IMG/VR virus record: IMGVR_UViG_3300046028_005277 | From: a virus | Length of the DNA stretch: 64,000 bases | Strand: one strand, 5' to 3' | In this document: in pieces, positions 1-64,000 of the stretch | Layout: each line of letters starts with the position of its first letter | Numbering within the stretch: the first letter of the stretch is position 1 | Program-made: the position numbers and the translations under genes | Notes under the pieces: generated by a model | What the model was told of the DNA's origin: nothing | Databases searched by the model: none | The model's input: the letters and a program-made list of their open reading frames with translations, nothing else

Positions 1-2
1 GA

Positions 3-2105
3 CCATCATCAACATACAGTTTTGGTATTGAGCTCTTGGATGAATATGGGCGAACTATAGGAGTTGTTTCTAATAAGACAATAACCATCCCACGCCCTAA
101 AGTGTCAGTAACGCAAGTAACAGGAGTTCCTCAAAATTCTGTTACACCAACGCAAATTTACGATGATTATGTTTTTAACAGGCATTATGTTAAATATTCC
201 ATTACGGGTAGTATGCCTCCTTGGGCTTCATTTTTTAGGGTTGTAGCAACCAAGGCTCAGGATGTAAACTACTTCTACAAAACTTTGTGTAGACTATTCT
301 ATTGGTATCAAGATGGCAGTGGGATAAATAAGTTTGTTTTTAATAGTAAATACCTATCCGTATCAAGCCTTCAAAATAAATACCCTGCTAAGGTGGTTAT
401 TTCTGATGTGGATAAAAAGGCTTACACCCTTAGAGGATATGGAGTTGAGGGGATATCTCCTTTGCCATTTGTTTACTCTAGTGAAGAGAATCAGTATATA
501 AGATTAACTAATGAGTATTCTCAAACCTTGTCAACAGGCTCTCAAGTCAATTCTACTGAATATAAATTGTCGGGGCAAGATGGGTCTATTTTCTTATTTG
601 AAACCGCAAGAACGGATTTATCCCCATCTACAAATAACGGAGGGAATGTAACTTTAGAACCCGTTTCTGCATTCAGCCCTCTATGGTATCAAGTAGAGTT
701 CTATTCAAAAAAGAATAGTAGAGAAAATATCTTTTACCAAGGAAGCCAAATTTTCACACGGGATAGGTTTGTGGATGGGCAAACATTTGCAGGAGTTATT
801 GAAGGTGATTGTTACACAACGGCATTTGAAAAATACTTTGCTCCTTCTAGAACATCCGTAGCTATAATTTTTGGCTCATCCGGCAGTTCTGTTGTGCCAT
901 TGCAGTTTGCTACTCGCAATTTAATAAGCCCAGCAATAGAGGTGAATGGAATGTTTATTTCTATGAACCCATCCGATATTTACTCTCAAAATTGGGTTTC
1001 CGATATAGGCCAAATTAATATAGTAAACGAAACTCAACAACAAGTTCGTTTGCAAAATGGCATTACTTTCTCCGATCCTCTTATTCAAGGCACACAGATA
1101 AACGGATTGAGTAAATTTAATTCTGTGGACTTTAGGCAAGCCCCATTAGAGAACGGCCCTATCACATCTCTTGTAACAACGAATGCTACACAGAGGGAGC
1201 CAGGGGTTTTGCTCGCCATAGGGACATACGGAATCAGTTCATTCTATTACGACTCCATCCAATTAACTAATACCGATGGAGAAAGCAATGTAACGACTAC
1301 CGACAAGTATCTCGCATCTCAAAGACCTCTACTTGGGCAGATGGGATGTAGTCAGCCAGCAAGTATAACACGCACACCATTGTCCATTGTATATTGGTGG
1401 AGCGACATTATTAATGATTTTGTTCGGTACACAAATGCAGGACTTGAAAGGATAGGGTTAACGCATTCATTCGGAAACTTACTTCGCAAGAATCTTAATG
1501 GCAAAACAAATGTTGTTTCCATCTTCGACCAAGTAACAGATGAGGTAAGTGTGTGGTCGAAGACTAAACCTCACTATACTTTTAGCGAAAGGTTCAAGAG
1601 TTTTCAGGGAGAGAGGGATTACTTTTCGGGTGTTATTTCCCCTGAAAGAGGCATAAGTTTGAGTACAAAAATGTTCCATTTCATTAATGGGCAAGTTTGG
1701 GTGACAGATGTTAATAGTTTGACAGCTAACGATAATCAGTTTTTCGGGGGCTATAAGAACCCTGCTCTTACTATAATCACCAATGAATCTCCTGCTTCTG
1801 TCAAGCAATGGAATCAGATAAAAGTATTTGGGCCAAAGCCTATAAGTACAGACCTATCTACAGGCCTGCCTGACAATGCTATAAACAACACCCCACTACT
1901 TTCTTACATATCAGATGGATGGTGGATAGAAAGAAAGAGCGATTGGGAAGCAGCAATTCGCAGAGCATATAACACACCGGGAGGGGTGCTTGGTGGAAAA
2001 CATATGGAAAGTAGGATATTATATTCTATTTTTGCATTTGACCCTCAGAAATTCACGAAACTGAATTTTATTGAAGTTAAAAACAATTCGGCAATAGTTC
2101 AATAA
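3..2105 (+). CDS. Tail stabilization/muzzle protein (crAss-like, P22 gp10-like), 5'-truncated
   Basis: Frame is open from position 3 (PSSTYSFGIELLDEYGR). The YxFGI...DxYGR motif and beta-rich C-terminus resemble crAss-like stabilization proteins; lies upstream of the portal. Confidence 0.7.
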   Translation, partial: PSSTYSFGIELLDEYGRTIGVVSNKTITIPRPKVSVTQVTGVPQNSVTPTQIYDDYVFNRHYVKYSITGSMPPWASFFRVVATKAQDVNYFYKTLCRLFYWYQDGSGINKFVFNSKYLSVSSLQNKYPAKVVISDVDKKAYTLRGYGVEGISPLPFVYSSEENQYIRLTNEYSQTLSTGSQVNSTEYKLSGQDGSIFLFETARTDLSPSTNNGGNVTLEPVSAFSPLWYQVEFYSKKNSRENIFYQGSQIFTRDRFVDGQTFAGVIEGDCYTTAFEKYFAPSRTSVAIIFGSSGSSVVPLQFATRNLISPAIEVNGMFISMNPSDIYSQNWVSDIGQINIVNETQQQVRLQNGITFSDPLIQGTQINGLSKFNSVDFRQAPLENGPITSLVTTNATQREPGVLLAIGTYGISSFYYDSIQLTNTDGESNVTTTDKYLASQRPLLGQMGCSQPASITRTPLSIVYWWSDIINDFVRYTNAGLERIGLTHSFGNLLRKNLNGKTNVVSIFDQVTDEVSVWSKTKPHYTFSERFKSFQGERDYFSGVISPERGISLSTKMFHFINGQVWVTDVNSLTANDNQFFGGYKNPALTIITNESPASVKQWNQIKVFGPKPISTDLSTGLPDNAINNTPLLSYISDGWWIERKSDWEAAIRRAYNTPGGVLGGKHMESRILYSIFAFDPQKFTKLNFIEVKNNSAIVQ

Positions 2106-2117
2106 ACGCACAAAGCT

Positions 2118-2792
2118 ATGATAGATCCGGTTACAGGGATGTTAGTGGGAGCAGGATTAAACCTTGCGGGGTCAACTCCTGGTTTAATAAACGCCATTAA
2201 ACAAGGCAAAGAGCGTAGAAGACTTTTGGCTGAGGGGCCTGAAGGATTAAACCAATACCAACAAGCCCAATTAGGAGGCGCACAACTAAGGGCTGCAAAT
2301 AGCCAAGTTGCTGGATATGGACAAGAGCTTGAGAACATCAATCAACAGCAAGCCAACATTCTTGGCGAGGCCAAAAGGGCTGGTGTATCAAGTAGTAATA
2401 TGCTAAACACGCTTTCTCGTTTGAATCAGCAGGGGCAATCCGCAAGAAGGAATATTGCTCTTCGTGGGTTGCAAGGACAAAGAATGGCTCAGGCTGATTT
2501 AGGGAGAGAGCAAGGACGAGCAGGGGCTTCTTTGCAAAACAATAAGCGTTATTGGGAGAGCAACCTTGAAGGCATTGACACGGCTCGCAAGCAACAGATT
2601 AGCCAATTTGCTATGTCTCCGTTCCAAGGGGCTATGGCTGGGATGAGATATGGACAAGGTTCAGGCTCAGGCTCAGGCAAGTATAATACAAATAGTTTGC
2701 CATTAGAATTTGTAAAAGGAATAGGGGATTATAATCAATACGAAAGCCCTTATAACCCAAACGAAGAAAGTAATTATAATACTACAGGGTAG
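2118..2792 (+). CDS. Small ejection/internal virion protein
   Basis: G/A/Q-rich 224 aa, N-terminus MIDPVTGMLVGAGLNLAG typical of podoviral pilot/ejection proteins; between muzzle and portal. Confidence 0.55.
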   Translation: MIDPVTGMLVGAGLNLAGSTPGLINAIKQGKERRRLLAEGPEGLNQYQQAQLGGAQLRAANSQVAGYGQELENINQQQANILGEAKRAGVSSSNMLNTLSRLNQQGQSARRNIALRGLQGQRMAQADLGREQGRAGASLQNNKRYWESNLEGIDTARKQQISQFAMSPFQGAMAGMRYGQGSGSGSGKYNTNSLPLEFVKGIGDYNQYESPYNPNEESNYNTTG

Positions 2793-5087
2793 ATGTACGC
2801 ACCTGATCTCACTGTCCCCTTTGACAAGAAGAAGTCAAACGAGTTTGGTAAAAGCTTTGCACAAGGCTTGGAGTCATTCCATTTGATGCAAATCGAAAGT
2901 CCAAACTTTCCAAGGAGGCGTTGGGCTGAGAACTATCAATACGCAATGGGTAACCAATCCTACTTGCGTACCGTGCAACCTATTGACAACTTAGGAGCAA
3001 ACGACTCTCAAACATTGCTTGGTGCTGACCTCCGTAATATGAAACTTACGGCTACAATATTGGAAAGTATTGTAGGAAAACTCAACAAGCAGAAGTTTAA
3101 GCCATCCGTATCAATGATTGATGCTTTGGCAATGGGCGAAAGGCAAGACATGAAAGCTAAGATGGAACTAGCTATGATGTTGAAGCAACAAGGCGCAGAG
3201 ATGGGCCAGTATCTTCAGCAACTTGGCCTAACTCCCGATGATGTCCCTATGGACACTACGGAACTCCAGATAATGCTTGATTGTATGCCTCAGTTCGTAG
3301 AGGAGATGAACCTTGAACTCGCTCTCTCTAAAATAGGACACGAGAATAATCTTGAAACTCTTGCTAGGATGGCAGACTATGATGATGTCATCACATCCGT
3401 AAGAGGCCATTATATAAATAGAGTAAATGGAAAAAGACAAATCGAATATCTTGACCCACTTAATAGTGGTCATAGTATGTCCTTTTATCCTGATGGGCGT
3501 GATATTGTTTGGAGTTATAGAATACGCCCTGTGCCGGTTGAGCAAGTACGCATCGAAGCACAGGAGTTTCTTACAGACCAAGAGTTAAGCAATCTTCGTG
3601 GTGGGCAGTTTTCCATCCTGTACAACTGGTTGTATTGGTGGACAAACAACAATAACAACTACCTCACTACATTCACTAACACCTACACAGACTATGTTCT
3701 CGTCATGGACTTTGAGTATGTCTCCACCGATGTACTCTACACCAACATTAAGAATGGAAAAGCCTACAATGGATATTCCAAAAAGACTCCCGGAAAAGAT
3801 GGAGATGTTTACACAGCTAAGGTGCAGAACCTTTTCGGTGGTAAGTATATTTGCGGAAGCGGATATCTCTATGACTACGGTGTCAAGCCTGGAGTTCGTC
3901 AACCTATCGTAACAAAGAACGAAGATGCCTTTAAGGTGAATGCCTCTAAGGTGTACGGGTCATTCGTGTGGCATCACTCCTCTATGGTCAGAGGCGAAAG
4001 CGTTTCCATCATTGATAGAGCCAAGCCACACATTGATGCTATTGAAGATACTTTCAAGAAGTTTAAGACTTATGTGAAGGAGTTCCTTCCTTGGATGATA
4101 AGAGTTGACCAAGATGCCTTGGCTGACCTTGCCATGAAGGAAGGAGATGATGTAACAGCAGAAGACCTAATGACTACGCTTATGGAGCGTGGCTTAGGCG
4201 TTGTATCATCCTCTGCTTACAAGGGCTTCCATAATGCTTCCGTTAAGGATTCCATAGCCATCATAGCCAATGACGGAGGAGGGAATCTAAATATATTATG
4301 GAGCTTATTGCTTCAGCAGATAAACCTCCTTCACGATGTTGTTGGTGTTCCAAAGGTGGACACAGGAGGAGGCGTTAACCCAGAGGTAGGGAAAGCCGTA
4401 ACGCAGATGCTTCTTAACGGAAGCGACAATGTGTTGTCTGGATTGATGGATGCAAAGATTCGTCTTTATTCAAGCCTATGGGAGAACCTGATGTATGACA
4501 TTATGCAGACAGGGGAAGCAGGGGTGGCAAACAACAAAGCATTCGCCATTCCTCCCGGTAATCCTGATGAGCGCATTCCAAATCTTATTTGTGAGCCTCT
4601 TCCAACAGATGTACAATGGCAAGACCTCTATGCGAAAGCCCAACAAGCATTAGCCGCAGGAAGTCTTACAATGGATCAATATGCCTACTTGCAAATCATA
4701 GACAATATGAAGCAAGCTTGGGGCTACCTTTCTGTGCAGCAGAAAAAGAATGACATCAAGAAGATGCAAGGTCAACAAATGGCTGACCAAGCGAACACAG
4801 AAAGGCAGATGATGTCTAACCAACAAGCGCAACAAGGGAAGGAAAAATTAGAGCAATTGAAAATATTTGGCAATGTAATTCAGGAGTATGCGAAGGCTGC
4901 CTTTGCAAATCCTATGAATAGTGCCAATCCTGAAGTAATTTTGCAAAGAATACAATTAGAAATAGATAAAATGTATGGAAACACAGGAGGTACAAGCGGA
5001 GGTGCAGAACCAGCAGGAGTCCCTGGCTTACCAGCCGGAGAACCAACAGGAGACCCCGCAATTAGCGGAGAACCCGTTCAAGGTTAG
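2793..5087 (+). CDS. Portal protein (crAss-like)
   Basis: 764 aa, helical, Q-rich C-terminal barrel-like tail; precedes scaffold and MCP. Confidence 0.75.
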   Translation: MYAPDLTVPFDKKKSNEFGKSFAQGLESFHLMQIESPNFPRRRWAENYQYAMGNQSYLRTVQPIDNLGANDSQTLLGADLRNMKLTATILESIVGKLNKQKFKPSVSMIDALAMGERQDMKAKMELAMMLKQQGAEMGQYLQQLGLTPDDVPMDTTELQIMLDCMPQFVEEMNLELALSKIGHENNLETLARMADYDDVITSVRGHYINRVNGKRQIEYLDPLNSGHSMSFYPDGRDIVWSYRIRPVPVEQVRIEAQEFLTDQELSNLRGGQFSILYNWLYWWTNNNNNYLTTFTNTYTDYVLVMDFEYVSTDVLYTNIKNGKAYNGYSKKTPGKDGDVYTAKVQNLFGGKYICGSGYLYDYGVKPGVRQPIVTKNEDAFKVNASKVYGSFVWHHSSMVRGESVSIIDRAKPHIDAIEDTFKKFKTYVKEFLPWMIRVDQDALADLAMKEGDDVTAEDLMTTLMERGLGVVSSSAYKGFHNASVKDSIAIIANDGGGNLNILWSLLLQQINLLHDVVGVPKVDTGGGVNPEVGKAVTQMLLNGSDNVLSGLMDAKIRLYSSLWENLMYDIMQTGEAGVANNKAFAIPPGNPDERIPNLICEPLPTDVQWQDLYAKAQQALAAGSLTMDQYAYLQIIDNMKQAWGYLSVQQKKNDIKKMQGQQMADQANTERQMMSNQQAQQGKEKLEQLKIFGNVIQEYAKAAFANPMNSANPEVILQRIQLEIDKMYGNTGGTSGGAEPAGVPGLPAGEPTGDPAISGEPVQG

Positions 5088-6030
5088 GTCTATTAGTATT
5101 CCCGATTACGACAATCCTCCACAAGAGGGTGAGCCGCAGGAGGAATATGTAGAACCCGTAGCCCAAGAGGATGCCCCTCAAGTAGATGATATAGAATCAC
5201 TGAGGGCAAAGTTGGCTGAAATGGAGCAGAAGCTACAAGCTAGTTCTTCACAACAGCCTACAATTCAATATCGTTTACCTGATGAGGTGAATGAGATATT
5301 GGACAACCCTGCTATTTTGCAGATGTTGAATGAGAACTTTGAGAGCAAGACAGTTCTTGACCTCATCAAAGAAGCCGTCAAGGAGGCTAACCCTTGGGCG
5401 AAGACAGACCGCCACATTGAATCACACTTGAGAAGGCAATATCCCGATATTGACTTTGATATACCTGAAAATCTTGGACTCGCCGAAGAGGACTACGATG
5501 CAATTGCTTGGCAAGCCGAAGGCATTCGCCAAAATCTCATCGCTCAACAGCAGGAGGTTAGAGGGAAACTTGAAGCCGCTAGGAATCCCCAAACGGCTGA
5601 TTTTGACATTGACGGATACCAACAACAGTATGAGTCAATCGTTGAAGGCAGCTTAAAGGATTTTAAGCCTATGGAAATGTCCCTGAATATTCCGGGGTAC
5701 AATCTTCCACAGGTGGATGCTAGCAAGATTCGGGATATTGTTTACAGTGATGCTGTGCCGTTGTCGCTTGACACAAATGGCAATGTGTGGCCGAATGTTA
5801 AGGCTGCCACTGCTATGGCCGAATTAGAGATGCTGAAGAGTCAGATTCCAGCGATGTTGGAAGCAGCTCGTAGAGCAGCCCCTAAGGAGGCAGTAGAAGC
5901 GATGAATCGTACGCTGAACAATCAAGTGCCGCAAAATAATGTCGCTCCCATAGACCCGAAACAAGTGATGGCTGCTAAAGGCCCATCAGTTGGAGGTTTA
6001 AGGATAGTAGGCGTTCAAAGTAATTTTTAA
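4975..6030 (+). CDS. Capsid scaffolding/assembly protein
   Basis: Acidic E/Q/P-rich, coiled-coil 351 aa between portal and MCP. Confidence 0.6.
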   Translation: METQEVQAEVQNQQESLAYQPENQQETPQLAENPFKVRSISIPDYDNPPQEGEPQEEYVEPVAQEDAPQVDDIESLRAKLAEMEQKLQASSSQQPTIQYRLPDEVNEILDNPAILQMLNENFESKTVLDLIKEAVKEANPWAKTDRHIESHLRRQYPDIDFDIPENLGLAEEDYDAIAWQAEGIRQNLIAQQQEVRGKLEAARNPQTADFDIDGYQQQYESIVEGSLKDFKPMEMSLNIPGYNLPQVDASKIRDIVYSDAVPLSLDTNGNVWPNVKAATAMAELEMLKSQIPAMLEAARRAAPKEAVEAMNRTLNNQVPQNNVAPIDPKQVMAAKGPSVGGLRIVGVQSNF

Positions 6031-6050
6031 TCTTTTAAACTCGCAAAAAA

Positions 6051-7517
6051 ATGGCTTTACCTAATCAAACCTCTTTTGGAGGATTTAGTGGCGCATCAGC
6101 CACTAGCCCCGGAGGAAATGTTGCAGACGCAGCTACTCTATCCGGACTTGCCGACAGCACCTCATTCGTGAGGGATTTTTGGCCTACACTTCTTGATCGC
6201 TATCCTGATCGTCAACTTATTGAGAACGGCCTTATGGCTCACCTCGTTGACAATAGGGCTTTTGTAGGAGTTCAGTCTAACACTACACAAGTGTTTCACG
6301 CAGAACAGGATTCAGTATTGAACACCTTGACAGTTGTTTCCTTCACAGGAGGTGCTTCTGCTGGTGCTTCTGCTGTCATCACTGTTAATTCAATCTCTTA
6401 TAACGGAAGTAATTACAACTACGCTTCTGTAGGACAGAACTTTCAGATTGCTCAAGACCCATCTGTTATCTTGAATGTTACTGCTGTTAGTACGCCTGCA
6501 AATGCAGCTACATTTACCATCACAGTAAATCCATCTTCCGATATACAAATTGACACCTTCCTTGCTGCTAGTGATATTCTTCTTCCACAAGATGCCGTTT
6601 CAGACCCTAACGCAGCTTTCGCTGATGGATCTGTTCGTGGCTGGTCTCGTTATGGCGTGAACTTCCAATATATGTCTACACCTTCTGCTAAAGTTGGTCA
6701 GAGTACATATAACCAGTCGTTCATGTTCCAACTTGAAGGTGGACAAACTGTACTTGCTCCTCGTATCTTCGCTGATGCTCTTATGACTGCTATGCTTCGT
6801 AAGTCTGCTGCCATCACTCGTGGTCGTGGAGAAACTTACGGAACTGCTGCTGGCTCTCCTTCTACTACCGTTGGTTTCGTATCTGCTGCTCAGGCTTTCG
6901 GATTGACAGATGACTATGCTGCTGGTGGTGTTCAAATGTCAAACCTTGAGGACATCGGTATCCGTCTTCAGAATCGTGGTGCTGGTACAGAACTAGACCT
7001 TTGGGGTGGATACAACTTCGTTCAAAGCATTCAGCGTAACGCTCTTGCTCCTCTTCAGGGTGGTGCTGTTCAGTACATCTCTGGTGAAATGAACGATGGT
7101 GCTGGTCGTCCGGGCTTGAAGAGGTCTCTTGGTCACTTCATCCTTGGTAAATTTAAGGTGAACTTGAACGAGGCTTCTGAGTGGGCGCACAAGGCGATGT
7201 ATTCTCCTCTCATTAGTGGTGATAATACTTCTCTTACTAGTGGTTATTGGGCTAATGCTTTCGTAATCATCCCGAAAGAAGATGTTGCTGTTCCTCGTGA
7301 ACTTACCAACACCTCTTACACTGTAACTGCTCCAATGTTCCGTGTTCTTCAATTGAAGGCTCCGGTAACTACAGGCGGTACTCCAGTGATGAATCAAATT
7401 GTTAAGCGTGATCCTGCTCACTTTGGTGCGATGAACTATCAAATCATCAACAACGAGTACTTCGCTGCACAGACAATGCTTGCCTCTAAGCTTTACTTCG
7501 GAGGAACCATCATGTAA
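6051..7517 (+). CDS. Major capsid protein (crAss-like size, with insertion domain)
   Basis: 488 aa, strong high-expression codon bias (GCT/CGT/GGT/ACT), follows the scaffold, followed by a terminator. Confidence 0.8.
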   Translation: MALPNQTSFGGFSGASATSPGGNVADAATLSGLADSTSFVRDFWPTLLDRYPDRQLIENGLMAHLVDNRAFVGVQSNTTQVFHAEQDSVLNTLTVVSFTGGASAGASAVITVNSISYNGSNYNYASVGQNFQIAQDPSVILNVTAVSTPANAATFTITVNPSSDIQIDTFLAASDILLPQDAVSDPNAAFADGSVRGWSRYGVNFQYMSTPSAKVGQSTYNQSFMFQLEGGQTVLAPRIFADALMTAMLRKSAAITRGRGETYGTAAGSPSTTVGFVSAAQAFGLTDDYAAGGVQMSNLEDIGIRLQNRGAGTELDLWGGYNFVQSIQRNALAPLQGGAVQYISGEMNDGAGRPGLKRSLGHFILGKFKVNLNEASEWAHKAMYSPLISGDNTSLTSGYWANAFVIIPKEDVAVPRELTNTSYTVTAPMFRVLQLKAPVTTGGTPVMNQIVKRDPAHFGAMNYQIINNEYFAAQTMLASKLYFGGTIM

Positions 7518-7530
7518 AAAATGATGTGAC

Positions 7531-7565
7531 AAAAAGGGGCCTTCTGAAAAGTTGGCCCTTTTTTT
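7531..7565 (+). terminator. Rho-independent terminator after MCP
   Basis: AAAAAGGGGCC-loop-GGCCCTTTTTTT hairpin with U tract. Confidence 0.8.
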
Positions 7566-7600
7566 GTTTATTTGCGTTTGTAATTTAAAACAATGTATAT

Positions 7601-8569
7601 ATGATAGTATCAACCGAAAGGGGTGGAATCCACGAAATCAACTCTTGGCCTGTAGAAATCGAAGAAAAACTCATTAGCCTTGAACCTGGGGATGTTATAA
7701 AAGTAAGACTTAATCCCAATCTTTGGTTCACCGTGCTTGAGCAAAAAGGAACTAGTCAAGACTACAATCGTCCAACATCAAGCGGGATGGTTAAGAAAAT
7801 CGGACAGCATGGCATACCTTCCCCTTGGACAATCCGTTGGGAGAGGCAGCCATATCAAATCGGCTTCCTTGAGGGATACAATGCTCAAGGTACGCCTTCG
7901 TTCTTCCATCCTGTATTCTCTGAAGGAGGGGAGTTGGTGTTTAAGGGTGATCGTGTGGGAGACCGTGAAAGGTTTTTCGTTATGCAACTTCACCCTCAAA
8001 TGAGGCAAGACCCTTTGACAGGGCTTACAAGAAAGTCTTGGAAGTTTGAGGTAGTGGATGCTGAGAGAGAAAGTACCGGCATCACTCAGAACTTTGAGGC
8101 GAAACTTGCTATGCTTAACAAGATAAAGGACTTGGATGATTCTTCCTTGAACACTCTTACGAAGGCATCAATGCACGATAGGATTTTCCTAAATCGTCCA
8201 GACCTCACAGGTAAGATTAAAGCTTCTAGAGCCATTCTTATTAAGATGGTGGAAGAGGGGCGCATCAAAGAAGTGGTGGATATGCTCAAGTCTTTGGATG
8301 AGGTGAACAAGATTGAACTCATTTACGATTCCTTGATTTCAAAGAAACTTCTTGTAACTGAGAAAGAATTGATGAGGTATGACGGAAGGAAAATTATTAC
8401 CTTTGCAGAGGACATCTCCATCCCGAATATGGAAGTGGCGGCTGTGAATATCTATAAGTATTCTGCCCATTCTCCTGAGTTCCAGGAACACGCCATTGAG
8501 TTTCTTCGTGAGGGATATGAAGCCGCTAAAACAACGACTCACAAAGCCCGCAGGGGAACTAAGGAATAA
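7601..8569 (+). CDS. Conserved hypothetical protein following MCP
   Basis: 322-aa ORF in the position of the post-MCP gene of crAss-like phages. Confidence 0.6.
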   Translation: MIVSTERGGIHEINSWPVEIEEKLISLEPGDVIKVRLNPNLWFTVLEQKGTSQDYNRPTSSGMVKKIGQHGIPSPWTIRWERQPYQIGFLEGYNAQGTPSFFHPVFSEGGELVFKGDRVGDRERFFVMQLHPQMRQDPLTGLTRKSWKFEVVDAERESTGITQNFEAKLAMLNKIKDLDDSSLNTLTKASMHDRIFLNRPDLTGKIKASRAILIKMVEEGRIKEVVDMLKSLDEVNKIELIYDSLISKKLLVTEKELMRYDGRKIITFAEDISIPNMEVAAVNIYKYSAHSPEFQEHAIEFLREGYEAAKTTTHKARRGTKE

Positions 8570-8772
8570 TGATGGACACACTTGAAACTCTGAACCAAAA
8601 GTACTTAACCTCCCTCGGATTCGACATTCAGGGAGGATGTACTACAGCTTCTCAACAGACGCAAATATTGCTTGCGTTTATCCAAGAGGTTGTATATAGA
8701 CAGAGTGCAGCTGTGAACGATCAGGTGACGGCAAATCAATTGCTGACATTCACCTATCAAAACTATCAATAA
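8569..8772 (+). CDS. Hypothetical protein
   Basis: 67 aa, TAATG overlap with the upstream gene, followed by a terminator. Confidence 0.6.
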   Translation: MMDTLETLNQKYLTSLGFDIQGGCTTASQQTQILLAFIQEVVYRQSAAVNDQVTANQLLTFTYQNYQ

Positions 8773-8799
8773 GAATGTTTCATTTTGCTTAATGAGAAT

Positions 8800-8823
8800 G
8801 AGGGGGACAATGTTCCCCTTTTT
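8800..8823 (+). terminator. Rho-independent terminator
   Basis: GAGGGGGAC-AAT-GTTCCCCTT followed by a T tract. Confidence 0.7.
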
Positions 8824-8869
8824 CTTTTATTTTTACCTCGTGAAAAATAGACTTGGTGTTCACATAGGC

Positions 8870-9295
8870 ATGGAATATATGATGCCTTTGACAAGGGAGC
8901 AACTAATTTGTATGCTCAGGAGTAGCTTGCTTTGGCAGGAATATAATGGCCCTATGGTGATATTTGTTGATGAGCCTTTTTACGAGTTCTTGTATGAGAA
9001 CAATTTGGAGGAACTTTATCAAGATATTATTGCCATAGATCCTTTGCTCACAAACTACGAGGAGGTAGTAAATAGAATCAAAAGCAATGTCCCAATAGAT
9101 GGGGTGGACATTATCAGTATCTATGACATTGCCATAGAGGGAGGGGATGGCAAAACTTTCTCAATAAGAGAGGAAATGGAGCAAAAAGATTTTGTAGATT
9201 TGCAATTAGAACTTTTACCTAACGAATACAAGAAGTTATGCCTCAATACTCAGCCCCCGGCATTATATTCGCAAGAGCCACGGTACAAAACCTAA
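8870..9295 (+). CDS. Hypothetical protein, possibly glycosyltransferase-like fragment
   Basis: Start moved to ATG 8870 because the upstream part of the ORF is the terminator; SSLLWQEYNGPMVIFVD loosely resembles nucleotide-sugar transferase N-termini. Confidence 0.4.
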   Translation: MEYMMPLTREQLICMLRSSLLWQEYNGPMVIFVDEPFYEFLYENNLEELYQDIIAIDPLLTNYEEVVNRIKSNVPIDGVDIISIYDIAIEGGDGKTFSIREEMEQKDFVDLQLELLPNEYKKLCLNTQPPALYSQEPRYKT

Positions 9296-10344
9296 TAGTG
9301 GCTCAATCCGCATCTGGAGGTGTTGATACAGATATTACGGATAGAATCAACCCCGTTTCTTTAGCAACTGGTTTTATTACGGCTATTCCAAACAATATAG
9401 CAGGACTTTTTGATTCACTATCGGATGGCGATACTGTAGTGGTTGGAGATGGAACTCTTTTTGAGACTACTGTTGATGTTGGCGATAAGTTGTATTATGA
9501 TGATGCGGGTGATTATGTCCTTATTGGAACTGTCGCTTCCATTGAAAGTGATGAAAGCCTCACTCTAACAGAGGCAGCAGCAGCTATTCCAACAATTGGA
9601 GATACACTAGCCGTAAATACAAATATCATCTCAGGTACTGAAACCTCATTCACTACAGACTTTGCCGCAGGAGATTATTTATTTTGGTTTGATGCAGGAG
9701 GAAATCCTTCTTTATTGGGCAGAGTTTCTATAACACCAACAAGTTCAGCCCAAATAACACTTGTGAATAAATGGACTACAGCTATCACAAATAAATATTG
9801 CGGAGGGATTAAATTGGTGTTAAACGGATCGGAGTCTTTTCTCATTCGTATTCCCGCCATTCCAAATGGAGCAATTGTAAGTGGTTATCCAACGAGGGTG
9901 TTTCTCCCAAATTGGGATTCATTTAGATTAACGCCTGGAGAGTTCACGAGTTACAACAATACGAGTGTTTCAAGCATTGCGACATATAGCTTGGTTGGAA
10001 GCCCATCAGAGGTGGGGCCTGTATCTGAAGTTCCTTATTCCATCACTCCAACAAATGTTTTTAACACTACCCCTAGACCTACAACGGCCAATCCTCAAAA
10101 CAGGGTATTGTTTCCTCCATTGTCAACTTTGAATAATGCTGCTTTCCCTAATTTTGTTTTTGCTTTATTTAATCCATACGGCAGAAACCAAGGGGAGAAT
10201 ATGGCTCAAAACACAATGTTTAAGTTTTTGTGTGCGGGGACATTGCAAGGATTTCTTGCGTCCGCAAACACGACAGCAGATACAATGTTAGCTAATGGAT
10301 ATAGTGTTGGGCAAGTGGGGCTTGGAGAAATTGAAATAGAGTAG
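9238..10344 (+). CDS. Virion structural protein with beta-repeat modules (tail hub/collar)
   Basis: T/S/G-rich; two copies of a GxGTxF...G(D/Q)xLY...G motif shared with the next two genes. Confidence 0.6.
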   Translation: MPQYSAPGIIFARATVQNLIVAQSASGGVDTDITDRINPVSLATGFITAIPNNIAGLFDSLSDGDTVVVGDGTLFETTVDVGDKLYYDDAGDYVLIGTVASIESDESLTLTEAAAAIPTIGDTLAVNTNIISGTETSFTTDFAAGDYLFWFDAGGNPSLLGRVSITPTSSAQITLVNKWTTAITNKYCGGIKLVLNGSESFLIRIPAIPNGAIVSGYPTRVFLPNWDSFRLTPGEFTSYNNTSVSSIATYSLVGSPSEVGPVSEVPYSITPTNVFNTTPRPTTANPQNRVLFPPLSTLNNAAFPNFVFALFNPYGRNQGENMAQNTMFKFLCAGTLQGFLASANTTADTMLANGYSVGQVGLGEIEIE

Positions 10345-10379
10345 AAGACAATTAATCACAAAGATAAATTCATCACAAA

Positions 10380-11207
10380 ATGCCATACATCACTCCGACA
10401 GACATAAAGTATTATCGTGTTAACGCAAACAACACGGCAATCGCTCAAAGCCCAATAGGCAATAGTGCTGCTCCAACAGAAGAAATAGCAGCTCCTCTTG
10501 AATCGCCAGGGACATTTTCAGTTCTTGCTAGTGTTACTGTTACAGGCTCTGCTACAACTTTTATAGACACCTTTGATGTGGGTCAATATTTATATTTTAT
10601 TGACAACACTGGTAACTTTCAACTTGTAGGGCAAATTGCAACAATCCCAACAAACACAAGCCTTACAATTACAGCCACTGCTGTAAACGAGCCTGAAGCT
10701 TCTAGTAAATTAGCAGCAGCTTATGCGCTTATTACAAATAATGAAAGCATATATGTTCGCATCCCAACTCTTAGTGGCGGTACAAATCAATTGAGTATGC
10801 CAAACTTTGGGCTGAATGGATGGAGACTTGGAAGCGGCCTCAATAACACATCGGTTTCTAGACTAGAGCAAATAAGTATTTCTGGCACTCCATTGAGCGA
10901 AGTATCTCCTGTTATAAACATACCATTTACATTCATCACAATGAATGTGTTTAATACTTCTGGTCAATCCGGTGGGGTAACCACTTATTTCAGAACAAGC
11001 GACGATTTCCCTGTTTTTGTTTGGATTAGAGTAACGCCAAGTATTGGGGCAAGTTCAACGCTTTCAAGCCAAACTCTATATAGATTCAACACAAACGAGA
11101 GTCAGCCGAATATTACTGTAGGGTTGAGTGTTTTACAAACAACACTATCTGCTGCTGGATACAATGTAGATACTAATCCTACTGGAGGTCAACAACCAAC
11201 ACAATAA
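10380..11207 (+). CDS. Virion structural protein, paralog of 9238-10344
   Basis: Same repeat module and a similar C-terminal half (ES(F/I)x(I/V)RIP...PN(W/F)...PxxITxxNVFNT). Confidence 0.6.
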   Translation: MPYITPTDIKYYRVNANNTAIAQSPIGNSAAPTEEIAAPLESPGTFSVLASVTVTGSATTFIDTFDVGQYLYFIDNTGNFQLVGQIATIPTNTSLTITATAVNEPEASSKLAAAYALITNNESIYVRIPTLSGGTNQLSMPNFGLNGWRLGSGLNNTSVSRLEQISISGTPLSEVSPVINIPFTFITMNVFNTSGQSGGVTTYFRTSDDFPVFVWIRVTPSIGASSTLSSQTLYRFNTNESQPNITVGLSVLQTTLSAAGYNVDTNPTGGQQPTQ

Positions 11208-11213
11208 AAGTGT

Positions 11214-13400
11214 ATGCCTACAGCAAGCATAGTTTTCCGCACGGCAGGGTACTCAACAAGAGTGGTTTCCACCATTAATGGTAACCCTTTTGTCGTAACA
11301 TCAAGATTAGCTGCATCGTATTTTGCTACGGTGGCTAATTCTGGGTATGCTATAACAAGCGGAAGTGCTGCTGCTTTTTTTTCAACTATCAGTGGGGCTT
11401 CGTTCTTATCAACAAGCAAAATTGATACGGCATTTTTTGAGACAGCCAATCCCAATATCCCAAGGGAGTTAAAGTTAAAAATTGGGCCATTAACAATAAA
11501 CTCCGACTACACATTTGTAGATGTTCCTGATGATACGGGGGAGTATAATGCAATCACCAATACTGGAGGTTACAACATTATCCCTGGCCCATATAATCCT
11601 TACAGACCATACAGAACTAATGTCCATCTATGGACTGTCTACAGGGTGTGGAATGTATATGGTAGCGATACTCAGAGTCCTTCTGACCAAAATGAGCAGG
11701 ACGATGATCCATACACCTATCAACTCACCTTCCCCACCACCACAAATGCTGATGGTACTACGGATATCATAAGAGGGATTTATGAGGTGATATTGATTGC
11801 AGCTCCGTTCTTTAATGAGAGTGCCTCTGGGGGAAAGTATGAAGATGATAGCGCAGGCACATATCACATTGTAGATGGATCTGCTGATTCCGTTTTTACT
11901 GATTTGGAAGAGGGAGACTATCTTTATTTTGTATCGGCTTCAACAGGGGAGCTTTTAGAAATAAATCAAGTTGACAAGGTATTTAGCGATACAAAACTAA
12001 ACCTTGAAGGAGGGCCTTTAAATTCAGCTAATCCAGACGAAAAGTTATACGGAAGTGCTACGGCTATTTCGGGAATGGAAACTGCTGGAGGAGTGGTGGA
12101 AAGTTATGAAAGTCTGCCCTACTACACTGTTACCTGTGATTTAACTGATTTTAGCGTAGGCTTTGATTATAGCAACTACCTGTACTATCTTGATGCTGTC
12201 ACAGGAGACTATAGAAGGCTTGGGCAGATTTTAGAAGCTCCAACGGCAGAAACTATAAACATCTACAATAGGTCTGAAAACACCCCGACTGGGTATGAAA
12301 TACTATGTGCTGCTGATATTAACCTAGATGATGTAGTTAAAAATTCCAATGGAACATTTGACACTATCGCTGGGCTTACAATAACCGGAACAGGTACTTC
12401 GTTCACCACTTTTGAGGTGGGGCAAACTTTATACTATCAGCTTTTCCTCGGAGAGTTGATGGAGATAGGGGTTATTGATGGTATTATAAGCGACACCGAA
12501 CTCACCATTTCTGCTACTGCTATAAACATCCCGACATTGGGGGATAGGCTGTTTGCTTCTACAACTCCGGGGATTGTTATAAACCCTTCTAACGGAGTTT
12601 ATCTTAGCATCTCTGCGGAAGAAACTTGCTACTTGCTTACTGGGGATGGGTCTTTGTTTCAAACAAACTTTGCTGTTGACGATTACATATACATTGTCAA
12701 CCCATCTGGAGAGTATAACCTTTTAGGTCAGGCAGGAGGATTCCCTATAGAGAGTATAATTGTATTCTACACACCTAATTCGATTGAAGTTAGTCCTGGT
12801 GATTGGGTGTGGGCAAATGTTGCTCCTATATCTTTAATTGACCTTGTTGGCACTTTTGTTGAATATACTACAGGAGCATACTTTAGTGTTGAAGGAGATG
12901 GAACAACATTCCTTTCTGCCTTTGAGCCGGAGCAGTACCTGTTCTATCTTGATGCCATCACAGGAAATTATTTCCCAATGGGGGAAATCTTCCAAGTGTA
13001 TGATGACACTCATGTATGGCTTTACGAAGCTCCTACAGGTAGTTTTACAACAGATGACTTCCTATATTCATCTTGGTCTTTAAACACCGATACTGCGGAC
13101 TACAGCACTTATAGGGGCGCAATAAATCTCTATGAGATAGCCGAGCAGTTTCCGGGATGGTATTTAGACTCTGTGGGAATTCTTGTGGATGATGATCTTA
13201 TAAATTGCATCATAAGAATGCGCTATGAGTTTTTACAACAAGTAATGTGTGGTAAATGCCCAGATGAATATCTTGAGACTTATGGCATCTATGTTTCTAT
13301 GATGAATGCTATAGACATTCAAGAATGGGCATCAGCAGTAACTCTTTACAACAAACTAAAAGAAATGTGTGCTACTATAGATTGTAGCTGCGGGTGTTAA
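11214..13400 (+). CDS. Acidic tail hub/fibre-anchoring protein with five beta-repeat modules
   Basis: 728 aa, D/E/Y-rich, repeats as above, Cys-rich end (CGKC...CATIDCSCGC). Confidence 0.55.
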   Translation: MPTASIVFRTAGYSTRVVSTINGNPFVVTSRLAASYFATVANSGYAITSGSAAAFFSTISGASFLSTSKIDTAFFETANPNIPRELKLKIGPLTINSDYTFVDVPDDTGEYNAITNTGGYNIIPGPYNPYRPYRTNVHLWTVYRVWNVYGSDTQSPSDQNEQDDDPYTYQLTFPTTTNADGTTDIIRGIYEVILIAAPFFNESASGGKYEDDSAGTYHIVDGSADSVFTDLEEGDYLYFVSASTGELLEINQVDKVFSDTKLNLEGGPLNSANPDEKLYGSATAISGMETAGGVVESYESLPYYTVTCDLTDFSVGFDYSNYLYYLDAVTGDYRRLGQILEAPTAETINIYNRSENTPTGYEILCAADINLDDVVKNSNGTFDTIAGLTITGTGTSFTTFEVGQTLYYQLFLGELMEIGVIDGIISDTELTISATAINIPTLGDRLFASTTPGIVINPSNGVYLSISAEETCYLLTGDGSLFQTNFAVDDYIYIVNPSGEYNLLGQAGGFPIESIIVFYTPNSIEVSPGDWVWANVAPISLIDLVGTFVEYTTGAYFSVEGDGTTFLSAFEPEQYLFYLDAITGNYFPMGEIFQVYDDTHVWLYEAPTGSFTTDDFLYSSWSLNTDTADYSTYRGAINLYEIAEQFPGWYLDSVGILVDDDLINCIIRMRYEFLQQVMCGKCPDEYLETYGIYVSMMNAIDIQEWASAVTLYNKLKEMCATIDCSCGC

Positions 13401-13404
13401 AATT

Positions 13405-16400
13405 ATGGCAACATTCCTTGATGACTTATCAATTTATAACGCAAAGGCATCGTTAGCAATAACGCAAGCTGGCCTTGATGGCAACACAGGCAAAGCCAAT
13501 CTAATGTCTTCTCTGAAGACTACGGCTAATGACCTAACGCTGTCAAGTGCTATAAGGCTCAATGCTCTTACGGCATTAATAAATGTTGGTAATCTTCTTG
13601 AGATTGCACTCCCGCCATATTTTCCAATATCTATTACATATGCTGACACTGTTACATATGTTGGCATTCACAACAACCTCTCTGGACTTCAGGGAGGCGG
13701 CCCAGGGGATTACTATCACCTAACGGCAGCAGAGAAGTCTGAAATTATTGGGAAGGTTAGTCCTTCTCAGTTAAGGTTTGCCAATTTGGTGGACAGCCCA
13801 TTTGACAATGCCCAACTTGGTTCCGTTCTAAATGGCAAGCAAAATGCTTTGAGCGGAACAGGGTTTGTTAGAATAAATGGGACAACGATATCTTATGACA
13901 ACTCCACATATTTAACAACTGTAAGCGGAGCTGCTGGAGGAGACCTTTCGGGGACATACCCAAATCCATCTATTCCCTCTGCGGTTGTGATGGCTAAAAC
14001 AATGGCGGGATGGAATACATCCTATCCATCCGGGACAGGGGCAATTTCTTCTTCGGATACGCTTTTAGTTGCGATTCAAAAATTAAATGTTTCGCTGAAT
14101 GGTTTTATAGCAAGCCCGTCTGGGGTGTCAACTGTGGCATTGAATATGTTGCCAAACACCATATTTGATAGTTCAATTACCCCACAATCAGGAGCTGTAA
14201 CATTGAGTTCATCCCTCAAGTCACAAACGGCTAATAAATTCTTAGCAGCTCCTAACGGCACAAACGGGATACCTTCATTTAGGGTGATGGTTCCTGATGA
14301 TGTTCCTAATTTAGGAACTAGCCCAGCAGGCACATACGGAGGTGGATCTCCTTTGCAAATCCCTGTCATTACGGTGGATGCTAAAGGTCGTGTGACTACT
14401 GTCTCATTAGCAGCGGCTACGGGATCGGGAACAGTAACAAGTGTTGGTATTGACCCTCCAGCCTACATAGATGCTGGTGCAGATGTTACAACATCGGGCA
14501 ACATTAGCTTGGCTTGGCAGAACACAATATCTCCCAATTATGTTTTTGCAGGGGCAGATGATGGAGAAACTTTAGGAGCTCCTGTTTTCCGTTCTCTTGT
14601 TGCTCTTGACATTCCAAGCATTACCCAAGATCAAGTGGATAACTTGTCGGGTGATTTGGCTAGTAAACTAAGCGGTGTTCTGAACACGAGTTTAATTTAC
14701 ATGGGGAATGGTAGTGGTGTAGCGGCTCAATCAGTAGTAGGTGGTGATTTAACGGCACTATACTCTGAGCCATTAAATGTAAACACCGCAACCTTCACTA
14801 TTAAAAACCAAGCTGTCACTTACAATAAGTTTGCGTTTATTCCTGATAGCCCTGAAAATCTTATAAGGCCAATTCTTCTTGGGCGGTTTAGCGAAAACCA
14901 AGGAGTTATGCAACAATTAACTCTTAGTGGTGACTTTACGCTTAACGATGAAACGGGAGAAATAGGACTATTAACGCCAAATCCTCCTGCGCTTACGGAT
15001 GCTGGAGACTTGCTTACATCAAGTGGAGCAAATGTACTTGAGCGACTTTCTCTTCCTGTAGACTACGACACAAAAGGCTATTTGCTTGTGCCGTATGTTG
15101 GCACTACTGCTCCTGATATTAAACTAATTTGGGGGGAAGTAGACGGAGATATAACATATGAGATTAATACAGTTGGTGCGCCTTTCCCAGAGTTTACTAT
15201 TGGCGATGGCAAGGTTACGCTTGCCAAGATGGCCAATCTTGGTGTTGATACAATTATAGGAAACAATGTAGCCCTGGGTGTCCCAAAAGCATTGAGTGTT
15301 ACAGAGGTGACGGCAATGTTAGAGCAGTTCACTTCTGACACCACAGGAGCAAGTCTTGGGAAAAAAGGTCTTGTTCCCCCAGCCAACATTACGCTTGCTG
15401 TAGGTGAGTTTATTACTGATTACTATCTAAACGCAAACGGTGGATGGTCTGTCCCTGCTGGAGGCGGAGGTTCTGGAACAGTGACATCCGTTTCTGTAGT
15501 ATCTGCAAACGGCTTTGCTGGCACTGTGGCCACGCCCACAGTTGCTGCTGCAATTACACTTAGCACAACAATTACAGGACTTCTTAAAGGAAATAGCACG
15601 GCTATTTCTGCTGCAACAGCAGGAACGGATTATGTTGCTCCTGGTGCAGCCACTAGTTCAGGACTTACAATGGCAACCTCAAGATTGCTTGGAAGGACAA
15701 CCGCATCAACAGGAGCAATTGAAGAGATAACCTTAACTACTACAGGAACAAGCGGAGCAGCAACTTTAACAGCAGGAAATCTTAACATTCCACAATATAG
15801 TGGAGGAGGCGGTAGTGGAACGGTAAATCCGGGAGACCAATACGCATTGGCATTTTATCCTAATGCAAGTGGTGGTACGGTTGTAGATGATGTCACTATT
15901 TCAACCACTAATGGAACGAACTTTTTAACACAAGTTATTTCAGGTGGTTCTGCTTCTGCTATGCCAGCATGGGTGGTAGCGCAAACAGCAATGAATACAC
16001 TTGCTGGTGCTGTAACAACAGGTCAATATTTGCGTGGTAACAGCACAAATGTGATTATGTCCGCAATCCAAGTTGGGGATGTACCTACGCTTAATCAGAA
16101 CACAACAGGAAGTGCGGCATCCTTAACAACGGCAAGAACAATATTAACAGACCTTGCTTCTACGACAGCGGGTTCCTTTAACGGAACAGCAGATATAAAT
16201 GTTGGCGTAACAGGGGTGCTTCCAATCGCACGAGGTGGCACTGCTGTAAATACAGTTCCTGCAAATGGACAACTTTTGATTGGTAATGGAACGGGATATA
16301 CGGTTGCTGCACTTACAGCGGGAGCGGGTATTACCATAACAAATGGAGCGGGGACAATTACATTGGGTTCGTCTGCTGCTTCCCCCGCTCTAAACAATAT

Positions 16401-17745
16401 AGTTGCCTCTACAGGTTCAAACACTCCAATTAATAATGTACTCAGCACTATACAATGGAATTGGAATAGCAATTTAACAACGAATGCGTTTGTTCTAAAT
16501 TCCACTTCTATGACAACAGGAGCGTTGCTTGCTGTAACACATACAACAAGTGCGTTTACGGGGACAGGTATTGTTTCATTTACTTCTACGGCTGTTACAT
16601 CTGGAAATATCTTATCAGTGGCGCATAGTTCAAGTTCTTTGTCGGGAAATGTTGCTTCGTTTACATCCACTACGGTGACCTCTGGAAGTATTTTAAATCT
16701 TGGCATAACTGGAACAGGAGCCTCTGCAAAAAATCTTGTTATTACCAACGCATCAACCGGAAACACTTCTGGGCGTGGAATTGATGTATTAATAAGTGGA
16801 ACAACAGCATCGGCCACCACTTATGGTGCGTATATATCTAACACAAAAATCACGGGTACGGCTGCTTATGCGTTGTATCTAAATACCTCTGCTACTGCTA
16901 CAACCAATTATGGATTACAGATTAATGCTTCTGGAGGAACCACCAATTATGCAATTGATGTTGTGGCTGGTATTTCTCGGTTTGGAGTAGGAACGGCAAG
17001 TGTTCCTCAATTAATTCTTACGCCTTCAACAGCGGCAGGAGGAACAACATTTTCAGGGACAGTGAATGGCTCATTGTGGTATGACACCAATAGCACAATA
17101 ACCAATTCAAGCCTTACGCTTTACAAAGATTCTGCACCTACAAAAATCCTCACCAAAGACCGCAATCCAGACTTTATTACAAGCGCACAAGGCGTTGTTG
17201 TGGCAGATGCAAGCGGTAATTTCACAAAGTCTGCCGACCTGACGGCTTTGGGGATATTTACTCAGACAAATACAATACCGGTAGCCAATACAGCAACCTC
17301 TACAACACTACTTGGAACATTAATTGGAAGCTCCACATTACCTGCTAATTTCTTTGCAGTAGGTAAAACGATTAAAATATTTGTATCAGGAACTTATAAC
17401 CAAGACGCAGGGAGTGAAGTTTGTGCATTAAAATTGACCATCGGTGGTGTAGCAGTTGGAACAATTACCTTTACTCATAGTGGAGGTTTGACAACTGTTT
17501 ATTATGATGCAGAGTTTACATTAACTTGCAGAACAATCGGAGCATCTGGAACTCTTCAATTTTTGGGTATAGGAAGGTTAAATCATACTGGAAGTAGTTT
17601 ATTAAACTTTTTTCAGGTAAGCAGTACATCTGCATCAATCAATACCACAGGAACACTTGCCATTGATTTGCAAGCCGATTGGGTGAACGCAAATGCTGAT
17701 AATTCTATTACTGCTTCAATTGTTACCGCTACCTACCTAAACTAA
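13405..17745 (+). CDS. Long tail fibre protein
   Basis: 1446 aa, very T/G/S/A-rich; fibre motifs GSGTVTSV, LPIARGGT, GAGITITNGAGTITL. Confidence 0.8.
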   Translation: MATFLDDLSIYNAKASLAITQAGLDGNTGKANLMSSLKTTANDLTLSSAIRLNALTALINVGNLLEIALPPYFPISITYADTVTYVGIHNNLSGLQGGGPGDYYHLTAAEKSEIIGKVSPSQLRFANLVDSPFDNAQLGSVLNGKQNALSGTGFVRINGTTISYDNSTYLTTVSGAAGGDLSGTYPNPSIPSAVVMAKTMAGWNTSYPSGTGAISSSDTLLVAIQKLNVSLNGFIASPSGVSTVALNMLPNTIFDSSITPQSGAVTLSSSLKSQTANKFLAAPNGTNGIPSFRVMVPDDVPNLGTSPAGTYGGGSPLQIPVITVDAKGRVTTVSLAAATGSGTVTSVGIDPPAYIDAGADVTTSGNISLAWQNTISPNYVFAGADDGETLGAPVFRSLVALDIPSITQDQVDNLSGDLASKLSGVLNTSLIYMGNGSGVAAQSVVGGDLTALYSEPLNVNTATFTIKNQAVTYNKFAFIPDSPENLIRPILLGRFSENQGVMQQLTLSGDFTLNDETGEIGLLTPNPPALTDAGDLLTSSGANVLERLSLPVDYDTKGYLLVPYVGTTAPDIKLIWGEVDGDITYEINTVGAPFPEFTIGDGKVTLAKMANLGVDTIIGNNVALGVPKALSVTEVTAMLEQFTSDTTGASLGKKGLVPPANITLAVGEFITDYYLNANGGWSVPAGGGGSGTVTSVSVVSANGFAGTVATPTVAAAITLSTTITGLLKGNSTAISAATAGTDYVAPGAATSSGLTMATSRLLGRTTASTGAIEEITLTTTGTSGAATLTAGNLNIPQYSGGGGSGTVNPGDQYALAFYPNASGGTVVDDVTISTTNGTNFLTQVISGGSASAMPAWVVAQTAMNTLAGAVTTGQYLRGNSTNVIMSAIQVGDVPTLNQNTTGSAASLTTARTILTDLASTTAGSFNGTADINVGVTGVLPIARGGTAVNTVPANGQLLIGNGTGYTVAALTAGAGITITNGAGTITLGSSAASPALNNIVASTGSNTPINNVLSTIQWNWNSNLTTNAFVLNSTSMTTGALLAVTHTTSAFTGTGIVSFTSTAVTSGNILSVAHSSSSLSGNVASFTSTTVTSGSILNLGITGTGASAKNLVITNASTGNTSGRGIDVLISGTTASATTYGAYISNTKITGTAAYALYLNTSATATTNYGLQINASGGTTNYAIDVVAGISRFGVGTASVPQLILTPSTAAGGTTFSGTVNGSLWYDTNSTITNSSLTLYKDSAPTKILTKDRNPDFITSAQGVVVADASGNFTKSADLTALGIFTQTNTIPVANTATSTTLLGTLIGSSTLPANFFAVGKTIKIFVSGTYNQDAGSEVCALKLTIGGVAVGTITFTHSGGLTTVYYDAEFTLTCRTIGASGTLQFLGIGRLNHTGSSLLNFFQVSSTSASINTTGTLAIDLQADWVNANADNSITASIVTATYLN

Positions 17746-17746
17746 T

Positions 17747-18601
17747 ATGCCACTAACAGCCCTCGGAGGAGACGCAGGAACTGTCGTAATTGGGGACACC
17801 ACCACAGCGGTGTTTCCACAAACGCTACATCCAAATGTCGTGGCTTACATTGCTGCTCAGGCAAGTATTGGGTATGCAATGACACGCACAGAAATTGATG
17901 CTGTAAATAATTTAGTATGGAATATGGTTGGCATGGACTTGTGGGACAAGATGCAAATAATATATCCGTGCATCGGAAACAACGCAGCCTCGTTTAAATG
18001 GAACCTAAAAGACACCACAACATTTAATATAACTTTTGCAGGAAGTTGGGTGTACGCATCCACGGGAATGCAAGTTGCTGCTGCAAACACTGCTAATAGA
18101 GGATTAACTGGATACACGCCTTCTGTTAATCAAACATTAGGGGATGCTCATATAAGCGTTTATGTACGAAATTTTTATACGGCAGGAACAAATGGGTCTA
18201 TTTTTGGAAGTTATGTTTCAATATTGGGCGGCGGTACAATGATAGGAATAAGTTCTCAAGTGGCTGGTTCTACGGATGGTTGGTGTATAAATATAGGAGG
18301 TTCATCTGGCAGAATTTCTATGTCTGGATATACTGGCGGTATGTTTACCACATCAAGACTTACAGCAAGTAGTTATGCTTCTAATGTGCTTAATAATAAT
18401 GCAAGAAGTACAGTACTTCCGGCAACATCTGGAACAAGAGTTACAGCAGAAATTTGGATAGGTACAGCTAACGGTGCTATTGCTTGCCAACCTCAAGAAA
18501 TTGCTTTTGCAACCATTGGACTTGGGCTTAATCAAAGAAACATAATTAACCTATACAATATTGTTCAATCTTTCCAAACAGCATTAGGAAGACAAGTTTA
18601 A
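17747..18601 (+). CDS. Tail fibre-associated structural protein
   Basis: 284 aa directly after the fibre; AVNNLV...LWDKMQIIYP...NLK pattern recurrent in Bacteroidota phage tail regions. Confidence 0.55.
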   Translation: MPLTALGGDAGTVVIGDTTTAVFPQTLHPNVVAYIAAQASIGYAMTRTEIDAVNNLVWNMVGMDLWDKMQIIYPCIGNNAASFKWNLKDTTTFNITFAGSWVYASTGMQVAAANTANRGLTGYTPSVNQTLGDAHISVYVRNFYTAGTNGSIFGSYVSILGGGTMIGISSQVAGSTDGWCINIGGSSGRISMSGYTGGMFTTSRLTASSYASNVLNNNARSTVLPATSGTRVTAEIWIGTANGAIACQPQEIAFATIGLGLNQRNIINLYNIVQSFQTALGRQV

Positions 18602-18605
18602 AATT

Positions 18606-18995
18606 ATGCCTACAAAACAATACCAAGGGTTCACCCTTTATCAAATCAGTAATCAGCCCACCATCCCTGATATGGAGCGTTGGGTAAGTTGGTCTGGACT
18701 TGACATTGAATGCGACCCAGAGTATGGGTTTTACATCAAGATGAAGTACCGCCTTTGGGCATTCATTAATGATGTGGAGATTCCAATTGCTCCCGGTGCA
18801 GTGTATGTTAGCCTCATTGCCGACAACAGCACTTGCGTAGATTCTAACGGGGATATAGTCCCTTGCGGAACTCCGGGCAGTGTAGGTGAATACGACTTCT
18901 ACATGGGGATGTGGGACACACCTGTTATCATTGAAGATTTCGTGGTGAGTAAGTTATATTGGGCAGATTCTCAAGGCCGTTTTAACACTTTCTAA
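18606..18995 (+). CDS. Hypothetical protein (tail-associated)
   Basis: 129-aa ORF tightly packed in the operon. Confidence 0.55.
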   Translation: MPTKQYQGFTLYQISNQPTIPDMERWVSWSGLDIECDPEYGFYIKMKYRLWAFINDVEIPIAPGAVYVSLIADNSTCVDSNGDIVPCGTPGSVGEYDFYMGMWDTPVIIEDFVVSKLYWADSQGRFNTF

Positions 18996-19448
18996 ATGCA
19001 AGACTGGAGCATCATACTTGTCAGGAATGAGAAGGGAACATGGCTCCAGCGTCTGTATTGGCAAGCCATCAGATGGGCTACAAAGAGTCAATACAACCAT
19101 TGCCAACTTGTACGCAGCTTCAACGGCAAGCTATACATCTGCGAGAGCGATGTGTCCGGCTTCCGTGTAACTAAGACATTACAGAAGTGGCAGGAGGAGC
19201 AGATAGTGCTACAGCGCAAGTTTGTTGTCATTAACATATTCGGCTACACAGAGCATAGGTTTAACAGCTTGCTTGGCAACAAGTATGATGCTGGCTATTG
19301 GACATACCTCACAAAGCGGTATAGTAGCATGGCTTCCACAAATTGCTTTCAAAGTGTGGCATACATTTTTAAGTTTCCACAGCCTTGGCTCGCTACGGCA
19401 AACACCTTTTTAAATCATGGCAGAAAAAAAGTTCACAGCAACGATTAA
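18996..19448 (+). CDS. Permuted papain-like NlpC/P60 amidase (YiiX/YebB-like)
   Basis: His first (SQYNHCQLV) and catalytic Cys late (TNCFQSVAYIF), the circularly permuted NlpC/P60 order. Confidence 0.65.
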   Translation: MQDWSIILVRNEKGTWLQRLYWQAIRWATKSQYNHCQLVRSFNGKLYICESDVSGFRVTKTLQKWQEEQIVLQRKFVVINIFGYTEHRFNSLLGNKYDAGYWTYLTKRYSSMASTNCFQSVAYIFKFPQPWLATANTFLNHGRKKVHSND

Positions 19449-19647
19449 TGGCAAAACTCGTTCCTTCGGGGCGAAGGGCTATTCCATTTCCCCAGGAACA
19501 CCAAAGGGCGATAATTATTGCGCTCGTTCGAGCGGGATTAAAACCTGCAAGAACCCTCCTTGTGCCAATGCCCTTTCTCGTAAAGCCTGGGGATGTGTTG
19601 GAAAGAAGAGCGTAGCATCGAAGGCCGTTAAATACACGAGGAAATGA
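19417..19647 (+). CDS. Small basic Cys-containing phage protein
   Basis: KTRSFGAKGY...NYCARSSGI...ANALSRKAWGC pattern seen in aquatic phages. Confidence 0.6.
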   Translation: MAEKKFTATINGKTRSFGAKGYSISPGTPKGDNYCARSSGIKTCKNPPCANALSRKAWGCVGKKSVASKAVKYTRK

Positions 19648-19856
19648 AAGGGATAATAGAGAAGGACGATTTGTTTTTAGCTTTCATTATGCTTGGCTTT
19701 ATGTCGTGGCTAACATTTGAAGTGTATACATTCAGGAGGCAGGCCGTAGAACGCCTAGATAAGATAGAAGACAGGATGCTGTTGATGGCTATAGGACAAA
19801 AGCATATTGTTCATACACAAGATACTATTTTGAGTAGAATAGAAACCATCCGTTGA
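19644..19856 (+). CDS. Small membrane protein (1 TM plus coiled coil)
   Basis: ATGA overlap; hydrophobic segment LFLAFIMLGFMSWLTF. Confidence 0.55.
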   Translation: MKGIIEKDDLFLAFIMLGFMSWLTFEVYTFRRQAVERLDKIEDRMLLMAIGQKHIVHTQDTILSRIETIR

Positions 19857-19885
19857 TTATATTTGCGAAACAATTAAATATAATT

Positions 19886-20296
19886 ATGTCTGTTACAAAC
19901 AAAAATTTGTTGACGCTTCGCTCATTCAGCGAGATGCTGTCCAAAACTCCAGATGCGGCTGACCTTATGCCCATCACACACCTCTCCCGTTTAACAAAGA
20001 AGTTCTCTTCTCTTTATGAAGCCTACGATGAGGCTCTAGAAGACCTTCGCCTTGATCATTGCTACAAGGAGGGAAACAAGATTGTCCGTGATGAGAAAGG
20101 AAACTTCCAATGGACTGCAGAGGGGGAGAAAGCATTCCGCAAAGAGTTCAAGGATCTATTGAACAAGGAGGTGGAACTTCCTGAACATTCTCCATTAAGC
20201 TATGATGCTTTGTGTGATGTAATGGGAGATGGCTTTGCCAAGAACAATCCTTGGGAAGTGATGTCCGAAGCATTGGCTCCGTTCTACACGAACTAA
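19886..20296 (+). CDS. Hypothetical protein (tail chaperone-like)
   Basis: Helical acidic protein; A-rich leader before ATG 19886, preceded by a TATATTTG -7 element at 19858-19865. Confidence 0.55.
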   Translation: MSVTNKNLLTLRSFSEMLSKTPDAADLMPITHLSRLTKKFSSLYEAYDEALEDLRLDHCYKEGNKIVRDEKGNFQWTAEGEKAFRKEFKDLLNKEVELPEHSPLSYDALCDVMGDGFAKNNPWEVMSEALAPFYTN

Positions 20297-20523
20297 TGAA
20301 GATATTCAACAGCGAAGTACACGATACAGCCTTGGTGTTCATTTGTTTGAACATCTTCCTTTGCTCTGTCTATTCCTTTATAACAATGGAATTAGAATTG
20401 CCAGCAATAGGACGCAAGGATGTTTTTATGATTGTGTGGTTCGCTGTTGTCTTCTCTTTTGTTTATTGGCTTGCCAATTACGCCAGCAATCACTTTAAAA
20501 AATACGATGAGAATGAAGACTAA
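20296..20523 (+). CDS. Two-TM membrane protein, holin candidate
   Basis: TAATG coupling; two hydrophobic helices and a charged C-tail; in the lysis cluster. Confidence 0.45.
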   Translation: MKIFNSEVHDTALVFICLNIFLCSVYSFITMELELPAIGRKDVFMIVWFAVVFSFVYWLANYASNHFKKYDENED

Positions 20524-20764
20524 TGTGGAGCTAATTCTACAAGTTAAGCTGTCTTTTATTGAGCTAGTGAAGGATAGCCCCGTTCTAATCTATGTGGCTT
20601 TCTACGAACCACTTCACGATTGGCTCATAAACATAGCAGAAGGATGGAATCCCGTTCTACAATTAGCCCTTAATATCATGGCGTTCATATACGGGGTGGC
20701 CCGGCTTCTTCCGGTGTTTAACAATTGGTTTGGGAAGGGCCAGCAACCAAACGAAGAGGCATGA
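20507..20764 (+). CDS. Membrane protein, holin/antiholin candidate
   Basis: MRMKT start; hydrophobic segments; in the lysis cluster. Confidence 0.4.
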   Translation: MRMKTNVELILQVKLSFIELVKDSPVLIYVAFYEPLHDWLINIAEGWNPVLQLALNIMAFIYGVARLLPVFNNWFGKGQQPNEEA

Positions 20765-21348
20765 ACATCAGGGCAATCCTTTCCATCGTTGTCACTTTAA
20801 TTTTTATGTATTTGGCGTACATCCATTACGCTATACGCAAGGAGAACCAAGTGCTAAAGTCGGACATGAAAGGATTGGACTTAGCCATCCACAGCGTTCT
20901 TGATACATCCCGCAACAGGCTAGGACAGATGAACGCACAAGTGTCCACTGTCGTGCTATCACAGAACACAGCAAAGGATTTAATTCGTGAAGACATCCAG
21001 AAGATTCGCAAGGACTTTGATGTCAAGATAAAAGATGTGAAGGCTTACACGCAGATAGGTACGCTATACACCGTTCCTATTATTGTCCAAGGCAAGGACA
21101 CCATCATTCGGGAACACACTGAAAAGATATATCACTTTGTGGGGAGATACTCCGGGCAGCTAGTGACAAAAGGAGATTCCCTGATGGGGGAGATTCAATT
21201 GGCTGACACATTGAGGATAGCTGTAAGCAGAGGAAAGAGAAAGAGTTGGTGGAAGTTATGGGAGAAGCGTCCTTTAAAGACAAATGCTTTCCTATCTAAC
21301 CCAGACGGCACTATCACAGAGTTAAAAAGCATCATCACAAATGACTAA
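20761..21348 (+). CDS. Spanin-like protein (N-terminal TM, coiled coil, beta domain)
   Basis: N-terminal TM (ILSIVVTLIFMYLAYI), coiled coil, C-terminal KSWWKLWEKRP; typical of Bacteroidota phage lysis modules. Confidence 0.55.
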   Translation: MNIRAILSIVVTLIFMYLAYIHYAIRKENQVLKSDMKGLDLAIHSVLDTSRNRLGQMNAQVSTVVLSQNTAKDLIREDIQKIRKDFDVKIKDVKAYTQIGTLYTVPIIVQGKDTIIREHTEKIYHFVGRYSGQLVTKGDSLMGEIQLADTLRIAVSRGKRKSWWKLWEKRPLKTNAFLSNPDGTITELKSIITND

Positions 21349-21469
21349 ATCAAGTAAGGGGACATCAGCCGCAAAGATTACTTTCGGTGTGAGAAGAAGA
21401 GGCAAGGCTCAGAAGAACTTTGGCCCAAAAGCTAGTAAACCAAAAAAATATAGAGGACAAGGGAAATGA
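21341..21469 (+). CDS. 42-aa basic protein missing from the ORF track
   Basis: MTKSSKGTSAAKITFGVRRRGKAQKNFGPKASKPKKYRGQGK; overlaps both neighbours (ATGA); KKYRGQG end motif. Confidence 0.7.
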   Translation: MTKSSKGTSAAKITFGVRRRGKAQKNFGPKASKPKKYRGQGK

Positions 21470-21834
21470 GCAAACTAAAAGACTTTTTGGTAGAATGGCA
21501 CGAGGGACTTCTTGCCCCTATTTATTTTTTAGCCTTCATCCTCCTGTACAATTACATAAGCATATGGCTTCACGATGAAGCTGCTGCCCTCTATCCCATT
21601 GGAAGGTATGTTGATGTTCTGTCTGTTCCATCCCGGTACTACATTGTTGTTGTATTAGGAACGCTAGGCTTCAGGATCAACACGCCCTCCCTGTTCAAGG
21701 CTATATTCGGGGACAGAGCCAACGGAAAACTCCGTGACAATATTGTTAAGGACAATCATTTCCAAACGCTATGGCTCGCATTATTCTCCTATGGATTGCA
21801 CTTACTTATAGCGGCCTTGGTGTCGCTCAAATAG
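21466..21834 (+). CDS. Three-TM membrane protein, holin candidate
   Basis: Three hydrophobic segments; immediately upstream of the endolysin. Confidence 0.55.
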   Translation: MSKLKDFLVEWHEGLLAPIYFLAFILLYNYISIWLHDEAAALYPIGRYVDVLSVPSRYYIVVVLGTLGFRINTPSLFKAIFGDRANGKLRDNIVKDNHFQTLWLALFSYGLHLLIAALVSLK

Positions 21835-22280
21835 AATGTGTTAGGAAGCAAGCTTCCTCCCTAATTGGCACTCGTGAAGGGCCAATAAACAATCGTGGCC
21901 CTCGTGTTGATAGCATCATCCGTTACGCAGGAGGAATCCCTAGTCAGCCTTGGTGTAGCTACGCAATGATTTACATTTTCAAGAAGTGTGGCTCTGTTTT
22001 CAAGGGTGTAAACGGAGCAGCTAAGTCATGGGCAAGGAAGGAGAAGGCTGTTGTCATGATACCCATTCGTGCTACAGATGTGTTCACTGTCTACAACAAG
22101 GCTCTTGGAAGGATAGGTCATGTCGGCCTTGTCTATCAAGTGTATCCTGAGGAGAGGTTCTTCCAATCCTTTGAGGGGAATGTGAATGCCAGAGGGGATA
22201 GGGAAAGTCACAGGTCTATGGCAGGATGCTTGATAAGGGAGTACGCTGTATCGAATGGCTTCTACAGGTGGGCAAAATAA
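21771..22280 (+). CDS. CHAP-domain endolysin with signal peptide
   Basis: PWCSY (Cys), GHVGLV (His), FEGN motifs; hydrophobic N-terminus MARIILLWIALTYSGLGVA-Q. Confidence 0.8.
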   Translation: MARIILLWIALTYSGLGVAQIECVRKQASSLIGTREGPINNRGPRVDSIIRYAGGIPSQPWCSYAMIYIFKKCGSVFKGVNGAAKSWARKEKAVVMIPIRATDVFTVYNKALGRIGHVGLVYQVYPEERFFQSFEGNVNARGDRESHRSMAGCLIREYAVSNGFYRWAK

Positions 22281-22281
22281 A

Positions 22282-22307
22282 AAAGGGAAGCAATGCCTCC
22301 CCTCTTT
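22282..22307. terminator. Bidirectional terminator between convergent operons
   Basis: AAAGGGAAGC-AAT-GCCTCCCCTCTTT with A tract before and T tract after. Confidence 0.55.
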
Positions 22308-22338
22308 AAATAACCCTAAATTACAATATTCAAAACTA

Positions 22339-24273
22339 TTAACTTTTTGGTGGATTTAAAATATTGTCCACCATTTGTATCCTCTGGCCAATCCATCTCA
22401 TTACCGGAACTGCCATTGAGTTCCCACAAGCCTTGTACCTTGGCCCATCAGGGCATTGGTCGGCAGGCTTGTTTCTGTATGGAATCTTTGTCCATCCACG
22501 AGGGAATCCCTGTAAAATTTCCGTCTCAAATGGGGTTAATCTTCGGATTGCACAAGAGGTCTGTGTTGATTTACTTTCACCAACAAAGGATTCCCATGTG
22601 TTTTGAACCTTTGATAATGCTTGTCGCAATAACCCAAACCTTTCATCGGCTTCCCACAAATCGTGCATGAACCTTTTGTTCTGTGGCTTTTCATGTGGCA
22701 ACTCCGACAAATACGCTCTAAGTTCTCCAATGTATTGTTCAGATAGTTTCCATCCTTGTGATGTACATCCTTCGCATCCAGCTTCCCGCAATGACTGCAT
22801 GATCCAAGCGGAATCATTTTCCTTGCATGATAATGAGCCGTAGATGAACCTACTATCGGAGAATGTCGCTGGTCGAACATCAATCCCATGCAAATCTGAT
22901 TGCAATATTTGCGTCGATTGAAGTGTATTAAATACTCCAAGTCCCCATTGGGCAAACGCTTTCGTTCCAATTTTTTCTCGCAGTATTGACAATGTTTTAA
23001 CGGAGTCTCTTTCTTGTGTGCGCCCATGATTTATACCTTTATACGCAAAGGTATCATTAAAGGGGTTAGCCTCCAAAACATTTTTATATGCAACTCCGTG
23101 TGGCCCTTTTGCAACAAGCGATGGCATTGTTTCCCCTTGCGTTATCTTGATGTCATATTGAGCATTTGCTCCCTGATTGAAAGCTGCTCTGTCAATGATT
23201 GTCGGTTGAACAATTGCCTGTGTAGTTCTTACATCTCCAACATCAAATGTGTTTATGGTGTTAGCCTTATCATCCTCCACCCAGGTTTCGTGATCATCCT
23301 TGCTCTGCGCCCTCTTGGTTTTCCGATATGGGACAGGTTGTGCTATCTGTTGATCTTGTGTAGTGCCAATGGTAAATACCTTTTCATCCTGACCAAGGTA
23401 TCCCTTGCCTGCTTTCTTCCCCGGAGTACCACCTTGCTCACCGGTTTCAGTTTCAGAACCTCCTCTCACTTTGAATGCGTGGGCGGGGTGAGAAACAAAT
23501 AGCCCACACTCACTCCCCGCAGGGCCACCGCTTCCTTTGTGCCATTTACTTGTTACCGTGTCTGAGCATTCGGGGTTACTTCCCCAGTATTGGCTACCGC
23601 CTCCAACGCCTCCTTGAGCATCTGCGGAAGTTGCTTTCCTCTTTTCTCTGCTCTTCGTAGTATCCCCCTGCAAGCGGTTGCGCTCAAATAATACCGCTGC
23701 GGGAGGTCTCCAATCTCCAAGGTATCCGATAACAAAGATTCGCTTGCGTCGCTGTGCAACCCCGAAATCTTGAGCATCAAGCATTGTCCACGCAACTCCG
23801 TAGGCTGAGGAGATTCCTTCGATGCATCCTGAGTTAGTCCAACCTCCGACAGGGGCTTGAATGTCCCTGCCTGTGAGCAGTCCCAAAAAGCTTGCAAAGT
23901 CTCCTCCCTTATTACTGGATAGGACACCGGGGACATTTTCCCAAACCACCCACCTTGGACGCTTTCTTGCAGCAAGTTCAACAAAGGTGAGCATGAGTTG
24001 ACCACGAGAGTCGTCCAATCCCTTTCGGAGACCGGCAACGGAGAAGGATTGGCAGGGGGTTCCCCCCACGAGAAGGTTAATTGTTGTCCCATTGAAATGT
24101 TCTGTATTATGTATTTGTGTCATATCTCCCAAGTTTGGCACAGTTGGGAATCTGTGGGCTAACACTGCCGAAGGGAAGTGTTCTATTTCTGAATACCATT
24201 GGGCTTGCCATCCCAAGGACTCCCAGGCTACAGAAGCTGCTTCTATGCCCGAACATACTGATCCATACTTCAT
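22339..24273 (-). CDS. dcm: C5-cytosine DNA methyltransferase with long multi-TRD variable region
   Basis: Motif I CSGIEA, IV GTPCQSFS, VI ENVPG, VIII QRRKRIF, IX RRLTPFETEILQGFP, X YKACGNSMAVPV. Confidence 0.92.
   Translation of the reverse strand: MKYGSVCSGIEAASVAWESLGWQAQWYSEIEHFPSAVLAHRFPTVPNLGDMTQIHNTEHFNGTTINLLVGGTPCQSFSVAGLRKGLDDSRGQLMLTFVELAARKRPRWVVWENVPGVLSSNKGGDFASFLGLLTGRDIQAPVGGWTNSGCIEGISSAYGVAWTMLDAQDFGVAQRRKRIFVIGYLGDWRPPAAVLFERNRLQGDTTKSREKRKATSADAQGGVGGGSQYWGSNPECSDTVTSKWHKGSGGPAGSECGLFVSHPAHAFKVRGGSETETGEQGGTPGKKAGKGYLGQDEKVFTIGTTQDQQIAQPVPYRKTKRAQSKDDHETWVEDDKANTINTFDVGDVRTTQAIVQPTIIDRAAFNQGANAQYDIKITQGETMPSLVAKGPHGVAYKNVLEANPFNDTFAYKGINHGRTQERDSVKTLSILREKIGTKAFAQWGLGVFNTLQSTQILQSDLHGIDVRPATFSDSRFIYGSLSCKENDSAWIMQSLREAGCEGCTSQGWKLSEQYIGELRAYLSELPHEKPQNKRFMHDLWEADERFGLLRQALSKVQNTWESFVGESKSTQTSCAIRRLTPFETEILQGFPRGWTKIPYRNKPADQCPDGPRYKACGNSMAVPVMRWIGQRIQMVDNILNPPKS
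22536..23027 (-). CDS. Zinc-finger HNH endonuclease nested in the +1 frame of the methyltransferase
   Basis: CQYC...CNQIC; CSHC...HHKDGNYLNNTLENLERICRSCHMKSH; CTIC...GYCDKHYQR...GNP; ATG start preceded by its own promoter. Confidence 0.88.
   Translation of the reverse strand: MGAHKKETPLKHCQYCEKKLERKRLPNGDLEYLIHFNRRKYCNQICMGLMFDQRHSPIVGSSTAHYHARKMIPLGSCSHCGKLDAKDVHHKDGNYLNNTLENLERICRSCHMKSHRTKGSCTICGKPMKGLGYCDKHYQRFKTHGNPLLVKVNQHRPLVQSED
23046..23077 (-). promoter_or_regulatory. Bacteroidota sigma-A promoter embedded in the MTase ORF, upstream of the HNH
   Basis: Minus strand TTTG-N20-TACCTTTG, 18 nt upstream of the HNH ATG. Confidence 0.7.
23553..24092 (-). CDS. Alternative-frame MTase subunit (M.EcoHK31I beta-like)
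   Basis: 179 aa in the +1 frame; SLLSDTLE...PQRYYLSATACRGILRRAEKRGKQLP...L motif. Confidence 0.75.
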   Translation of the reverse strand: MGQQLTFSWGEPPANPSPLPVSERDWTTLVVNSCSPLLNLLQESVQGGWFGKMSPVSYPVIREETLQAFWDCSQAGTFKPLSEVGLTQDASKESPQPTELRGQCLMLKISGLHSDASESLLSDTLEIGDLPQRYYLSATACRGILRRAEKRGKQLPQMLKEALEAVANTGEVTPNAQTR

Positions 24274-24572
24274 TCTTTTATTGGTTCAAATTCGTTCATG
24301 TGATCAATGAATCTTTCCCTCTCCTCAGCAGGGAGGTCATACAAGTTCCACACCATATTGACAATGGCTGAATTGATTTCATCCTCAGCTTGTGCCATCT
24401 CTGGGCCAAGTCCTTTGTGTAAATACTTCTCAAATTCTGTAGCGTGATGCATCAGTCTATTGAAATGCATCTTGGCTTCCATCTTGAGAGACTTGTCTCC
24501 GTAGTGGATGACAGTTCCCGATTCTATTACGCCTCTGACAAAGCAGAAGAACTTAGAAAAATCATTTTTCAT
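24270..24572 (-). CDS. Hypothetical protein
   Basis: ATGA-coupled to the MTase start. Confidence 0.6.
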   Translation of the reverse strand: MKNDFSKFFCFVRGVIESGTVIHYGDKSLKMEAKMHFNRLMHHATEFEKYLHKGLGPEMAQAEDEINSAIVNMVWNLYDLPAEERERFIDHMNEFEPIKE

Positions 24573-24903
24573 TTTCAAACTTGGCTATGAATGGTTGATA
24601 CAATTCTCTGCTCTTGGTGAATAAAAGGCTCATGCCATTTCGGAACACCACCTTTGCTGTAGTGTTGTCAGCATTGGCTACACAATACACTTGGTTAAGG
24701 TTAACCAAATAAGACTTGTGTGGCTTAATCAAAGAAGGGAATGCCTGCATAGCAGATGCCAATGTCCCGTGCGCCCTTATAGGCTCCTCAGAATTCAGGG
24801 TGTAGATGAGGTGATAGTCCTTATCCTGCTCCACGAATGTAACATCCTTTTCTGTGATGTTGTAAAGGGCATTCAGCCCCTCGTACTTTCCTCTTATTGC
24901 CAT
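24562..24903 (-). CDS. Stand-alone LytTR DNA-binding protein
   Basis: GTLASAMQAFPSLIKPHKSYLVNLNQV matches the LytTR (F)xRxHxSYxVN signature. Confidence 0.75.
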   Translation of the reverse strand: MAIRGKYEGLNALYNITEKDVTFVEQDKDYHLIYTLNSEEPIRAHGTLASAMQAFPSLIKPHKSYLVNLNQVYCVANADNTTAKVVFRNGMSLLFTKSRELYQPFIAKFENEK

Positions 24904-25412
24904 TACATTTCGCTCTTTAGTTCTCTGTATCTCCTGACGATGTATCTCCTGTTCACCACCTCTCCTGTAGCCTCCCTAATCTCAGCAATGATGCTATTGA
25001 CATCAGAGTTCTCCTTGATGATGATGGCATCCTTGGCATCGCTATCCATAGGAGGATTTCTCTTCTCATCCTTGTACCGGTTGTGCTGAATGAAGTAGGC
25101 ATATTCATGTCCATTGCGAAGCACTGCGGTTTTGTTGTCCGTGAGGATGAGCTTAATATTATCTGGCAATAGTTCTGCTGACACGATGTGATTGGTGTTC
25201 ACAATGTAATTAGTAGATGCACGAATGAACGACTTGTTCTTTCGGAAGAATAGATCGTACACAGTTTCTATTGTACCATCTACAAACAAATAGGGTTTGC
25301 CTGCAAGGTGAATCGCCAAGCCGTTAACCCAAATACTAACCATCACCACATCTTCAAAGTATACCCTTTGTAAGGTGTGCTTGTCTCCTTTTTTTCTTAT
25401 GTAAAATTCCAT
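24903..25412 (-). CDS. LytTR-domain protein with C-terminal extension
   Basis: FIRASTNYIVNTNHI signature; start set at ATG 25412 (MEFYIRKK). Confidence 0.65.
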   Translation of the reverse strand: MEFYIRKKGDKHTLQRVYFEDVVMVSIWVNGLAIHLAGKPYLFVDGTIETVYDLFFRKNKSFIRASTNYIVNTNHIVSAELLPDNIKLILTDNKTAVLRNGHEYAYFIQHNRYKDEKRNPPMDSDAKDAIIIKENSDVNSIIAEIREATGEVVNRRYIVRRYRELKSEM

Positions 25413-25504
25413 AGCGCAAATGAAATAATAGTTTTCTATTAAAACAAAAAAAAGTGCGACTAAAAGCCACACTCTTTATATGAAAAACTTAGAAAGAAAA
25501 TTCC

Positions 25505-25669
25505 CTATTTATTTTTGGCTGTCTTTGCAGACTCCTTGAAAGCTTTGGCTGTGGGCGCACCCTTTGTGCCGGGCTTCCTCATTGTTTCTCCTGAGCCAGC
25601 AGCAATGCGGGCTTTCTTGGCAGCGATGTTGGCGTATAGCCCTGGGTCTCCTGGCTTCTTCATTGGCAT
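25505..25669 (-). CDS. 54-aa basic protein missing from the ORF track
   Basis: MPMKKPGDPGLYANIAAKKARIAAGSGETMRKPGTKGAPTAKAFKESAKTAKNK; GLYANI.AK..RI..GSGE.MRKPG.KGAPT motif recurrent in aquatic phages. Confidence 0.8.
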   Translation of the reverse strand: MPMKKPGDPGLYANIAAKKARIAAGSGETMRKPGTKGAPTAKAFKESAKTAKNK

Positions 25670-25704
25670 GACTTTATTATTTAAGGATGTGAAAACAAAT
25701 ATAA

Positions 25705-25899
25705 CTATTTCTCTTTGTGTTCGCTTGCCTGGTGAATGAGAGACATTATCCTCTGCTCAATTCCCAGCAGCTCCACTATCCCTGAGAGGTGGTAGTCTTG
25801 CCCATCTCCATCGGGGCGTTTCTCTAGCATCTCATTGTGATAGGCTTTGCGCTGATCAATGTAGTCCATCACAATCAACGCTAAATCTGATGCTCTCAT
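25705..25899 (-). CDS. Hypothetical protein
   Basis: 64 aa, ATGA-type overlap with the upstream gene. Confidence 0.55.
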   Translation of the reverse strand: MRASDLALIVMDYIDQRKAYHNEMLEKRPDGDGQDYHLSGIVELLGIEQRIMSLIHQASEHKEK

Positions 25900-26084
25900 A
25901 TGGAATCCTTGGCTTCAGAAATAACCACATCAGCATTGGACATGATGAAGTCAGGGTCTTCCTTGAGCATCTGCACAAGGTCTTCCTTTACGCCTTCATC
26001 TGAAAGTTTTCTACCATCCAGAACATCGGAGATATTCCAATCGTCCTCGTGGGCGTAGTAGGTAATCACCACTTTAACTGTCAT
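25896..26084 (-). CDS. Hypothetical protein
   Basis: Start set at MTVKVV because the upstream part overlaps a terminator hairpin near 26131-26162. Confidence 0.5.
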   Translation of the reverse strand: MTVKVVITYYAHEDDWNISDVLDGRKLSDEGVKEDLVQMLKEDPDFIMSNADVVISEAKDSI

Positions 26085-26204
26085 GTGTTTATGAATTAGT
26101 GTAACAAATAAAATAAGAAAGAGTGAAATAAAAAAGACCACCAAGATCCCCGGTGGCCTTTCTCTGTTTAAACCAAACTAACATTAATAAACCAAAAAAG
26201 TATT

Positions 26205-26711
26205 TTACTTGATTTGCAAAGATATGTTTTCTTTCATTGACGCTCCATCTAGATGCTCTCCTGCTTCTAGGAGATTCTTAATGGCTGTCTTACTCACCTC
26301 CTTCTTAAATACGAAGGCTTCATCTGGAAGCGTAGCCTCATCTGTGATCTCCACAGAATACGACTTCCTTGTGGATAGTTTAACAAGAGGCGTTTCAAAT
26401 TTCTTAGCCCCTGTCTTCATGTCCTCATGTCCGAAGACTAGGAGTGCAGCTTTGAGTGTGTCCTTCATGCGGGCAACGCTGTTCTCCTTGGTCTTCTTTA
26501 TGGCTTTGATTCGCTTTTCCTCCGCAGAGGCAGCTTCTATCTCCGACTCCCATTTCAAGATGAGCCTTGCGTAGTTCTCAGCCTTGTGGCTGAAGTTCTC
26601 CCGGCTAATAGCTAGTTCCTCTAGCACTTCATCCGTAGCCTCACCCCCTGCCTCCTCAATGAGGGAGGCGAGGGAAAGGAATTCTTGTGTTATATTCCAG
26701 AGCGTATTCAT
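26205..26711 (-). CDS. Siphovirus Gp157 family protein
   Basis: Coiled coil plus KFETPLVKLSTRKS...LPDEAF...SKTAIKNLLEAGEHLDGA...LQIK. Confidence 0.85.
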   Translation of the reverse strand: MNTLWNITQEFLSLASLIEEAGGEATDEVLEELAISRENFSHKAENYARLILKWESEIEAASAEEKRIKAIKKTKENSVARMKDTLKAALLVFGHEDMKTGAKKFETPLVKLSTRKSYSVEITDEATLPDEAFVFKKEVSKTAIKNLLEAGEHLDGASMKENISLQIK

Positions 26712-26712
26712 A

Positions 26713-27453
26713 TTAGAAAGGGAGTTCGAATTCATCGTTATCATCTATCTGCGTAGCAGGGGCTTTCTTTGCAGGCTCTACATGGGCAGCCTTGTTAGGG
26801 ATTGTCTCCTCAGCCTCCAACAATTCATCAGCCGAAGGGGCTTCCTCTACCTTGCGAGCCATGTAGTCCTTGAAGTATTCTGACAGAACATCGTAAGCCT
26901 GGTCGGCCTTGATGCCATCAGCCTCTGTCAACGACCCCTTGAACTCAAATACTGGGACACTGTACTTAACAGAGCCGTTCTTCTGATCCTCTGCACCCAT
27001 CACGGCCACCCACTCATCAGCAAGCCTAGCAGATGTCTTCTTTGTGAAGTCTCCCCACATAGCACACGATGCACCTTTGAGGGCAATGTTGGCGATGCTT
27101 CCATCACCAAGCATAATGTAAATACTCTTGAAGTACACACCTCCCTGAAGCTTCTCCTTGATCTCCCGGTAGATGCCAGAGATGATGTGACCACCCTTGA
27201 ATGATTTGACATTGAGCATCTCATTCATGTTGTTAATCTCGTTAGAGTAGATGCCACTCTCCGATTTACTATGCCATCCTTTCACGGTGTGAAGGGACTT
27301 CAGGACTAAGAACTTGAAAGGAACTTTCACAGGGATGTTCTCCTTCTTTTCCTTGTCATAAAACTTAAAACCTTTCGCATTGCTGTCCCATTCCAGGAAC
27401 CTCGTTGCCGGGTTGGTTGACCCGCTCTTGAACTCGTCTCTACGATTGCTCAT
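26713..27453 (-). CDS. Single-stranded DNA-binding protein
   Basis: Acidic C-tail ending DDNDEFELPF; adjacent to Gp157. Confidence 0.6.
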   Translation of the reverse strand: MSNRRDEFKSGSTNPATRFLEWDSNAKGFKFYDKEKKENIPVKVPFKFLVLKSLHTVKGWHSKSESGIYSNEINNMNEMLNVKSFKGGHIISGIYREIKEKLQGGVYFKSIYIMLGDGSIANIALKGASCAMWGDFTKKTSARLADEWVAVMGAEDQKNGSVKYSVPVFEFKGSLTEADGIKADQAYDVLSEYFKDYMARKVEEAPSADELLEAEETIPNKAAHVEPAKKAPATQIDDNDEFELPF

Positions 27454-27502
27454 AACTTTTTACTTGTGAAATAAATTGTGTAATCATTTGCTTTGGATGG
27501 GG

Positions 27503-27534
27503 CAAATGTAACCCACTTGATTTACAATTACAAA
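27503..27534 (-). promoter_or_regulatory. Bacteroidota promoter for the SSB-Gp157 operon
   Basis: Minus strand TTTG-N20-TACATTTG, a perfect consensus. Confidence 0.8.
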
Positions 27535-27612
27535 CGAACTTTTGTGCAGGGCAATAAGCCCCTGAAAACACACCCAAATGGGACAACGAAAAACTGTATA
27601 CCATTTGTCGTG

Positions 27613-27768
27613 TCAAGCGAAGAGTACAAAGATGGTGGCGATGATAAAAACTATCATTGTTACGCTCCACTTGGCAACGCCTTCGTGGTTCTCGTGGTCA
27701 AGATGGAATATAAGATTCCGGTAGGAGGCAAAGGATGCCAAGACTAAAAACAATATTGTAAACTTCAT
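27613..27768 (-). CDS. Small two-TM membrane protein
   Basis: MKFTILFLVLASFASY...VTMIVFIIATIFVLFA (3' part of track ORF 27613-28173); ATGA overlap. Confidence 0.5.
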   Translation of the reverse strand: MKFTILFLVLASFASYRNLIFHLDHENHEGVAKWSVTMIVFIIATIFVLFA

Positions 27769-27950
27769 GGGATTAATGTAGAAAAATGATGTGATAGGCA
27801 GCCGGTGATGAGGACGATTGCCATCCACACATAGGCTCTTTGCTTGCGGTCGTGTTCCAGGTTGTAGAGGATTCTTGCCACCCCTATTACAAAGCATATC
27901 ATTGAGGCGATCATGCTTATGTAGGCTATAAAAATGGGATGCCACTTCAT
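27765..27950 (-). CDS. Small membrane protein
   Basis: Two hydrophobic segments; ATGA overlaps. Confidence 0.5.
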   Translation of the reverse strand: MKWHPIFIAYISMIASMICFVIGVARILYNLEHDRKQRAYVWMAIVLITGCLSHHFSTLIP

Positions 27951-28378
27951 ACAAACTTCTCAGGGTTTCTTGTTGCGTACTCATCCATCCCATGCACCCA
28001 TTCCTGATGCCATATGCGATGTTGCACCTCTTTGACAAACTCATCAACGCTTGTGAGCTTTGCCCACTTGCCTTCATACCGTTCTGCTGAGTCCACTTCT
28101 GGGATGTAGGCGTAGAGACATCCGAATGCCCACCAATAGAAAGCCGTATACGATCCGTATGGCACTGCTCCATCTGCCGTGAGTACTAACTCATCGGAGA
28201 GTGTACGGAGCGTTTTAATGAACTCCTGAGCATCGGGAATGCCATTGGCGAGAGGCAAATGCTCTGCCATATTTTTCTCACTCCTGAGATGGCGAAGAAT
28301 CACCTCATCCAAAGAAAGGGAGGATCTCCATTTGGAGACCCCTTTCCCTTCGTTGTTTGTCCTATGCCAACTACTCAT
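27947..28378 (-). CDS. Hypothetical early protein
   Basis: 143 aa in a coupled chain of leftward genes. Confidence 0.6.
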   Translation of the reverse strand: MSSWHRTNNEGKGVSKWRSSLSLDEVILRHLRSEKNMAEHLPLANGIPDAQEFIKTLRTLSDELVLTADGAVPYGSYTAFYWWAFGCLYAYIPEVDSAERYEGKWAKLTSVDEFVKEVQHRIWHQEWVHGMDEYATRNPEKFV

Positions 28379-28578
28379 GACCTTGTGGTTTGATGGTAAA
28401 TGATGGACATCTCTAGCATTGCTCTGAGTTCTGCATACCCCGGCTTTCTTTTCAGAGCTTCATTCTTTCTGTACTTATTGCGTACACCTTCGATGCCAAT
28501 GGTGGCTTCGTTGCCCTCCAGGCAAAGGGCAATCACTCTCCGGTGTTGCTCCTCCAATTGCTTTAGTTCTTTAGTCAT
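28375..28578 (-). CDS. Hypothetical early protein
   Basis: 67 aa, coupled overlaps. Confidence 0.55.
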   Translation of the reverse strand: MTKELKQLEEQHRRVIALCLEGNEATIGIEGVRNKYRKNEALKRKPGYAELRAMLEMSIIYHQTTRS

Positions 28579-28876
28579 CGCTTGCGTTTTCTGAAATGTA
28601 ATCTAGCCAATGTTCAACCAGCATTTTGTTTGTTGGGTCTTTGAGATCAACCGGTATCTCTGTCTGTGTAGCCTCGTCCCAGAGGGATGCAGATTCGAGG
28701 ATTACATCCTCAAGCTCTGTTGTCCAATCGTGATGGACACCTTTGCTACCCCAGTATTCGTAATCTCCGATGCCCTGGTCTACGGCCACCCAAATACAGG
28801 TGGCCTTTACAAGTGCTTCTCCTTCGTAATTCAGAAGGCCCAGGGACTCATGCCCTTCGATATTCCACTCTTCCAT
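28571..28876 (-). CDS. Hypothetical acidic early protein
   Basis: 101 aa; DQGIGDYEYWGSKG motif. Confidence 0.6.
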   Translation of the reverse strand: MEEWNIEGHESLGLLNYEGEALVKATCIWVAVDQGIGDYEYWGSKGVHHDWTTELEDVILESASLWDEATQTEIPVDLKDPTNKMLVEHWLDYISENASDD

Positions 28877-28878
28877 AA

Positions 28879-29190
28879 TCAGAATAGGGTGATGTGTGTA
28901 CTGCCGGATTCATAGAGCGTTACAGACGCTCCATTTGTCTGAATATCAACCCATCGGAACAGATGCCCTTCTTTCAGGGACACCGAATTAATGTTGTCCA
29001 CTTTTGTGCCAACATAATTGCCGTTCGTTTTCCACGACATCCCTACATAATCGCCATCTATTCCCTCTAGGTGATTGATTTTGAAGTCAAACATGGTGCG
29101 TAAGTCCTCTGGGATTTGCTGAAGGAAAGACTCCGCTTTCCGTAACTTGCTGTAAACCGTTTCCATTTTTGCTGGTGTTAAATTTTCCAT
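28879..29190 (-). CDS. Hypothetical early protein
   Basis: 103 aa; A-rich leader AAGCAAAATG. Confidence 0.6.
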   Translation of the reverse strand: MENLTPAKMETVYSKLRKAESFLQQIPEDLRTMFDFKINHLEGIDGDYVGMSWKTNGNYVGTKVDNINSVSLKEGHLFRWVDIQTNGASVTLYESGSTHITLF

Positions 29191-29195
29191 TTTGC

Positions 29196-29468
29196 TTATT
29201 TATTAATAAAGTTTTCAATTTCTGTTCTAATCGTTAACCAACTGACCCCTTGATCAGCGTCGTGGTTTTCTATCACCTCTGCGAGGATGCCTTCTGCCTC
29301 TGCCTGGGATAGGTTGTAGCCCATTTCATCTGATGCGTAGATGTGGACATCCTCCCAAGTCCAAAGGATGCCACCGGCTCTCCATTGTTTGAGGGTTTCC
29401 TGATTTTGCAGGAAGGTTTTGAAAAGCAATTCGTATTGCTCTTTCCAATATTGCTCTGATGTTTTCAT
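29196..29468 (-). CDS. Hypothetical early protein
   Basis: 90 aa; WTWEDV...LSQAEAEGIL..V..NHDA..G.SW pattern. Confidence 0.6.
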   Translation of the reverse strand: MKTSEQYWKEQYELLFKTFLQNQETLKQWRAGGILWTWEDVHIYASDEMGYNLSQAEAEGILAEVIENHDADQGVSWLTIRTEIENFINK

Positions 29469-29508
29469 TTTGTTTGGTTTAAATTTTCTGCGAAGTAATT
29501 GTTTGCCC

Positions 29509-29811
29509 TTATGCCGGCATAGCGTTTTGTGATGGGCGGTTGTCCTGAGTGATGAGAGGCAACACCACCTTCCACTTCAAAAGTTCTAGCATCACCTTGG
29601 CTTCTTTGCCCGATATTATTTCCACCTTCAGTCCTCCATAGGATATTTCCTTTGTGCCTCGCTTGATCAAGATGCCGTGACTCTCTGCGATGTCTCTGAG
29701 CTTCAGTTCTGCCTCCACTTTGCGTGGAAATATCTCCCAAAAGCATGGCCCTGGGGAGGCAATGCCTCCTTCGATTCCTTCCAAGGGCGTGGTCAATAGT
29801 ATGGTTTTCAT
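29509..29811 (-). CDS. Hypothetical early protein
   Basis: 100 aa, ATGA coupled. Confidence 0.5.
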   Translation of the reverse strand: MKTILLTTPLEGIEGGIASPGPCFWEIFPRKVEAELKLRDIAESHGILIKRGTKEISYGGLKVEIISGKEAKVMLELLKWKVVLPLITQDNRPSQNAMPA

Positions 29812-30326
29812 GCTTCGTATTTTGGGAAATCTACACTATGATTGGCGCAAAAGTTTTCTTGTTGCTGAGGTGTCACAGAAATAGTAACTGGATACTGCAT
29901 CAAGCCCCTCAAGGTGATGGCATCAAACTCTGTGAAGTGAAGGTTGTTTTCCCTTGCGTGTCTCTCAAGAAATTGCAGAGCGTGTACAATATGTGTCACT
30001 TGTGCCTTCGGTAATGTGATTTGTTCAGGGGTGTTTTGGTGATCAATATAGCCCCATATTGCCATGTCAATATTTTCAATCAACTCATCATAATCGGGGC
30101 AAATGATACTCCAATTAACCCACTCTTCGTTAGCCAGGGCGAGCCTCTTCAGCACCCAATCTGTGAGGTCTTGATCGGGCTGAAGGTAGTCCTTCATTGG
30201 GCTATCTTTACCTAGGTCTTGCCAGAAGTTAACCCCTTTTAAGATGTTGTGTTCTGCCGTACTGAATAGAACGATGTTTCTGTCTGACTCTTGCACCCTT
30301 ACGATGCTGATGTTGTAATTTTCCAT
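29808..30326 (-). CDS. Hypothetical early protein
   Basis: 172 aa; preceded by the repeated TTAAACATCAAACAAAATG leader. Confidence 0.6.
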   Translation of the reverse strand: MENYNISIVRVQESDRNIVLFSTAEHNILKGVNFWQDLGKDSPMKDYLQPDQDLTDWVLKRLALANEEWVNWSIICPDYDELIENIDMAIWGYIDHQNTPEQITLPKAQVTHIVHALQFLERHARENNLHFTEFDAITLRGLMQYPVTISVTPQQQENFCANHSVDFPKYEA

Positions 30327-30338
30327 TTTGTTTGATGT

Positions 30339-30527
30339 TTAAAGTGACCAATTATTTTTTTGCTTTTCCGTGATATCCTGAGCATCCAACCAATCGCAGA
30401 ATGTTACCCGAATGTCTACCGGTTGTGCGTTCTGTCTTTTGCTCCTTCTGCCATCTTTGTACAGTAAAGGGTTAACTTCTTTTAACCACTGCCAAAAGGC
30501 TTTCCGCATTTCTTTTTGTGTTTCCAT
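30339..30527 (-). CDS. Hypothetical early protein
   Basis: 62 aa; same leader repeat. Confidence 0.6.
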   Translation of the reverse strand: METQKEMRKAFWQWLKEVNPLLYKDGRRSKRQNAQPVDIRVTFCDWLDAQDITEKQKNNWSL

Positions 30528-30752
30528 TTTGTTTGATGTTTAATTTTTCGTGAAATAAGATGTTGATGATGTCTTTTAAAACTGAATTCGTACGAGCGGT
30601 TTAATTTAATGGTAAACGGCTTACAAGTTCTTTGACGGCAAACCCGACAAGGTAATGCCCGGTAAAACAGAAGGCTATCAATGTTGCCTGGTCTGCTTTC
30701 TTGATGTCTGCAAGGCTGATCAAGCCGGCATTATTGAGGATGTTTTTTGGCT

Positions 30753-31031
30753 TCATATTTCTTCAAAGGTGATGGTTTCGTTGTTGTCTTCTTGATACCA
30801 CCAAAGGAGGTAATTTGCAAGGCTTACAGAGTCTGCCGGAATACCGTTTCCAATTGCCTCCTCTATAGGGTCTGCGAAGTGTTGCTCTGTCTGTTGAGGC
30901 AACCATGTGCGGAATTCTTCCGCTTCTGCCAAGGCTTCAGGATTCAAGCCTAAAAGCTCATACTTTTCTAGGTTTCTGAATACCTCTTTTACAGAGGCAA
31001 TCAGAAGGCGGGTTTCTTTGGATGTTTTCAT
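30753..31031 (-). CDS. Hypothetical early protein
   Basis: Start at MKTSKETRLL; acidic helical. Confidence 0.55.
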   Translation of the reverse strand: MKTSKETRLLIASVKEVFRNLEKYELLGLNPEALAEAEEFRTWLPQQTEQHFADPIEEAIGNGIPADSVSLANYLLWWYQEDNNETITFEEI

Positions 31032-31170
31032 GTTTCTAAATTGCTTTAATGATGTAAGTGAAAAGGACAATTAAAAAGAGTTTTGCCAAAAGAATGATTT
31101 GATCTTTCAAGGGCATCTGCGGGAAATTTTCCATGTTGCTCATTTGTCTATATTTTTTGAAGGATGGAGA

Positions 31171-31425
31171 TTATTTTGAGATCAATACCACTGATACAAA
31201 TTTTGTGTGGTTTGGATGAGGCCATGCAAATTCGTGTTTTGCCATTTGATTGAATGTGATTCGAATCGTGTCACCTACTGAAAACATATTTTTATGAATG
31301 ATTTCAGCGTAATATTTTTCAGAAACTCCAACCGGTTGAACGATCACGGAGGGCGTTACAATTTCTTCCTTTGCACATGATGCCAAAATCGAAATTGTGC
31401 TGATTGCTAGAATTAACTTTTTCAT
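31171..31425 (-). CDS. Lipoprotein
   Basis: MKKLILAISTISILAS-C-AKEE: lipobox Cys followed by a K(D/E)2-type surface export signal. Confidence 0.7.
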   Translation of the reverse strand: MKKLILAISTISILASCAKEEIVTPSVIVQPVGVSEKYYAEIIHKNMFSVGDTIRITFNQMAKHEFAWPHPNHTKFVSVVLISK

Positions 31426-31508
31426 TTTCTTGATTGGTTTAAATTAGTTCCCGCAAGTGCTTTCGATGCATACAGTCTACTTTCGTTACCGCCTTGCGGG
31501 CTTGTTTG

Positions 31509-32231
31509 TTAGTGCTGTAATATCCAAACAGACTTTTGTCCTTTGCCTTGCAATCCTGAGCAAAGCCCGCACTTTGAGCATGTTGACTTAAAGCCGGCCT
31601 CTTCTGATGCGGGACAATTTACAAGCCCTGGAATACCTTGCTTTGTGGCAACAAATGACCTCCAACCTTGCTTTTTAGCAAATTCCGCTTGTGATTCATT
31701 ATGTACAGATGCCATCAAAAAGGCTGAATATTCGGGCTTGCGAAGCCATTGGTGAGTATAGCCTGTCCAATTTTTGGCTTGCAAAGTAATGGAAGACATC
31801 AATTCCAATGGAATTAAGGAAGGTTCGCCATATGTGCCAAATCTGACATAAAGCCCATTGCAAGCGGAAACTATTTGCTGAATGATTTCTGAATTCAATT
31901 CGGGGATTTCATCCCATGTTGCGCTTAATCTGACAGAACGCAAAGAGGACAAAAAGCCTGAATACTGCATCATTTTATGAGTATAGCAAGCCGATAACTT
32001 TGCGCCATTAGAAACGGCAAAAGGACAATCGAAACAGACAGAACCATCTAAGGCAAAAAACGCTTGCATGGTTATTTTTTCGCCCGAATTGGCTAGGTCA
32101 AATTGTTCCTTGCTGAAATGATATGTTTGAACAATCTTTTCGTTTTTGCTAGCAATTTTTTCATTACTAGTGCTGTCAATACGGAAAAGATGCAATACAT
32201 TTCCACTTTTGTAAATAATGCGCTTTTTCAT
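31509..32231 (-). CDS. Cys-rich protein, phage Gp88-like (Fe-S/radical-SAM-like fold)
   Basis: CFDCPF...ACY; VRFGTYGEPS; WTGYTHQW; LMASV; CPAS...CSKCGLC. Confidence 0.55.
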   Translation of the reverse strand: MKKRIIYKSGNVLHLFRIDSTSNEKIASKNEKIVQTYHFSKEQFDLANSGEKITMQAFFALDGSVCFDCPFAVSNGAKLSACYTHKMMQYSGFLSSLRSVRLSATWDEIPELNSEIIQQIVSACNGLYVRFGTYGEPSLIPLELMSSITLQAKNWTGYTHQWLRKPEYSAFLMASVHNESQAEFAKKQGWRSFVATKQGIPGLVNCPASEEAGFKSTCSKCGLCSGLQGKGQKSVWILQH

Positions 32232-32771
32232 TTTGTTGTTTGGTTTGTTGTAACTGATGCAATGATAAAAGGTATTAATTTCATGGAAAGCGTTTTTTAG
32301 ACAGATGGCAGAAATACCGGTATGAATGGAATTATTTAAACGATGAATGGAAAAGGAAAAGGTGGAAAAAGCTTCGTGCGTATGTGCGTATATGAGAAAC
32401 CTTGCATCCAGGGTGAATGATAAGCGGAAAAAATCGGGATGGGAAAACCTCTTATAACTTGACTCCGTTACGCAAGTGTTTCAGGTTTCAGGTTTGCCTT
32501 TTGAATGTTAACCATCCAACACAAACAACACAAAGGATAAGCGTAAAAGGTTTCTGCTTTGCGCCTTTCTTAGAAAGGTTTCTGTTTAGTGGTTAACCTT
32601 GAAGGGATCAATCCTTTTAAGGTTTCTGTTTGCCGTTTCCGTTTTTCGGTTTGTGTTGGTAGGTATGGCACTTATAAGGCAATGCATCAACAGAACCACG
32701 AAACAGAGCCACGGGTTCAAATGGTTTCGGTTTCGGGATGATCGTGATACCGGGGCCTGGGTAGGGGGTAG

Positions 32772-32829
32772 TCCTCATTTCGTTCATTCGTATTGACAAT
32801 TCCTCATTTCGTTCATTCGTGTTAACAAC
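32772..32829. repeat. Imperfect 29-nt tandem duplication in the non-coding divergence region
   Basis: TCCTCATTTCGTTCATTCGT at 32772-32791 and 32801-32820. Confidence 0.85.
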
Positions 32830-33204
32830 ATCCCTCCCTCCTCTTCATCTTGTCAGCATTCCGTTGGGGCGGGGATGTTGTAGATGTTCTTTGGAACAGA
32901 ATACTTAGGGGGGGGGTGTGTTTAACGATATTTCCGTTTAAAGTGTGTCAATTGGGACGGGGGGGTGTTAAAATGGAAACACCAAAAAAGGGGGCTGAAA
33001 AAGAGGGACTAAAAACGGCCATCAAAACAGCGTATTGTATTATTGTATATATATGGGAGCATTTGGTGTGTTTGTTTTTGTGTTGTAAGTGTGTGTGTTT
33101 TAGTGTTGTGTGAGTGTTTATGTTGTAATTCTTATGTAAAGTATTTTATACATTTATATGTGTGAGAGTGCTTAGTAATGTAAATTCTTTTTTACATTTG
33201 CTTT

Positions 33205-33660
33205 ATGAAGCGGAAGGGGAAGAAAGATGTGTTTGGGGGCAGTCCATTTTTGTCCAAGATGGAGTATAGGTATGTTGAGATGGGGGAGGGGGTGTTTTAT
33301 GAGCGTGTTTCCAATGTTCGTGTGTTTCTGGATTCCTTTTTGAATGAGGTTCGTGATGGGATGCCTTTGCGGAGCAAGGAGATGTTTATATGGCTTTTGG
33401 GGAGGGTGCGTAGTGGGGATGATTTGGTGGTGATAAACAGAAGGAAGTACATGGAGAAGATGGGCATAAAGAGTTTGCCCACAGTGAATGTTGCTATTAA
33501 TGGGCTTTTGTGGGCAGATGTCCTTGGGAAGTCAAATGTGAGGGGTGTGTATTTCATTAATCCTGTCCATTTATTTCGTGGGAGCAGGGTGAGGAAGTGG
33601 CCTAAGCAGAGTGCTAAATGGGAGAGCGTAAACAATTCAAATAATGACAGACATATTTAA
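33205..33660 (+). CDS. RepL-like (wHTH) replication/maintenance protein
   Basis: C-terminal GVYFINPVHLFRGSR matches the RepL-type YxxNP...GxR motif; TACATTTG -7 element at 33193-33200. Confidence 0.6.
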   Translation: MKRKGKKDVFGGSPFLSKMEYRYVEMGEGVFYERVSNVRVFLDSFLNEVRDGMPLRSKEMFIWLLGRVRSGDDLVVINRRKYMEKMGIKSLPTVNVAINGLLWADVLGKSNVRGVYFINPVHLFRGSRVRKWPKQSAKWESVNNSNNDRHI

Positions 33661-33889
33661 AGTGAGTGTAATTAGTGGCTGGGTGTTTTGCCGTGGGTTT
33701 GTGGCAACGACAACAAGCGAAGTGAGGTTTAAGATCAATGATGTTATGGCATATTCCAATGCTGGGAACGGAAGGACGCTTTTGCTGTTGAAAGGAGCTT
33801 GCCAGGAATTGTATGTTAACATTCCCATTGAGCAGTTTGATGAATTGATGGGAGTTTCCGTCAATATTGACAATAAGGAGGGGGTGTGA
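33644..33889 (+). CDS. Hypothetical protein
   Basis: 81 aa, overlapping start. Confidence 0.55.
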   Translation: MTDIFKVSVISGWVFCRGFVATTTSEVRFKINDVMAYSNAGNGRTLLLLKGACQELYVNIPIEQFDELMGVSVNIDNKEGV

Positions 33890-33902
33890 TGGAATAAAAC
33901 AA

Positions 33903-33991
33903 CACAGGTTGGTGTAAGTGCGAATGAATAGCACCAAGGGGAACAGCCGGGATATAGCCTGGAGATGGGGGTTCGAGTCCCCCACCTGTGA
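33903..33991 (+). tRNA. tRNA-like element with aberrant D and anticodon arms
   Basis: Acceptor CACAGGT/ACCTGTG, T arm GGGGG-TTCGAGT-CCCCC; the anticodon-position stem CCGGG/CCTGG has a 6-nt loop. Confidence 0.45.
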
Positions 33992-34006
33992 CTAAACAAA
34001 AAAAAC

Positions 34007-34252
34007 ATGAATAGCGACATAACAAAATGTGATGGTGAGGGGTGTCCCGCTAAGGATCATTGTGTGAGATATTTAACGCCTGCTGACGAAAACCTCCAGG
34101 CTTATTTCTTCAAGCCTCCCGGCAAGAGGGGCGAGGAAGGCAAATGGGAATGCGAGATGTTCTGGGGACAGACAAATGAAAATGTAATGAAACAATTAAA
34201 CGACATATTGAACAATGATTTACCAATGGAACGAGCAAACACACGCCTTTAG
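34007..34252 (+). CDS. Small four-Cys protein
   Basis: DITKC-x4-C-x4-CVRY...CEMFW. Confidence 0.65.
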   Translation: MNSDITKCDGEGCPAKDHCVRYLTPADENLQAYFFKPPGKRGEEGKWECEMFWGQTNENVMKQLNDILNNDLPMERANTRL

Positions 34253-34547
34253 TAAGAAATACGGGGCGTTGTACGAGATACAGAGGGATACGGGATTTCT
34301 TATGGATGATGTCCTGAAGGCTATGAAGGACAAGCGTCCTATTGGTGGGTTCTATTACACAAGAACGCCTATGATAGACATTGACGCTCCACAGAGAGGT
34401 GCAAAACAAAAGATGGATATAAAGACTACTCTTATGATGACACAGGAAATGGCTGATGAATTTATTTCCATTGTTGGGCAACGGAATAAGCAGGACATTA
34501 TTCGTGGGCTAATTGGAGACTGGATTAAGAAAGAGAAGAAGAAATAG
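34215..34547 (+). CDS. Hypothetical protein (possible C-terminal ribbon-helix-helix)
   Basis: 110 aa; TTLMMTQEMADEF...KQDIIRGLIGDWI. Confidence 0.5.
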   Translation: MIYQWNEQTHAFSKKYGALYEIQRDTGFLMDDVLKAMKDKRPIGGFYYTRTPMIDIDAPQRGAKQKMDIKTTLMMTQEMADEFISIVGQRNKQDIIRGLIGDWIKKEKKK

Positions 34548-34563
34548 CCGTTATATTTGTTAA

Positions 34564-34803
34564 ATGAAATGGCTCTTGATTGCTCTTCTATTTGTTTCCT
34601 GCAAGAAGGACGAGTGCCAAACTTGCACACAAATGTTGTCCGAGGACTACTATCCCGCAAGGGATGGCTTTCCAAAGACAACATCTAGCAGCTATTATTC
34701 CTGTGGCCCAAACAATTCTTGGATGGGCAACCAAGTAAGCGTACAGAGATTCATTTTAAAGGACACGCTTGTGACAAAGGTGCTGTCTGTGGATTGCCAA
34801 TAA
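34564..34803 (+). CDS. Lipoprotein
   Basis: MKWLLIALLFVS-C-KKDE lipobox and export signal; additional Cys pairs. Confidence 0.7.
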   Translation: MKWLLIALLFVSCKKDECQTCTQMLSEDYYPARDGFPKTTSSSYYSCGPNNSWMGNQVSVQRFILKDTLVTKVLSVDCQ

Positions 34804-34904
34804 CGCTTATGTTTTGTAGTAAAATTGTAAGGTTTAATCTGACAATAATGATACGAAACATAGTTACTTATAATAAGCATTAGAGGCTTTGATTGTAAAT
34901 AAAT

Positions 34905-34985
34905 GGTGGGGTAATGCGTAATGTGGAAATGGCATCACATCCTAAAGGTGGCATCGTTACGGGTTCGATTCCCGTCCTCACCCCA
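34905..34985 (+). tRNA. tRNA-like element with 5-nt anticodon loop
   Basis: Acceptor GGTGGGG/CCTCACC, D stem ATGC/GCAT, T arm ACGGG-TTCGATT-CCCGT; anticodon stem CATC/GGTG around CTAAA. Confidence 0.45.
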
Positions 34986-34996
34986 AATAAAAAATT

Positions 34997-35539
34997 ATGC
35001 CTAAACACGCCCCTCTTCCGTTTCACTTCTATGTGAATGTCCACAATTCGTTCCTCGGCCCCGATATGCCAGAGGGCGTTACAAAGGCTATTTGGCACGG
35101 AATATATTGCCGGGAGTATCAAACACTCTCCTGCCATGTATTCCTTGAATCTGGGGCGCATTGGAGTGGATTGCCTTTGCACAGTTTGTCGGCAAATGAT
35201 AACTTTTGCCGTGAAAGTGAGCAGTTAATGCCTTGGTCAGGGATGGGAGAAGAAATAGAATCTGTATATATGCCTTTTCTTGAAGGGCTTGAGGCAAAAA
35301 TTATAAAGCCTTTTGAGGGAACAGGAAGGCACACAGGAATTATAATTGATTGGAAGGATGGTTATAGCCGCTATCCGGCAGAGCATAAGCCTCTCAATCT
35401 TATTCAAACGGAATCTGGTCAATTTGCACTTTTGCCTAATAATTATGTTATTTACAAAGAGAAGCACTTTGTTAATGAATTGGCAAAGGATAATCTTAAG
35501 CATTACAAAAGAGGAGAAGAAATTTATTGGGAAAAATGA
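34997..35539 (+). CDS. Conserved hypothetical phage protein
   Basis: 180 aa; VFLESGAHWSGLPLH...EHKPLN...GQFALLPNN pattern. Confidence 0.65.
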   Translation: MPKHAPLPFHFYVNVHNSFLGPDMPEGVTKAIWHGIYCREYQTLSCHVFLESGAHWSGLPLHSLSANDNFCRESEQLMPWSGMGEEIESVYMPFLEGLEAKIIKPFEGTGRHTGIIIDWKDGYSRYPAEHKPLNLIQTESGQFALLPNNYVIYKEKHFVNELAKDNLKHYKRGEEIYWEK

Positions 35540-35838
35540 AAAAGACGCTATCATTTGACATGGATGCCGTAATGGGGCTTAATAGGGAGCAACTTGAGGG
35601 ATTTCTTCGTGTAAACGAGCAAGAAATAATAGAATTGCTTGATGAGAACACAATTCTTCATAGAAAAGTAAAGGATTTGGAAAAGGACATTCATATTTAC
35701 AAGGAGCATATTAAAGCCATAGAATCAATAAAAGTGGATGCTAAGGCTTCTAAGTCCGTCTGGAAGACAATTGCTATATCAATTGGTGCTTTTTTTGCGT
35801 TATTTTTGGCTATTTTTAAGGGAGAAAACAACAAATAA
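35536..35838 (+). CDS. Coiled-coil protein with C-terminal TM
   Basis: Heptad pattern, then VWKTIAISIGAFFALFLAIF. Confidence 0.55.
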   Translation: MKKTLSFDMDAVMGLNREQLEGFLRVNEQEIIELLDENTILHRKVKDLEKDIHIYKEHIKAIESIKVDAKASKSVWKTIAISIGAFFALFLAIFKGENNK

Positions 35839-35839
35839 T

Positions 35840-36025
35840 ATGCCTGATTTTGCAATGTGTGAAAACAAAGAGTGTAGCCTAGCTGACGGATGTTATAGGT
35901 TTAATGCTCCCCCTGATAGGCTTTCACAAGTGTATAAGGACTTTCAGCAAGATGATGAGGGGAATTGCGAGCATTATATGGATATATACGAAGATGGAGG
36001 TTTTGATTTACAAAGAGATGAATAA
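35840..36025 (+). CDS. Small four-Cys protein, paralog of 34007-34252
   Basis: DFAMC-x4-C-x4-CYRF...CEHYM. Confidence 0.65.
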   Translation: MPDFAMCENKECSLADGCYRFNAPPDRLSQVYKDFQQDDEGNCEHYMDIYEDGGFDLQRDE

Positions 36026-36062
36026 AATATTGTTTAATGTGTTTTTTGTTTTGCTATGAAAT

Positions 36063-36102
36063 AAGGGGGCTTTTAGTTCCCTTTTTTCTTTTAGTATATT
36101 TG
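36063..36102 (+). promoter_or_regulatory. Terminator hairpin overlapping a -7 promoter element
   Basis: AAGGGGGC-TTTTA-GTTCCCTTTTTT, then TATATTTG at 36095-36102. Confidence 0.55.
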
Positions 36103-36124
36103 TAGAATCATTTTCTCCCATACA

Positions 36125-37144
36125 ATGAACAAATCCAAGTTATCAAGAGAGTATAGGAAGAAGTATGGCATGGATATGCCTACAAAATCCCTTGCCAAAG
36201 TAATGTACAAAGAGCATCCTTTGCTATTTATAAATCTTGAAGACGCAAGGGCCGCTTTACGAAGAATAGAGGGGAAGTCCGGAGTAAAAAATAGAGATGA
36301 AACCCTTAATAAGGAGTTCTTTCTTGAAGGCGAAAGACCTAAAAATCCTTATGCCCTTCCAAAAAGCGAAGAAAAGGAGTATCTTCCGTACATCATTGAG
36401 GGGTCACAGCGAATTGCGGCCCTTTTTGATGTCCACGCTCCCTATCACAGCATTGAGGCTCTCACAGCGGCTTTAAACTTCCTTTCAGACAAGGACATTA
36501 CGACATTGCTTATAGGAGGGGATTTCTTTGACTTCTACGGGATGAGCCGGTATGCCAAGGATCCTGATAAGCGCAACACGGCTGAGGAGATAAAGGTGGG
36601 CGTGGAGCTATTGCAAACAATATTTAATGAGCTTAGTCCTGAGAAGGTGGTGTTCAAATACGGCAATCACGATGAGCGTTTTGAGCATTACATTTGGCAG
36701 AAGTTCGCAGAAATTCCTCAATTGACAGACTTTGAGGAGATGAAGCAAATATCTCTTGAGACAATTCTGCGTAACAGGCTTGGCAAGGATTTCCCAATTG
36801 ACTTCGTTACGGACAAAAGGATAATAAGGGCAGGCAATTTGAGTATAGTTCATGGGCATGAGTTCCCTTCTGGCATCACTTCGCCTGTAAACATTGCTAG
36901 GGGGTTATACCTACGAGCCAAAGCGAACACAATTTGTGGACATTCGCACAAAAGCAGCGAGCATTCCGAAACAGACATTAATGGGCAAATGATTACAACA
37001 TGGTCAGTTGGCTCATTGTGTGAACTTCACCCTCTTTATATGCCAATTAATTCCTGGAATCATGGAGTGGCGTTAATAACGCTTGACGAGAGTGGTGTAG
37101 TAGATGTCCAGAACAAGAGGATTAAAAACGGGAGAATTGTTTAA
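36125..37144 (+). CDS. Calcineurin-like metallophosphoesterase
   Basis: DVHAPYH, GGDFFD, GNHDER, HGHE, GHSH motifs. Confidence 0.9.
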   Translation: MNKSKLSREYRKKYGMDMPTKSLAKVMYKEHPLLFINLEDARAALRRIEGKSGVKNRDETLNKEFFLEGERPKNPYALPKSEEKEYLPYIIEGSQRIAALFDVHAPYHSIEALTAALNFLSDKDITTLLIGGDFFDFYGMSRYAKDPDKRNTAEEIKVGVELLQTIFNELSPEKVVFKYGNHDERFEHYIWQKFAEIPQLTDFEEMKQISLETILRNRLGKDFPIDFVTDKRIIRAGNLSIVHGHEFPSGITSPVNIARGLYLRAKANTICGHSHKSSEHSETDINGQMITTWSVGSLCELHPLYMPINSWNHGVALITLDESGVVDVQNKRIKNGRIV

Positions 37145-37153
37145 ATTTGCGTT

Positions 37154-38479
37154 ATGGCACAATATACAGATTTTGGGTTTATGAGGCCGGAAGAAACGGA
37201 AGGAGGGGACGGCCCTATTAAGCAATTCTTCCAAAATCTATTTAATAGAAGGCAGGGAGGACTTGTGGGCGATGCCCCCGCAAGGCTTGTTAAGAAAGAG
37301 GAAGCTGCTTATGTATCACCTCCTTCAGAAAGTAACAGGGTTTATCCAGGAGATTTGTGGAAAAGACCTCCTATTGTTCCTAAAATAGACCCAAATAGAA
37401 GAGCCACTCCTGGTGCAATAACGGATGGTGAAAAAGAAGCTATTGAGCAAAACGAAAAAGAAAAGATGCTTGAATACATGAGGCATCCTTCTTACAAGGA
37501 AAGGCTTAAAAAAGAAATATTCTACGACAGCTTTAAGCCAAACGATAAAAGTCATAATAAAACAGTTGATGACGAGTATGAAAGAAGAATAAATGAAATA
37601 ACAGGCATCCCTATTTCAACGGGCAAGTTTAGTGAGGTGAAAGATTCTGAAATGCCTTATGCCCAATATTATCCAATGACTTCGCATCCAAGTTGGCTTC
37701 CTGGAGGATACAGAGGTGATTTAATGAAAAGGGGATTTCCTCAAATTGTAATGAGCGAGGATAATGCTTATAACAATGAGATTAACACTAACCCAAACCT
37801 ATATCGTCAGGTTCTTGGACACGAGCTTGGTCATGCTTCTCATGCTGGGACAATGGGCGGCCATGCGTATCATCCAAAAAGCAACGAAATCCCTTGGCCG
37901 AGCAAAGTGGAAGAAGAGCTTCAGAAACACGCAGAAAGCCCTTTGATGAACCAAAAGTATGCCATCAAAAGTATGTCCGACCAATATTTTAAAAACTCTC
38001 CAAACAAATGGAAGAACAGACAAATAGAACTTGCCACTCAAAAGTTAGGTCCAGAAAAAGTTCAAAAAATTCTTGAGACCCAAAATAAATTAATGACCGA
38101 ATACGAGGCGGTAAAAAAAGAAAAGGGCAGAAAATTTGCTGATTTGCAAGGGCCAAATTTTAATAGCAACCCTGAACTTCGTGATGTGCAAAACAATTAC
38201 ATTATGGATAGTTTAAACCAAAACGACACAGAGGTCGCTACACGAATGATTGGACTTCGTAGGCTTGCCGCTGAGAAGTTTGGGCACGACATGAACGAGG
38301 ACTTTGACATCAAGAAGTACAAGGACCAAATTCAGGACTACTTCAAAAAGAACGGGATGTTAGACGAGTACAAGCAAATATCTAAAGACCTTGAACTCTC
38401 TGACGACCAAATCAACGAGATGATGAAGTACATCGCTCGCAATCCATCACAAAAACAAACAGGCCTTTACACAGGCTAA
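37154..38479 (+). CDS. Protein with zincin-like metallopeptidase motif (probably virion-associated)
   Basis: LGHELGHASH (HExxH) and downstream TEVATRMIGLR. Confidence 0.55.
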   Translation: MAQYTDFGFMRPEETEGGDGPIKQFFQNLFNRRQGGLVGDAPARLVKKEEAAYVSPPSESNRVYPGDLWKRPPIVPKIDPNRRATPGAITDGEKEAIEQNEKEKMLEYMRHPSYKERLKKEIFYDSFKPNDKSHNKTVDDEYERRINEITGIPISTGKFSEVKDSEMPYAQYYPMTSHPSWLPGGYRGDLMKRGFPQIVMSEDNAYNNEINTNPNLYRQVLGHELGHASHAGTMGGHAYHPKSNEIPWPSKVEEELQKHAESPLMNQKYAIKSMSDQYFKNSPNKWKNRQIELATQKLGPEKVQKILETQNKLMTEYEAVKKEKGRKFADLQGPNFNSNPELRDVQNNYIMDSLNQNDTEVATRMIGLRRLAAEKFGHDMNEDFDIKKYKDQIQDYFKKNGMLDEYKQISKDLELSDDQINEMMKYIARNPSQKQTGLYTG

Positions 38480-38483
38480 TCCT

Positions 38484-39218
38484 ATGGCATACAGAATAGA
38501 AGGAACAGACCCTCCCGTTAGCTTTACGCCCATCAAGGGACTTACGGCTCCTACAAGGCAGGACACAGCAGATGTCGTGGCTCGAAGCGAGGCTACAAGG
38601 CTTGCTATTGAAAACGCTGTTGATGCAAGGGGAAGGCGAATGTACGAGCCTGACAAAACCAAGTCCAGAAAGAATAGTATGCCTGTAGATGCTGCTTTTG
38701 CAAAATTACAGAACGCTCGTAATTCCATAGCGGATAGAGAGGGAAGGAATTTTGTCACAATTCTTGATTCTGATCAAGGGAGGACTAAAAGTATTTTACC
38801 TTTTGGAGACTACGCACGGCAAGTAAGTCCTGAGAAGTTTGAACAAAAGGAAATTGAGGCACAAATTGTCAATCCCACAACACCTATGTCTCTATACGAT
38901 GCAAGGATTCAGCCTGACACGGTGTATTTGTACAGGCAACGGACAAAGAATGGCCTCACTCCAGACCTTGTAAGCGTTCCGGGATACACGCCTAGAATGC
39001 TTCAGCCTAAAGCCGCTCCTGAAATTGTTCAGCCCGTTCAAAGGCCAATGCAAAGAGTTCCAAAAAGAGAAAGCACGACAAGGGTTTCTTTTGGGACAGG
39101 CAACAACAGGCCTAACAATGATCCTGGCCAGGCAGGAAGAGGAAGGATGAGTAATAGGCTCCAAGGCCAGGGAGCTGTTTCATCTGTTTGGGATTCAATT
39201 AAAGGCATATTTGATTAA
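38484..39218 (+). CDS. Hypothetical protein (P/Q/R-rich tail)
   Basis: 244 aa ORF in the operon. Confidence 0.55.
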   Translation: MAYRIEGTDPPVSFTPIKGLTAPTRQDTADVVARSEATRLAIENAVDARGRRMYEPDKTKSRKNSMPVDAAFAKLQNARNSIADREGRNFVTILDSDQGRTKSILPFGDYARQVSPEKFEQKEIEAQIVNPTTPMSLYDARIQPDTVYLYRQRTKNGLTPDLVSVPGYTPRMLQPKAAPEIVQPVQRPMQRVPKRESTTRVSFGTGNNRPNNDPGQAGRGRMSNRLQGQGAVSSVWDSIKGIFD

Positions 39219-39227
39219 TTTTGTAAA

Positions 39228-40064
39228 ATGGCAGACAATAATTTCAAAGGAGGCCCAGGAGGGCGGCTGAAAAAGGAAGAGGAGAAGAACACTCTTTATG
39301 TGTCCAATCCTAATGATAAAAGATTGCAAGCATATAAAGACAGTTCTGCTCTTTATAATTATAGTGAACTGCAATCCAAAATTGAAGGAAAAACTCCAGC
39401 TCCACAATATTGGGGACCTAATAGCCGAAGTGGAAATTATTCTAAAATTACTCCAAGTTTAGAAGATAGGATAAAAAACTATAAATCTGATTGGGAAGAT
39501 GCAGAAAGAACTGGACATTCTCTTATTCCAAGGTATAAAAATTTGTCTAATTATACACAAAAACAGGAAGAACTATTCAAAACAACAAAAAAACTTGTTG
39601 ATACAAATAAAAATATAGGATATAATAATAATTTAAGTAGTCCAGATATTAGCCACAAGAAAATAAAACCTGTTGGTTATTATACTGGCACTGGCATAAA
39701 CGACATTTACAAAAAACCCGAACGGGAAGTAGTTTATCGGGAGCCTCCTCCAAAGCCTAAGCCACAAATAATTAGGCCAGTTGTTCGCCCTGTTGAACGC
39801 AATGCTCCCGAAAATATTGAACCCATTCAGCCTCGTCAAGCTACTTTTCCAGAAATAACCCAACCAGAAATAATTGCTCCTATAATGCGTCCTGTAAGCG
39901 TTCCAGAATCAACGCCTATGGAAGAGCCAATGATGGAAGAGGAGGTCGTTACAGAGCGTCCTGTGGTTCGTAAGCCACCAAGAGCCGTTATGCCTACAAG
40001 GCAAGGAGGCTGGGGTAATCAGCCGTTGCTAATGAAACTCTTTCCAAAAATTTACGAGAGATAA
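39228..40064 (+). CDS. Hypothetical protein (P-rich tail)
   Basis: 278 aa; YVSNPNDKRLQAYKDS motif. Confidence 0.55.
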   Translation: MADNNFKGGPGGRLKKEEEKNTLYVSNPNDKRLQAYKDSSALYNYSELQSKIEGKTPAPQYWGPNSRSGNYSKITPSLEDRIKNYKSDWEDAERTGHSLIPRYKNLSNYTQKQEELFKTTKKLVDTNKNIGYNNNLSSPDISHKKIKPVGYYTGTGINDIYKKPEREVVYREPPPKPKPQIIRPVVRPVERNAPENIEPIQPRQATFPEITQPEIIAPIMRPVSVPESTPMEEPMMEEEVVTERPVVRKPPRAVMPTRQGGWGNQPLLMKLFPKIYER

Positions 40065-40065
40065 T

Positions 40066-40098
40066 TTTGGAATTGTGAAATAACTTAGCCTATCTTTG
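40066..40098 (+). promoter_or_regulatory. Bacteroidota promoter
   Basis: TTTG-N21-TATCTTTG. Confidence 0.8.
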
Positions 40099-40102
40099 CA
40101 GA

Positions 40103-40208
40103 GCCGAAAGGCCGCTGGGTAGGAGCAGCGTTGTTTAAAACATTTCTTGTCCTTTGTCCGCTTAGTAAGGTCTCCTACCCTGAACGGCGAACAAAGGACA
40201 TTTTTTTT
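40103..40208 (+). ncRNA. Structured 5' leader RNA 1 (candidate kissing-loop attenuator)
   Basis: GCC-GAAA-GGC; CGCTG-[GGTAGGAG]-CAGCG; TGTCCTTTGT...ACAAAGGACA-T8 stem enclosing CTCCTACC. Confidence 0.6.
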
Positions 40209-40219
40209 AACAAAATTTT

Positions 40220-40435
40220 ATGAAGAATAATAACATCACAACAAAAATGTCTCACAACATTCACGATGAAAATGGAGAGTTAACTTATGAGATTGAAATG
40301 AGTAAAGAACATAAATCCATGTTTATTGAAGTTAAAATGCAGGATTGTTTTACTGGGCAGACAATGGTTGTAAAAATTCCATATTGGCCTATAAAAATGT
40401 TTATGAAGGCGGTGAACAAAATTCATTCAGCTTGA
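40220..40435 (+). CDS. Hypothetical protein
   Basis: 71 aa between the two leaders. Confidence 0.55.
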   Translation: MKNNNITTKMSHNIHDENGELTYEIEMSKEHKSMFIEVKMQDCFTGQTMVVKIPYWPIKMFMKAVNKIHSA

Positions 40436-40463
40436 TTTTTATTAAAAAAGTATAGTAAATTTG
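40431..40463 (+). promoter_or_regulatory. Bacteroidota promoter
   Basis: CTTG-N21-TAAATTTG. Confidence 0.7.
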
Positions 40464-40467
40464 TATT

Positions 40468-40596
40468 GGCGAAAGCCCCCGCTTGGAACCGGGAAAAAAT
40501 TATTATGGAAAATCTTAAACAAGCCCCTCTCGGCGTACCTGTGCAGTTTGTAATTTCTGCGTTCCAAACAGGGAAACCGAGAGGGGTTTTTGTTTT
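40468..40596 (+). ncRNA. Structured 5' leader RNA 2 (candidate kissing-loop attenuator)
   Basis: GGC-GAAA-GCC; CCCG-[CTTGGAAC]-CGGG; AAGCCCCTCTCGG...CCGAGAGGGGTTT stem enclosing GTTCCAA. Confidence 0.6.
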
Positions 40597-41385
40597 ATGA
40601 AAGAGCGTGATTCTATGATCTTGTACAGAAGTTTTTATGAGGCAATTATTGAATTGCCAGAAGCTAATCAGCTTGAAATTATGAAGGCCATATTTGAATA
40701 TGGATTCGATGGGGTTGAGCCAAAATTGTCTGGAATATCAAAAACAATATGGATTTTGATAAAGCCAAATATGGAAGCAAATCGAAGAAAGTGGGAGAAC
40801 GGATGCAAACCAAAACAGAAGCAAGTTGGAAGCAAAACAGAAGCAAACTTGGAGCAAGTTGAAAGCAAACCCGAAGGCAATGTATATGTAGATGTAGATG
40901 TAGAAGAAGATGTAGAAGAATACATTGGTAAAAAACCAAGCAAAAAGAAAGAAAGTAAAACATTTGTTGCTCCATCTTACGAAGAAGTGTTAGCCTACTT
41001 TGTTCAAAATGGTCAGCCGGAGGCTCAAGCCCGAAAGGCATTTGCTCATTACAACAATCACGATTGGATAGATAGCAAAGGTAACAAGGTGAAGAATTGG
41101 AAACAGAAGGTTCAGACTAATTGGTTTAAGGATGCTGATACCCCAGAGTTCAATCGTTCCATCAAAATGTCCAAGGAACAGGGTGATGCTCAAATGAACC
41201 GCTTTATTCAAAAAGGGTTCGATACACTTTCTGGAGAAGAGATTGAGTGGATTTATAATTGGCAACACAGAGATAGTTCGGCTTATATGCAATATCCAAA
41301 CGATATTCTACTAGCCGGAAGAACATCAAGGAAAACAAAGGGGCAGTGTGAAGCGGAAGATAGGAAAGCAGGATATGGATATTAA
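40597..41385 (+). CDS. Replication initiator (DUF6291-like N-terminus, lambda-O-like organisation)
   Basis: RDSMILYRSFYEAIIELP...IMKAIFEYGFDG; internal iterons; C-terminal PSYEEVLAYF...W.....KVKNWKQ. Confidence 0.75.
   Translation: MKERDSMILYRSFYEAIIELPEANQLEIMKAIFEYGFDGVEPKLSGISKTIWILIKPNMEANRRKWENGCKPKQKQVGSKTEANLEQVESKPEGNVYVDVDVEEDVEEYIGKKPSKKKESKTFVAPSYEEVLAYFVQNGQPEAQARKAFAHYNNHDWIDSKGNKVKNWKQKVQTNWFKDADTPEFNRSIKMSKEQGDAQMNRFIQKGFDTLSGEEIEWIYNWQHRDSSAYMQYPNDILLAGRTSRKTKGQCEAEDRKAGYGY
40811..40868 (+). repeat. Iteron array (probable origin of replication)
   Basis: AGCAA at 40820, 40831, 40842, 40853, 40864 (exact 11-bp period); CAAAACAGAAGCAA at 40811 and 40833. Confidence 0.7.
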
Positions 41386-43327
41386 GAAGTTTTCCGAAGT
41401 TCAGGCTATAGAGGGATTGCAGATAATTCCTGTTGATGGCAACAAAGTGCCAATTGCCAAAGATTGGCAGAAAGTAAAAACGCTATACGATTTTTCAAGG
41501 TTTCCAAGATTTGGCGGTATTGGTCTTGCTACCGGAAGCATCAGCGGAAATATTGAGGTAATAGACATTGACCAAAAGTATAGTCTTGATGGGAAACTTT
41601 TTGAAGAGTACAAAACTCTAATTGCAAAATCAAACAAGTCGCTTTTGTCAAAACTTGTTGTTAGTCGCACTCGTAGCGGTGGCTATCATTTTATTTACAA
41701 ATGTTCCGTGATTGAAGGGAATATTAAACTAGCAAGGCGTTTTACAACAGAAGAAGAAAGAGCCTCAAATTCTCACGATAAGGTGAGAGTTTTGATTGAG
41801 ACTCGTGGGGAAGGTGGTCAAATCGTGATTCCTCCAACGGAGGGTTATGAGATAATTTATGGATCTCTGTCTGATATTAAAACAATTTCTGTCGAAGAAA
41901 GGGATTTGTTATTTTTTTGTGCAAGGCAGTTAAACCAATATTTCCTTGTTGAACCGTCATTACCTCGGAGTCCAAAACCTCTGCCTTCCGCAGGGAGTGG
42001 CTTGTCTCCTGGGGATGACTATAACAACCGGGGAGATGTCTTGCAGTTGCTAGAATCTCATGGGTGGACTATTGTTGGCCAAAGCGGAAGTAAAATAAAT
42101 CTTAAAAGACCGGGCGATACCAATGCTGCAACTTCTGGGAACTACGATGAAGAGAAAGGTTGGTTTAGTGTATTTACTACATCAACAATATTTGAGCCTG
42201 AGAAAGCATACAGACCTTGGCATATTTTTACTTGGCTTGAATGCGATGGAGATTATGTTGAAGCTGCAAGAAAGCTAGGCGCAATGGGATATGGGGAGAA
42301 AAAGCCTGAGCCATCTGAGCAAATAATTAAACCATCATTTACTCACTCTGAGGGGAGAAAGCCGATTGATACGGAAACACTTTCGTTTCTTTCCAAAGAG
42401 GAAGATATTGATAATTATTTTCGCTCTGTTGTGGATGGGAGTTTTAAGATGGGTCTTCCAACTGGGTTTCCCGAATTGGATAAATACTTCCTTTTCAAAC
42501 AAGGCAATCTTGTGATTGTAAATGGCCATGCGAATGTTGGAAAAACCGTAGTTCTTTGGTATTTGTCTATGCTCACTGCTATTCAGCACAAATGGAAGTG
42601 GGTAATGCTTTGTTCAGAAAACTCGGCTGGAGGTATGAGAACAAAAATGGTTGAATATTATTGGAGCAGACCAATTCGTTTTCAATCTCCTGAACAACGG
42701 AAGGAAGCATACGAGTTTGTCAAAAACCATTTTTTCATCATTGACAATACCGAAAGCTATAATTACACTCAAGTTTTGGAAATGTTTTCTGCCGTTCATG
42801 CCAAGCACAATGTTCAAGGAGTTTTAATTGACACTTACAATAGTCTTGATGTTCCCGCCAAAGATGCTTACCAATACCATTATAGCACACTTAATGCTTT
42901 GCGTTATTGGGCAAAAGCAAACAAGGTAAGTGTTTATGTAAATGCCCACCCAGGAACAGGAGCAATGCGAATGAAAGATGCAGATGGATTTCCACTAGCT
43001 CCATTGATGGCTGATACGGAGCAGGGGAGTATGTTTGCTGCAAAAGCTGATGACTTTATTACCATCCATCGCAGACCTAATCATCCTGAAAAATGGAAAG
43101 AAACGGAAATTCATATCAGAAAAATTAAAGAAACCGAAACCGGTGGAAGACCTTCTCCATTTGAAGAGCCGTTTGTATTTCAGATGCATGATGGGTGTGG
43201 ATTTGCAACACTTCAAGGATTTAATCCTATTGCGAAATTGCGTAATACATCTCCCATTCCACAAGAAGAGCCAAAAAGTATAATAAATACAAAGTCTGGA
43301 TTTAATTTTGATGAAGCTCCATTCTGA
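41375..43327 (+). CDS. Bifunctional primase-polymerase fused to DnaB-like helicase
   Basis: GIGLATG...VIDID, TRSGGYHFIY (Prim-Pol); Walker A GHANVGKT, Walker B-like VLIDTYN. Confidence 0.85.
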   Translation: MDIKKFSEVQAIEGLQIIPVDGNKVPIAKDWQKVKTLYDFSRFPRFGGIGLATGSISGNIEVIDIDQKYSLDGKLFEEYKTLIAKSNKSLLSKLVVSRTRSGGYHFIYKCSVIEGNIKLARRFTTEEERASNSHDKVRVLIETRGEGGQIVIPPTEGYEIIYGSLSDIKTISVEERDLLFFCARQLNQYFLVEPSLPRSPKPLPSAGSGLSPGDDYNNRGDVLQLLESHGWTIVGQSGSKINLKRPGDTNAATSGNYDEEKGWFSVFTTSTIFEPEKAYRPWHIFTWLECDGDYVEAARKLGAMGYGEKKPEPSEQIIKPSFTHSEGRKPIDTETLSFLSKEEDIDNYFRSVVDGSFKMGLPTGFPELDKYFLFKQGNLVIVNGHANVGKTVVLWYLSMLTAIQHKWKWVMLCSENSAGGMRTKMVEYYWSRPIRFQSPEQRKEAYEFVKNHFFIIDNTESYNYTQVLEMFSAVHAKHNVQGVLIDTYNSLDVPAKDAYQYHYSTLNALRYWAKANKVSVYVNAHPGTGAMRMKDADGFPLAPLMADTEQGSMFAAKADDFITIHRRPNHPEKWKETEIHIRKIKETETGGRPSPFEEPFVFQMHDGCGFATLQGFNPIAKLRNTSPIPQEEPKSIINTKSGFNFDEAPF

Positions 43328-43745
43328 CCCCATCCAGCGGAAGTGGGACATCCTTCACACTTTCTGCTATTCGTACATCTGCCAACCTCCCCAGGAATAC
43401 TGGGAGGACGAAGAGTTTATGAAAGAGCGCAACGAATTGTTGGAATTAGTGGAAAATGATGTGCATAGAACAAACTGGAAACAACTCCTAAGTGCTAATT
43501 CGCAAACAAGGGTTATAACATTGAGCATAAGACACGCAAAAGATTTTTACGACTCTGAAGTCATTGGACAGGAAACGAAGCCTTACAGAGCGATTAAAGA
43601 GTATTTTAAAAGAGTGGATTGGGAGAGGGAAATGCTAAGAAGTGAAACACCGCCCCCGATTCAACATTTGATTTACTACATGAGCATTGGGGATGTGTAT
43701 CGTCCCTACACAGTAACAGAGAAGAAAGTAAAGAGAAAGAAATGA
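43311..43745 (+). CDS. Hypothetical protein
   Basis: Coupled to the helicase end. Confidence 0.55.
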   Translation: MKLHSDPIQRKWDILHTFCYSYICQPPQEYWEDEEFMKERNELLELVENDVHRTNWKQLLSANSQTRVITLSIRHAKDFYDSEVIGQETKPYRAIKEYFKRVDWEREMLRSETPPPIQHLIYYMSIGDVYRPYTVTEKKVKRKK

Positions 43746-44134
43746 TAGACTTACTAATCAATTTTGACAAAAATGAGGACAAGAATAAGTTGTTCTCCAT
43801 CCTCAAGCAGCTAAAAGGTAGCAATGCCATCAGCATCAAAAAGAACCGGGCAACAAGGTCTATGGCGCAATCAAGATTTTACTGGGGCGTAGTGATAGCA
43901 TATATCAGCGATGAGACAGGATACACCAAGGATGAGGCGCATCAGCTAATGCAGAGGCAGTTTCTCAAATACCCTAAACAAGTATCTGACGGAATAGAGG
44001 AGATGTTCGTACGATCCACCACTTCTCTCAACACTGCTGAGATGGAAGAATATGTTGAAAATATTCGCAGATTTGCCATATCAGAACTCGGCTGTTACAT
44101 CCCAGAGCCGAATGAAATAGTCTATGAAAAATAG
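43742..44134 (+). CDS. NinB/YbcN-like recombination protein
   Basis: RSMAQSRFYW...STTSLNTAEMEEYVE.IR..A...G..IPEP. Confidence 0.8.
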   Translation: MIDLLINFDKNEDKNKLFSILKQLKGSNAISIKKNRATRSMAQSRFYWGVVIAYISDETGYTKDEAHQLMQRQFLKYPKQVSDGIEEMFVRSTTSLNTAEMEEYVENIRRFAISELGCYIPEPNEIVYEK

Positions 44135-44519
44135 CAGAAAGCCATCTCCAAAGCCTCGTGTGGCAAGGACTCGCAACTCAGGAAGCGAAACACAAAGTAT
44201 GCATATGGGCAAAATCAGAAGTGCCTTGCGAAACATTTCCCGTTGGTGGAAGCCTTTCTCTGTTGCTTTAAAAGAAGCCTCGCACACGACATTCTCAGGA
44301 AAGGCGAAAAGGGTGTTATACCAATGTGCTGTGTGCAATAAGTTACACGGCAGAAAGAATGTGGAAGTGAATCACATTATTCCTGTTGGAAGTCTTAAAA
44401 CATATTCAGACCTACCAGGCTTCTGTGAGAGGTTGTTCGTTGAAGATGTTGCTCTTCTTGAGGTGGTTTGCAAGGACTGCCACGCAGTAATAACAAGCGA
44501 GCAGAGAAAGAAAATTTGA
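44124..44519 (+). CDS. HNH endonuclease
   Basis: YQCAVC...VEVNHIIPVG...LEVVCKDCH. Confidence 0.75.
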   Translation: MKNSRKPSPKPRVARTRNSGSETQSMHMGKIRSALRNISRWWKPFSVALKEASHTTFSGKAKRVLYQCAVCNKLHGRKNVEVNHIIPVGSLKTYSDLPGFCERLFVEDVALLEVVCKDCHAVITSEQRKKI

Positions 44520-44545
44520 CTTGTGAAATAATTGCAGTAGTTTTG
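44515..44545 (+). promoter_or_regulatory. Bacteroidota promoter
   Basis: TTTG-N19-TAGTTTTG. Confidence 0.75.
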
Positions 44546-44589
44546 TGCGCTATGCCGTATTACGAAATAGCAAATAAAATTTAGATAAT

Positions 44590-44862
44590 ATGCAATACCC
44601 ACAAGTAACGATGATTGAAACGAGGGTTCTCGTTTTGCCTGAGAAGGCGGCTGACTTTTACGATGAGAACAACCTTCTTGTCATTCCTGATTCAGCAAAG
44701 GAGTCTCCTCCACAAGGAGAAGTTATTGCCATTGGCGATAAAGTGGAAGTTGTCCAAAAGGGCAACAAGGTTCTTTACACCAAAGGAGCTGGCATCCGTG
44801 CTGAGTTCAACAAGGTGGAATATCTCATTATGAGGGAACACGACATTCACTGTATTCTTTAA
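44590..44862 (+). CDS. groES: Co-chaperonin GroES
   Basis: RVLV...LVIPDSAKESP..GEVIAIG...G.KVLY...G......EYLIMREHDI. Confidence 0.9.
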   Translation: MQYPQVTMIETRVLVLPEKAADFYDENNLLVIPDSAKESPPQGEVIAIGDKVEVVQKGNKVLYTKGAGIRAEFNKVEYLIMREHDIHCIL

Positions 44863-45503
44863 TGGCATTTGTAGCGAAATACACGGAAAGTCTTAGCCCG
44901 ATAAGGGAGTACCTTGTAGAAATTGCCGGTATTTACAAGGACACAATTGAATTTGGGACACTCCTATTGCACAGCCCAAGCAATATTTATAATGAAACGA
45001 ATGGCTTGTGTGAGGAGGGGACCATTGTCAAGGCTCCCTTATTGGGTGAACATAATGAGACAATAATTGGCAAGAAAGCCACCTTTTGGTTTTCTGAAGC
45101 TCACTCTGTGTACAAGGGACATACGCCAAAGATTGATGGGCATTTGCTTGTTCTTCCTGATTCCATCATCTCCGTAGATGGGGAGATGGCAGGGGAATAC
45201 ATTTATTGCAAGCCTATTGAGACAGCCAGGTCTGCATCAGGAATCATCATCCCCAATATTGAACTGGTAAGTATAGACACTCTACAGAAGCCTCGGCAGA
45301 ATGTAAGAGAGTTCTACACAGACAGAGGTGTTGTATCCGGGAAGAATAAACACTATCCCGAAGGCACTATTCTATTCTGGGGACATGAGGCTAATGTAAG
45401 GCTTGGATGGAAAGAGGGATTCCTTGTGAGAAAGCGAATGGTGTTGTGTCACGGAGAGGATGCCAAGAGGATGACATTCGTGAAGAACAAACCTGTAAGA
45501 TGA
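44862..45503 (+). CDS. Divergent GroES-like protein (possibly two domains)
   Basis: RSASGIIIP mobile-loop motif and EGTIVKAP; coupled to groES. Confidence 0.55.
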   Translation: MAFVAKYTESLSPIREYLVEIAGIYKDTIEFGTLLLHSPSNIYNETNGLCEEGTIVKAPLLGEHNETIIGKKATFWFSEAHSVYKGHTPKIDGHLLVLPDSIISVDGEMAGEYIYCKPIETARSASGIIIPNIELVSIDTLQKPRQNVREFYTDRGVVSGKNKHYPEGTILFWGHEANVRLGWKEGFLVRKRMVLCHGEDAKRMTFVKNKPVR

Positions 45504-45763
45504 AAACCCGCAATGTTCCGTTATTTAAAGAACATAAAAGAATGGGTCGTCCTATCAAGTATGACTTCACGCCTTTCTTCAAAAAATCTACTAAATACAT
45601 TGTATTCCCGAACCTCACGCTTAAAAACTACGACTCACTACGAAGCACCTTTGCTAGATGGAGAAGAAGGGAAGGGGTTGAAGGCCGTTTTGAGTACGAT
45701 ATACTTGATGCAACAGAAAAAGACCCCTGTGGAATAGCTGTATGGAGGTCGGGAGAAAGTTAA
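45500..45763 (+). CDS. Small basic protein, putative DNA-binding
   Basis: GRPIKYDF...YDSLRSTFARW; ATGA overlap. Confidence 0.5.
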   Translation: MKTRNVPLFKEHKRMGRPIKYDFTPFFKKSTKYIVFPNLTLKNYDSLRSTFARWRRREGVEGRFEYDILDATEKDPCGIAVWRSGES

Positions 45764-45890
45764 GCGAAAGTGTATGGCTCTCCTACAATCAAAATAGAGT
45801 GGGAAGGTTTAAGTTTTATCAGTTTGATGAATTCTTAAACAACGGCATACAGTTCTTCCCTTATGCGACAATTAACGAATTGAAACGATC

Positions 45891-46340
45891 ATGGAGGATT
45901 ACAAAGAAGCTGCTAAAAACAAGGTCGAAGCCAAAGGCAAGGCTAGGAATGTTGGGAAGCAGAGAGGGGATATTCATCTACCGGAATGCAAGGATAGTTG
46001 GAGAAGAGTCTTTAACGAGACAATTAAATGCTACGAGGTTTATGTCAGAAAAAGTAATGTCCTTGTAGCAACAGGAATAGGCAGTCCTGGGGATAGTTTC
46101 CTCATCGGAGCATTGCCTGTAGTAATTACATTGTATGAACAACTACTTAGAGAAATAGAAAATGGCGAAGTCAAAGAAGATACATTCAGAGGAGCAAGAT
46201 ATATCCTTACCAAGTACAAAGAAAATATCAGAAAAGGCGAGGCAATGGACGGAACTAATCTACTCCGACTTGATTCCCCTGAGTTTAACTTGGGAGGGCA
46301 GGGTGGCGGAAGCTACACGGAGAATGAACTTTTCGATTAG
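45891..46340 (+). CDS. Hypothetical protein
   Basis: 149 aa in the overlapping chain before the terminase. Confidence 0.45.
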   Translation: MEDYKEAAKNKVEAKGKARNVGKQRGDIHLPECKDSWRRVFNETIKCYEVYVRKSNVLVATGIGSPGDSFLIGALPVVITLYEQLLREIENGEVKEDTFRGARYILTKYKENIRKGEAMDGTNLLRLDSPEFNLGGQGGGSYTENELFD

Positions 46341-46725
46341 CAATGAAGCGTTAAGAGAGGCAAGTAAAGAGTTCTTTCTATACAACACTAAGGCAGAAGC
46401 ATATTGGAGTTTGGTGGTGATGTACCACAATGTTTGTGATTCCATCAGGACTCCTGAGATGCAAACAGAAGGCAAGACATCAAACGAGAATTCCTCTTAC
46501 AAGGTCAAAATTGAGAATAGTCTCAAGTTGAAGCCTGTGATGGATGAGATAAAAAGATTGGCAGAGGATTTGTTTAAGAAGAATGAGGTGGCAGAGGCTG
46601 ACTTCAACGCTGGTAAGATTGCTAGTGATTTTGGAGAAGGTGCTTTGGAAGCTGCATTAAGAGAGGTGAACAATGAAAGTGGTTCTAGCAAAAGCAGAAA
46701 AAGAAAAGAAGAGGAGGAAGCCTAG
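46162..46725 (+). CDS. Hypothetical protein, terminase small subunit candidate
   Basis: Helical 187 aa upstream of terL; call is positional only. Confidence 0.4.
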   Translation: MAKSKKIHSEEQDISLPSTKKISEKARQWTELIYSDLIPLSLTWEGRVAEATRRMNFSISNEALREASKEFFLYNTKAEAYWSLVVMYHNVCDSIRTPEMQTEGKTSNENSSYKVKIENSLKLKPVMDEIKRLAEDLFKKNEVAEADFNAGKIASDFGEGALEAALREVNNESGSSKSRKRKEEEEA

Positions 46726-47023
46726 AAGAGAGCAGTTCATAATACTTAGCCGGGTGTTATGGGATGTCCCTGTTGGACATATTGTGTCCATAAGCAAGTC
46801 CCGATTTGTAGCCAACACCCACATTGAGTTTCGGAAGTACATTAAGCATATGTATCGTGGATGCTTTGTCCTAATAAAAGAGGGTAAAAGATTGTGGATA
46901 ATAAAACGCATTAAGGATGAATCGCAGAGAGCAGAAGAAAATCAAGCAAATCGCAGAAGGAGATTTTATCTTCCTAAGAGGGCAACACATCTCCGCAAAA
47001 TGGCAAGTAACCCAGATTCTTGA
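46673..47023 (+). CDS. Small basic hypothetical protein
   Basis: ATGA-type start within the previous gene. Confidence 0.45.
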   Translation: MKVVLAKAEKEKKRRKPRREQFIILSRVLWDVPVGHIVSISKSRFVANTHIEFRKYIKHMYRGCFVLIKEGKRLWIIKRIKDESQRAEENQANRRRRFYLPKRATHLRKMASNPDS

Positions 47024-47357
47024 TGGAAAGTGTCATATGAAGATGGTGGGGGAGACAAAGGAATATATACACCCCGAAACTTGGTATGAGGTGGGGAAGC
47101 CTTTGTTCAAGAAAGGACTTAGGGCATTCCCTTATAGTTCCATATTGGACAGAGACTGGCAAGCATTCCAATCAAGGAAAGAGATGCTTCGTTTGTTTGG
47201 CGATATTTCTCGGCTTAGTGGCAGATTGCCTAAGTTGACAAACGCATCCAAAGTGTTATATTGCAAGAAGATAATAGAAACCTTTATTGCTGAAATGAAG
47301 GAGGCTTTGAAAAAAAGCAACGATGCTTGGAGAGAATCAAAAAATCAAGAACAATAG
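46917..47357 (+). CDS. Hypothetical protein
   Basis: 146 aa directly upstream of terL. Confidence 0.5.
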   Translation: MNRREQKKIKQIAEGDFIFLRGQHISAKWQVTQILDGKCHMKMVGETKEYIHPETWYEVGKPLFKKGLRAFPYSSILDRDWQAFQSRKEMLRLFGDISRLSGRLPKLTNASKVLYCKKIIETFIAEMKEALKKSNDAWRESKNQEQ

Positions 47358-49545
47358 AATCGTTGAGACCATTTGGAGTTTGGACTGCATAACGCCTCCA
47401 ATTCCAACGGATCTTACGACAGTTCCTGGGTACGGAGACCCGAAGGCAAAGTTCAAGCGAACTCCGATTCCTGATTATATGAATATTGAGAAGAGCCAAA
47501 TCCAAGTGGACGGCTCTATTCACTATACACCTCTTCAGCAACAATTCATCAAGGAGGAGATTAAAAAGATATTCCACTTTGGGCAGTGGATATACATACG
47601 AGGCGCACTCACTTGGCTAAACCCTTGGATGTACCTTGGCCTGAATTATTGGAGACCAGCCGTAGAAACAAACGATGGATTCCTTGAATACCGGGACAGA
47701 CAAAGAAAGATTCTCCACTATTGCTGGAACATCCACGAACATCACAAAGAGCTTGGTGTCATTTATCTAAAGGGTAGGCAGGAAGGTTTGTCAACTTGGG
47801 GTCACCTTATTATGTTTTGGCTTTCCATCCGTGCAGAGAGGCAGAACATTGGTTTGTCATCTTCTGACCAAAAGTTAGCTGATGAGAACTTTGATGAACT
47901 TATTGCAAAGCCTGTAAACGCTCTTCCTATTTGGCTGATTCCTGTACACAGGATGAACAAGAACGAATTGCTTCTTGTGGAGCCACCAGAGAGGCAGTCG
48001 AAAACTAAGAAAACTGCCAGCGTTTCCAAGTCACTCGGAGGTTCCATAAGACTTCGTGCCTTGACCAAGCGAGGATGGGATGGTAAGCGTTTGAACGGAC
48101 TATTTGCCGATGAAGGCGGTAAGTGGGTGCAAGTGCAAATCACTAAGTGGTGGGCAAAGCAAGTGCGAGCCTTGATGGTGAATGGCCGAAAGAGGGGATT
48201 TGCTTTCTTCCCTACAACAACGGAAGAGGGAGATCAAGGGGGAGCAGAGTTTCAGAAGTTCTACGACCAAGCAAACATTGAAACCCGGCAGAACGGAAAG
48301 TACCCCACCACCACTAATAAACTTGTCAGCCTTTTCCTTCCTGCCTATATGGGACTTCCAGGGTGGACAGATGAATACGGCAATGATATAGTTTACTATC
48401 CAGACGAGGAGCAATGGGAGTGGATGCAGGAACATGGTCACGATGAACGCATAGGAGCAAAGGATAAGTTGATGCGTGATAGGCAACAGCTTCTTGAGGC
48501 GGGCTTGGATGACCTATATGCTGAAGAGATGAGGCAGAACCCGTTCAATCCATCGGATGCCTTCAACAGCCTTAATGAGCATTGCCCATTTGATGTCACC
48601 ATCCTTCAGGCTTTAAAAAGAACTGCCGACACCAAGGAGATACAAGACCAAATCCGTACAGGATATTTCTATTGGCTTGATGTTAAAGAGCGTTCTATTG
48701 TCGGATGGAGGGATGATGCTAAAGGGCCAATTCAAAGAACCTGGGAGCCACAAGCAAACCTTATAAACAAGACAACATCACGGAGAGGTGTTAAAGCCCC
48801 TACGAATGTTAAACTTGGCTCGTTTGGTGTTGACCCCTATCTAAAGGCAAGCACAAAGACTAAGGGGTCTAGGATGGCTATCACCGGCAAGTTGTATTAC
48901 AATAGATATTACGAGGAGCAGAACCGCAAGGAGAAGTTGAATACGGGCAGGAATCTTCCGGGATACTTTCCTACGCCATCTGTGTTTATGTCCTTCCTTC
49001 ATAGATCAGCAGATATGAACTCTGACCTTGACCAATTGCTTATGGCTGCGGTGTATTATTCAATGCCTGTGATTGTGGAGAACAACACTTCCATTTCTGT
49101 TGAGAACTTCTTCCATACAAGAGGCTATGGAGGGTTTCTTTTAAGGGAGGCAGAGATATTAAATGAGCAATCGCCATCACAAAGCCAATGGGAAACTATA
49201 GGCATACATACTGGTGGAGAAGGCCAGGGTAGTGATGTCGTTAGGCGTGGGGCTACTTATTTCAATGACTTCCTGCGTGGGGATGCCCTGTACTTAGGAG
49301 ACCACATTTACAACATCATTGAAGAGCCTATCCGTTATCCGTTTATGGCTAACATCAATGACAATATGCAGTTTGACATTACGGACAGAACCAAGAGTGA
49401 TGCTACGATGTCCACGATAATGGTTCACTTTTACGAATACAATGTGAACGATTACAGCAATCCTTTTTTGTTTGTAGAACGCCCTACAAGCAATGCTTCA
49501 AGACTTTTTCCAAAAGGGACATTCCTGAGAAGGAGGACTGTTTAA
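47323..49545 (+). CDS. terL: Terminase large subunit
   Basis: Walker A KGRQEGLST, Walker B LFADEGGKW, nuclease FGVDP, VENN, late D-x-x-M motif (KSDATM). Confidence 0.9.
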   Translation: MLGENQKIKNNRIVETIWSLDCITPPIPTDLTTVPGYGDPKAKFKRTPIPDYMNIEKSQIQVDGSIHYTPLQQQFIKEEIKKIFHFGQWIYIRGALTWLNPWMYLGLNYWRPAVETNDGFLEYRDRQRKILHYCWNIHEHHKELGVIYLKGRQEGLSTWGHLIMFWLSIRAERQNIGLSSSDQKLADENFDELIAKPVNALPIWLIPVHRMNKNELLLVEPPERQSKTKKTASVSKSLGGSIRLRALTKRGWDGKRLNGLFADEGGKWVQVQITKWWAKQVRALMVNGRKRGFAFFPTTTEEGDQGGAEFQKFYDQANIETRQNGKYPTTTNKLVSLFLPAYMGLPGWTDEYGNDIVYYPDEEQWEWMQEHGHDERIGAKDKLMRDRQQLLEAGLDDLYAEEMRQNPFNPSDAFNSLNEHCPFDVTILQALKRTADTKEIQDQIRTGYFYWLDVKERSIVGWRDDAKGPIQRTWEPQANLINKTTSRRGVKAPTNVKLGSFGVDPYLKASTKTKGSRMAITGKLYYNRYYEEQNRKEKLNTGRNLPGYFPTPSVFMSFLHRSADMNSDLDQLLMAAVYYSMPVIVENNTSISVENFFHTRGYGGFLLREAEILNEQSPSQSQWETIGIHTGGEGQGSDVVRRGATYFNDFLRGDALYLGDHIYNIIEEPIRYPFMANINDNMQFDITDRTKSDATMSTIMVHFYEYNVNDYSNPFLFVERPTSNASRLFPKGTFLRRRTV

Positions 49546-49608
49546 AATTTTTTTAAGCTTGTTCTTGAAATTTTGTATTTTTGGGCTTCACTAAAAGCAT
49601 TTACCTCA

Positions 49609-49857
49609 ATGGCATTACTTAAAATTATGACTACTGTGAACCCGTCTACAGCTGCATCTGTTGCTGGTGGTTCTGCGTATTTCGTTTATAACACAGATCA
49701 AATTAATTTTCTTACTCTTGCTTCTAAGACAGGTTCTGGAGGCTCTGCGTTTTCAACTTTCAATTATGAGTTGAATGGCGGTGGAATCGGTAAAGCTACC
49801 GTTAAAGCTTCTACTGGAGCTGTTCTTGCCCCTCTTTCAGCATCTGTAGTAGGCTAA
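49609..49857 (+). CDS. Small structural/decoration protein
   Basis: 82 aa, A/S/G/T-rich, MCP-like codon bias, TATTTTTG -7 element at 49576-49583, followed by a terminator. Confidence 0.5.
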   Translation: MALLKIMTTVNPSTAASVAGGSAYFVYNTDQINFLTLASKTGSGGSAFSTFNYELNGGGIGKATVKASTGAVLAPLSASVVG

Positions 49858-49882
49858 TTAATTTAATCTCCATTGAGTTTAA

Positions 49883-49907
49883 AGCCGCCCTTCACAAGAG
49901 GGCGGCT
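49883..49907. terminator. Bidirectional terminator
   Basis: AGCCGCCCT...AGGGCGGCT between convergent genes. Confidence 0.75.
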
Positions 49908-49916
49908 ATATTTGTT

Positions 49917-50957
49917 TTATACCAAAGAAGCAAAGTATTCGTGGTATCTCTCTATGCTAAGATCATTTGCGGTTGAATGTTTCTCAACCTGTAAAAGGTT
50001 AAATTTATTACCGCTTTTAAAGCCTTCTGTTTCCCACTCTGCTGTATGGGGGAGGTGATAGCAAACATTATAAGGTAACTTGTTCTTTATTCTGTACGCC
50101 CAAAAGCTATCATAAAGCGGCCTTCCAAGTTCAAAATCAACATCCAATAAAGTTGGCAGAACCTTTGAATCTTTCCTGAAGGCAAACAAATCAATACCAG
50201 GGTAATGCTTTTTGTCGGCTAGGTCTTTATGCAATAAAATTCCACCTGTGTTAATGTCTATCCTTTGGGCAAAGCATTCTGAGATGTTATGCGTGTCAAT
50301 GTGATTCCTGATGATTGTTGTAGCCTCTGGGACAAGGCAAATGTCCCGATTCATAAATAGTAAAATATCATCAGGATGGGAGAATAGTTCCATTCCCTCC
50401 TTTAATATTTTGTTAGACATAGGCCACTCATCAGAAGTTTGAAGTACGATTTCTGTATGGATATCGTTCTCAATTAGTTTTGCCCAACTAAATGCGGCAA
50501 AGCCATTCCTTCCTATTGCTCCAGTTTCTCTTGGAGTATATTCATTAGCAAGAATGTATGTCCGTGGGCTTGATGCATTGGCTGCTCTACGCATAGGTTG
50601 GTTCCGAGCAACACAAGCAATGATTTCAGGGATTGAACTTGGAACTACCTCTTGAATGAATGTGCCTATTGTTGTCTCCTTTGGTACGGCCTGAACCCAT
50701 AAAGGCCAACGAGTAATTAGGATGTTTGGCTTGTCGCACAAATGATAGGTGGTGCTGTCGTTTAGAATATAAAGAACACCATCCTGATTCATGTCTTCCC
50801 GAAGCTTTTTAAATCCATCCGTGTGGGATTCGTAAACTTCTAATGGGATATGAAGAGATGCAAGTGCGTACCGGATTGCTTGTATAATCTCATTGCTGTT
50901 GTCAATCTTGGCACTAACACCTTCTGTTGAAATAATGGCTTTTTTAAAATTGTGCAT
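49917..50957 (-). CDS. Glycosyltransferase-like protein
   Basis: C-terminal DILLFMNRDI (GT-A-like DxD region), GIDLFAF, LGRPLYD. Confidence 0.5.
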   Translation of the reverse strand: MHNFKKAIISTEGVSAKIDNSNEIIQAIRYALASLHIPLEVYESHTDGFKKLREDMNQDGVLYILNDSTTYHLCDKPNILITRWPLWVQAVPKETTIGTFIQEVVPSSIPEIIACVARNQPMRRAANASSPRTYILANEYTPRETGAIGRNGFAAFSWAKLIENDIHTEIVLQTSDEWPMSNKILKEGMELFSHPDDILLFMNRDICLVPEATTIIRNHIDTHNISECFAQRIDINTGGILLHKDLADKKHYPGIDLFAFRKDSKVLPTLLDVDFELGRPLYDSFWAYRIKNKLPYNVCYHLPHTAEWETEGFKSGNKFNLLQVEKHSTANDLSIERYHEYFASLV

Positions 50958-52608
50958 AGTATTCTTGAAATGTTTGGAAACTTCTAAAATCAGTCATCAA
51001 CTGTCTGTCCTGCCCATCCTGTTGGCAAATAACGATTCTTTTGCTTGGGAACTTGAGTTCGCAAATTTTGGCAGCGGCAACTGGGTTTTCGCAGTACCTC
51101 GGATGAATCTCAAATATTTCGTGTTGCGGGAACAACTCTTTGGCTATTTGAGAGAACCTTGTAGAGCAGCACAGGATTGATGGTTGCTTGAGATTTTTAC
51201 CCACCATGTAAATATCCCCAAAACGACCAAGTACTACATACACGGGCTTTGCAAAATCAAGAACACGAGGTGCTTTCTCTTTGTAAGCAGATTCGTAATT
51301 TTCAATAAGTGTGGCTGTTTTTTCTTTCGGGATAAGCAAAAGATCATATTGATATCCTTGCCAATTGTATGTCTCTATAGCATCGTAATCTTCAAAATGC
51401 TTTAGTATATCATTCGGCCAAAATCCATACTTATTAAGCCCAGGGATGTTGATTTCAATGGCAACAATTGGCCTCTGACTTAAAAGATTTTTCGCACCCT
51501 GTAAGATGTATGGCTCAAATCCTTCTGCATCAATTTTTACAAATTCTGCCTTAATGTCAAAATCATCAATTTTCTTTGCCTTCAGAGATCCTCCTAAATC
51601 TAAACTTCTTCCTCCAAGGTTTCCTGTATCAATATCGGCCAAAGATATTGACTGCCCACTACCAAGTGCATCGTTATAGAAAAAAGACTTAGTCCCGCTT
51701 AGATTTAATTCTAAACAGTCAAAAGCATCTTTTTGTGGTTCAAAAACATGGCAAGTCCAGCCTGTATCTAAAAACCACTTTGCGCTGTCTCCTATGTATG
51801 CACCAATGTCAATCATTACCTTTCCATTTCCATCACCAAGAAACTTTGAGATAAAGTCAAATGGCTTATCCCATTTAAGAGTCCCGGTTTTGCGGACATA
51901 TTCCGTAATATCGGTATCTCCGGGAAGGCAGTAAATGTCATTAATGACTATTGCATCTTTGTGTTTATCAGGTAGGTTTTCCATATTTATTTCAATTATG
52001 AATGTGCCTCTAATAGAGTCTATAAAATATGCGTTTTTTATGTGGGGCTTATTTGCTATCACCCAATCATTTACTGCCTTTCTAACATCTGGTAGATGTT
52101 TGTAGTCATCAACAATAATTACCCTTGAATGCAGCGAAGCCAAATGTAAATCATGCAGCTTACCGAAATAACTATGGTCTCCGTCTATGTGGATAATGTC
52201 ATACACTTCATCAAGGCTACTTATCTTTTGTGAGTCTTTAAGTTCAAGCCTATACTCAACATCAATACTTGATAAATGCTTTTTTATGTTACTCTCAGCA
52301 ATAGACAGAGATTTTTTTTCATATTGGTCAATATCATATCCCACAACCTTTTTTATACTTGTGGCTCCCCCGCACATCATACTTGCCAAGCTATAACCAT
52401 ATCTAACACCTATCTCTAAAATAGATTTGGGGGCGTAATATTTAGCTATGGCATAGTAAACCTCATAATAGTTTCCGCACTTTAGGTATTCGTCATGCAA
52501 TGTTCCAAGTTCAAAAAAGAAGGACTTGTCAATTATGTCAAATATTGAATTTGGCTTTAATTTTAATATTCTGTTTTCTATGTCTTTGTTATTGCTCAAA
52601 TTACCCAT
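50944..52608 (-). CDS. Fusion: class I SAM methyltransferase + FkbM methyltransferase + GT-like tail
   Basis: SILEIGVRYGYS...IHIDGDHSY; MIDIGAYIGD...VFEPQ...KIDAEGFE; VLGRFGDI. -7 element TACATTTG at 52645-52652 on the minus strand. Confidence 0.8.
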   Translation of the reverse strand: MGNLSNNKDIENRILKLKPNSIFDIIDKSFFFELGTLHDEYLKCGNYYEVYYAIAKYYAPKSILEIGVRYGYSLASMMCGGATSIKKVVGYDIDQYEKKSLSIAESNIKKHLSSIDVEYRLELKDSQKISSLDEVYDIIHIDGDHSYFGKLHDLHLASLHSRVIIVDDYKHLPDVRKAVNDWVIANKPHIKNAYFIDSIRGTFIIEINMENLPDKHKDAIVINDIYCLPGDTDITEYVRKTGTLKWDKPFDFISKFLGDGNGKVMIDIGAYIGDSAKWFLDTGWTCHVFEPQKDAFDCLELNLSGTKSFFYNDALGSGQSISLADIDTGNLGGRSLDLGGSLKAKKIDDFDIKAEFVKIDAEGFEPYILQGAKNLLSQRPIVAIEINIPGLNKYGFWPNDILKHFEDYDAIETYNWQGYQYDLLLIPKEKTATLIENYESAYKEKAPRVLDFAKPVYVVLGRFGDIYMVGKNLKQPSILCCSTRFSQIAKELFPQHEIFEIHPRYCENPVAAAKICELKFPSKRIVICQQDGQDRQLMTDFRSFQTFQEYYAQF

Positions 52609-52731
52609 TTGGTTTTTTGTTAAACGATGAGAGTTTTTATGCCTCAAATGTAAAACAACTATTTGGTAAAACTGCTCTGCAATATTTTTTGAGTTCTTTG
52701 TTAGTGCGAAAAATTGTATCTTGCACCCACT

Positions 52732-53430
52732 ATGCTTGAGCAGCTAATCACCACCGTACTAACCTACTTGAATGCCGGAGGCTACTACAAAAGTGCCGAG
52801 GAAATCAAGAACGCAATTAATGTTGCCCAGCTTGATTTGTACAAGCGGCTAAGAGGCAACTTGGTGCAATATGCGCCTGGAAGATCATCATCATCCATCA
52901 CTCCCGAAGAAACAAATGTCACGGCAGATGCTATTTCTGAGCTTTACAATGTTGTTGACAGGCCCATCCAAGGAGATGATAGAATAGCGGATTTATCATC
53001 TGCCTCTTTAGGGCTAGAAATTGATTTGATACTTGCTCTTGAAGTTTCCTATTTGGACAACCCTAGCGAGTTCTATCCCGTAAACATTGTACCCGACAAT
53101 CAGTTTTTGATGATGAAGCACAACCCCATCATTCCTCCAATTAAAACACGACCACTTGGAAGAATGCTTGCATCGTCAGTGTATGAGGTTTACCCATTCC
53201 AAGGCGTTGATTTTTACAGAGGAAGAGTGTTAGTGCTTCCAAGCCAAGTAGATTTTACATTTTCAGATAATGGGGGGCCGATTCCAAATATTAATGTTAT
53301 TCAAAATATTAGTTGGTCGGCTGATAAGCTGGACAATATGGTGTATGGAACAGTTGCCAATCTTGGCTTCAATCTTTCAAATGGTGTTCTTGTTCAGTCT
53401 GGCAATGCTATGAATGACAAAATTCTGTAA
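52732..53430 (+). CDS. Tail ring/adaptor protein (crAss-like)
   Basis: GGYYKSAEEIKNAINVAQLDL N-terminal helix pattern; first of three ~220-aa genes before the cargo genes. Confidence 0.6.
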   Translation: MLEQLITTVLTYLNAGGYYKSAEEIKNAINVAQLDLYKRLRGNLVQYAPGRSSSSITPEETNVTADAISELYNVVDRPIQGDDRIADLSSASLGLEIDLILALEVSYLDNPSEFYPVNIVPDNQFLMMKHNPIIPPIKTRPLGRMLASSVYEVYPFQGVDFYRGRVLVLPSQVDFTFSDNGGPIPNINVIQNISWSADKLDNMVYGTVANLGFNLSNGVLVQSGNAMNDKIL

Positions 53431-53433
53431 GAC

Positions 53434-54057
53434 ATGGGAATTGATTACAACTACATAGCCAACCAAATTGTCCTGATATTCACGGCAGGAAGACCCACTA
53501 CGGAGGGTATAGATGTTCGTGAGGTGGAAGCATTGGTGAGACAAGCCGCTGCATCTGTTGGCCGTCAGGAATACTTTGAGAACTACAAAGCCGAGAACCA
53601 ATCCACTGTCAACGGGCAATGGCTTGTAACATACCAATTGCCATTAGCAACAGATGCCATCACCGGCTACAAGTACGCTGCTCTTTCTGAGAACTACTTG
53701 CCTCTTCCAAAGAACAGAGGTGTTGTTCGTGTTGCTATAGCAGACAGCACCTACAAGGGAAAGAAGCAGATTGCCTTCATAAACTTTGAGAACTACGAGA
53801 ACCTTCGTGGAGGATCTACAATAAAGTTTGCTGGGAGTTATTTCTATTCCTTAGCAGCTAAGAAAGTATATGTGCTTCCTGCTTGTGAAGCCGTTATTAA
53901 ATTCCAAAACATCAATGTCACACAAGCTGTGGCAAACGATGCTACATTGAACGAAGCCCAGGCGTTGCTCATCATCCAACAAGTGATGCCGATAATGATT
54001 CAGAGATATTCAAGGAGGGCAGATATGGATACGGATGCAAATCCAAACGCTCTATAA
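53434..54057 (+). CDS. Tail ring protein
   Basis: 207 aa in the ring-gene cluster. Confidence 0.55.
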   Translation: MGIDYNYIANQIVLIFTAGRPTTEGIDVREVEALVRQAAASVGRQEYFENYKAENQSTVNGQWLVTYQLPLATDAITGYKYAALSENYLPLPKNRGVVRVAIADSTYKGKKQIAFINFENYENLRGGSTIKFAGSYFYSLAAKKVYVLPACEAVIKFQNINVTQAVANDATLNEAQALLIIQQVMPIMIQRYSRRADMDTDANPNAL

Positions 54058-54070
54058 TTAAAACGAGGTT

Positions 54071-54811
54071 ATGCTTACACAAACTGTAGATGAAATAGTT
54101 GGGGTTGTAATTGAGGAGATGGAAATCCCCTCTAATCAAGCATTCCGTTTACAATCCTTTGCTCTTGATTTCATAAGGTCAATGCAGAAGGATGTTAAGA
54201 CACTTATCCCCGATCGTGACAAGGAGATGTTCTATGAACTTCCTTCCGCAGGGTATAACATTGTCCGTCTACCAAATGATTACTACGACTACATTAGTGT
54301 TGGTGTCCAAGTGGGGCATTACATAAAAGGTCTTGCTATAAACAACAGACTTACAAACCACAAAGAACAGCCTGAAATCGCCCCTCTGATACAGAGTAAT
54401 TATAACAATATTTGGTATATGGGGGGCTTGTATGGCTATGGAATGGGATGGGGAACTAGTGGTGCTATTGATGCTTACGGAAACGGAGGCGATTATGGCG
54501 ATGTTACAATTGACATTGACAAGAGGATTCTCATCACGGCTCCTACATTTAGGTTCAGGAATATAACGCTAAGGTATTACACAAATTGCTTGTCTCCATC
54601 TGGGGAAACTTGTGTACATCCTTGGTTCATTTCTGCTTTGAAGAACTGGATTTACTACAGATATTATTTCTTGAAAGGTGATGCTAGATGGCAGCCTGCC
54701 AAGATTGAGTATGAGAACGAGTATTTGTTTGCTGTTCAGAGCAAGTACAGAACTAAGATTCCTACGATTGTTAAGACAATGGAGCGTATTAGGGGCTATA
54801 GACACGGATAA
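54071..54811 (+). CDS. Tail ring protein
   Basis: LPNDYYDYISVG motif typical of tail tubular/ring proteins. Confidence 0.6.
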   Translation: MLTQTVDEIVGVVIEEMEIPSNQAFRLQSFALDFIRSMQKDVKTLIPDRDKEMFYELPSAGYNIVRLPNDYYDYISVGVQVGHYIKGLAINNRLTNHKEQPEIAPLIQSNYNNIWYMGGLYGYGMGWGTSGAIDAYGNGGDYGDVTIDIDKRILITAPTFRFRNITLRYYTNCLSPSGETCVHPWFISALKNWIYYRYYFLKGDARWQPAKIEYENEYLFAVQSKYRTKIPTIVKTMERIRGYRHG

Positions 54812-54815
54812 ATAA

Positions 54816-56405
54816 ATGGCACAAGAAACATCGGGAACTATATCCAAAACCATTCTCAAAAATGAGATGCTCCCAATGCTCCTTAACGAGCAGAAGAGGG
54901 CTGATAGGGCATATGCTTATGACCAGCAAGCGAAGAGGAGGGCTGCTGAATTAGCGGCCAAGCAGGCGGCTGAAGATGCTAAGTTTAAGCCAGAGATTGG
55001 CTCTACGGAAGGAGGGTTGTTTATGCCTCAATTGCAGGAATTAAATAAAGCTGATATTGACAAAACTGTTGCAATATTTTCAGACCCAAAGTCCCCTCTT
55101 CAAATGAAGTATCAAGCAAAGACGGACTTAGATAGAACAATAAATGAGAAAAACTCTTGGCAGAAATACACCGAAGGTAATATAAAGAATCAATTGCCTG
55201 AGTTGCAGAAATACTATAATGTAAGCGAAGCGGATATTCCCACTTATTCTCAAAAGTATAAAGCAGACCCGTCTTTGTTTACCGTTAATCACGCATCAGA
55301 GTTTAGTAAATCAATAAAGCAAGACCCAAACAGGGTGAAGTGGAGAGAAATAGGAACTAATTTGTTTAAGACAATTGGTTCTGATAAATACTCTTTTACA
55401 AATAGTCTTGGTCAACAGGAGGTTATTGAGGGTAGTAATTTGTTTATTCCTGAAGAAACTACAAATCCTGTTACTGGGAAAAACATTACTTCAAGAAGAA
55501 TCAATGGTCAAATAGCTTCTGAGGTAGTAATGGGTAACCCCGAAGTGTCGGCAATAGTTACAAACTACACCGATTTAAGAGTTCCTGAGTTGGTTAAAGA
55601 CCCAGCTACTGTACAAGCAGCAACGGCTAAGGGAGTTGAATTAAAAGATTATGCTTCCGATGTTGCTACATCAGAAGCTATGAATAGGTTGTTTGCCAAT
55701 ATGGGTGGAGTGAATTACACTCAAAATGTTCAGACAGAAGAGGCTAAAGCAGCAGCAAAAGCTTCTGGTGAGAAGCAGGCTCAATTTACTTCAGGGAATG
55801 CTCCATCAACATCTATTGTTTATGCGGGCAGAAGTGAGCCTAAACCTGGGCTTCCTAAAGGGCAAGTTCTTTACGATGAAATTTCTTGGGGTAATGTTCC
55901 TACATTTTCATTTCCTAAAACATCTATTCCAGGGGGTGGTAATAAAAAGGTTTATCCTCTATCTAACCCACAAGAATTTTTATCAATACTTAAACAGGGT
56001 CCTGGGGGTGAAGGTACATATGTTCTTAAACAAGGGTTTGATATTAATAGCGCACAACTAGTTACAGCGTATGAGGCTAAGGAAGATATCCCATTAACAT
56101 CTGGAGGAGTTAAAAAGAAAGGAACTCTTCTTAGCCCTGACTTTATTAAGACACTATCTCCCGCCCAGCAAGAAAAATTTGTTAGGGACTTTGAAGCATA
56201 CAAGGTAACCCCTGAAGTAAAAACATATAAGTACGACCCAGATAGCGAAACATCTGATTACACATCTGCTGTAATTAAGCCTTTGGAAGTGCTTATACCT
56301 AAAGATTACGCAGGAGAATTAACTATTGCTATTGGCAATAAAAACCAAGCAGGCAATATTAACAAGCCCAGAAAACCAAGGATTTCAAATTATAAGAAAA
56401 AATAA
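54816..56405 (+). CDS. Cargo/ejection protein
   Basis: 529 aa, Q/A/K-rich N-terminus, follows the ring genes. Confidence 0.5.
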   Translation: MAQETSGTISKTILKNEMLPMLLNEQKRADRAYAYDQQAKRRAAELAAKQAAEDAKFKPEIGSTEGGLFMPQLQELNKADIDKTVAIFSDPKSPLQMKYQAKTDLDRTINEKNSWQKYTEGNIKNQLPELQKYYNVSEADIPTYSQKYKADPSLFTVNHASEFSKSIKQDPNRVKWREIGTNLFKTIGSDKYSFTNSLGQQEVIEGSNLFIPEETTNPVTGKNITSRRINGQIASEVVMGNPEVSAIVTNYTDLRVPELVKDPATVQAATAKGVELKDYASDVATSEAMNRLFANMGGVNYTQNVQTEEAKAAAKASGEKQAQFTSGNAPSTSIVYAGRSEPKPGLPKGQVLYDEISWGNVPTFSFPKTSIPGGGNKKVYPLSNPQEFLSILKQGPGGEGTYVLKQGFDINSAQLVTAYEAKEDIPLTSGGVKKKGTLLSPDFIKTLSPAQQEKFVRDFEAYKVTPEVKTYKYDPDSETSDYTSAVIKPLEVLIPKDYAGELTIAIGNKNQAGNINKPRKPRISNYKKK

Positions 56406-59400
56406 TGGCAGAACCATTGGTAGATGGGCTTGACCCAAGGAAAAAATTATACTCAGCCTTGGTGGGTGGTTCTGATAAAGAACTTGCCAATCAGGTAAAG
56501 CAGTTTTCATATAACAAGTTCAACGGCTTGTTGGACAACAATGACTTTGTTCGGGATTTATTTATGGATATTTCGGAAAGGGGAATTGTTCTTGATCCTA
56601 AAAATCCAAATGCTTCAAAAGACCCTGTTGAGTTTGCAAACGCATTCATTTACAGAGAGCCTGTTGCCAAGCCTCAACCACAAGTACAGGCGGCTCCTGC
56701 TATGCAAGTAGCCGCCCCTATGGAGGAAGAGGAAACATACACACCTCCTCCAGACCCGTTGATAGGCTCTTCTAAATACAACAATATAGTAAGAGAATTA
56801 AATCCTTTCCCTACTCCTACATTAGGAGAAACATTTGGAGGTGCTCCTGCGGTCTTTGAAACGAGAGAGCAGAGGCGGCAGGAGGAAATGAGTCCTGTCT
56901 TTAAGGCTCATAATTTAGCTTTTGTGGATAATCCTTTTTCCGATAACCCATACAATGCTCCTGTTGCTGAGGAGCAAAGGAAGGCGCAGAGACAATTTGC
57001 TAAAGCGACAAAGCAAGAAAAGGAAGCTGCTTTGAGGGGAGGCACAGGATTTGAATTGCAGCAGAAGCAAGCCAATGAAAAAAGGGAGACTACCAAGTTT
57101 CTGAAGGATTTCGGTTCTTCTATAGGGGCTACTTTTGACAATATGATTAATAAGGTCAAAGCCGCTGAGGCGATGTTTGGTGCTAAACAAAGAAGCCTAT
57201 TAACATTTGGAGAGAAAGGTAAGAAAGCAGAGGAGCAAGAGAAGAAAATCAAGCAACAAGTTTTAGGCTATCTTGACCAAGTAGACCAAGACTTTGCTGC
57301 AAAACAAGCGGAGTACAACATCGAAGGCAATATTTTTGATGTGATAAGTAAAGGGCAACTAGATAGACTTCCTGAAGCCTTTGCTTACAATTTGGCTCAA
57401 ATAGGAATCAATGCTCTTGGCGCAGGAACAACAGGAGGTTATTCCACTTTCGCTCAAGTAGTCCCGGATATGTATAAAGCTGGGGTGGAGGAGATAGCAA
57501 GAAAGACTAATACAACTCCTGAAGAAGTTATTGCAAGCGGAAAGGACAAAGAGATTATTACTTATACCGCAGGTGTTGTAAGCGGAGGAATTGATTACTA
57601 TTCAAGTGGACTCCTTGGTAAAGCCATGAAGTCTAAAGGGGCATACAAGTACCTTCGTGATTTGGCTCTTGATAAAATAGGCAAGACCAAGTGGAAGCAA
57701 GCTGCTGCCTCTGCCGCTGCTCTTGGAGGTGTAGCAAATATTGAGGGGCTAACAGAAGGAGCGCAAGGATTAATAGAAGTAGCTGCTCCACAAATTGCAT
57801 CAGCCGAATCATTCAAGGAGGCAAGGGAGAATATTTATGGCGAACTACAGAAGCCGAGTACACAGAGAAGACTTGCAAGCGATATTGTTGGTGGTGCTGC
57901 TGGCGGTGGTGGATTAGTCGCATTAGGTCGTGGGGCCGAAAGAGTTCTTCAAGGCGATTTCACTTATGGCGATGTCCGTAAATCCCCTGCTTCTCAAAGA
58001 GCCGATATGGATATTGTTCAAACGGACAATAAAATCCAGGAGCGCAATAAAATTGCTCAGGCAATGGAGGAAGCCGTTAAGGGCAACCCCGAAGCGGAAG
58101 GGCAAATTAGGGAGCAGTATCAGAAACGAGTGAATGAGGCTGCCCCTACAGATGATGAAGTATTAGCTGCTTATGAAGGGCTTGCTCTTCTTCCTGAAAC
58201 GGAGGAGAAGAATACTATTCGTGAGAACCTTGAAGCCTATATGGCTGAGAAAGGCATTCAGCCAGAAGCCGCAGGAATGGATGCAGGACTTGGAGAGGGA
58301 ATGCGTGTAACAGCCCCTTCTGAAGAAACAATGCCTCCTGCCCCACCCGTTGAACCCGTTGCTCCTGAAGTAACGCCTGAATCAATTGCCCCTGCTGAAG
58401 AGGTGGTTCAAGAAGATGAAGACCTTGCCTCATTGGGGCAAGCAATTTCAGGGCTTGAGCAAACTCCTACAACAGGAATGTTTGAAGGGATTGAAGGCCC
58501 AACACAAGAAGCAGCTCCTGTTGCTCCTGTGGAGGAGGTAGTTCCTGAAGTAACTCCTGAAGTAGTTCCTGAAGTAGTTCCTGCTCCGAAGGGCAAAAAG
58601 AAAGCCGCTCCCGTAACACCTGCCGCTCCGAATGTTGAAGAGCCTCTTGTTGTGCAAAAAACTAAAAGAGAGGACTTTCCTGATTACCAGCCAACTACAA
58701 GAACGCCAATAACTCAAAAACTATTAGACTTTTTTGCAGAGGTAAATAGTATTCCAAAGTTTACAGAAGATTTAAACAAAGGCACTTATATAAAATGGCT
58801 ACAAAATGAAAACAATTTAGGAGCAGAAGTAGCAACATTACTTAATGCCCCAAAAAAAGCTTTTGATGCCATTGTTAAGTATCAAGCAGATAAAATGGCT
58901 TTTGAGAAATCAAAGCCCACTCCCGTAACACCTCCCGCTCCGAAAGTGGAGAAACCTAAGCCTAAGAAGGAGGAAACTCCTAAACCTCAAGCCAAAGCAG
59001 AATCCAAGCCTACAAAGGATAGGATTTTTAATGAGGAAGAATTTGTTAGGGATATTGATAGATTAGAAAAAGAAAAAGCAGAAGGCAGTAAAAATATAGG
59101 ATTATACTCTTTTAAGGACAAGTTCGTAAAAGTAGTAAAGAGCGCAAGAAAAATGTCTAAAAAGGCTTTGGCCGAATTGAGGGATAGGGTTAGCGGGATG
59201 GATAATGTATTTTCTGCCCAAGAAATAATTGATTTGCCAAACGGAAGTCAAGCCATTGTAATGGACAAGGCAACGGGCAAGATTGGCAATGAATTAACCG
59301 AAGACGAAATCAATAACATACCTCAAAAACATTGGAATAAATTTGAACAAACGATACGAGAGTTATCTAAACGAGGTATTCAAACAGATTTAACCAAGCG

Positions 59401-60430
59401 CAGTAATGTTCTTTATGATAATAATAAAGGCTTTCAATTTATTGATTTAGAAGGAGCATCTATTGAGGGCGATGCAACGAATAAATTTTTTAAAAAAGAT
59501 GGTAAAGAGTATTACTATAGCTTTGAAAAATATCCATTTTTTCCTAAAGAGTATAAATCGGCAAAAGAAATATTTACAAGTATTAAATCTGCTGAGGCTA
59601 AAGCCGCCCCTGTAAAGCCTACCCCTGCCGCTCCTAAAAAGGAGGAAGCCCCAAAGCCTCAGCCTAAGAAAGAGGAACCTAAAAAGGAGAAACCTAAAGA
59701 AAAGAAATATCCTATTGAGGATAAAGGCAAGTGGTACGCTGATGAGGACTATGAAAAAAGAGGAGGCGAACTCATTACAATGACTCCTGATGAATTTCTT
59801 GCTCAATCAAAACCACTTGAGATTGACGAGGAGGCGAGGGATAACATTAATACCCTTAAAGAACAAATTCAAAACGGAGGTAAGTTAGATCCATTGGCAA
59901 TCTATTCTGCCGACAAAACAAAGTCATTAAGTACGGATGGAAGGCATAGGGCAATTGCTGCAAAAGAATTAGGGATAAAAGAAGTTCCCGTATTGAATTT
60001 TGTCAAAGCAGAAGCCAAGCCTACAACAGGAACACCACAAGAAGGAGATGCCGTAGAAATAGCCCCTCAAAGAGAGGGAGGTTCTCCTAGAAAGATGGTG
60101 TTTAAGGATGGGGAATGGAAGCAGAATGTCGGAGGGGATATTGTTAAAGTGGGGCCTTCTGTTCAGGGGCAAGCCCAAGAAATGTTTGCCGGAAAGACGG
60201 AGACAAAGGCAGAGCCTGCCGAAACAACCGCCCAAGCCGAGTTTACCTCCAAGCAAGAATCTTCTGCTTCCACAGAATTTGACAGCACAAAGAAGCCATC
60301 AAAAATCAAGACAAAGTCTTTTGACGGCAAGCACGGCAAAGGAGCGTTTGAAAGGATGAAGAATATCACAGATAACTTTGAAGACATAATGGACGGCCTG
60401 TCCGGGAAAATAAAACAAGATTGTCTATAA
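56405..60430 (+). CDS. Polyvalent cargo protein with kinase-like and ParB/Srx-like domains
   Basis: G/A-rich TM-like ejection core; P/E/K linkers; IQTDLTKRSNVLYD...FQFIDL; LDPL.I...DGRHRAIAAKELG..EVPV. Confidence 0.65.
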   Translation: MAEPLVDGLDPRKKLYSALVGGSDKELANQVKQFSYNKFNGLLDNNDFVRDLFMDISERGIVLDPKNPNASKDPVEFANAFIYREPVAKPQPQVQAAPAMQVAAPMEEEETYTPPPDPLIGSSKYNNIVRELNPFPTPTLGETFGGAPAVFETREQRRQEEMSPVFKAHNLAFVDNPFSDNPYNAPVAEEQRKAQRQFAKATKQEKEAALRGGTGFELQQKQANEKRETTKFLKDFGSSIGATFDNMINKVKAAEAMFGAKQRSLLTFGEKGKKAEEQEKKIKQQVLGYLDQVDQDFAAKQAEYNIEGNIFDVISKGQLDRLPEAFAYNLAQIGINALGAGTTGGYSTFAQVVPDMYKAGVEEIARKTNTTPEEVIASGKDKEIITYTAGVVSGGIDYYSSGLLGKAMKSKGAYKYLRDLALDKIGKTKWKQAAASAAALGGVANIEGLTEGAQGLIEVAAPQIASAESFKEARENIYGELQKPSTQRRLASDIVGGAAGGGGLVALGRGAERVLQGDFTYGDVRKSPASQRADMDIVQTDNKIQERNKIAQAMEEAVKGNPEAEGQIREQYQKRVNEAAPTDDEVLAAYEGLALLPETEEKNTIRENLEAYMAEKGIQPEAAGMDAGLGEGMRVTAPSEETMPPAPPVEPVAPEVTPESIAPAEEVVQEDEDLASLGQAISGLEQTPTTGMFEGIEGPTQEAAPVAPVEEVVPEVTPEVVPEVVPAPKGKKKAAPVTPAAPNVEEPLVVQKTKREDFPDYQPTTRTPITQKLLDFFAEVNSIPKFTEDLNKGTYIKWLQNENNLGAEVATLLNAPKKAFDAIVKYQADKMAFEKSKPTPVTPPAPKVEKPKPKKEETPKPQAKAESKPTKDRIFNEEEFVRDIDRLEKEKAEGSKNIGLYSFKDKFVKVVKSARKMSKKALAELRDRVSGMDNVFSAQEIIDLPNGSQAIVMDKATGKIGNELTEDEINNIPQKHWNKFEQTIRELSKRGIQTDLTKRSNVLYDNNKGFQFIDLEGASIEGDATNKFFKKDGKEYYYSFEKYPFFPKEYKSAKEIFTSIKSAEAKAAPVKPTPAAPKKEEAPKPQPKKEEPKKEKPKEKKYPIEDKGKWYADEDYEKRGGELITMTPDEFLAQSKPLEIDEEARDNINTLKEQIQNGGKLDPLAIYSADKTKSLSTDGRHRAIAAKELGIKEVPVLNFVKAEAKPTTGTPQEGDAVEIAPQREGGSPRKMVFKDGEWKQNVGGDIVKVGPSVQGQAQEMFAGKTETKAEPAETTAQAEFTSKQESSASTEFDSTKKPSKIKTKSFDGKHGKGAFERMKNITDNFEDIMDGLSGKIKQDCL

Positions 60431-60431
60431 C

Positions 60432-60923
60432 ATGAAAGAATCACTATTAAAAGCCAGCGACAAGAAGCTGCTTAACGAAGCCGTAGGACACGAACTCTAC
60501 GCTTCCAACTTTTACAAGTATGCCGCCTCCTGCTGTCAGAAGTATGGCCTATTCGGAGCGCAGAAGTTCTTCGAGAAAGAATCTGCTGATGAACTCACAC
60601 ACTATTACAAGCTGCGTGATTTCTTCAACGACAGAGGGGATGAGGCTGATATGCCTCAAGTGGATGAGGTGGACTTCAAGGAAGGCATTGACTTGATGGG
60701 AATCCTTGACGCTGCTTACAATCTTGAAAAGGACTTGGGAGAGTTCTACAATGACTTCTATTTCTCCACAAAAGACGCTACAGTGCAAGTGGAACTTCAC
60801 GATTTTGTGGGATTCCAAACTAAGGCGGTGGGGGAATACGGAGACCTCATTGCGAGGCTTTCTCTTGTTAGTGAATGTCCTGGAGGACTTCTTATCTTTG
60901 ACCAAGAATTAGGTAATAAATAG
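60432..60923 (+). CDS. Ferritin-like protein (FtnA type)
   Basis: NEAVGHELYASNFY, FFEKESADELTH, AYNLEK, FQ...EY four-helix pattern. Confidence 0.85.
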   Translation: MKESLLKASDKKLLNEAVGHELYASNFYKYAASCCQKYGLFGAQKFFEKESADELTHYYKLRDFFNDRGDEADMPQVDEVDFKEGIDLMGILDAAYNLEKDLGEFYNDFYFSTKDATVQVELHDFVGFQTKAVGEYGDLIARLSLVSECPGGLLIFDQELGNK

Positions 60924-60925
60924 AA

Positions 60926-63900
60926 ATGGCTAAACTTCCTTGCGTTCCTCAGTCCCGGATATTCACTTTTAAGGCAACCGGTGAAACAATGTCTTATGAT
61001 CAGGTGCGCCAGTATCTGATGGAGAACCCCGACATTTGGATAAAGGGGGCAAAGGAGGGCAAGGAAGTGGCTATGCCGAAGGCAGAGAAGCCTACAGCAA
61101 TGCCAAGCAACACGAATGCAGACATAGCCAACAGAATACGCAACAAGAAGCAAAGGGGAGCTTTATCAGCTATTGACTTTGGAATATCCGTCACCATTTA
61201 CAATGGGGCGTTGGATTTTATGGCATCACAAGTGGACAAAGGAACAAAACTTGGGAATGCCATTGCCAACACGATAAAGTGGATAGATGAGAAAATGGCA
61301 GGCGCAAAGTGGAACAAAGGGGCGTTTGGTAAGTACATGAACGACACTTATTCCGTTACGCTTCCAAATGGTCGTGAAATAGAAGTGGTGAGGGATGATA
61401 GCAAGGAAACTGCTGAAGTTATTAACGGATGGTATTCCGACCTTGAGCAGAAAATCCTTGATAGCAAGGAGGAAAGACTTCCTGCCGCCACATGGGCGAA
61501 GCGTTTGAAGAGTAAGGAGGATGAGGACTTATGGACAGGTTTGAGGGACTTTTTGGAAAGAAAGAAGCCAAGCGAGCAAGTGTCTAAGAAGGAACTCCGT
61601 GATTGGATGAAGGACAATCGTGTGGAGATTTCTGAGGTAATAAAAACCGACAAAACTACAAAAGAACAATACAGAGAGGATGCAATTGAAAGAGGTAAGG
61701 CAGTTGGATTGGAGGTTGAGTTTGGTGATGAAAATGAAATACGAATATCAGTACCATCGCAGGGGTCTATACAAGATTTTCAAGTAGACACAAAAACAAA
61801 CAGAGGATATACCGCAGAAAATTACGAAGTAGATGTTTCAGTATTAGAAGTTGCCAATGATTTGTTTAATGAAAACAGATCAAAAATATATGGGGATAGT
61901 AACCAAGAGCAAGTGTTTAACACTAAATTCTCCAAATACCAACTTGAAGGCGATAAGGAAAACTACAAGGAGTTATTAGTGACATTGCCAAGTAAAAACA
62001 ATCTTGACATTATATCTAATGAAATATATCAAAAGCAATACTCTCAATTAAACCCAGAAGAAAGAGTTGCGGTAAAAAGAAAAGCAAGAGAAAGAGGGGA
62101 AACTGTTGATGAATCTAATTTATTTAAATCCTCTCATTATGATGAACCAAACATCCTTGTTCACCTTCGGATGAACACCCGCACGGATGCCAATGGCAAC
62201 AAGGTGTTGTTCTTGGAGGAAGTGCAGAGCGATTGGGGGCAGAAAGGGAAGAAGGAAGGGTTTGGATTAACGGAACAAGAAATTACAAGATTAAGAGAAC
62301 TTGGATATGAATATAAAGATGGTAAAGTAGGCATGATGTTTGGCGATGATTTTATCCCAAGAAATCATAATGATTTAGTTGGAGAAGCAGCTAAAATAGC
62401 AAGAAAAGCACAAGTTGGCGTTCCCACCGCTCCATTCGTAATGGACACAAACGCTTGGACGAAACTTGGCTTGAAGATGGCATTGAAAGAAGCCGTTAAG
62501 CAAGGGGCTGATAAGATAGCGTGGACAACAGGAGAGCAACAGAACGATAGGTATGATTTGAGTAAGCAGGTTAAGTTTATAGACTATTCAAAAAACAATG
62601 ATGGCACTTATAATATAGGTTCTGATGTTGAAGGTACTTCGTACAATGATATATCCATTTCTCGTATTGAAGAGATATTTGGAAAAGAAATAGCTGAAAA
62701 AGTACAATCAGAAACGGGAGTAAAATCTCCAATTAATTCTACACAAAAAAGATTAGAAGGACTTGATTTAAAGGTAGGCGGCAAAGGAATGAAAGGCTTC
62801 TACGGAAGTCCTTCCGAAGGCAACTTAGGCATTGTAGGCAATGTAGCCAAGAGCCTATTTAAGCAAGAGCTGGGGACGGTGGAGATTGGTGTAGGAAAGG
62901 AAACGATTAGGAACTGGGAAAGTGCAAAAGGCCAAGGATATAAAGTAATTAGGAAATCAGAATACAAGGGTGCAGATGAATGGACTAAAGAATATGTTGT
63001 TGTTAATAGCGATGGAATTGCTGCATACTCCGACAATACAGAGCAAAGTGCCATCAATGGCTTTTTAAAATATTTTTCTGGCGCAGATTTAGTACAACCA
63101 AAAATCACCACCCAAGCCTCCATAGACATCACTCCCGAAATGCGGGAGAGCGCAGAGAAAGGACTTTCTTTGTTTGGGACAAAACTCTCTCCTGAACAGG
63201 AACTAAAACAAGCCTTTGATAAATGGAAGGCTGAGAATAATAAAGTTGGCATTGTCCCCAATTGGGAGAGACAAGCTAAGGCAGACATTGAATTGTTTAA
63301 AGCCGTTGGGACATACCTTGCAAAGAAATTACAGCAAGGAGCTTATTCCTTTGAGAAGTTTATCGGGGATCTTGGTAAGATTAATATTGAGAAAATTGAT
63401 GAGCAAAGGGTTAAGTGGAAAGGATTCTACGATGAGGCTGTCGCTAAGGGAAAGGCTCAACAGCCTCCTGTAACGCCTCCTCCTGTAACCCCAACAGAAG
63501 AAGGTAAAATAAAAGAGAGGAAAACTATTACTTCTATCAAAGACGCAACAGATATTTCTGATTCCGTCAAGGAGGCTCTTGGAGGCGATAGAACAAAGTA
63601 TGAGGTTCTTCCTAACCAAGTGAGCGTAAAAGAGGCCACTGCTATTTTGGATGCTATTGGAGCAGACAAGGCAAAAGAGATGGTATTGACTAACAGTAAA
63701 GAAATGCCATCTGCTTTCAGAACCACCCTTGCACAAGTATTGATTAAACAATACAACAAGGAAGGTAAGTTCCAGGATGCCGTTGATGTTGCTGAAGGTA
63801 TTGCGGAAATAGCAACAGATTGGGGACAAGGTATCCAAGCCTTGTCAATGTTTGAATACCTCACCCCCGAAGGACAACTATTAGCGGCTCAAAGAGAAAT

Positions 63901-64000
63901 TGATAGACAGAGAAATAAAAGGTTTGTAGCAGATAAAGGTAAAATAGACAAACTCAAAACAGCTTTGAAGAAGGCTGATGATGAGGCCGTTGCTGCTGCC
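60926..64000 (+). CDS. Large polyvalent cargo protein, 3'-truncated (missing from the ORF track)
   Basis: ATG 60926, frame consistent to the window end; SHYDEPNILVHLR...LFLEEVQSDW...KIAWTTGEQQNDRY...GGKGMKGFYG blocks recurrent in large podoviral virion proteins. Confidence 0.8.
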   Translation, partial: MAKLPCVPQSRIFTFKATGETMSYDQVRQYLMENPDIWIKGAKEGKEVAMPKAEKPTAMPSNTNADIANRIRNKKQRGALSAIDFGISVTIYNGALDFMASQVDKGTKLGNAIANTIKWIDEKMAGAKWNKGAFGKYMNDTYSVTLPNGREIEVVRDDSKETAEVINGWYSDLEQKILDSKEERLPAATWAKRLKSKEDEDLWTGLRDFLERKKPSEQVSKKELRDWMKDNRVEISEVIKTDKTTKEQYREDAIERGKAVGLEVEFGDENEIRISVPSQGSIQDFQVDTKTNRGYTAENYEVDVSVLEVANDLFNENRSKIYGDSNQEQVFNTKFSKYQLEGDKENYKELLVTLPSKNNLDIISNEIYQKQYSQLNPEERVAVKRKARERGETVDESNLFKSSHYDEPNILVHLRMNTRTDANGNKVLFLEEVQSDWGQKGKKEGFGLTEQEITRLRELGYEYKDGKVGMMFGDDFIPRNHNDLVGEAAKIARKAQVGVPTAPFVMDTNAWTKLGLKMALKEAVKQGADKIAWTTGEQQNDRYDLSKQVKFIDYSKNNDGTYNIGSDVEGTSYNDISISRIEEIFGKEIAEKVQSETGVKSPINSTQKRLEGLDLKVGGKGMKGFYGSPSEGNLGIVGNVAKSLFKQELGTVEIGVGKETIRNWESAKGQGYKVIRKSEYKGADEWTKEYVVVNSDGIAAYSDNTEQSAINGFLKYFSGADLVQPKITTQASIDITPEMRESAEKGLSLFGTKLSPEQELKQAFDKWKAENNKVGIVPNWERQAKADIELFKAVGTYLAKKLQQGAYSFEKFIGDLGKINIEKIDEQRVKWKGFYDEAVAKGKAQQPPVTPPPVTPTEEGKIKERKTITSIKDATDISDSVKEALGGDRTKYEVLPNQVSVKEATAILDAIGADKAKEMVLTNSKEMPSAFRTTLAQVLIKQYNKEGKFQDAVDVAEGIAEIATDWGQGIQALSMFEYLTPEGQLLAAQREIDRQRNKRFVADKGKIDKLKTALKKADDEAVAAA

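Follow-up and report, generated by a model that had tools for sequence, protein, structure and literature searches.

The methyltransferase gene and the ORF nested within it

The window, which is the whole 64,000-nucleotide stretch of viral DNA that was analysed (IMG/VR record IMGVR_UViG_3300046028_005277), contains a C5 cytosine DNA methyltransferase (MTase) gene in which an ORF for a putative HNH endonuclease is nested. The carrier of this invaded gene is a lake-water phage. The features of the locus are as follows.

22339..24273, minus strand: C5 cytosine DNA MTase, the host gene, a single unbroken ORF of 644 aa
22536..23027, minus strand: HNH endonuclease ORF nested in the MTase gene, 163 aa, +1 frame
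22552..23088, minus strand: inserted element, 537 nt (179 codons), a multiple of three
23028..23088, minus strand: 5' leader of the element, 61 nt, which is also filler in the MTase frame
22536..22551, minus strand: overlap of the 3' end of the HNH ORF with host motif IX, the last four complete HNH codons, a fifth that is split, and the stop (..QSED-stop), all within the AIRRLT codons
22355..22551, minus strand: 3' end of the MTase gene (motifs IX-X), gained with the insert as a co-conversion-like block

The MTase ORF matched PF00145 at 7e-45 in Pfam and phrog_116 at 1e-81 in PHROG, and translation and alignments placed motifs I, IV (PCQ), VI (ENV), VIII (QRR.R), IX (RRLTP.E..LQGFP) and X (GNS.AVP) all in one frame, on which grounds the gene is assigned to the C5 cytosine DNA methyltransferases (PF00145). 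Motifs I-VIII occupy residues 1 to ~190 and are followed by a long variable region, the insert and motifs IX-X. AF2 predicted the whole MTase with a pLDDT of >90 for residues 1-198 and about 577-644, and the insert filler and the entire variable region poorly (pLDDT 27-64). The gene contains a second nested ORF at 23553..24092, which is beta-like (cf. M.EcoHK31I), and an MTase with 97% identity (P0223) bears a true intein at motif IV with matches to Hint_2 and Intein_splicing.

The offset between the two starts (24273-23027 = 1246, or 1 mod 3) puts the HNH ORF in the +1 frame of the same strand, and the ORF listing agrees with the first-pass annotation, which had described a 163-aa HNH ORF lying wholly inside the MTase ORF. 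Its product has an N-terminal 4-Cys zinc finger, a core of the form DVHH...N...NL..ICRSCH...H and a C-terminal zinc ribbon (C..CG...KG.G.C.KH). The Pfam matches (HNH_3 at 6.6e-5, DZR_2 and HNH) were all under the gathering cut-offs, and HNH_3 or HNH is on record for several homologues while being sub-threshold in the window's copy; PHROG 1271, 'HNH endonuclease', was matched at 2.2e-10. More than 237 homologues were found, mostly of about 163 aa, and the family is mostly intact. An alignment of 25 HNH sequences showed C13, C16, C42, C46, C77, C80, H89, H90, N102, C107, C110, H111, H115, C121, C124, C134 and H137 to be invariant. The invariant H89, H90, N102, H111 and H115 together with C77/C80/C107/C110 place the predicted protein in the HNH (His-Me finger) endonuclease superfamily. 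The AF2 model had a mean pLDDT of 88.4, with strands at 87-90 and 103-106 and a helix at 108-115. A Foldseek search of the PDB with this multi-domain model (pTM 0.47) gave no match at E<=0.001, the weak matches including HNH structures such as 4h9d, 5h0m and 6ghc, and a sequence search of the PDB with the protein gave no match.

Limits of the insert

The limits of the element, 22552..23088, were fixed by protein alignment with six MTases that lack it (P0181-P0186, 83-93% identical) and nucleotide alignment with three uninvaded loci (L098, L099 and L100), thus providing the comparison of alleles with and without the insert that had been proposed earlier. Likeness to uninvaded relatives ends at 23090 and likeness to the nearest invaded relative, L005, begins at 23079. 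The insert sits between ...GPHGVA and AIRRLTP... and takes the place of 21 nt (seven codons, TQQPPTM or similar) of the uninvaded alleles. The first-pass annotation had supposed that the MTase tolerates an in-frame filler peptide of ~185 residues; the filler exists, but its length is ~179 codons, which replace seven. The HNH ORF covers the insert except for 61 nt at the 5' end, with 0 nt left over at the 3' end.

The 3' junction reads ...GCA ATC CGA AGA TTA ACC CCA... (AIRRLTP), and the HNH stop, TAA, arises because the TTA-ACC (Leu-Thr) codons are read in +1, just where it had been placed before, inside the IRRLTP codons. At the HNH stop the MTase frame reads RRLT plus one further residue, five residues in all, in 36 of the 63 unique loci, and the Leu-Thr codons of RRLT therefore form the stop there too; a few further loci have RRLV or RRLI variants. 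The uninvaded L098 already has AGATTAACC.

The 5' leader carries an inverted repeat, ATACCTTT/AAAGGTAT (23047-23054 / 23033-23040), with a Shine-Dalgarno-like AAGG at 23036-23039 within the 3' arm, and the leader motif GATACCTTG...AAGGTATC recurs 5' of the HNH start in many loci. The start itself is an ATG at the aligned position in 60 of 63 loci. The hairpin of the window folds at -13.3 kcal/mol (z = -2.1) and can be made out in many other loci. As a conserved feature it is a candidate only, since in an alignment of 47 sequences 66.5% of cells pair versus 63.4% in shuffles, RNAalifold gives no consensus structure, and the backing by covariation is weak. Linked to the unlikely coupled reading discussed below is the possibility that the nuclease is translated in step with the MTase, with the hairpin hiding the AAGG that precedes the HNH start. 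A promoter-like TTTG-N20-TAnnTTTG match is also present in the leader (23046-23077). It was not established as a Bacteroidota-type internal promoter, there being four matches in the window against 1.47 expected, a number equalled by 6/100 shuffles, and its -7-like part falls at the same place as a motif that is kept also in high-GC proteobacterial loci.

Two open frames under unequal selection

The MTase frame has no stop across the overlap in the window, as was noted at the outset. The comparison was extended to 76 homologous loci, of which 63 were unique, with a locus GC of 28-68%, an HNH ORF GC of 32-64% and HNH identities down to 38%. The MTase frame was stop-free over the full HNH ORF in 76/76, and the third frame was open in none. 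The stops in the MTase frame among homologues that would have told against the earlier reading were thus not encountered, and the HNH frame was conserved. Shuffling of synonymous HNH codons led to an expectation of 2.3-16 MTase-frame stops per locus (mean 7.3) against 0 observed, the probability of an open frame never exceeding 0.057 at any locus and having a median below 5e-4. For the window the shuffles gave a mean of 9.2 stops and none of 2000 was open, while its third frame had 12 stops against 11.2 expected; third-frame counts agreed with expectation in the other loci too. The openness of the MTase frame is not due to chance. It extends to three invaded genes that are broken upstream of the insert (L052, L056 and L037), which are still open across it.

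The ratio of non-synonymous to synonymous change, which had been suggested as a test for both frames, differed between them. In the comparison of the window with L005 the omega of the HNH frame was 0.11, that of the MTase-frame filler 1.3 and that of motifs IX-X downstream 0.04, the last with 95% amino acid identity at 82.6% nucleotide identity. Over 80 gap-free pairs the median omega was 0.20 for the HNH frame, 0.91 for the MTase frame and 1.45 for the third frame. Nucleotide entropy at HNH codon positions 1/2/3 was 0.87/0.85/1.34. The HNH protein and the MTase C-terminus are under purifying selection and the filler sequence is largely unconstrained; its identity excess, 0.052 versus 0.032 for an unused-frame control, was marginal. 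The one clear exception in the filler was a Trp, which a T at the wobble position of an HNH codon preserves in 95% of sequences.

Distribution and mobility

The insert is absent from close relatives, the protein identities given above being accompanied by nucleotide identities upstream of the insert of 96.6% with L100, 89.6% with L099 and 83.5% with L098. Over 22355..22551 the window has only 72-76% nucleotide identity with these same three loci, and its alignment with the invaded L005 is a single contiguous match of 82.6% over 23079..22355. The insert and the 3' end of the gene thus arrived as one block from another lineage. Staphylococcus phage CUB-EPI_14 has a member of the same HNH family, inserted at the same site and likewise in the +1 frame, its HNH protein being 57% identical and its C5 MTase 24%. 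Other members are present in contigs of alpha-, beta- and gammaproteobacteria and of acidobacteria, and decayed remnants of the element were seen in two loci (L074 and L068). Two different C5 MTase backbones bear the insert at one fixed site ahead of motif IX; together with the patchy presence and the co-conversion-like mosaic this makes up a pattern that, as far as sequences can tell, is typical of homing. HNH and MTase identities were correlated (Spearman 0.67), and a large part of the spread may therefore reflect vertical inheritance along with the host gene.

Lake-water metagenomes contained the invaded allele only, with no insert-free joint in the four runs compared with the locus. One 161-nt chimeric contig over the insert came from a metatranscriptome library; it was the sole contig from an RNA library and could be DNA carry-over.

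Interpretation and alternatives

The reading that we favour, with a probability of roughly 0.8, is that a mobile HNH homing-endonuclease element invaded a phage C5 MTase gene just upstream of motif IX with no need of splicing. The splice-free overprint proposed in the first-pass annotation is borne out to the extent that both frames are open in all homologues examined, purifying selection acts on the HNH frame and not on the filler, and relatives without the insert exist. The HNH codons would have been picked such that the MTase frame has no stop, and a ribosome would therefore pass through the variable region, the 179-residue filler and motifs IX-X to yield a full-length enzyme, which may remain active since the filler lies at the junction of the target-recognition region and motif IX. 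The nuclease would be produced separately from its own internal ATG and would cut or nick insert-free MTase alleles near the conserved motif IX sequence, either during co-infection or in prophages, whereupon recombinational repair would copy the element with co-conversion of its flanks.

An unlikely alternative is a domesticated or cooperative unit, in which the HNH protein works with the MTase, for example as a nuclease that is blocked by its own enzyme's methylation; such a unit could be a one-gene restriction-modification or allele-drive system, which the first-pass annotation had offered as its alternative, or could arm a phage against competitor or host DNA that lacks methylation. The HNH frame (omega 0.11-0.20) and the 3' part of the MTase (0.04) are both strongly selected while linked, their divergence is correlated as described above, and the family has very many members, most of them intact, a state unusual in a purely selfish element, which should decay once it is fixed. 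On the other hand the element is patchy among near-identical MTases, was gained as a block with co-conversion of the flank, always occupies one conserved site, even in an unrelated C5 MTase backbone, and exists in decayed copies. The more specific proposal that the HNH protein spares DNA methylated by its own host enzyme and attacks unmethylated or insert-free rival phage genomes, one ORF thus acting as a restriction-modification-like drive, is quite unlikely; were this coupling true, one could understand why the element preserves the enzyme, through stop avoidance and an omega of 0.04, rather than disrupting a dispensable gene. It is very improbable that the invaded MTase is inactive and that stops are avoided only because, through transcriptional polarity or decay of the mRNA, they would reduce the output of the nuclease or of genes further downstream. 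The low confidence with which the filler and the whole variable region fold would fit such a dead enzyme, as would the three genes broken upstream and open across the insert, but an omega of 0.04 for motifs IX-X in invaded alleles is not expected of a dead protein.

Group I introns are the usual carriers of homing HNH genes, and the intein of P0223 shows that such elements visit this MTase gene, so a spliced element, either an unrecognised intron or an atypical intein, with the open MTase frame being incidental or serving protein splicing only, was also considered. It is extremely improbable. An Rfam scan of 21800-24800 at E<=1 found no intron and no other RNA family, and the 61 nt outside the ORF at the 5' end, with 0 nt at the 3' end, are too little for a ribozyme core. 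Moreover, stops in the exon frame would be of no consequence to an intron, and 63/63 unique loci nevertheless lack them; a group I intron with a homing ORF was rejected on these grounds. An intein was rejected likewise. Pfam detected no Hint or intein-splicing domain in the MTase-frame protein of the window, and the junction residues (Tyr...Cys | Ala) are unsuitable, Tyr being the first residue of the insert and Ala the next residue after it; across the loci the latter is Ala or Gln, not Cys/Ser/Thr. A filler omega of about 1 is in addition incompatible with a conserved splicing domain. The earlier remark that there was neither an intein end nor an intron boundary is in accord with all of these searches.

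Comparison with known systems

Among the phage HNH homing endonucleases there are intron-encoded and free-standing ones, such as I-HmuI of SPO1 and the mobE-type genes that split nrd genes. The window element has in common with these types an HNH protein with zinc-finger DNA-binding modules, a highly conserved coding site, a patchy distribution and co-conversion of the flank. Those genes either reside within a self-splicing intron or break up the host gene into pieces that are translated separately, whereas the host ORF of the window is continuous and unspliced. In a cyanobacterial dnaX intein the homing endonuclease ORF is out of frame within the intein (bioRxiv 10.64898/2026.09.14.751524), and there, as in the window, it overlaps in another frame a sequence that is translated within the host protein; the surrounding sequence of dnaX is a self-splicing intein, whereas the window has no splicing domain and the filler apparently stays in the enzyme.

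The closest precedent is the ShiLan domain, an out-of-frame hidden HNH in mycobacteriophage DNA methylases (Arsenault, Gosselin and Gogarten, Genes 2025, PMC11855218; earlier PMC9957025), of which phage Applejack gp54/gp55 is an annotated example (PMC12613952). The kind is not new because out-of-frame HNH genes in read-through insertions of phage methylases were described in that 2025 study (PMC11855218), and the window element is of this kind in its presence and absence among relatives, host-frame read-through, shifted-frame HNH with zinc fingers and lack of intron or intein. ShiLan and the window share a stop-free host frame, an HNH ORF in a shifted frame with flanking zinc fingers and no intron or intein signature, an MTase-frame peptide that is without known domain and is predicted at low confidence as partly helical, and an HNH stop at the 3' junction in a TAAC context. 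The ShiLan host is an N6/N4 methylase (Applejack gp54, PF01555) and that of the window a C5 methylase (PF00145). The ShiLan HNH is read in the third frame from a GTG 18 nt into the insertion and has 195-208 aa, whereas that of the window is read in the second (+1) from an ATG 61 nt in and has 163 aa. Applejack gp55 and the window HNH could be aligned over the catalytic core only (28% over 80 aa, pairwise E 0.008), and tblastn with the window HNH did not retrieve ShiLan. Membership of the window element in the ShiLan-domain sequence family was rejected on the core-only homology, the different hosts and the different frame offset. Inspection by eye of the window and of L008 did not show the likeness reported for ShiLan between the first residues of the insert and the residues after the insertion site. 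The ShiLan family comprised nine BLASTP hits, every one of them a phage methylase (Table 1 of PMC11855218), as against hundreds of members of the window family in several bacterial phyla and their phages, and it was described without a codon-level or dN/dS test.

A second hidden out-of-frame nuclease-like ORF in a read-through phage methylase insertion is that of Pacc40 gp60 (PMC11855218). Its host is a fusion of a helicase with an N4/N6 methylase. The hidden protein resembles AP2/HNH_3 proteins, and tblastn between it and the window HNH gave nothing below E = 4.9. By these comparisons the window family is separate from, and much larger than, the published hidden-HNH families. At least three independent HNH lineages in two methylase superfamilies would then use splice-free dual coding, which would make it a widespread route of homing endonucleases into conserved genes and not a mycobacteriophage curiosity.

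M.EcoHK31I consists of an alpha chain and a beta chain that is encoded in another frame within alpha (PMC2836561). Like the window gene it is a C5 MTase with a second polypeptide in an alternative frame, but its nested product is an enzyme subunit and not a nuclease or mobile insertion, so that it parallels the beta-like ORF at 23553..24092 and not the HNH ORF. With the beta-like ORF included, more than half of the nucleotides of the MTase gene would encode two proteins. The locus also offers a clean natural example of one gene whose codon choice is set by the need to keep the other frame open.

There are consequences for annotation. The conserved 'domain' of many phage Dcm-type enzymes (...EAFAQWGLG...LHG...CEGC..QGW..SEQL...LSEL...) would be the shadow of an HNH gene and not an MTase domain. 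Gene callers that allow one ORF per stretch overlook the HNH gene or mis-split the MTase, and PGAP-style calls in Phenylobacterium and Methylorubrum consist of the HNH gene and a short methylase fragment.

The methyltransferase gene and its nested HNH ORF

The window codes elsewhere for a portal protein, a large terminase and a primase-helicase, and DNA near-identical to it is present in lake-water metagenomes; it is therefore a freshwater phage genome, and related contigs are ~67-68 kb. Two overlapping reading frames are at issue:

22339..24273, minus strand: C5 cytosine DNA methyltransferase (MTase) ORF, 644 aa (PF00145, 7e-45; phrog_116, 1e-81)
22536..23027, minus strand: nested HNH ORF, 163 aa, ATG start, +1 relative to the MTase (PHROG 1271 'HNH endonuclease', 2.2e-10)

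Pfam matches of the nested protein (HNH_3, HNH and a double zinc-ribbon model) were all sub-threshold. The first-pass annotation had placed the HNH ORF wholly inside the MTase ORF, on the same strand and in the +1 frame, with its stop TAA formed within the IRRLTP codons; the coordinates bear this out, the TAA coming from the codons TTA-ACC (Leu-Thr) of the motif IX sequence AIRRLTP. It had also recommended a search of the HNH against MTase genes in other frames, and named stops in the MTase frame of homologues, or an unconserved HNH frame, as outcomes that would count against an overprint.

Homologous loci were gathered with the nested protein as query from IMG/VR, GTDB genomes, GenBank phages and assemblies. 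This yielded 63 unique sequences from 76 loci whose HNH homologue is full-length, with HNH identities down to 38% and a GC content of 28-68% for the locus and 32-64% for the HNH ORF. The frame one base upstream of the HNH frame, uninterrupted in the window, was open over the entire HNH ORF in 76/76 loci, the third frame in none. When synonymous codons were permuted inside each HNH ORF the shuffles predicted 2.3-16 stops in the MTase frame (mean 7.3; 9.2 for the window), whereas none was observed in 63/63 unique loci; HNH codon choice is therefore constrained to let the MTase frame through. The shuffle probability of an open MTase frame was <=0.057 per locus (median <5e-4), and third-frame stops matched the shuffle expectation. 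The observation of an HNH ORF nested in an open MTase frame is thus correct and highly non-random.

Insertion boundaries and mobility

MTases 83-93% identical to that of the window lack the segment and read ...GPHGVA-TQ(Q/K)PPTM-AIRRL(T/L)P.... The alignment of invaded (insert-bearing) and uninvaded alleles that the first-pass annotation had called for defined the element as follows:

23088..22552, minus strand: inserted element, 537 nt = 179 codons, replacing 21 nt (nucleotide alignment with uninvaded alleles)

A long filler peptide in the MTase frame had been foreseen correctly, but at ~185 aa its length was overestimated, the alignment giving 179 codons. The HNH ATG lies 61 nt into the insert, and the HNH ORF runs past the right boundary by four complete codons, a split fifth and the stop, all in host motif IX, where the uninvaded allele L098 already carries AGATTAACC at the position of the HNH 3' end. 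Where the HNH ORF stops, the MTase frame encodes RRLT plus one further residue in 36/63 unique loci; there the Leu-Thr codons of RRLT supply the stop (TAA, TGA or TAG), and a few more loci have RRLV or RRLI instead.

Upstream of the insert the MTase gene is 96.6% identical in DNA to an uninvaded allele, L100, and downstream (22551..22355) only 72%. The insert and 3' gene end together (23079..22355) form a single contiguous 82.6% match to the invaded locus L005; in its N-terminal part L005 matches only in patches, at 71-81% identity. On these alignments the window MTase gene is a mosaic, of the pattern that would be expected from homing with flank co-conversion or from equivalent recombination. 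Staphylococcus phage CUB-EPI_14 has the same HNH family at the same site and in the same +1 frame of a quite different C5 MTase (HNH 57% identical, MTases 24%). Transfer is not unconstrained, as HNH and MTase identities are correlated (Spearman 0.67). Decayed copies also occur: at L074:2970-3311 a deletion that took most of the MTase variable region with it has left just the final 37 HNH codons, joined at GFDASE|G, and L068:2912-3365 retains HNH residues ~104-163 with an MTase remnant of only 151 aa.

Selection in the two frames

Positions invariant in the HNH alignment (C13 C16 C42 C46, C77 C80, H89 H90, N102, C107 C110 H111 H115, C121 C124 C134 H137) are the zinc-finger cysteines and catalytic residues, and the AF2 model of the protein has a mean pLDDT of 88.4. 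Nucleotide entropy at HNH codon positions 1/2/3 was 0.87/0.85/1.34. The dN/dS comparison in both frames, another check suggested at first pass, gave for the overlap between the window and L005, its nearest invaded relative, an omega of 0.11 in the HNH frame (dN 0.095, dS 0.85) and 1.3 in the MTase frame; for the downstream MTase-only part (motifs IX-X) it was 0.04 (dN 0.056, dS 1.37). Over 80 gap-free pairs the median omega was 0.20, 0.91 and 1.45 in the HNH, MTase and unused frames. With an omega of 0.11-0.20 and its invariant residues the HNH frame is conserved.

Excess identity over a synonymous-resampling null in diverged pairs was 0.052 for the filler and 0.032 for the unused frame; among the few exceptions in the filler is one Trp that a T at the wobble position preserves in 95% of sequences. 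Together, the omega, entropy and identity comparisons place the nuclease and the MTase C-terminus under purifying selection, and openness is essentially all that selection maintains in the 179-residue filler. In the AF2 model of the whole MTase the catalytic domain and motifs IX-X reach pLDDT >90, and the filler, with scattered helices, 27-64.

Splicing and initiation

The first-pass annotation saw neither an intein end nor an obvious intron boundary, and the searches agree. Rfam returned no intron or other RNA family at E<=1, and the HNH ORF leaves just 61 nt of the insert uncovered. No Hint or intein domain was matched in the MTase-frame peptide of the window; a 97%-identical relative with a genuine motif IV intein scores for Hint_2 and Intein_splicing. 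The first residue of the insert is Tyr and the residue following it Ala or Gln. Open frames, frame-specific selection, insert-free relatives and the lack of splicing machinery all support the 'splice-free overprint' originally proposed, and the element is most likely a homing HNH element that keeps its host gene by dual coding, not splicing. On this mechanism both proteins would be translated, the HNH would presumably cut insert-free MTase alleles near motif IX, and the invaded enzyme would stay active.

An HNH-frame stop two codons upstream of the ATG makes a long frameshift fusion to the MTase N-terminus impossible in the window, and independent initiation at its own start would be the simplest route to the HNH protein. 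Two features precede that start:

23033-23054, minus strand: 8-bp inverted repeat, its 3' arm holding AAGG 9 nt upstream of the HNH ATG (fold -13.3 kcal/mol, z -2.1)
23046-23077, minus strand: Bacteroidota-type promoter-like pattern match, TTTG-N20-TACCTTTG

Both are leads, not findings. The motif GATACCTTG...AAGGTATC upstream of the HNH start recurs in many loci, including those of other GC contents; covariation of the hairpin is weak and RNAalifold predicts no consensus structure. The promoter-like pattern also occurs at 27503-27534 (-), 40066-40098 (+) and 44515-44545 (+), and is only mildly enriched in the window. Metagenome contigs at the locus show the invaded allele. A 161-nt contig from a freshwater metatranscriptome (run X26) lies within the insert at 22823-22992, differing by a single C>T at 22915, but it is a chimera that switches strands and is indistinguishable from DNA carry-over.

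Comparison with published hidden HNH elements

Hidden out-of-frame HNH elements in phage methylases have been known since 2025. Arsenault, Gosselin and Gogarten (Genes 2025, PMC11855218) described the ShiLan domain, a read-through insertion of 202 aa carried by DNA methylases of mycobacteriophages, and Pacc40 gp60 is a second, unrelated case; neither an intron nor an intein was detectable and in-frame structure prediction was poor (PMC11855218). Applejack gp54/gp55 is an annotated ShiLan-type member (PMC12613952), of which the gp54 methylase is an N6/N4 enzyme (PF01555).

The window element works like these but belongs to neither sequence family, as the host superfamily, the nuclease lineage and, relative to ShiLan, the frame offset differ. 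The Applejack HNH shares only the catalytic core with it (28% over 80 aa, pairwise E 0.008), and the hidden Pacc40 protein is AP2/HNH_3-like and unrelated. The window family is also far more numerous than the published ones (>237 HNH clusters and 59 MTases with filler, from one search each). This HNH family, and its occurrence in C5 methyltransferases, appears undescribed in the literature searched.

Other nested ORFs and insertions

The MTase gene contains a further overlapping frame:

23553-24092, minus strand: second nested ORF, 179 aa, +1 frame, across motifs IV-VIII of the MTase (present in 63 of the loci gathered)

It is always +1 where the MTase frame is comparable, is also found in the insert-free loci L002 and L096, and has 3111 cluster representatives at E<=0.001, mostly of 160-230 aa, with a conserved C-terminal block, ..LSDTLE..P.RYYLS..AC.GILRRAEKRGK.LP... 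In M.EcoHK31I a beta polypeptide is encoded in another frame of the alpha gene (PMC2836561); the second ORF resembles this chain and, by analogy, looks like a beta chain of the same type. In proteins P0301, P0304 and P0359 and at locus L095 the alpha frame has shifted, so that the beta-like ORF runs on in frame into the MTase variable region and motifs IX-X. With the HNH, 1032/1935 nt of the window's MTase gene are read in two frames.

An MTase (P0223 / P0222) carries a canonical Hint and LAGLIDADG intein at the motif IV catalytic Cys (GGTPC | intein | CQSFS); over the part that aligns, 37% of the 415-aa query, it is 97% identical to the window MTase. Selfish elements of at least two kinds therefore visit the same gene lineage. 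Another MTase (P0052, 874 aa) combines an HNH-shadow filler with an in-frame HNH_3/zf-His_Me_endon insertion at aa 337-419 of the variable region, that is, two different nuclease insertions in one methyltransferase. Komagataeibacter phage phiKX1 (L103:360-2019) has an unannotated distant HNH relative (35% over 115 aa), +1 to an open C5-MTase-like frame and immediately ahead of motif X; the WPTP-repeat variable region and motif IX of this MTase lie in yet another frame (367-1497), and the gene is either multi-frame or frameshift-damaged. Public calls at the Phenylobacterium and Methylorubrum loci (L006 and L009) comprise a 156-aa HNH and a 70-106-aa 'DNA_methylase' fragment with ~1.2 kb uncalled, despite an MTase frame of 641-651 aa that is open throughout, and represent a systematic annotation artefact caused by dual coding.

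Follow-up and report, generated by a model that had tools for sequence, protein, structure and literature searches.

A family of phage leader RNAs that pair a hairpin loop with a putative terminator ahead of replication genes

Introduction

What does a leader RNA do when it stands before the replication genes of a phage and carries, in one short hairpin loop, the complement of a segment inside its own terminator-like stem? The question arises at positions 40103–40208 of a 64,000-nucleotide stretch of viral DNA (IMG/VR record IMGVR_UViG_3300046028_005277), the whole of which we call the window. The original prediction, made from the letters of this stretch, proposed a kissing-loop or pseudoknot switch controlling read-through into the replication operon. 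Gene regulation in phages of Bacteroidota is almost unknown, and no Rfam regulatory RNA family of theirs resembles the leaders described here.

Results

Anatomy of the leader

Leader 1 lies on the plus strand and spans about 105 bases, with family members ranging from about 105 to 125 nt. It is preceded by a Bacteroidota-type promoter (40066–40098) consisting of a -33 TTTG (40066–69), a 21-nt spacer and a -7 box, TATCTTTG (40091–98), that ends 4 nt upstream of the first hairpin. This hairpin, P1 (40103–40112), reads GCC-GAAA-GGC, 3 bp capped by a GAAA tetraloop at the predicted transcript 5' end. P2 (40113–40130) is a 5-bp CGCTG/CAGCG stem (40113–17 with 40126–30) that presents the 8-nt loop L2 (40118–40125; RNA GGUAGGAG, DNA GGTAGGAG). 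A 17-nt A/U-rich single-stranded linker (40131–40147) connects P2 to a long hairpin of 53 nt (40148–40200). The outer helix of that hairpin, P3, has 10 bp (TGTCCTTTGT/ACAAAGGACA; 40148–57 with 40191–40200) and is directly abutted by a U8 (T8) run (40201–40208), together forming an intrinsic-terminator signature. The ATG of the first gene follows at 40220, 12 nt after the U-run.

Inside the long hairpin the structure differs from the one first proposed. Covariation supports P4, CGCU/GGCG (40159–62 with 40186–89), and P5, AGG/CCU (40168–70 with 40179–81), with an internal loop UAGUA/GAAC (40163–67 and 40182–85), and these replace the CCG/CGG helix plus mini hairpin of the original prediction. 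The rest of its map, namely promoter, P1, P2 with its loop, AT-rich spacer, 10-bp stem with T8, the segment CTCCTACC (40172–79) complementary to the P2 loop, and the ATG, was confirmed on the sequence at every coordinate.

The same promoter arrangement recurs across the family. Of 88 distinct upstream contexts, 79 have a -7 box of the form TAnnTTTG whose end falls 3–5 nt short of P1. Transcription is thus expected to start at P1, which lies 0–3 nt from the predicted transcript 5' end. Transcripts from upstream should enter the leader as well, since in 68 of 70 contexts the 3' end of a co-directional upstream ORF reaches the promoter or overlaps it.

Because P5 covaries, the target of the P2 loop is the 8-nt apical loop of the long hairpin, L5 (40171–78, UCUCCUAC), which makes the interaction a true loop–loop kiss. 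Its two halves are GUAGGAG in L2 (40119–40125) and CUCCUAC in L5 (40172–40178), giving a helix of 7 bp, possibly 8, with a duplex energy of -12.7 kcal/mol. We also considered whether the P2 and target regions might join in one longer alternative helix, and rejected this: the complementarity goes no further than the borders of the loops, as expected of a kiss. The minimum-free-energy fold of 40148–40200 alone is the covariation-supported structure (-21.9 kcal/mol), and leader 1 folds better than its shuffles (z = -2.85). The rough chance of a 7-nt complement within 100 nt is about 0.01. A custom scanner for the whole architecture required a small hairpin, a later stem of at least 8 bp abutting a T-run and, within that stem, a 7-nt complement of the hairpin's loop. 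In the 64-kb window only leader 1 and its paralogue satisfied it; five shuffles gave nothing.

Compensatory changes in the loop–loop helix

Homologues of the leader provided covariation in every part of this structure. When IMG/VR and JGI metagenomes were scanned with patterns, freshwater samples yielded many copies; those built like leader 1, which we call type 1, gave an alignment (A5) of 35 distinct sequences. One of the type 1 scans specified the conserved inner hairpin only and left P1, P2 and both loops free. Across the alignment, the nested structure and the kiss together have 97.6% of cells paired, with 13 pairs changed on both sides. None of 500 shuffles reached this pairing, and sliding the partners by 1–3 columns left 39–47% paired.

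The kissing helix is 99.6% paired over its 7 pairs in the 35 distinct sequences, and the pairing also holds in copies collected with both loops free in the search pattern. One pair is G-C in 22 sequences, C-G in 7 and A-U in 5, while its neighbour is A-U in 29, G-C in 5 and G-U in 1. Loop and target thus occur as GUAGGAG/CUCCUAC, GUAGCAG/CUGCUAC and GUAGAGG/CCUCUAC, and nature supplies a compensatory double in which L2 changes from GGUAGGAG to GGUAGCAG and L5 from CUCCUACC to CUGCUACC. The original prediction had staked its claim beforehand on loop and target covarying among homologues, and they do so in both leader types: at two positions in type 1, with three and two Watson–Crick pair types among the 35 copies, and in four of six pairs in the paralogue. 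Judged by this covariation, the pairing of the P2 loop with the terminator tip is real at the RNA level.

The remaining helices vary in the same compensatory manner. The P1 stem appears as GCC/GGC, GUC/GAC, GCU/AGC and GGC/GCC, always under a GAAA loop in type 1 (35 of 35) and under GAAA in 42 of 45 type 2 copies. Three of the five P2 pairs change on both sides, for example from CGCUG/CAGCG to CGGAG/CUCCG or CAGAG/CUCUG. P3, P4 and P5 carry compensatory changes too, with GAG/CUC, AGG/CCU and GGG/CCC found at P5. The presence of G-U pairs in P2, P3 and P4 of type 1 makes the structure specific to the plus-strand RNA. Between P2 and P3, the linker keeps a length of 15–18 nt in the 35 copies and varies in sequence.

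A few unpaired nucleotides are also fixed. The internal loop [U/G]AGUA/GAA[C/A] is present in all 35 type 1 copies, and an xGUA/GAA internal loop in 40 of 45 type 2 copies (40534–37 and 40573–76 in the window). AGUA/GAA matches the loop E or sarcin–ricin (bulged-G) consensus, a lead drawn from the letters, and this loop could be a protein-binding or tertiary-contact site. An unpaired C·A between P3 and P4 is likewise invariant.

Such features raise the idea of a riboswitch-like sensor, in which the compact fold of GNRA hairpin, kiss and loop-E-like loop would bind a small molecule or ion and so alter termination. In complexity the architecture matches small riboswitches; it has its terminator integrated and includes the invariant internal loop, GAAA loop and C·A just described. 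However, few unpaired nucleotides are conserved besides these common structural motifs, and the two paralogous types share the architecture with almost no common sequence in the putative core. The leaders show no association with metabolic genes, and no alternative expression-platform fold is visible in the alignment. We consider a sensor of this kind very unlikely.

One leader departs from the pairing rule. On the minus strand of contig L211 (1673–1787), P2 and the loop of the GUAGAGG variant sit on a CUCCUAC terminator tip, so that the kiss contains one A·C mismatch and one G·U, the sole exception among 81 distinct copies. This hybrid is probably a recombinant.

A paralogous leader with an upstream reading frame

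The window contains a second leader on the plus strand (40464–40600, or 40456–40596 when taken from its -7 box at 40456–63 to its U-run at 40587–96), which defines type 2. We collected 46 distinct type 2 copies, with 45 distinct copies in the alignment (A6). The window copy shares the plan of leader 1 in different letters: P1 (40468–77), P2 (40478–93) with loop CUUGGAAC, P3 (40524–33 with 40577–86), P4 (40538–42 with 40568–72) and P5 (40543–46 with 40557–60). Its target is GUUCCAA (40561–67); in type 2 the target takes the form of a 6–7-nt bulge in the 3' arm, separating P5 from P4. A covariance model built on type 1 matches this copy at E = 0.004, and on that match the two types are probably homologous.

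Type 2 repeats the kiss with greater variety. We set the structure by hand from single-sequence folds and then counted it on the alignment; RNAalifold run on a MAFFT alignment mis-predicted the inner helices, and its fold was not used. The pseudoknot is 100% paired in the 45 distinct copies, and each of its four covarying pairs takes two or three pair types. Twelve loop/target combinations occur among the 46 copies, each with 7–8 contiguous Watson–Crick pairs, and non-cognate combinations mostly have 0–5. The kissing helix varies about as much as the structural helix P4, so nothing indicates selection for new specificities.

Type 2 leaders also keep a reading frame open through the hairpin. 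In the window this upstream ORF (uORF) has 31 codons (40505–40600, plus strand) and a stop that overlaps the main start codon as ATGA. Its AUG lies 15–24 nt before P3 in all 46 copies, and 15–18 nt before it in all but one. The frame is open through the whole hairpin in every one of the 46 (for example L036:7427–7566), and each of the other two frames has at least one stop in nearly every copy. Which frame traverses the hairpin differs among type 2 subtypes and yields unrelated peptides; a uORF that is open in all copies despite unrelated peptides points to selection for a hairpin that is translated, whatever the peptide. In 22 of 46 copies the stop overlaps the main ATG, and in the rest it is at most 44 nt away. 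The main ATG follows the stem by 9–13 nt, and the P2–P3 linker of 27–33 nt is about one ribosome footprint long. Conserved uORF and ATGA overlap together imply that read-through mRNAs are translated. We looked for a conserved leader peptide in type 1 and rejected it, as frames and start codons are not conserved and several copies have no ORF at all.

Translational coupling would explain this arrangement no less well than termination control. The leader could be a translational or stability operator, whose hairpin and U-run shape ribosome access and mRNA decay, whose kiss promotes or blocks initiation in the manner of the pseudoknot that acts on repZ/repA in IncI-alpha and IncB plasmids, and whose P1 guards the 5' end from 5'-end-dependent RNases. 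The type 2 uORF with its stop over the main ATG, the short distance from stem to ATG and the footprint-sized linker all suit such an operator, as does the placement of P1 within 0–3 nt of the predicted 5' end. The regulated gene would be a replication initiator, as in the IncI-alpha/IncB plasmids (mechanism summarised in PMC8053102). But type 1 has no conserved uORF, and its first ATG stands about 8 to 35 nt from the stem and is often not occluded, a spread hard to reconcile with simple occlusion of the start codon. Translation control does not call for a U-run, yet one adjoins the stem in every copy. The target, moreover, is unpaired and sits in the apical loop some 40 nt ahead of the ATG, whereas the plasmids' target adjoins the ribosome-binding site. 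We therefore hold an operator of this type to be unlikely.

Replication genes behind the leaders

Both leaders of the window head replication genes, as had been proposed for the first. Behind leader 1 lies a 71-aa ORF (40220–40435, plus strand) for which no family was found and whose homologues stand behind type 1 leaders in L211 and L011. Behind the type 2 leader comes a DUF6291-family protein (40597–41385, plus strand), which may serve as replication initiator or replisome organiser; next in line is a primase-polymerase/DnaB-type helicase (41348–43327). Across the family, the first or second gene downstream is replication-initiator-like and the primase-helicase comes next. One protein cluster, the initiator-like one, accounts for 26 of 50 distinct first genes; its members combine interchangeable N-terminal DNA-binding domains (DUF6291, HTH_36/MarR-like winged helices) with a common C-terminal part, and one carries Phg_2220_C. 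The other first genes are 55–75-aa ORFs without a family and one HNH endonuclease, placed between leader and initiator. Neighbouring ORFs had no Pfam or PHROG match to antiterminators.

The region is mosaic in several respects. Initiator-like proteins carry at least four unrelated N-terminal DNA-binding domains (40597–41385; L019:6698–7594, L060:3093–3887, L201:1705–2520) before a common C-terminal part that reads ...AYF..NGQ..AQARKAFAHYNNHDW...NWKQK..TNWF. In one metagenome contig (L198:206–718) a 171-aa HNH endonuclease is the first gene behind a type 1 leader, which suggests that mobile nuclease genes insert there. When the window's 40220–40435 is compared with L001, L002 and L003 (alignment A1), both leaders are near-identical and the small ORF between them is swapped for unrelated sequences. 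With leaders kept and the intervening ORF replaced, the leaders look like conserved boundaries of a recombination hot spot.

The neighbouring initiator gene raises the prospect that the complementarity acts in DNA, as an inverted repeat GGTAGGAG ... CTCCTACC that serves a dimeric protein as operator or origin site, the RNA fold being incidental. Origins and autoregulatory operators often adjoin initiator genes, and compensatory changes would keep a DNA inverted repeat as well as an RNA helix. Yet the half-sites fall exactly in the loops of two independently covarying hairpins that contain G-U pairs, which are mismatches on the other strand, and a 46-bp spacing of 7–8-bp half-sites is atypical. 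Loop variants, furthermore, do not track the type of DNA-binding domain in the downstream initiator. For this lack of linkage and for the G-U pairs in the stems we rejected initiator-binding DNA repeats as the main reading; a DNA-level element seems highly improbable.

Distribution of the family

The leaders match no named RNA family, in agreement with the original prediction. A search of the whole window against Rfam 15 at gathering thresholds returned no match, and a permissive search of 39900–40800 (E up to 10) gave chance-level matches only; the highest-scoring of them, mir-3121, reached 21 bits where the gathering score is 108. No match to the C4 or IsrK families of Rfam was found. INPHARED phages held no similar DNA by megablast or blastn. 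Specific type 1 and type 2 patterns run on 185,579 reference genomes gave 0 matches and 10 chance matches, in high-GC genomes, with no genuine copy, and a loose P1 pattern on the reference genomes gave only noise among the matches listed.

Type 1 occurs once in each genome of about 67 kb and type 2 once or not at all, both at the replication module. The primase is distantly related to that of Cellulophaga phages and the promoters are of Bacteroidota type; the leaders are a family of uncultured freshwater Bacteroidota phages. By these comparisons of sequence and structure, the leader is an uncatalogued, new RNA family belonging to a kind, the promoter-proximal terminator leader, that is already known.

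One type 1 leader (G001, 190–304, on the contig of L003) lies 190 nt from the left end of a contig of 67,879 bp, which IMG/VR lists among those with direct terminal repeats. From that position, the replication module may start at a genome end.

The range of loop variants invites another thought, that the terminated RNA of about 105 nt is itself the product: a trans-acting phage small RNA that pairs, for example through its loop, with the complementary loop of nascent leaders of the same or a co-infecting phage, or pairs with host targets. It could be likened to the P4 CI RNA or P1/P7 c4 in feedback and immunity, or to StxS of the lambda-type PR'-tR' arrangement in its action on host targets. 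The loop complementarity could be intermolecular, as in phi29 pRNA, and covariation cannot separate cis from trans pairing. The RNA would have its own strong promoter and strong terminator, two leaders of one genome carry orthogonal loop pairs, and specificity variants are many (3 in type 1, 12 combinations in type 2). Terminated leaders have gained small-RNA function before (PMC7547250). However, with no copy in the 185,579 bacterial genomes, nothing points to lysogeny or to a setting of immunity, and in type 2 the kissing helix varies no more than the structural helix P4, which leaves no hint of diversifying selection for specificity. There is no room for a separate promoter between U-run and ATG, and the type 2 uORF shows that the leader belongs to an mRNA. 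A trans-acting product is, in our estimation, quite improbable.

A putative conditional terminator

We favour reading the leader as a promoter-proximal conditional terminator, or attenuator, placed before a replication-initiator gene with the kiss as its regulated part, and give this a probability of roughly 55%. Its start site, 3' ends and read-through are deduced from sequence. A GC-rich 10-bp stem stands immediately before the U-run, the sequence mark of an intrinsic (Rho-independent) terminator, and a U-rich run abuts P3 in 35 of 35 type 1 and 45 of 45 type 2 copies, so the terminator-like stem of the original prediction proved invariant. For type 1 in particular, we prefer a terminator because the invariant U-run adjoins the GC-rich stem and the start codon is variable and often distant.

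On this attenuator model, the long hairpin and U-run would act as an intrinsic terminator that stops most transcripts after about 105 nt, those from the leader's own promoter and those reading in from upstream alike. It would thereby set, or conditionally gate, transcription into the replication-initiator gene. The kiss closes the leader into a compact pseudoknotted fold and can form from the moment the apical loop has been transcribed, with about 22 nt of the terminator still to come. As the regulated or recognised part, the kissing fold may tune how fast and how completely the terminator forms.

How the kiss might bear on termination is constrained by what the alignment lacks. No alternative (antiterminator) pairing to the terminator arms is present in the alignment, and the linker sequence is not conserved. 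The kiss uses no terminator-stem nucleotides and so does not compete with P3. Of the original prediction, then, the kiss and the terminator signature are supported, and a switch is a hypothesis. The missing alternative pairing and the untouched stem leave no obvious mechanical link between kiss and termination and count against an attenuator, as do the prediction that the long-hairpin stem forms without the kiss and the tolerance of A·C and G·U in the L211 hybrid. Given the first two points, any effect of the kiss would have to be kinetic, steric or topological, or come from a surface that a factor recognises.

The input would differ between the two types. Type 1 might respond to a phage antiterminator, to RNA polymerase itself or to a small ligand. 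In type 2 the input would be translation of the leader ORF through the hairpin: a ribosome loaded on the linker would follow the polymerase and melt the hairpin, so that transcription does not terminate and ribosomes reach the overlapping main start, and if kiss and hairpin formed first, transcription would stop. This resembles coupling of the pyrBI type. Taken together, the leaders may represent an undescribed class of phage attenuator, in which an intramolecular kiss between a hairpin and the tip or bulge of a terminator is read by a factor or, in the uORF paralogue, by the first ribosome, and times or doses the initiator; we advance this as a tentative proposal, at somewhat under even odds.

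Comparison with known systems

Several known systems share single elements with these leaders. The P4 CI RNA (seqA/seqB/seqC) and P1/P7 c4, represented in Rfam by C4 and IsrK, are processed RNAs that act in trans in lysogens and satellites. Like them, the leaders place sense complementary segments, coupled in those systems to premature termination, in the leader of a phage replication (primase) operon and show specificity variants among relatives. Unlike them, the leaders have no Rfam match and no prophage copies, and both partners lie in loops of one compact fold. In the countertranscript-driven attenuation of pT181 and pIP501, and in the RNAI–RNAII kissing of ColE1, an antisense partner comes from the opposite strand. 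A 7-nt loop–loop kiss with a terminator or primer upstream of replication functions is common to these plasmids and the leaders, whereas both loops here are on one transcript. A search of the minus strand between 40000 and 40700 for the TAnnTTTG box, the one antisense-promoter motif sought, found none.

Lambda nut boxB and HK022 put are small hairpins right after early promoters, present as two paralogous copies and acting in terminator read-through. The leaders likewise have a small hairpin, with a GNRA loop that recalls the GNRA-like one of boxB, immediately downstream of the promoter, and a phage can carry two paralogues. Nothing here looks like boxA, an N-like protein or the two-stem structure of put, and neither nut nor put is known to contain the terminator or a kiss, unlike the leaders.

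The lambdoid PR' – 6S RNA – tR' arrangement, released by the antiterminator Q and the source of StxS in Stx phages (PMC7547250), is close in layout. There as here, a promoter is followed within 100–200 nt by an intrinsic terminator, or its sequence signature, ahead of a phage operon. Its default product is a short terminated leader RNA, of which the counterpart here is predicted from sequence. It differs in that the lambda leader is not known to have a loop–loop kiss, and that the leaders here stand before a replication operon and not late genes, in a Bacteroidota host and from a different type of promoter.

In the IncI-alpha/IncB plasmids (ColIb-P9 repY-repZ, pMU720 repB-repA), a leader peptide and a pseudoknot control repZ or repA, as summarised in PMC8053102. 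There too, the leader of an initiator gene has a hairpin loop that pairs with a distal segment of a hairpin further downstream, and type 2 further shares a leader ORF that runs through the hairpin and ends at the initiator start codon. Type 1 differs in lacking a leader ORF coupled to the rep gene. Here the target lies unpaired in an apical loop or a bulge, well away from the start codon, in contrast to the plasmid segment sequestered beside the ribosome-binding site, and the U-run terminator signature present here is not known from the plasmid leaders. Hallmarks of the family are a further GAAA hairpin at the 5' end, the AGUA/GAA loop and a paralogue that combines a uORF with a bulge target.

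Discussion

The family is well resolved, with at least 10 independent compensatory events in a long-range loop–loop helix, and two paralogous leader types in one genome have a clear target in the replication initiator. These leaders offer a testable model for coupling a kissing complex to an intrinsic terminator. Type 2 adds a model for keeping a leader ORF of arbitrary peptide open through a terminator, and the orthogonal loop pairs could serve as RNA-control parts in Bacteroidota.

Follow-up and report, generated by a model that had tools for sequence, protein, structure and literature searches.

A 64-kb stretch of DNA from a lake-water phage (hereafter the window) carries, directly 5' of its replication genes, a leader on the plus strand (leader 2, 40468-40596) that is almost certainly a real structured RNA element. 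Judged by its sequence, this leader probably attenuates transcription. As a tentative reading of how it might be controlled, we propose a cis-acting attenuator that would head the replication operon and be relieved by the ribosome. The features of leader 2, its neighbours and two related leaders from cultured phages are collected in Table 1.

Table 1. Coordinates of leader 2, its neighbours in the window and related leaders in cultured phages.
Feature	Position	Strand	Basis or remark
Leader 1: promoter, two hairpins, key 40118-40125, lock in the apical loop of the terminator	40091-40219	+	sequence, scan, pairing
Promoter element, Bacteroidota-type -7 (TAnnTTTG)	40456-40463	+	sequence; 3-4 nt spacing to hairpin 1 in relatives
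Hairpin 1 (HP1): 3-bp stem, GAAA loop, RNA 5' end	40468-40477	+	fold; 100% paired in relatives
Hairpin 2 (HP2): 4-bp stem, 8-nt key loop 40482-40489	40478-40493	+	fold and covariation
Pseudoknot 2 (PK2), 5' strand, pairs with 40550-40556 in the P5 loop	40497-40503	+	covariation
Leader ORF: 31 codons and TGA	40505-40600	+	frame open in 25/25 distinct relatives
Terminator stem, 5' strand (13 bp with 40577-40589)	40521-40533	+	98.9% paired, 4 pairs changed on both sides
Internal loop, 5' side (xGUA), faces GAAA 40573-40576	40534-40537	+	alignments
P4, 5' strand (pairs with 40568-40572)	40538-40542	+	4/5 pairs changed on both sides
P5 mini hairpin: 4-bp stem, 10-nt loop; 40550-40556 is the PK2 3' strand	40543-40560	+	fold and covariation
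Lock: 7 nt complementary to the key loop (pseudoknot 1, PK1), between P5 and the P4 3' strand	40561-40567	+	covariation
P4, 3' strand	40568-40572	+	fold and covariation
Internal loop, 3' side (GAAA)	40573-40576	+	alignments
Terminator stem, 3' strand	40577-40589	+	fold, energy, covariation
U tract of the predicted intrinsic terminator, abuts the gene ATG at 40597	40587-40596	+	sequence
DUF6291 protein gene, 262 aa	40597-41385	+	annotation search
PrimPol-DnaB helicase gene, next downstream	41348-43327	+	annotation search
Related leader, Flavobacterium phage vB_FspS_morran9-1 (MN812219.1)	L247 672-815
Related leader, vB_FspP_elemoA_1-9A (MT497075.1)	L248 about 640-765

The promoter element stops 4 nt upstream of HP1, so that the RNA probably begins at or next to this hairpin. 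Among relatives, the middle pair of HP1 varies (GC, CG or UA), as does its loop (GAAA, UUAG, UUAC, AGUA or AUCA). In the key loop of HP2, positions 2-3 are an invariant UU followed by a purine in all leader-2-type relatives; with its first U unpaired, this sequence pattern suggests compatibility with a U-turn. An A-rich linker joins HP2 to the terminator stem, whose 13 bp consist of ten G-C-rich pairs, one G-U pair and two A-U pairs that borrow the first U's of the tract. The base of this hairpin lies 7 nt upstream of the U-rich gene start. Within the hairpin, the GUA and GAA of the internal loop were invariant in two alignments of relatives and may form a candidate loop-E-like motif.

Relatives were gathered with an alignment of the DUF6291 protein, which yielded 80 viral and 80 metagenome loci. 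Many of these loci carry a key-lock leader directly before the DUF6291 gene, each with a matching key and lock. The leader-2 type comprises 25 distinct sequences in five key classes; near-copies of leader 2 are present in three viral contigs, in which the flanks diverge. Three further types were distinguished: the leader-1 type, which in several phages stands directly before the DUF6291 ATG; type B, with a linear 5' key and no 5' hairpins; and type C, with one large-loop hairpin kissing the apical loop of the terminator. Across all leader types the G+C-rich hairpin base is flush with the U tract, and in relatives the T tract ends 4-10 nt before the start codon. A model built on the leader-2 type (R1) misses leader 1 in the window and sees type-1 and type-B relatives weakly (E 0.005-0.8); we therefore claim one architecture and not one alignable family. 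That the leader is tied to DUF6291 genes everywhere was rejected, as only 4/74 of the homologues in cellular genomes, mostly located in Clostridia and Bacteroidales prophages, had a leader, which is near background.

The database matches, which are weak, point to Flavobacterium phages. No cultured phage was found to have the leader-2 type itself. A related leader precedes the replication module in cultured Baltic Flavobacterium phages; it has a single 5' hairpin, and 7-8 nt in the apical portion of its terminator hairpin match the loop of that 5' hairpin. In morran9-1, the annotated 47-aa CDS gp042 that overlaps this RNA is probably a miscall. A literature search on DUF6291, phage kissing-loop terminator leaders and small RNAs of Flavobacterium phages found no description.

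The nested part of the leader-2 fold was recovered by RNAfold (z -2.9). For the terminator hairpin alone, we obtained -34.2 kcal/mol (z -4.6), and none of 200 shuffled sequences was as good. Based on sequence and energy, this hairpin, with its G+C-rich base flush with the U tract, is predicted to be a strong intrinsic terminator before the first gene. Covariation was assessed in two alignments of the leader-2 type, one made with MAFFT (21 leaders) and one model-based (25 distinct leaders). Seven helices were retained in the 25 distinct leaders, with 96.9% of cells paired and 27/40 pairs changed on both sides. Taken over both alignments, 96-97% of cells were paired, 26-27/40 pairs were double-changed and 0/500 shuffles were as good, while slid controls for the seven-helix structure reached 33-51%. 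PK1, the pairing of loop and target, was 99.3% paired with 4/6 pairs double-changed in the 25 leaders (99-100% paired across both alignments), and all five pairs of the P5 stem had changed on both sides. For PK2 the corresponding values were ~95% (94.7%) and 6/6 pairs; the PK2 of leader 2 itself consists of A-U and G-U pairs only, is weak (-2.2 kcal/mol) and is invariant among its three near-identical copies. Together, the sequence, the nested RNAfold structure and the covariation of the 25 leaders confirmed the hairpins, key, lock and terminator stem where a preliminary description of this DNA had placed them; PK2 and the leader ORF were both absent from that description.

The length of the linker fits the coexistence of all helices. 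With the lock placed immediately between P5 and the 3' strand of P4, stacking of the key helix with P5, P4 and the terminator stem is feasible, and as far as the sequence indicates these elements could form one long rod. A pairing of the terminator 3' arm with the region of hairpins 1 and 2 was not adopted, because the complementary letters are lost in relatives. We also rejected the idea that the key-lock columns evolve faster than other helices; the address columns vary no more than the rest. The same data bear on the assumption of a DNA-level element, such as a replication origin or inverted repeats bound by an initiator. Its position beside the replication genes and its inverted repeats would suit such an element, but the covariation of the pseudoknots, the fixed phase of the promoter and the U tract fit RNA and not duplex DNA, which makes this explanation extremely improbable.

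Searching the 64-kb window against Rfam 15 gave no match at the gathering score, and around both leaders chance-level matches were the only ones at E up to 10. Likewise, no match fell on the leaders of 20 related loci. In one of the gathered loci (L074, 1498-1530), the Rfam motif DUF805b scored above the gathering threshold (42.8 bits), ~1 kb upstream of the DUF6291 gene. Leader 2 thus appears as an uncatalogued structured leader, plausibly, as read from its sequence, a variant of known attenuator and leader-coupling mechanisms.

A strict architecture scan (small hairpin, adjacent hairpin, a complement of at least 7 nt to the loop 20-120 nt downstream, T run) of both strands of the window returned leaders 1 and 2 only. 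Leader 1 has no leader ORF and no second pseudoknot, lacks the inner P4/P5 pair as well, and carries its lock in the apical loop. The preliminary description had held that every pairing is kept between the two leaders: this is true of the pairing between loop and target, but P4 and P5 are absent from leader 1 and its target is apical. Its proposal of a lock-and-key pairing proved to be real and under selection, as cognate PK1 pairings comprised on average 7.4 contiguous bp compared to 3.6 between different key classes. The two leaders of the window are also orthogonal, as had been suggested, with 8 and 7 bp in the cognate and 4 and 3 bp in the crossed combinations (about -13.5 and -8.5 versus -3.6 and -3.3 kcal/mol; -8.5 kcal/mol is the free-duplex energy of the leader-2 key and lock). 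Both end in a strong terminator-like hairpin and stand in series ahead of the replication genes, as the earlier account had it; related contigs retain this arrangement. Its further claim that lock and key gate the replication genes held only in part. The pairing exists; however, it does not compete with the terminator stem and by itself therefore fails to explain gating.

Across the 25 leaders, five key classes and nine P5-loop classes are combined in reshuffled ways, and every class is matched by a partner of its own. One leader (L097, 141-278) has the key of one class and the lock of another, with a single mismatch in the kissing helix, and may be a recent recombinant between address classes.

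Short addresses that differ between relatives are also found in the CI RNA of phage P4 (seqB with seqA and seqC) and in c4 of P1/P7, where the complementary sequences confer specificity and, as in leader 2, key and targets are part of the same early replication or immunity transcript. These RNAs undergo processing and target nascent transcripts in trans, whereas the key-lock pairing of leader 2 is intramolecular, around a terminator. By analogy with them, the product of leader 2 could be a terminated, stable small RNA of ~130 nt whose address acts in trans in immunity or incompatibility. The leader has its own promoter and terminator, its 5'-terminal hairpin and clamped fold should resist RNases, and several address classes occur on similar scaffolds, including the L097 leader with key and lock of different classes and one mismatch. 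We nevertheless consider a trans-acting RNA improbable: key and lock are paired within the molecule, so that neither is free for pairing in trans; the address columns are no more variable than other helices; the terminator always abuts the start codon, which points to cis control; and leader 2 matched neither the C4 family of Rfam nor CI RNA.

The leader ORF traverses both arms of the terminator, and its TGA overlaps the ATG of the DUF6291 gene (ATGA). In all 25 distinct relatives, the leader AUG is present and frame 0 is free of stops, while the other frames hold 1-3 stops in most. The distance from AUG to AUG is 92 nt in 22/25 and the ATGA overlap is found in 18/25; this spacing is preserved although the window subtype carries indels of +3, -2 and -1 compared to the rest. 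Even the three exceptions in spacing still read through the terminator, one of them (L106) fusing in frame with the gene. In that locus (1340-1475), the leader AUG is 90 nt from the gene AUG without an intervening stop, and translation from it would yield a DUF6291 protein with an N-terminal extension. The peptide sequence is not conserved and contains no codon run, so the act of translation and not its product would matter. An open frame alone is weak evidence, since the sequences are related and G+C-rich stems rarely hold stops. The +2 frame, too, crosses the hairpin without a stop in the window subtype.

PK2 joins the linker hexamer just 5' of this conserved AUG to the P5 loop. Its end lies 0-2 nt from the leader AUG in 25/25 leaders (1-2 nt in leader 2). 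A comparable position is seen in the type-B leaders (27 distinct), in nearly all of which a pseudoknot of 8-11 bp ends 0-1 nt from a conserved AUG; their leader ORF mostly stops inside the hairpin, and in one type-B relative (L058) AUA replaces AUG. PK2 and the 31-codon ORF together make the ribosome the most likely agent of relief. The conserved linker of the AUGAAAA type could instead be a strand engaged in an RNA tertiary contact and not a start site. A conserved leader ORF in leader-1-type RNAs was rejected because start codons and frames are inconsistent.

The mechanism that we propose builds on an RNA of ~130 nt that starts from a host-type promoter and whose conserved fold is a long intrinsic-terminator hairpin, with its top clamped to the 5' part of the RNA by PK1 and PK2. 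As the terminator stem does not compete with the pseudoknots and the linker accommodates coexisting helices, we read the complete fold as the OFF state, in which polymerase would stop at the U tract and the start of the leader ORF would be buried. About 45-90 nt are transcribed until the fold is completed, and a ribosome that loads on the leader AUG in this interval would block PK2 and sit over the terminator's 5' arm, so that polymerase would read through. The same ribosome would re-initiate at the ATGA overlap on the DUF6291 gene, whose own U-rich start context looks poor from its sequence. The output of the replication genes would in this way track how fast host ribosomes engage the nascent leader, and distinct keys would keep tandem leaders from misfolding with each other. 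Against a ribosome as the agent speaks the narrow opportunity for its action, only about 60-90 nt of transcription unless polymerase pauses. Moreover, neither pseudoknot competes with the stem of the terminator, so that their part in the decision is a presumed one.

The closest precedent for relief by a ribosome is found in Escherichia coli. In pyrBI (and pyrE), an intrinsic terminator located inside a leader ORF is suppressed by a closely following ribosome, as described in PMC4824070 (citing Roland, Liu and Turnbough 1988). That intrinsic terminators are suppressed when a ribosome is close behind is an established physical principle. Leader 2 likewise has a terminator between promoter and gene, as predicted from sequence and energy, and a leader ORF running through it. 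Both leaders place a promoter-proximal terminator inside a short leader ORF (96 nt in leader 2, 135 bp in pyrBI), and neither would need an alternative antiterminator hairpin, because the ribosome itself blocks the hairpin. Unlike pyrBI, leader 2 has two covarying pseudoknots, which tie the terminator down to the 5' region and border on the leader AUG; its ORF stops on the start codon of the gene, and UTP-sensing logic is not evident. It also belongs to a phage replication operon in a Bacteroidota host that does not use Shine-Dalgarno sequences. An attenuator of the trp type was rejected: when partial transcripts were folded, the 5' arm of the terminator had no conserved pairing partner, and the leader peptide is unconserved and without a codon run.

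Leader-peptide coupling combined with a hairpin-loop pseudoknot and an antisense RNA is known from plasmid replication genes, namely repY-repZ of ColIb-P9 (IncI-alpha), repBA of the IncB plasmid pMU720 and tap-repA of R1 (PMC8053102; Asano and Mizobuchi 1998; Praszkier and Pittard 2002). Leader 2 resembles these systems in that the stop of the leader ORF overlaps the start of a replication gene (ATGA in the window and 18/25 relatives), an upstream hairpin loop pairs with a downstream site of the same leader (PK1) and a stable structure lies beside the rep start. It differs in lacking an antisense promoter, in having a canonical predicted intrinsic terminator as the downstream structure and in the position of the lock, which is 30-36 nt upstream of the ATG in the apical domain and not beside the ribosome-binding site. 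Its second pseudoknot is too near the leader AUG to act as an activator, and there is no sequence or Rfam relationship.

Following this plasmid precedent (PMC8053102), leader 2 might be a purely translational gate as in the IncI-alpha, IncB and R1 rep genes. The hairpin would hide the gene start, translation of the leader ORF would open it and couple to the gene, the loop-target pseudoknot would tune this coupling, and termination would be minor in vivo. A leader ORF ending in ATGA on a rep-type gene, a hairpin loop complementary to a downstream site with covariation, and a hairpin base 7 nt from a U-rich start are all in keeping with such a gate. We still regard it as distinctly unlikely, given that the hairpin bears every mark of an intrinsic terminator in all leader types, that the antisense promoter is absent, that the lock belongs to the apical domain, ~30 nt ahead of the start, and does not adjoin the ribosome-binding region, and that the plasmid pseudoknot families of Rfam gave no match.

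Relief by the ribosome cannot hold for the whole family, since leader 1 and other relatives in the same position have no conserved ORF. Such leaders need another form of relief, which keeps alive both antitermination and a constitutive throttle as explanations. In the former, leader 2 would be the recognition site or promoter-proximal terminator for a phage protein or a modified polymerase, by analogy with lambda N at nut or Q at PR'-tR', and the ORF would be incidental. As in the lambdoid arrangements (PR'-6S RNA-tR' with Q, and nut with N), an efficient terminator lies within about 130-200 nt downstream of a strong promoter and has to be overcome if the genes beyond it are to be expressed. 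The existence of ORF-less relatives in the same position (leader-1 type, type C), the strong predicted terminator directly after the promoter, and a conserved fold with an invariant internal loop that could serve as a protein-binding platform all agree with antitermination. The lambdoid systems, however, need neither a conserved pseudoknotted RNA nor a leader ORF, and antitermination leaves the conserved AUG, the 92-nt spacing and the pseudoknot abutting the AUG unexplained.

The preliminary description had named a phage factor or an antisense RNA as possible agents of relief, and neither gained support. Pfam and PHROG searches of 31.5-44.5 kb recognised no N-, Q- or NusG-like protein, which is weak evidence because most early ORFs are unannotated. 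Overall, we consider antitermination by a phage factor unlikely, while allowing it some weight. On the minus strand, no TAnnTTTG element was found within 40400-40800, the nearest being at 41083; in the absence of such a promoter element in or near leader 2, no antisense RNA is indicated, and this candidate was rejected. Further upstream, a divergent intergenic region (32231-33205) separates minus-strand genes, which extend up to 32231, from the plus-strand early genes and is probably the phage early control region. The first plus-strand block ends with a terminator-like hairpin at 36063-36083.

Identity profiles showed leaders 1 and 2 as conserved islands (76-100% identity) in three related contigs. 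In these contigs, the 71-aa gene between the leaders (40220-40435; flanks 40091-40219 and 40456-40596) is swapped for unrelated DNA. As conserved leaders surround a replaced gene, the promoter-leader units look like junctions of a swappable gene cassette. The promoter-early stem-loop (PeSL) cassettes of T4-type phages, which Arbiol et al. reportedly described in 2010, are said to flank small swappable genes in this manner, and the likeness lies in repeated promoter-plus-hairpin units around such genes. To our knowledge, PeSLs have neither covarying pseudoknots nor leader ORFs. Leader 2 might accordingly be thought of as a constitutive throttle and module boundary, in which a leaky terminator fixes a low level of the initiator and the unit serves as a recombination junction like the T4-type cassettes. 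The islands bracketing the replaced gene fit this idea, but two covarying pseudoknots and a preserved leader ORF would be superfluous in a simple throttle or junction, and we assign this idea a low probability.

Taking the attenuator relieved by the ribosome as the working model, leader 2 probably ties the expression of the replication genes, including the DUF6291 protein as the presumed replication organiser, to active translation, as far as can be read from its sequence. If the model is true, a modular RNA device of ~130 nt would unite an intrinsic terminator, addresses formed by kissing or pseudoknot pairing, and the coupling of a leader ORF to the start of the gene, three control principles that usually occur separately. 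This control would be exerted at the entry to phage DNA replication, in hosts without Shine-Dalgarno initiation. It is conceivable, though rather doubtful at this stage, that these leaders represent a new class of translation-sensing attenuators widespread in aquatic Bacteroidota phages, in which a terminator is clamped by one or two re-addressable pseudoknots, one of them on the start of a leader ORF. Should the working model hold, the catalogue of structured RNAs would gain a large family and synthetic biology a set of naturally orthogonal terminator switches. With related leaders present in cultured Baltic Flavobacterium phages, the question can be addressed at the bench. For the phages themselves, such a class would mean that the expression of replication genes depends on how soon ribosomes of the host load onto the nascent RNA, with tandem or co-infecting units insulated by their addresses; the working model, if it holds, would give direct access to the way in which replication is timed or throttled in uncultured freshwater Bacteroidota phages.
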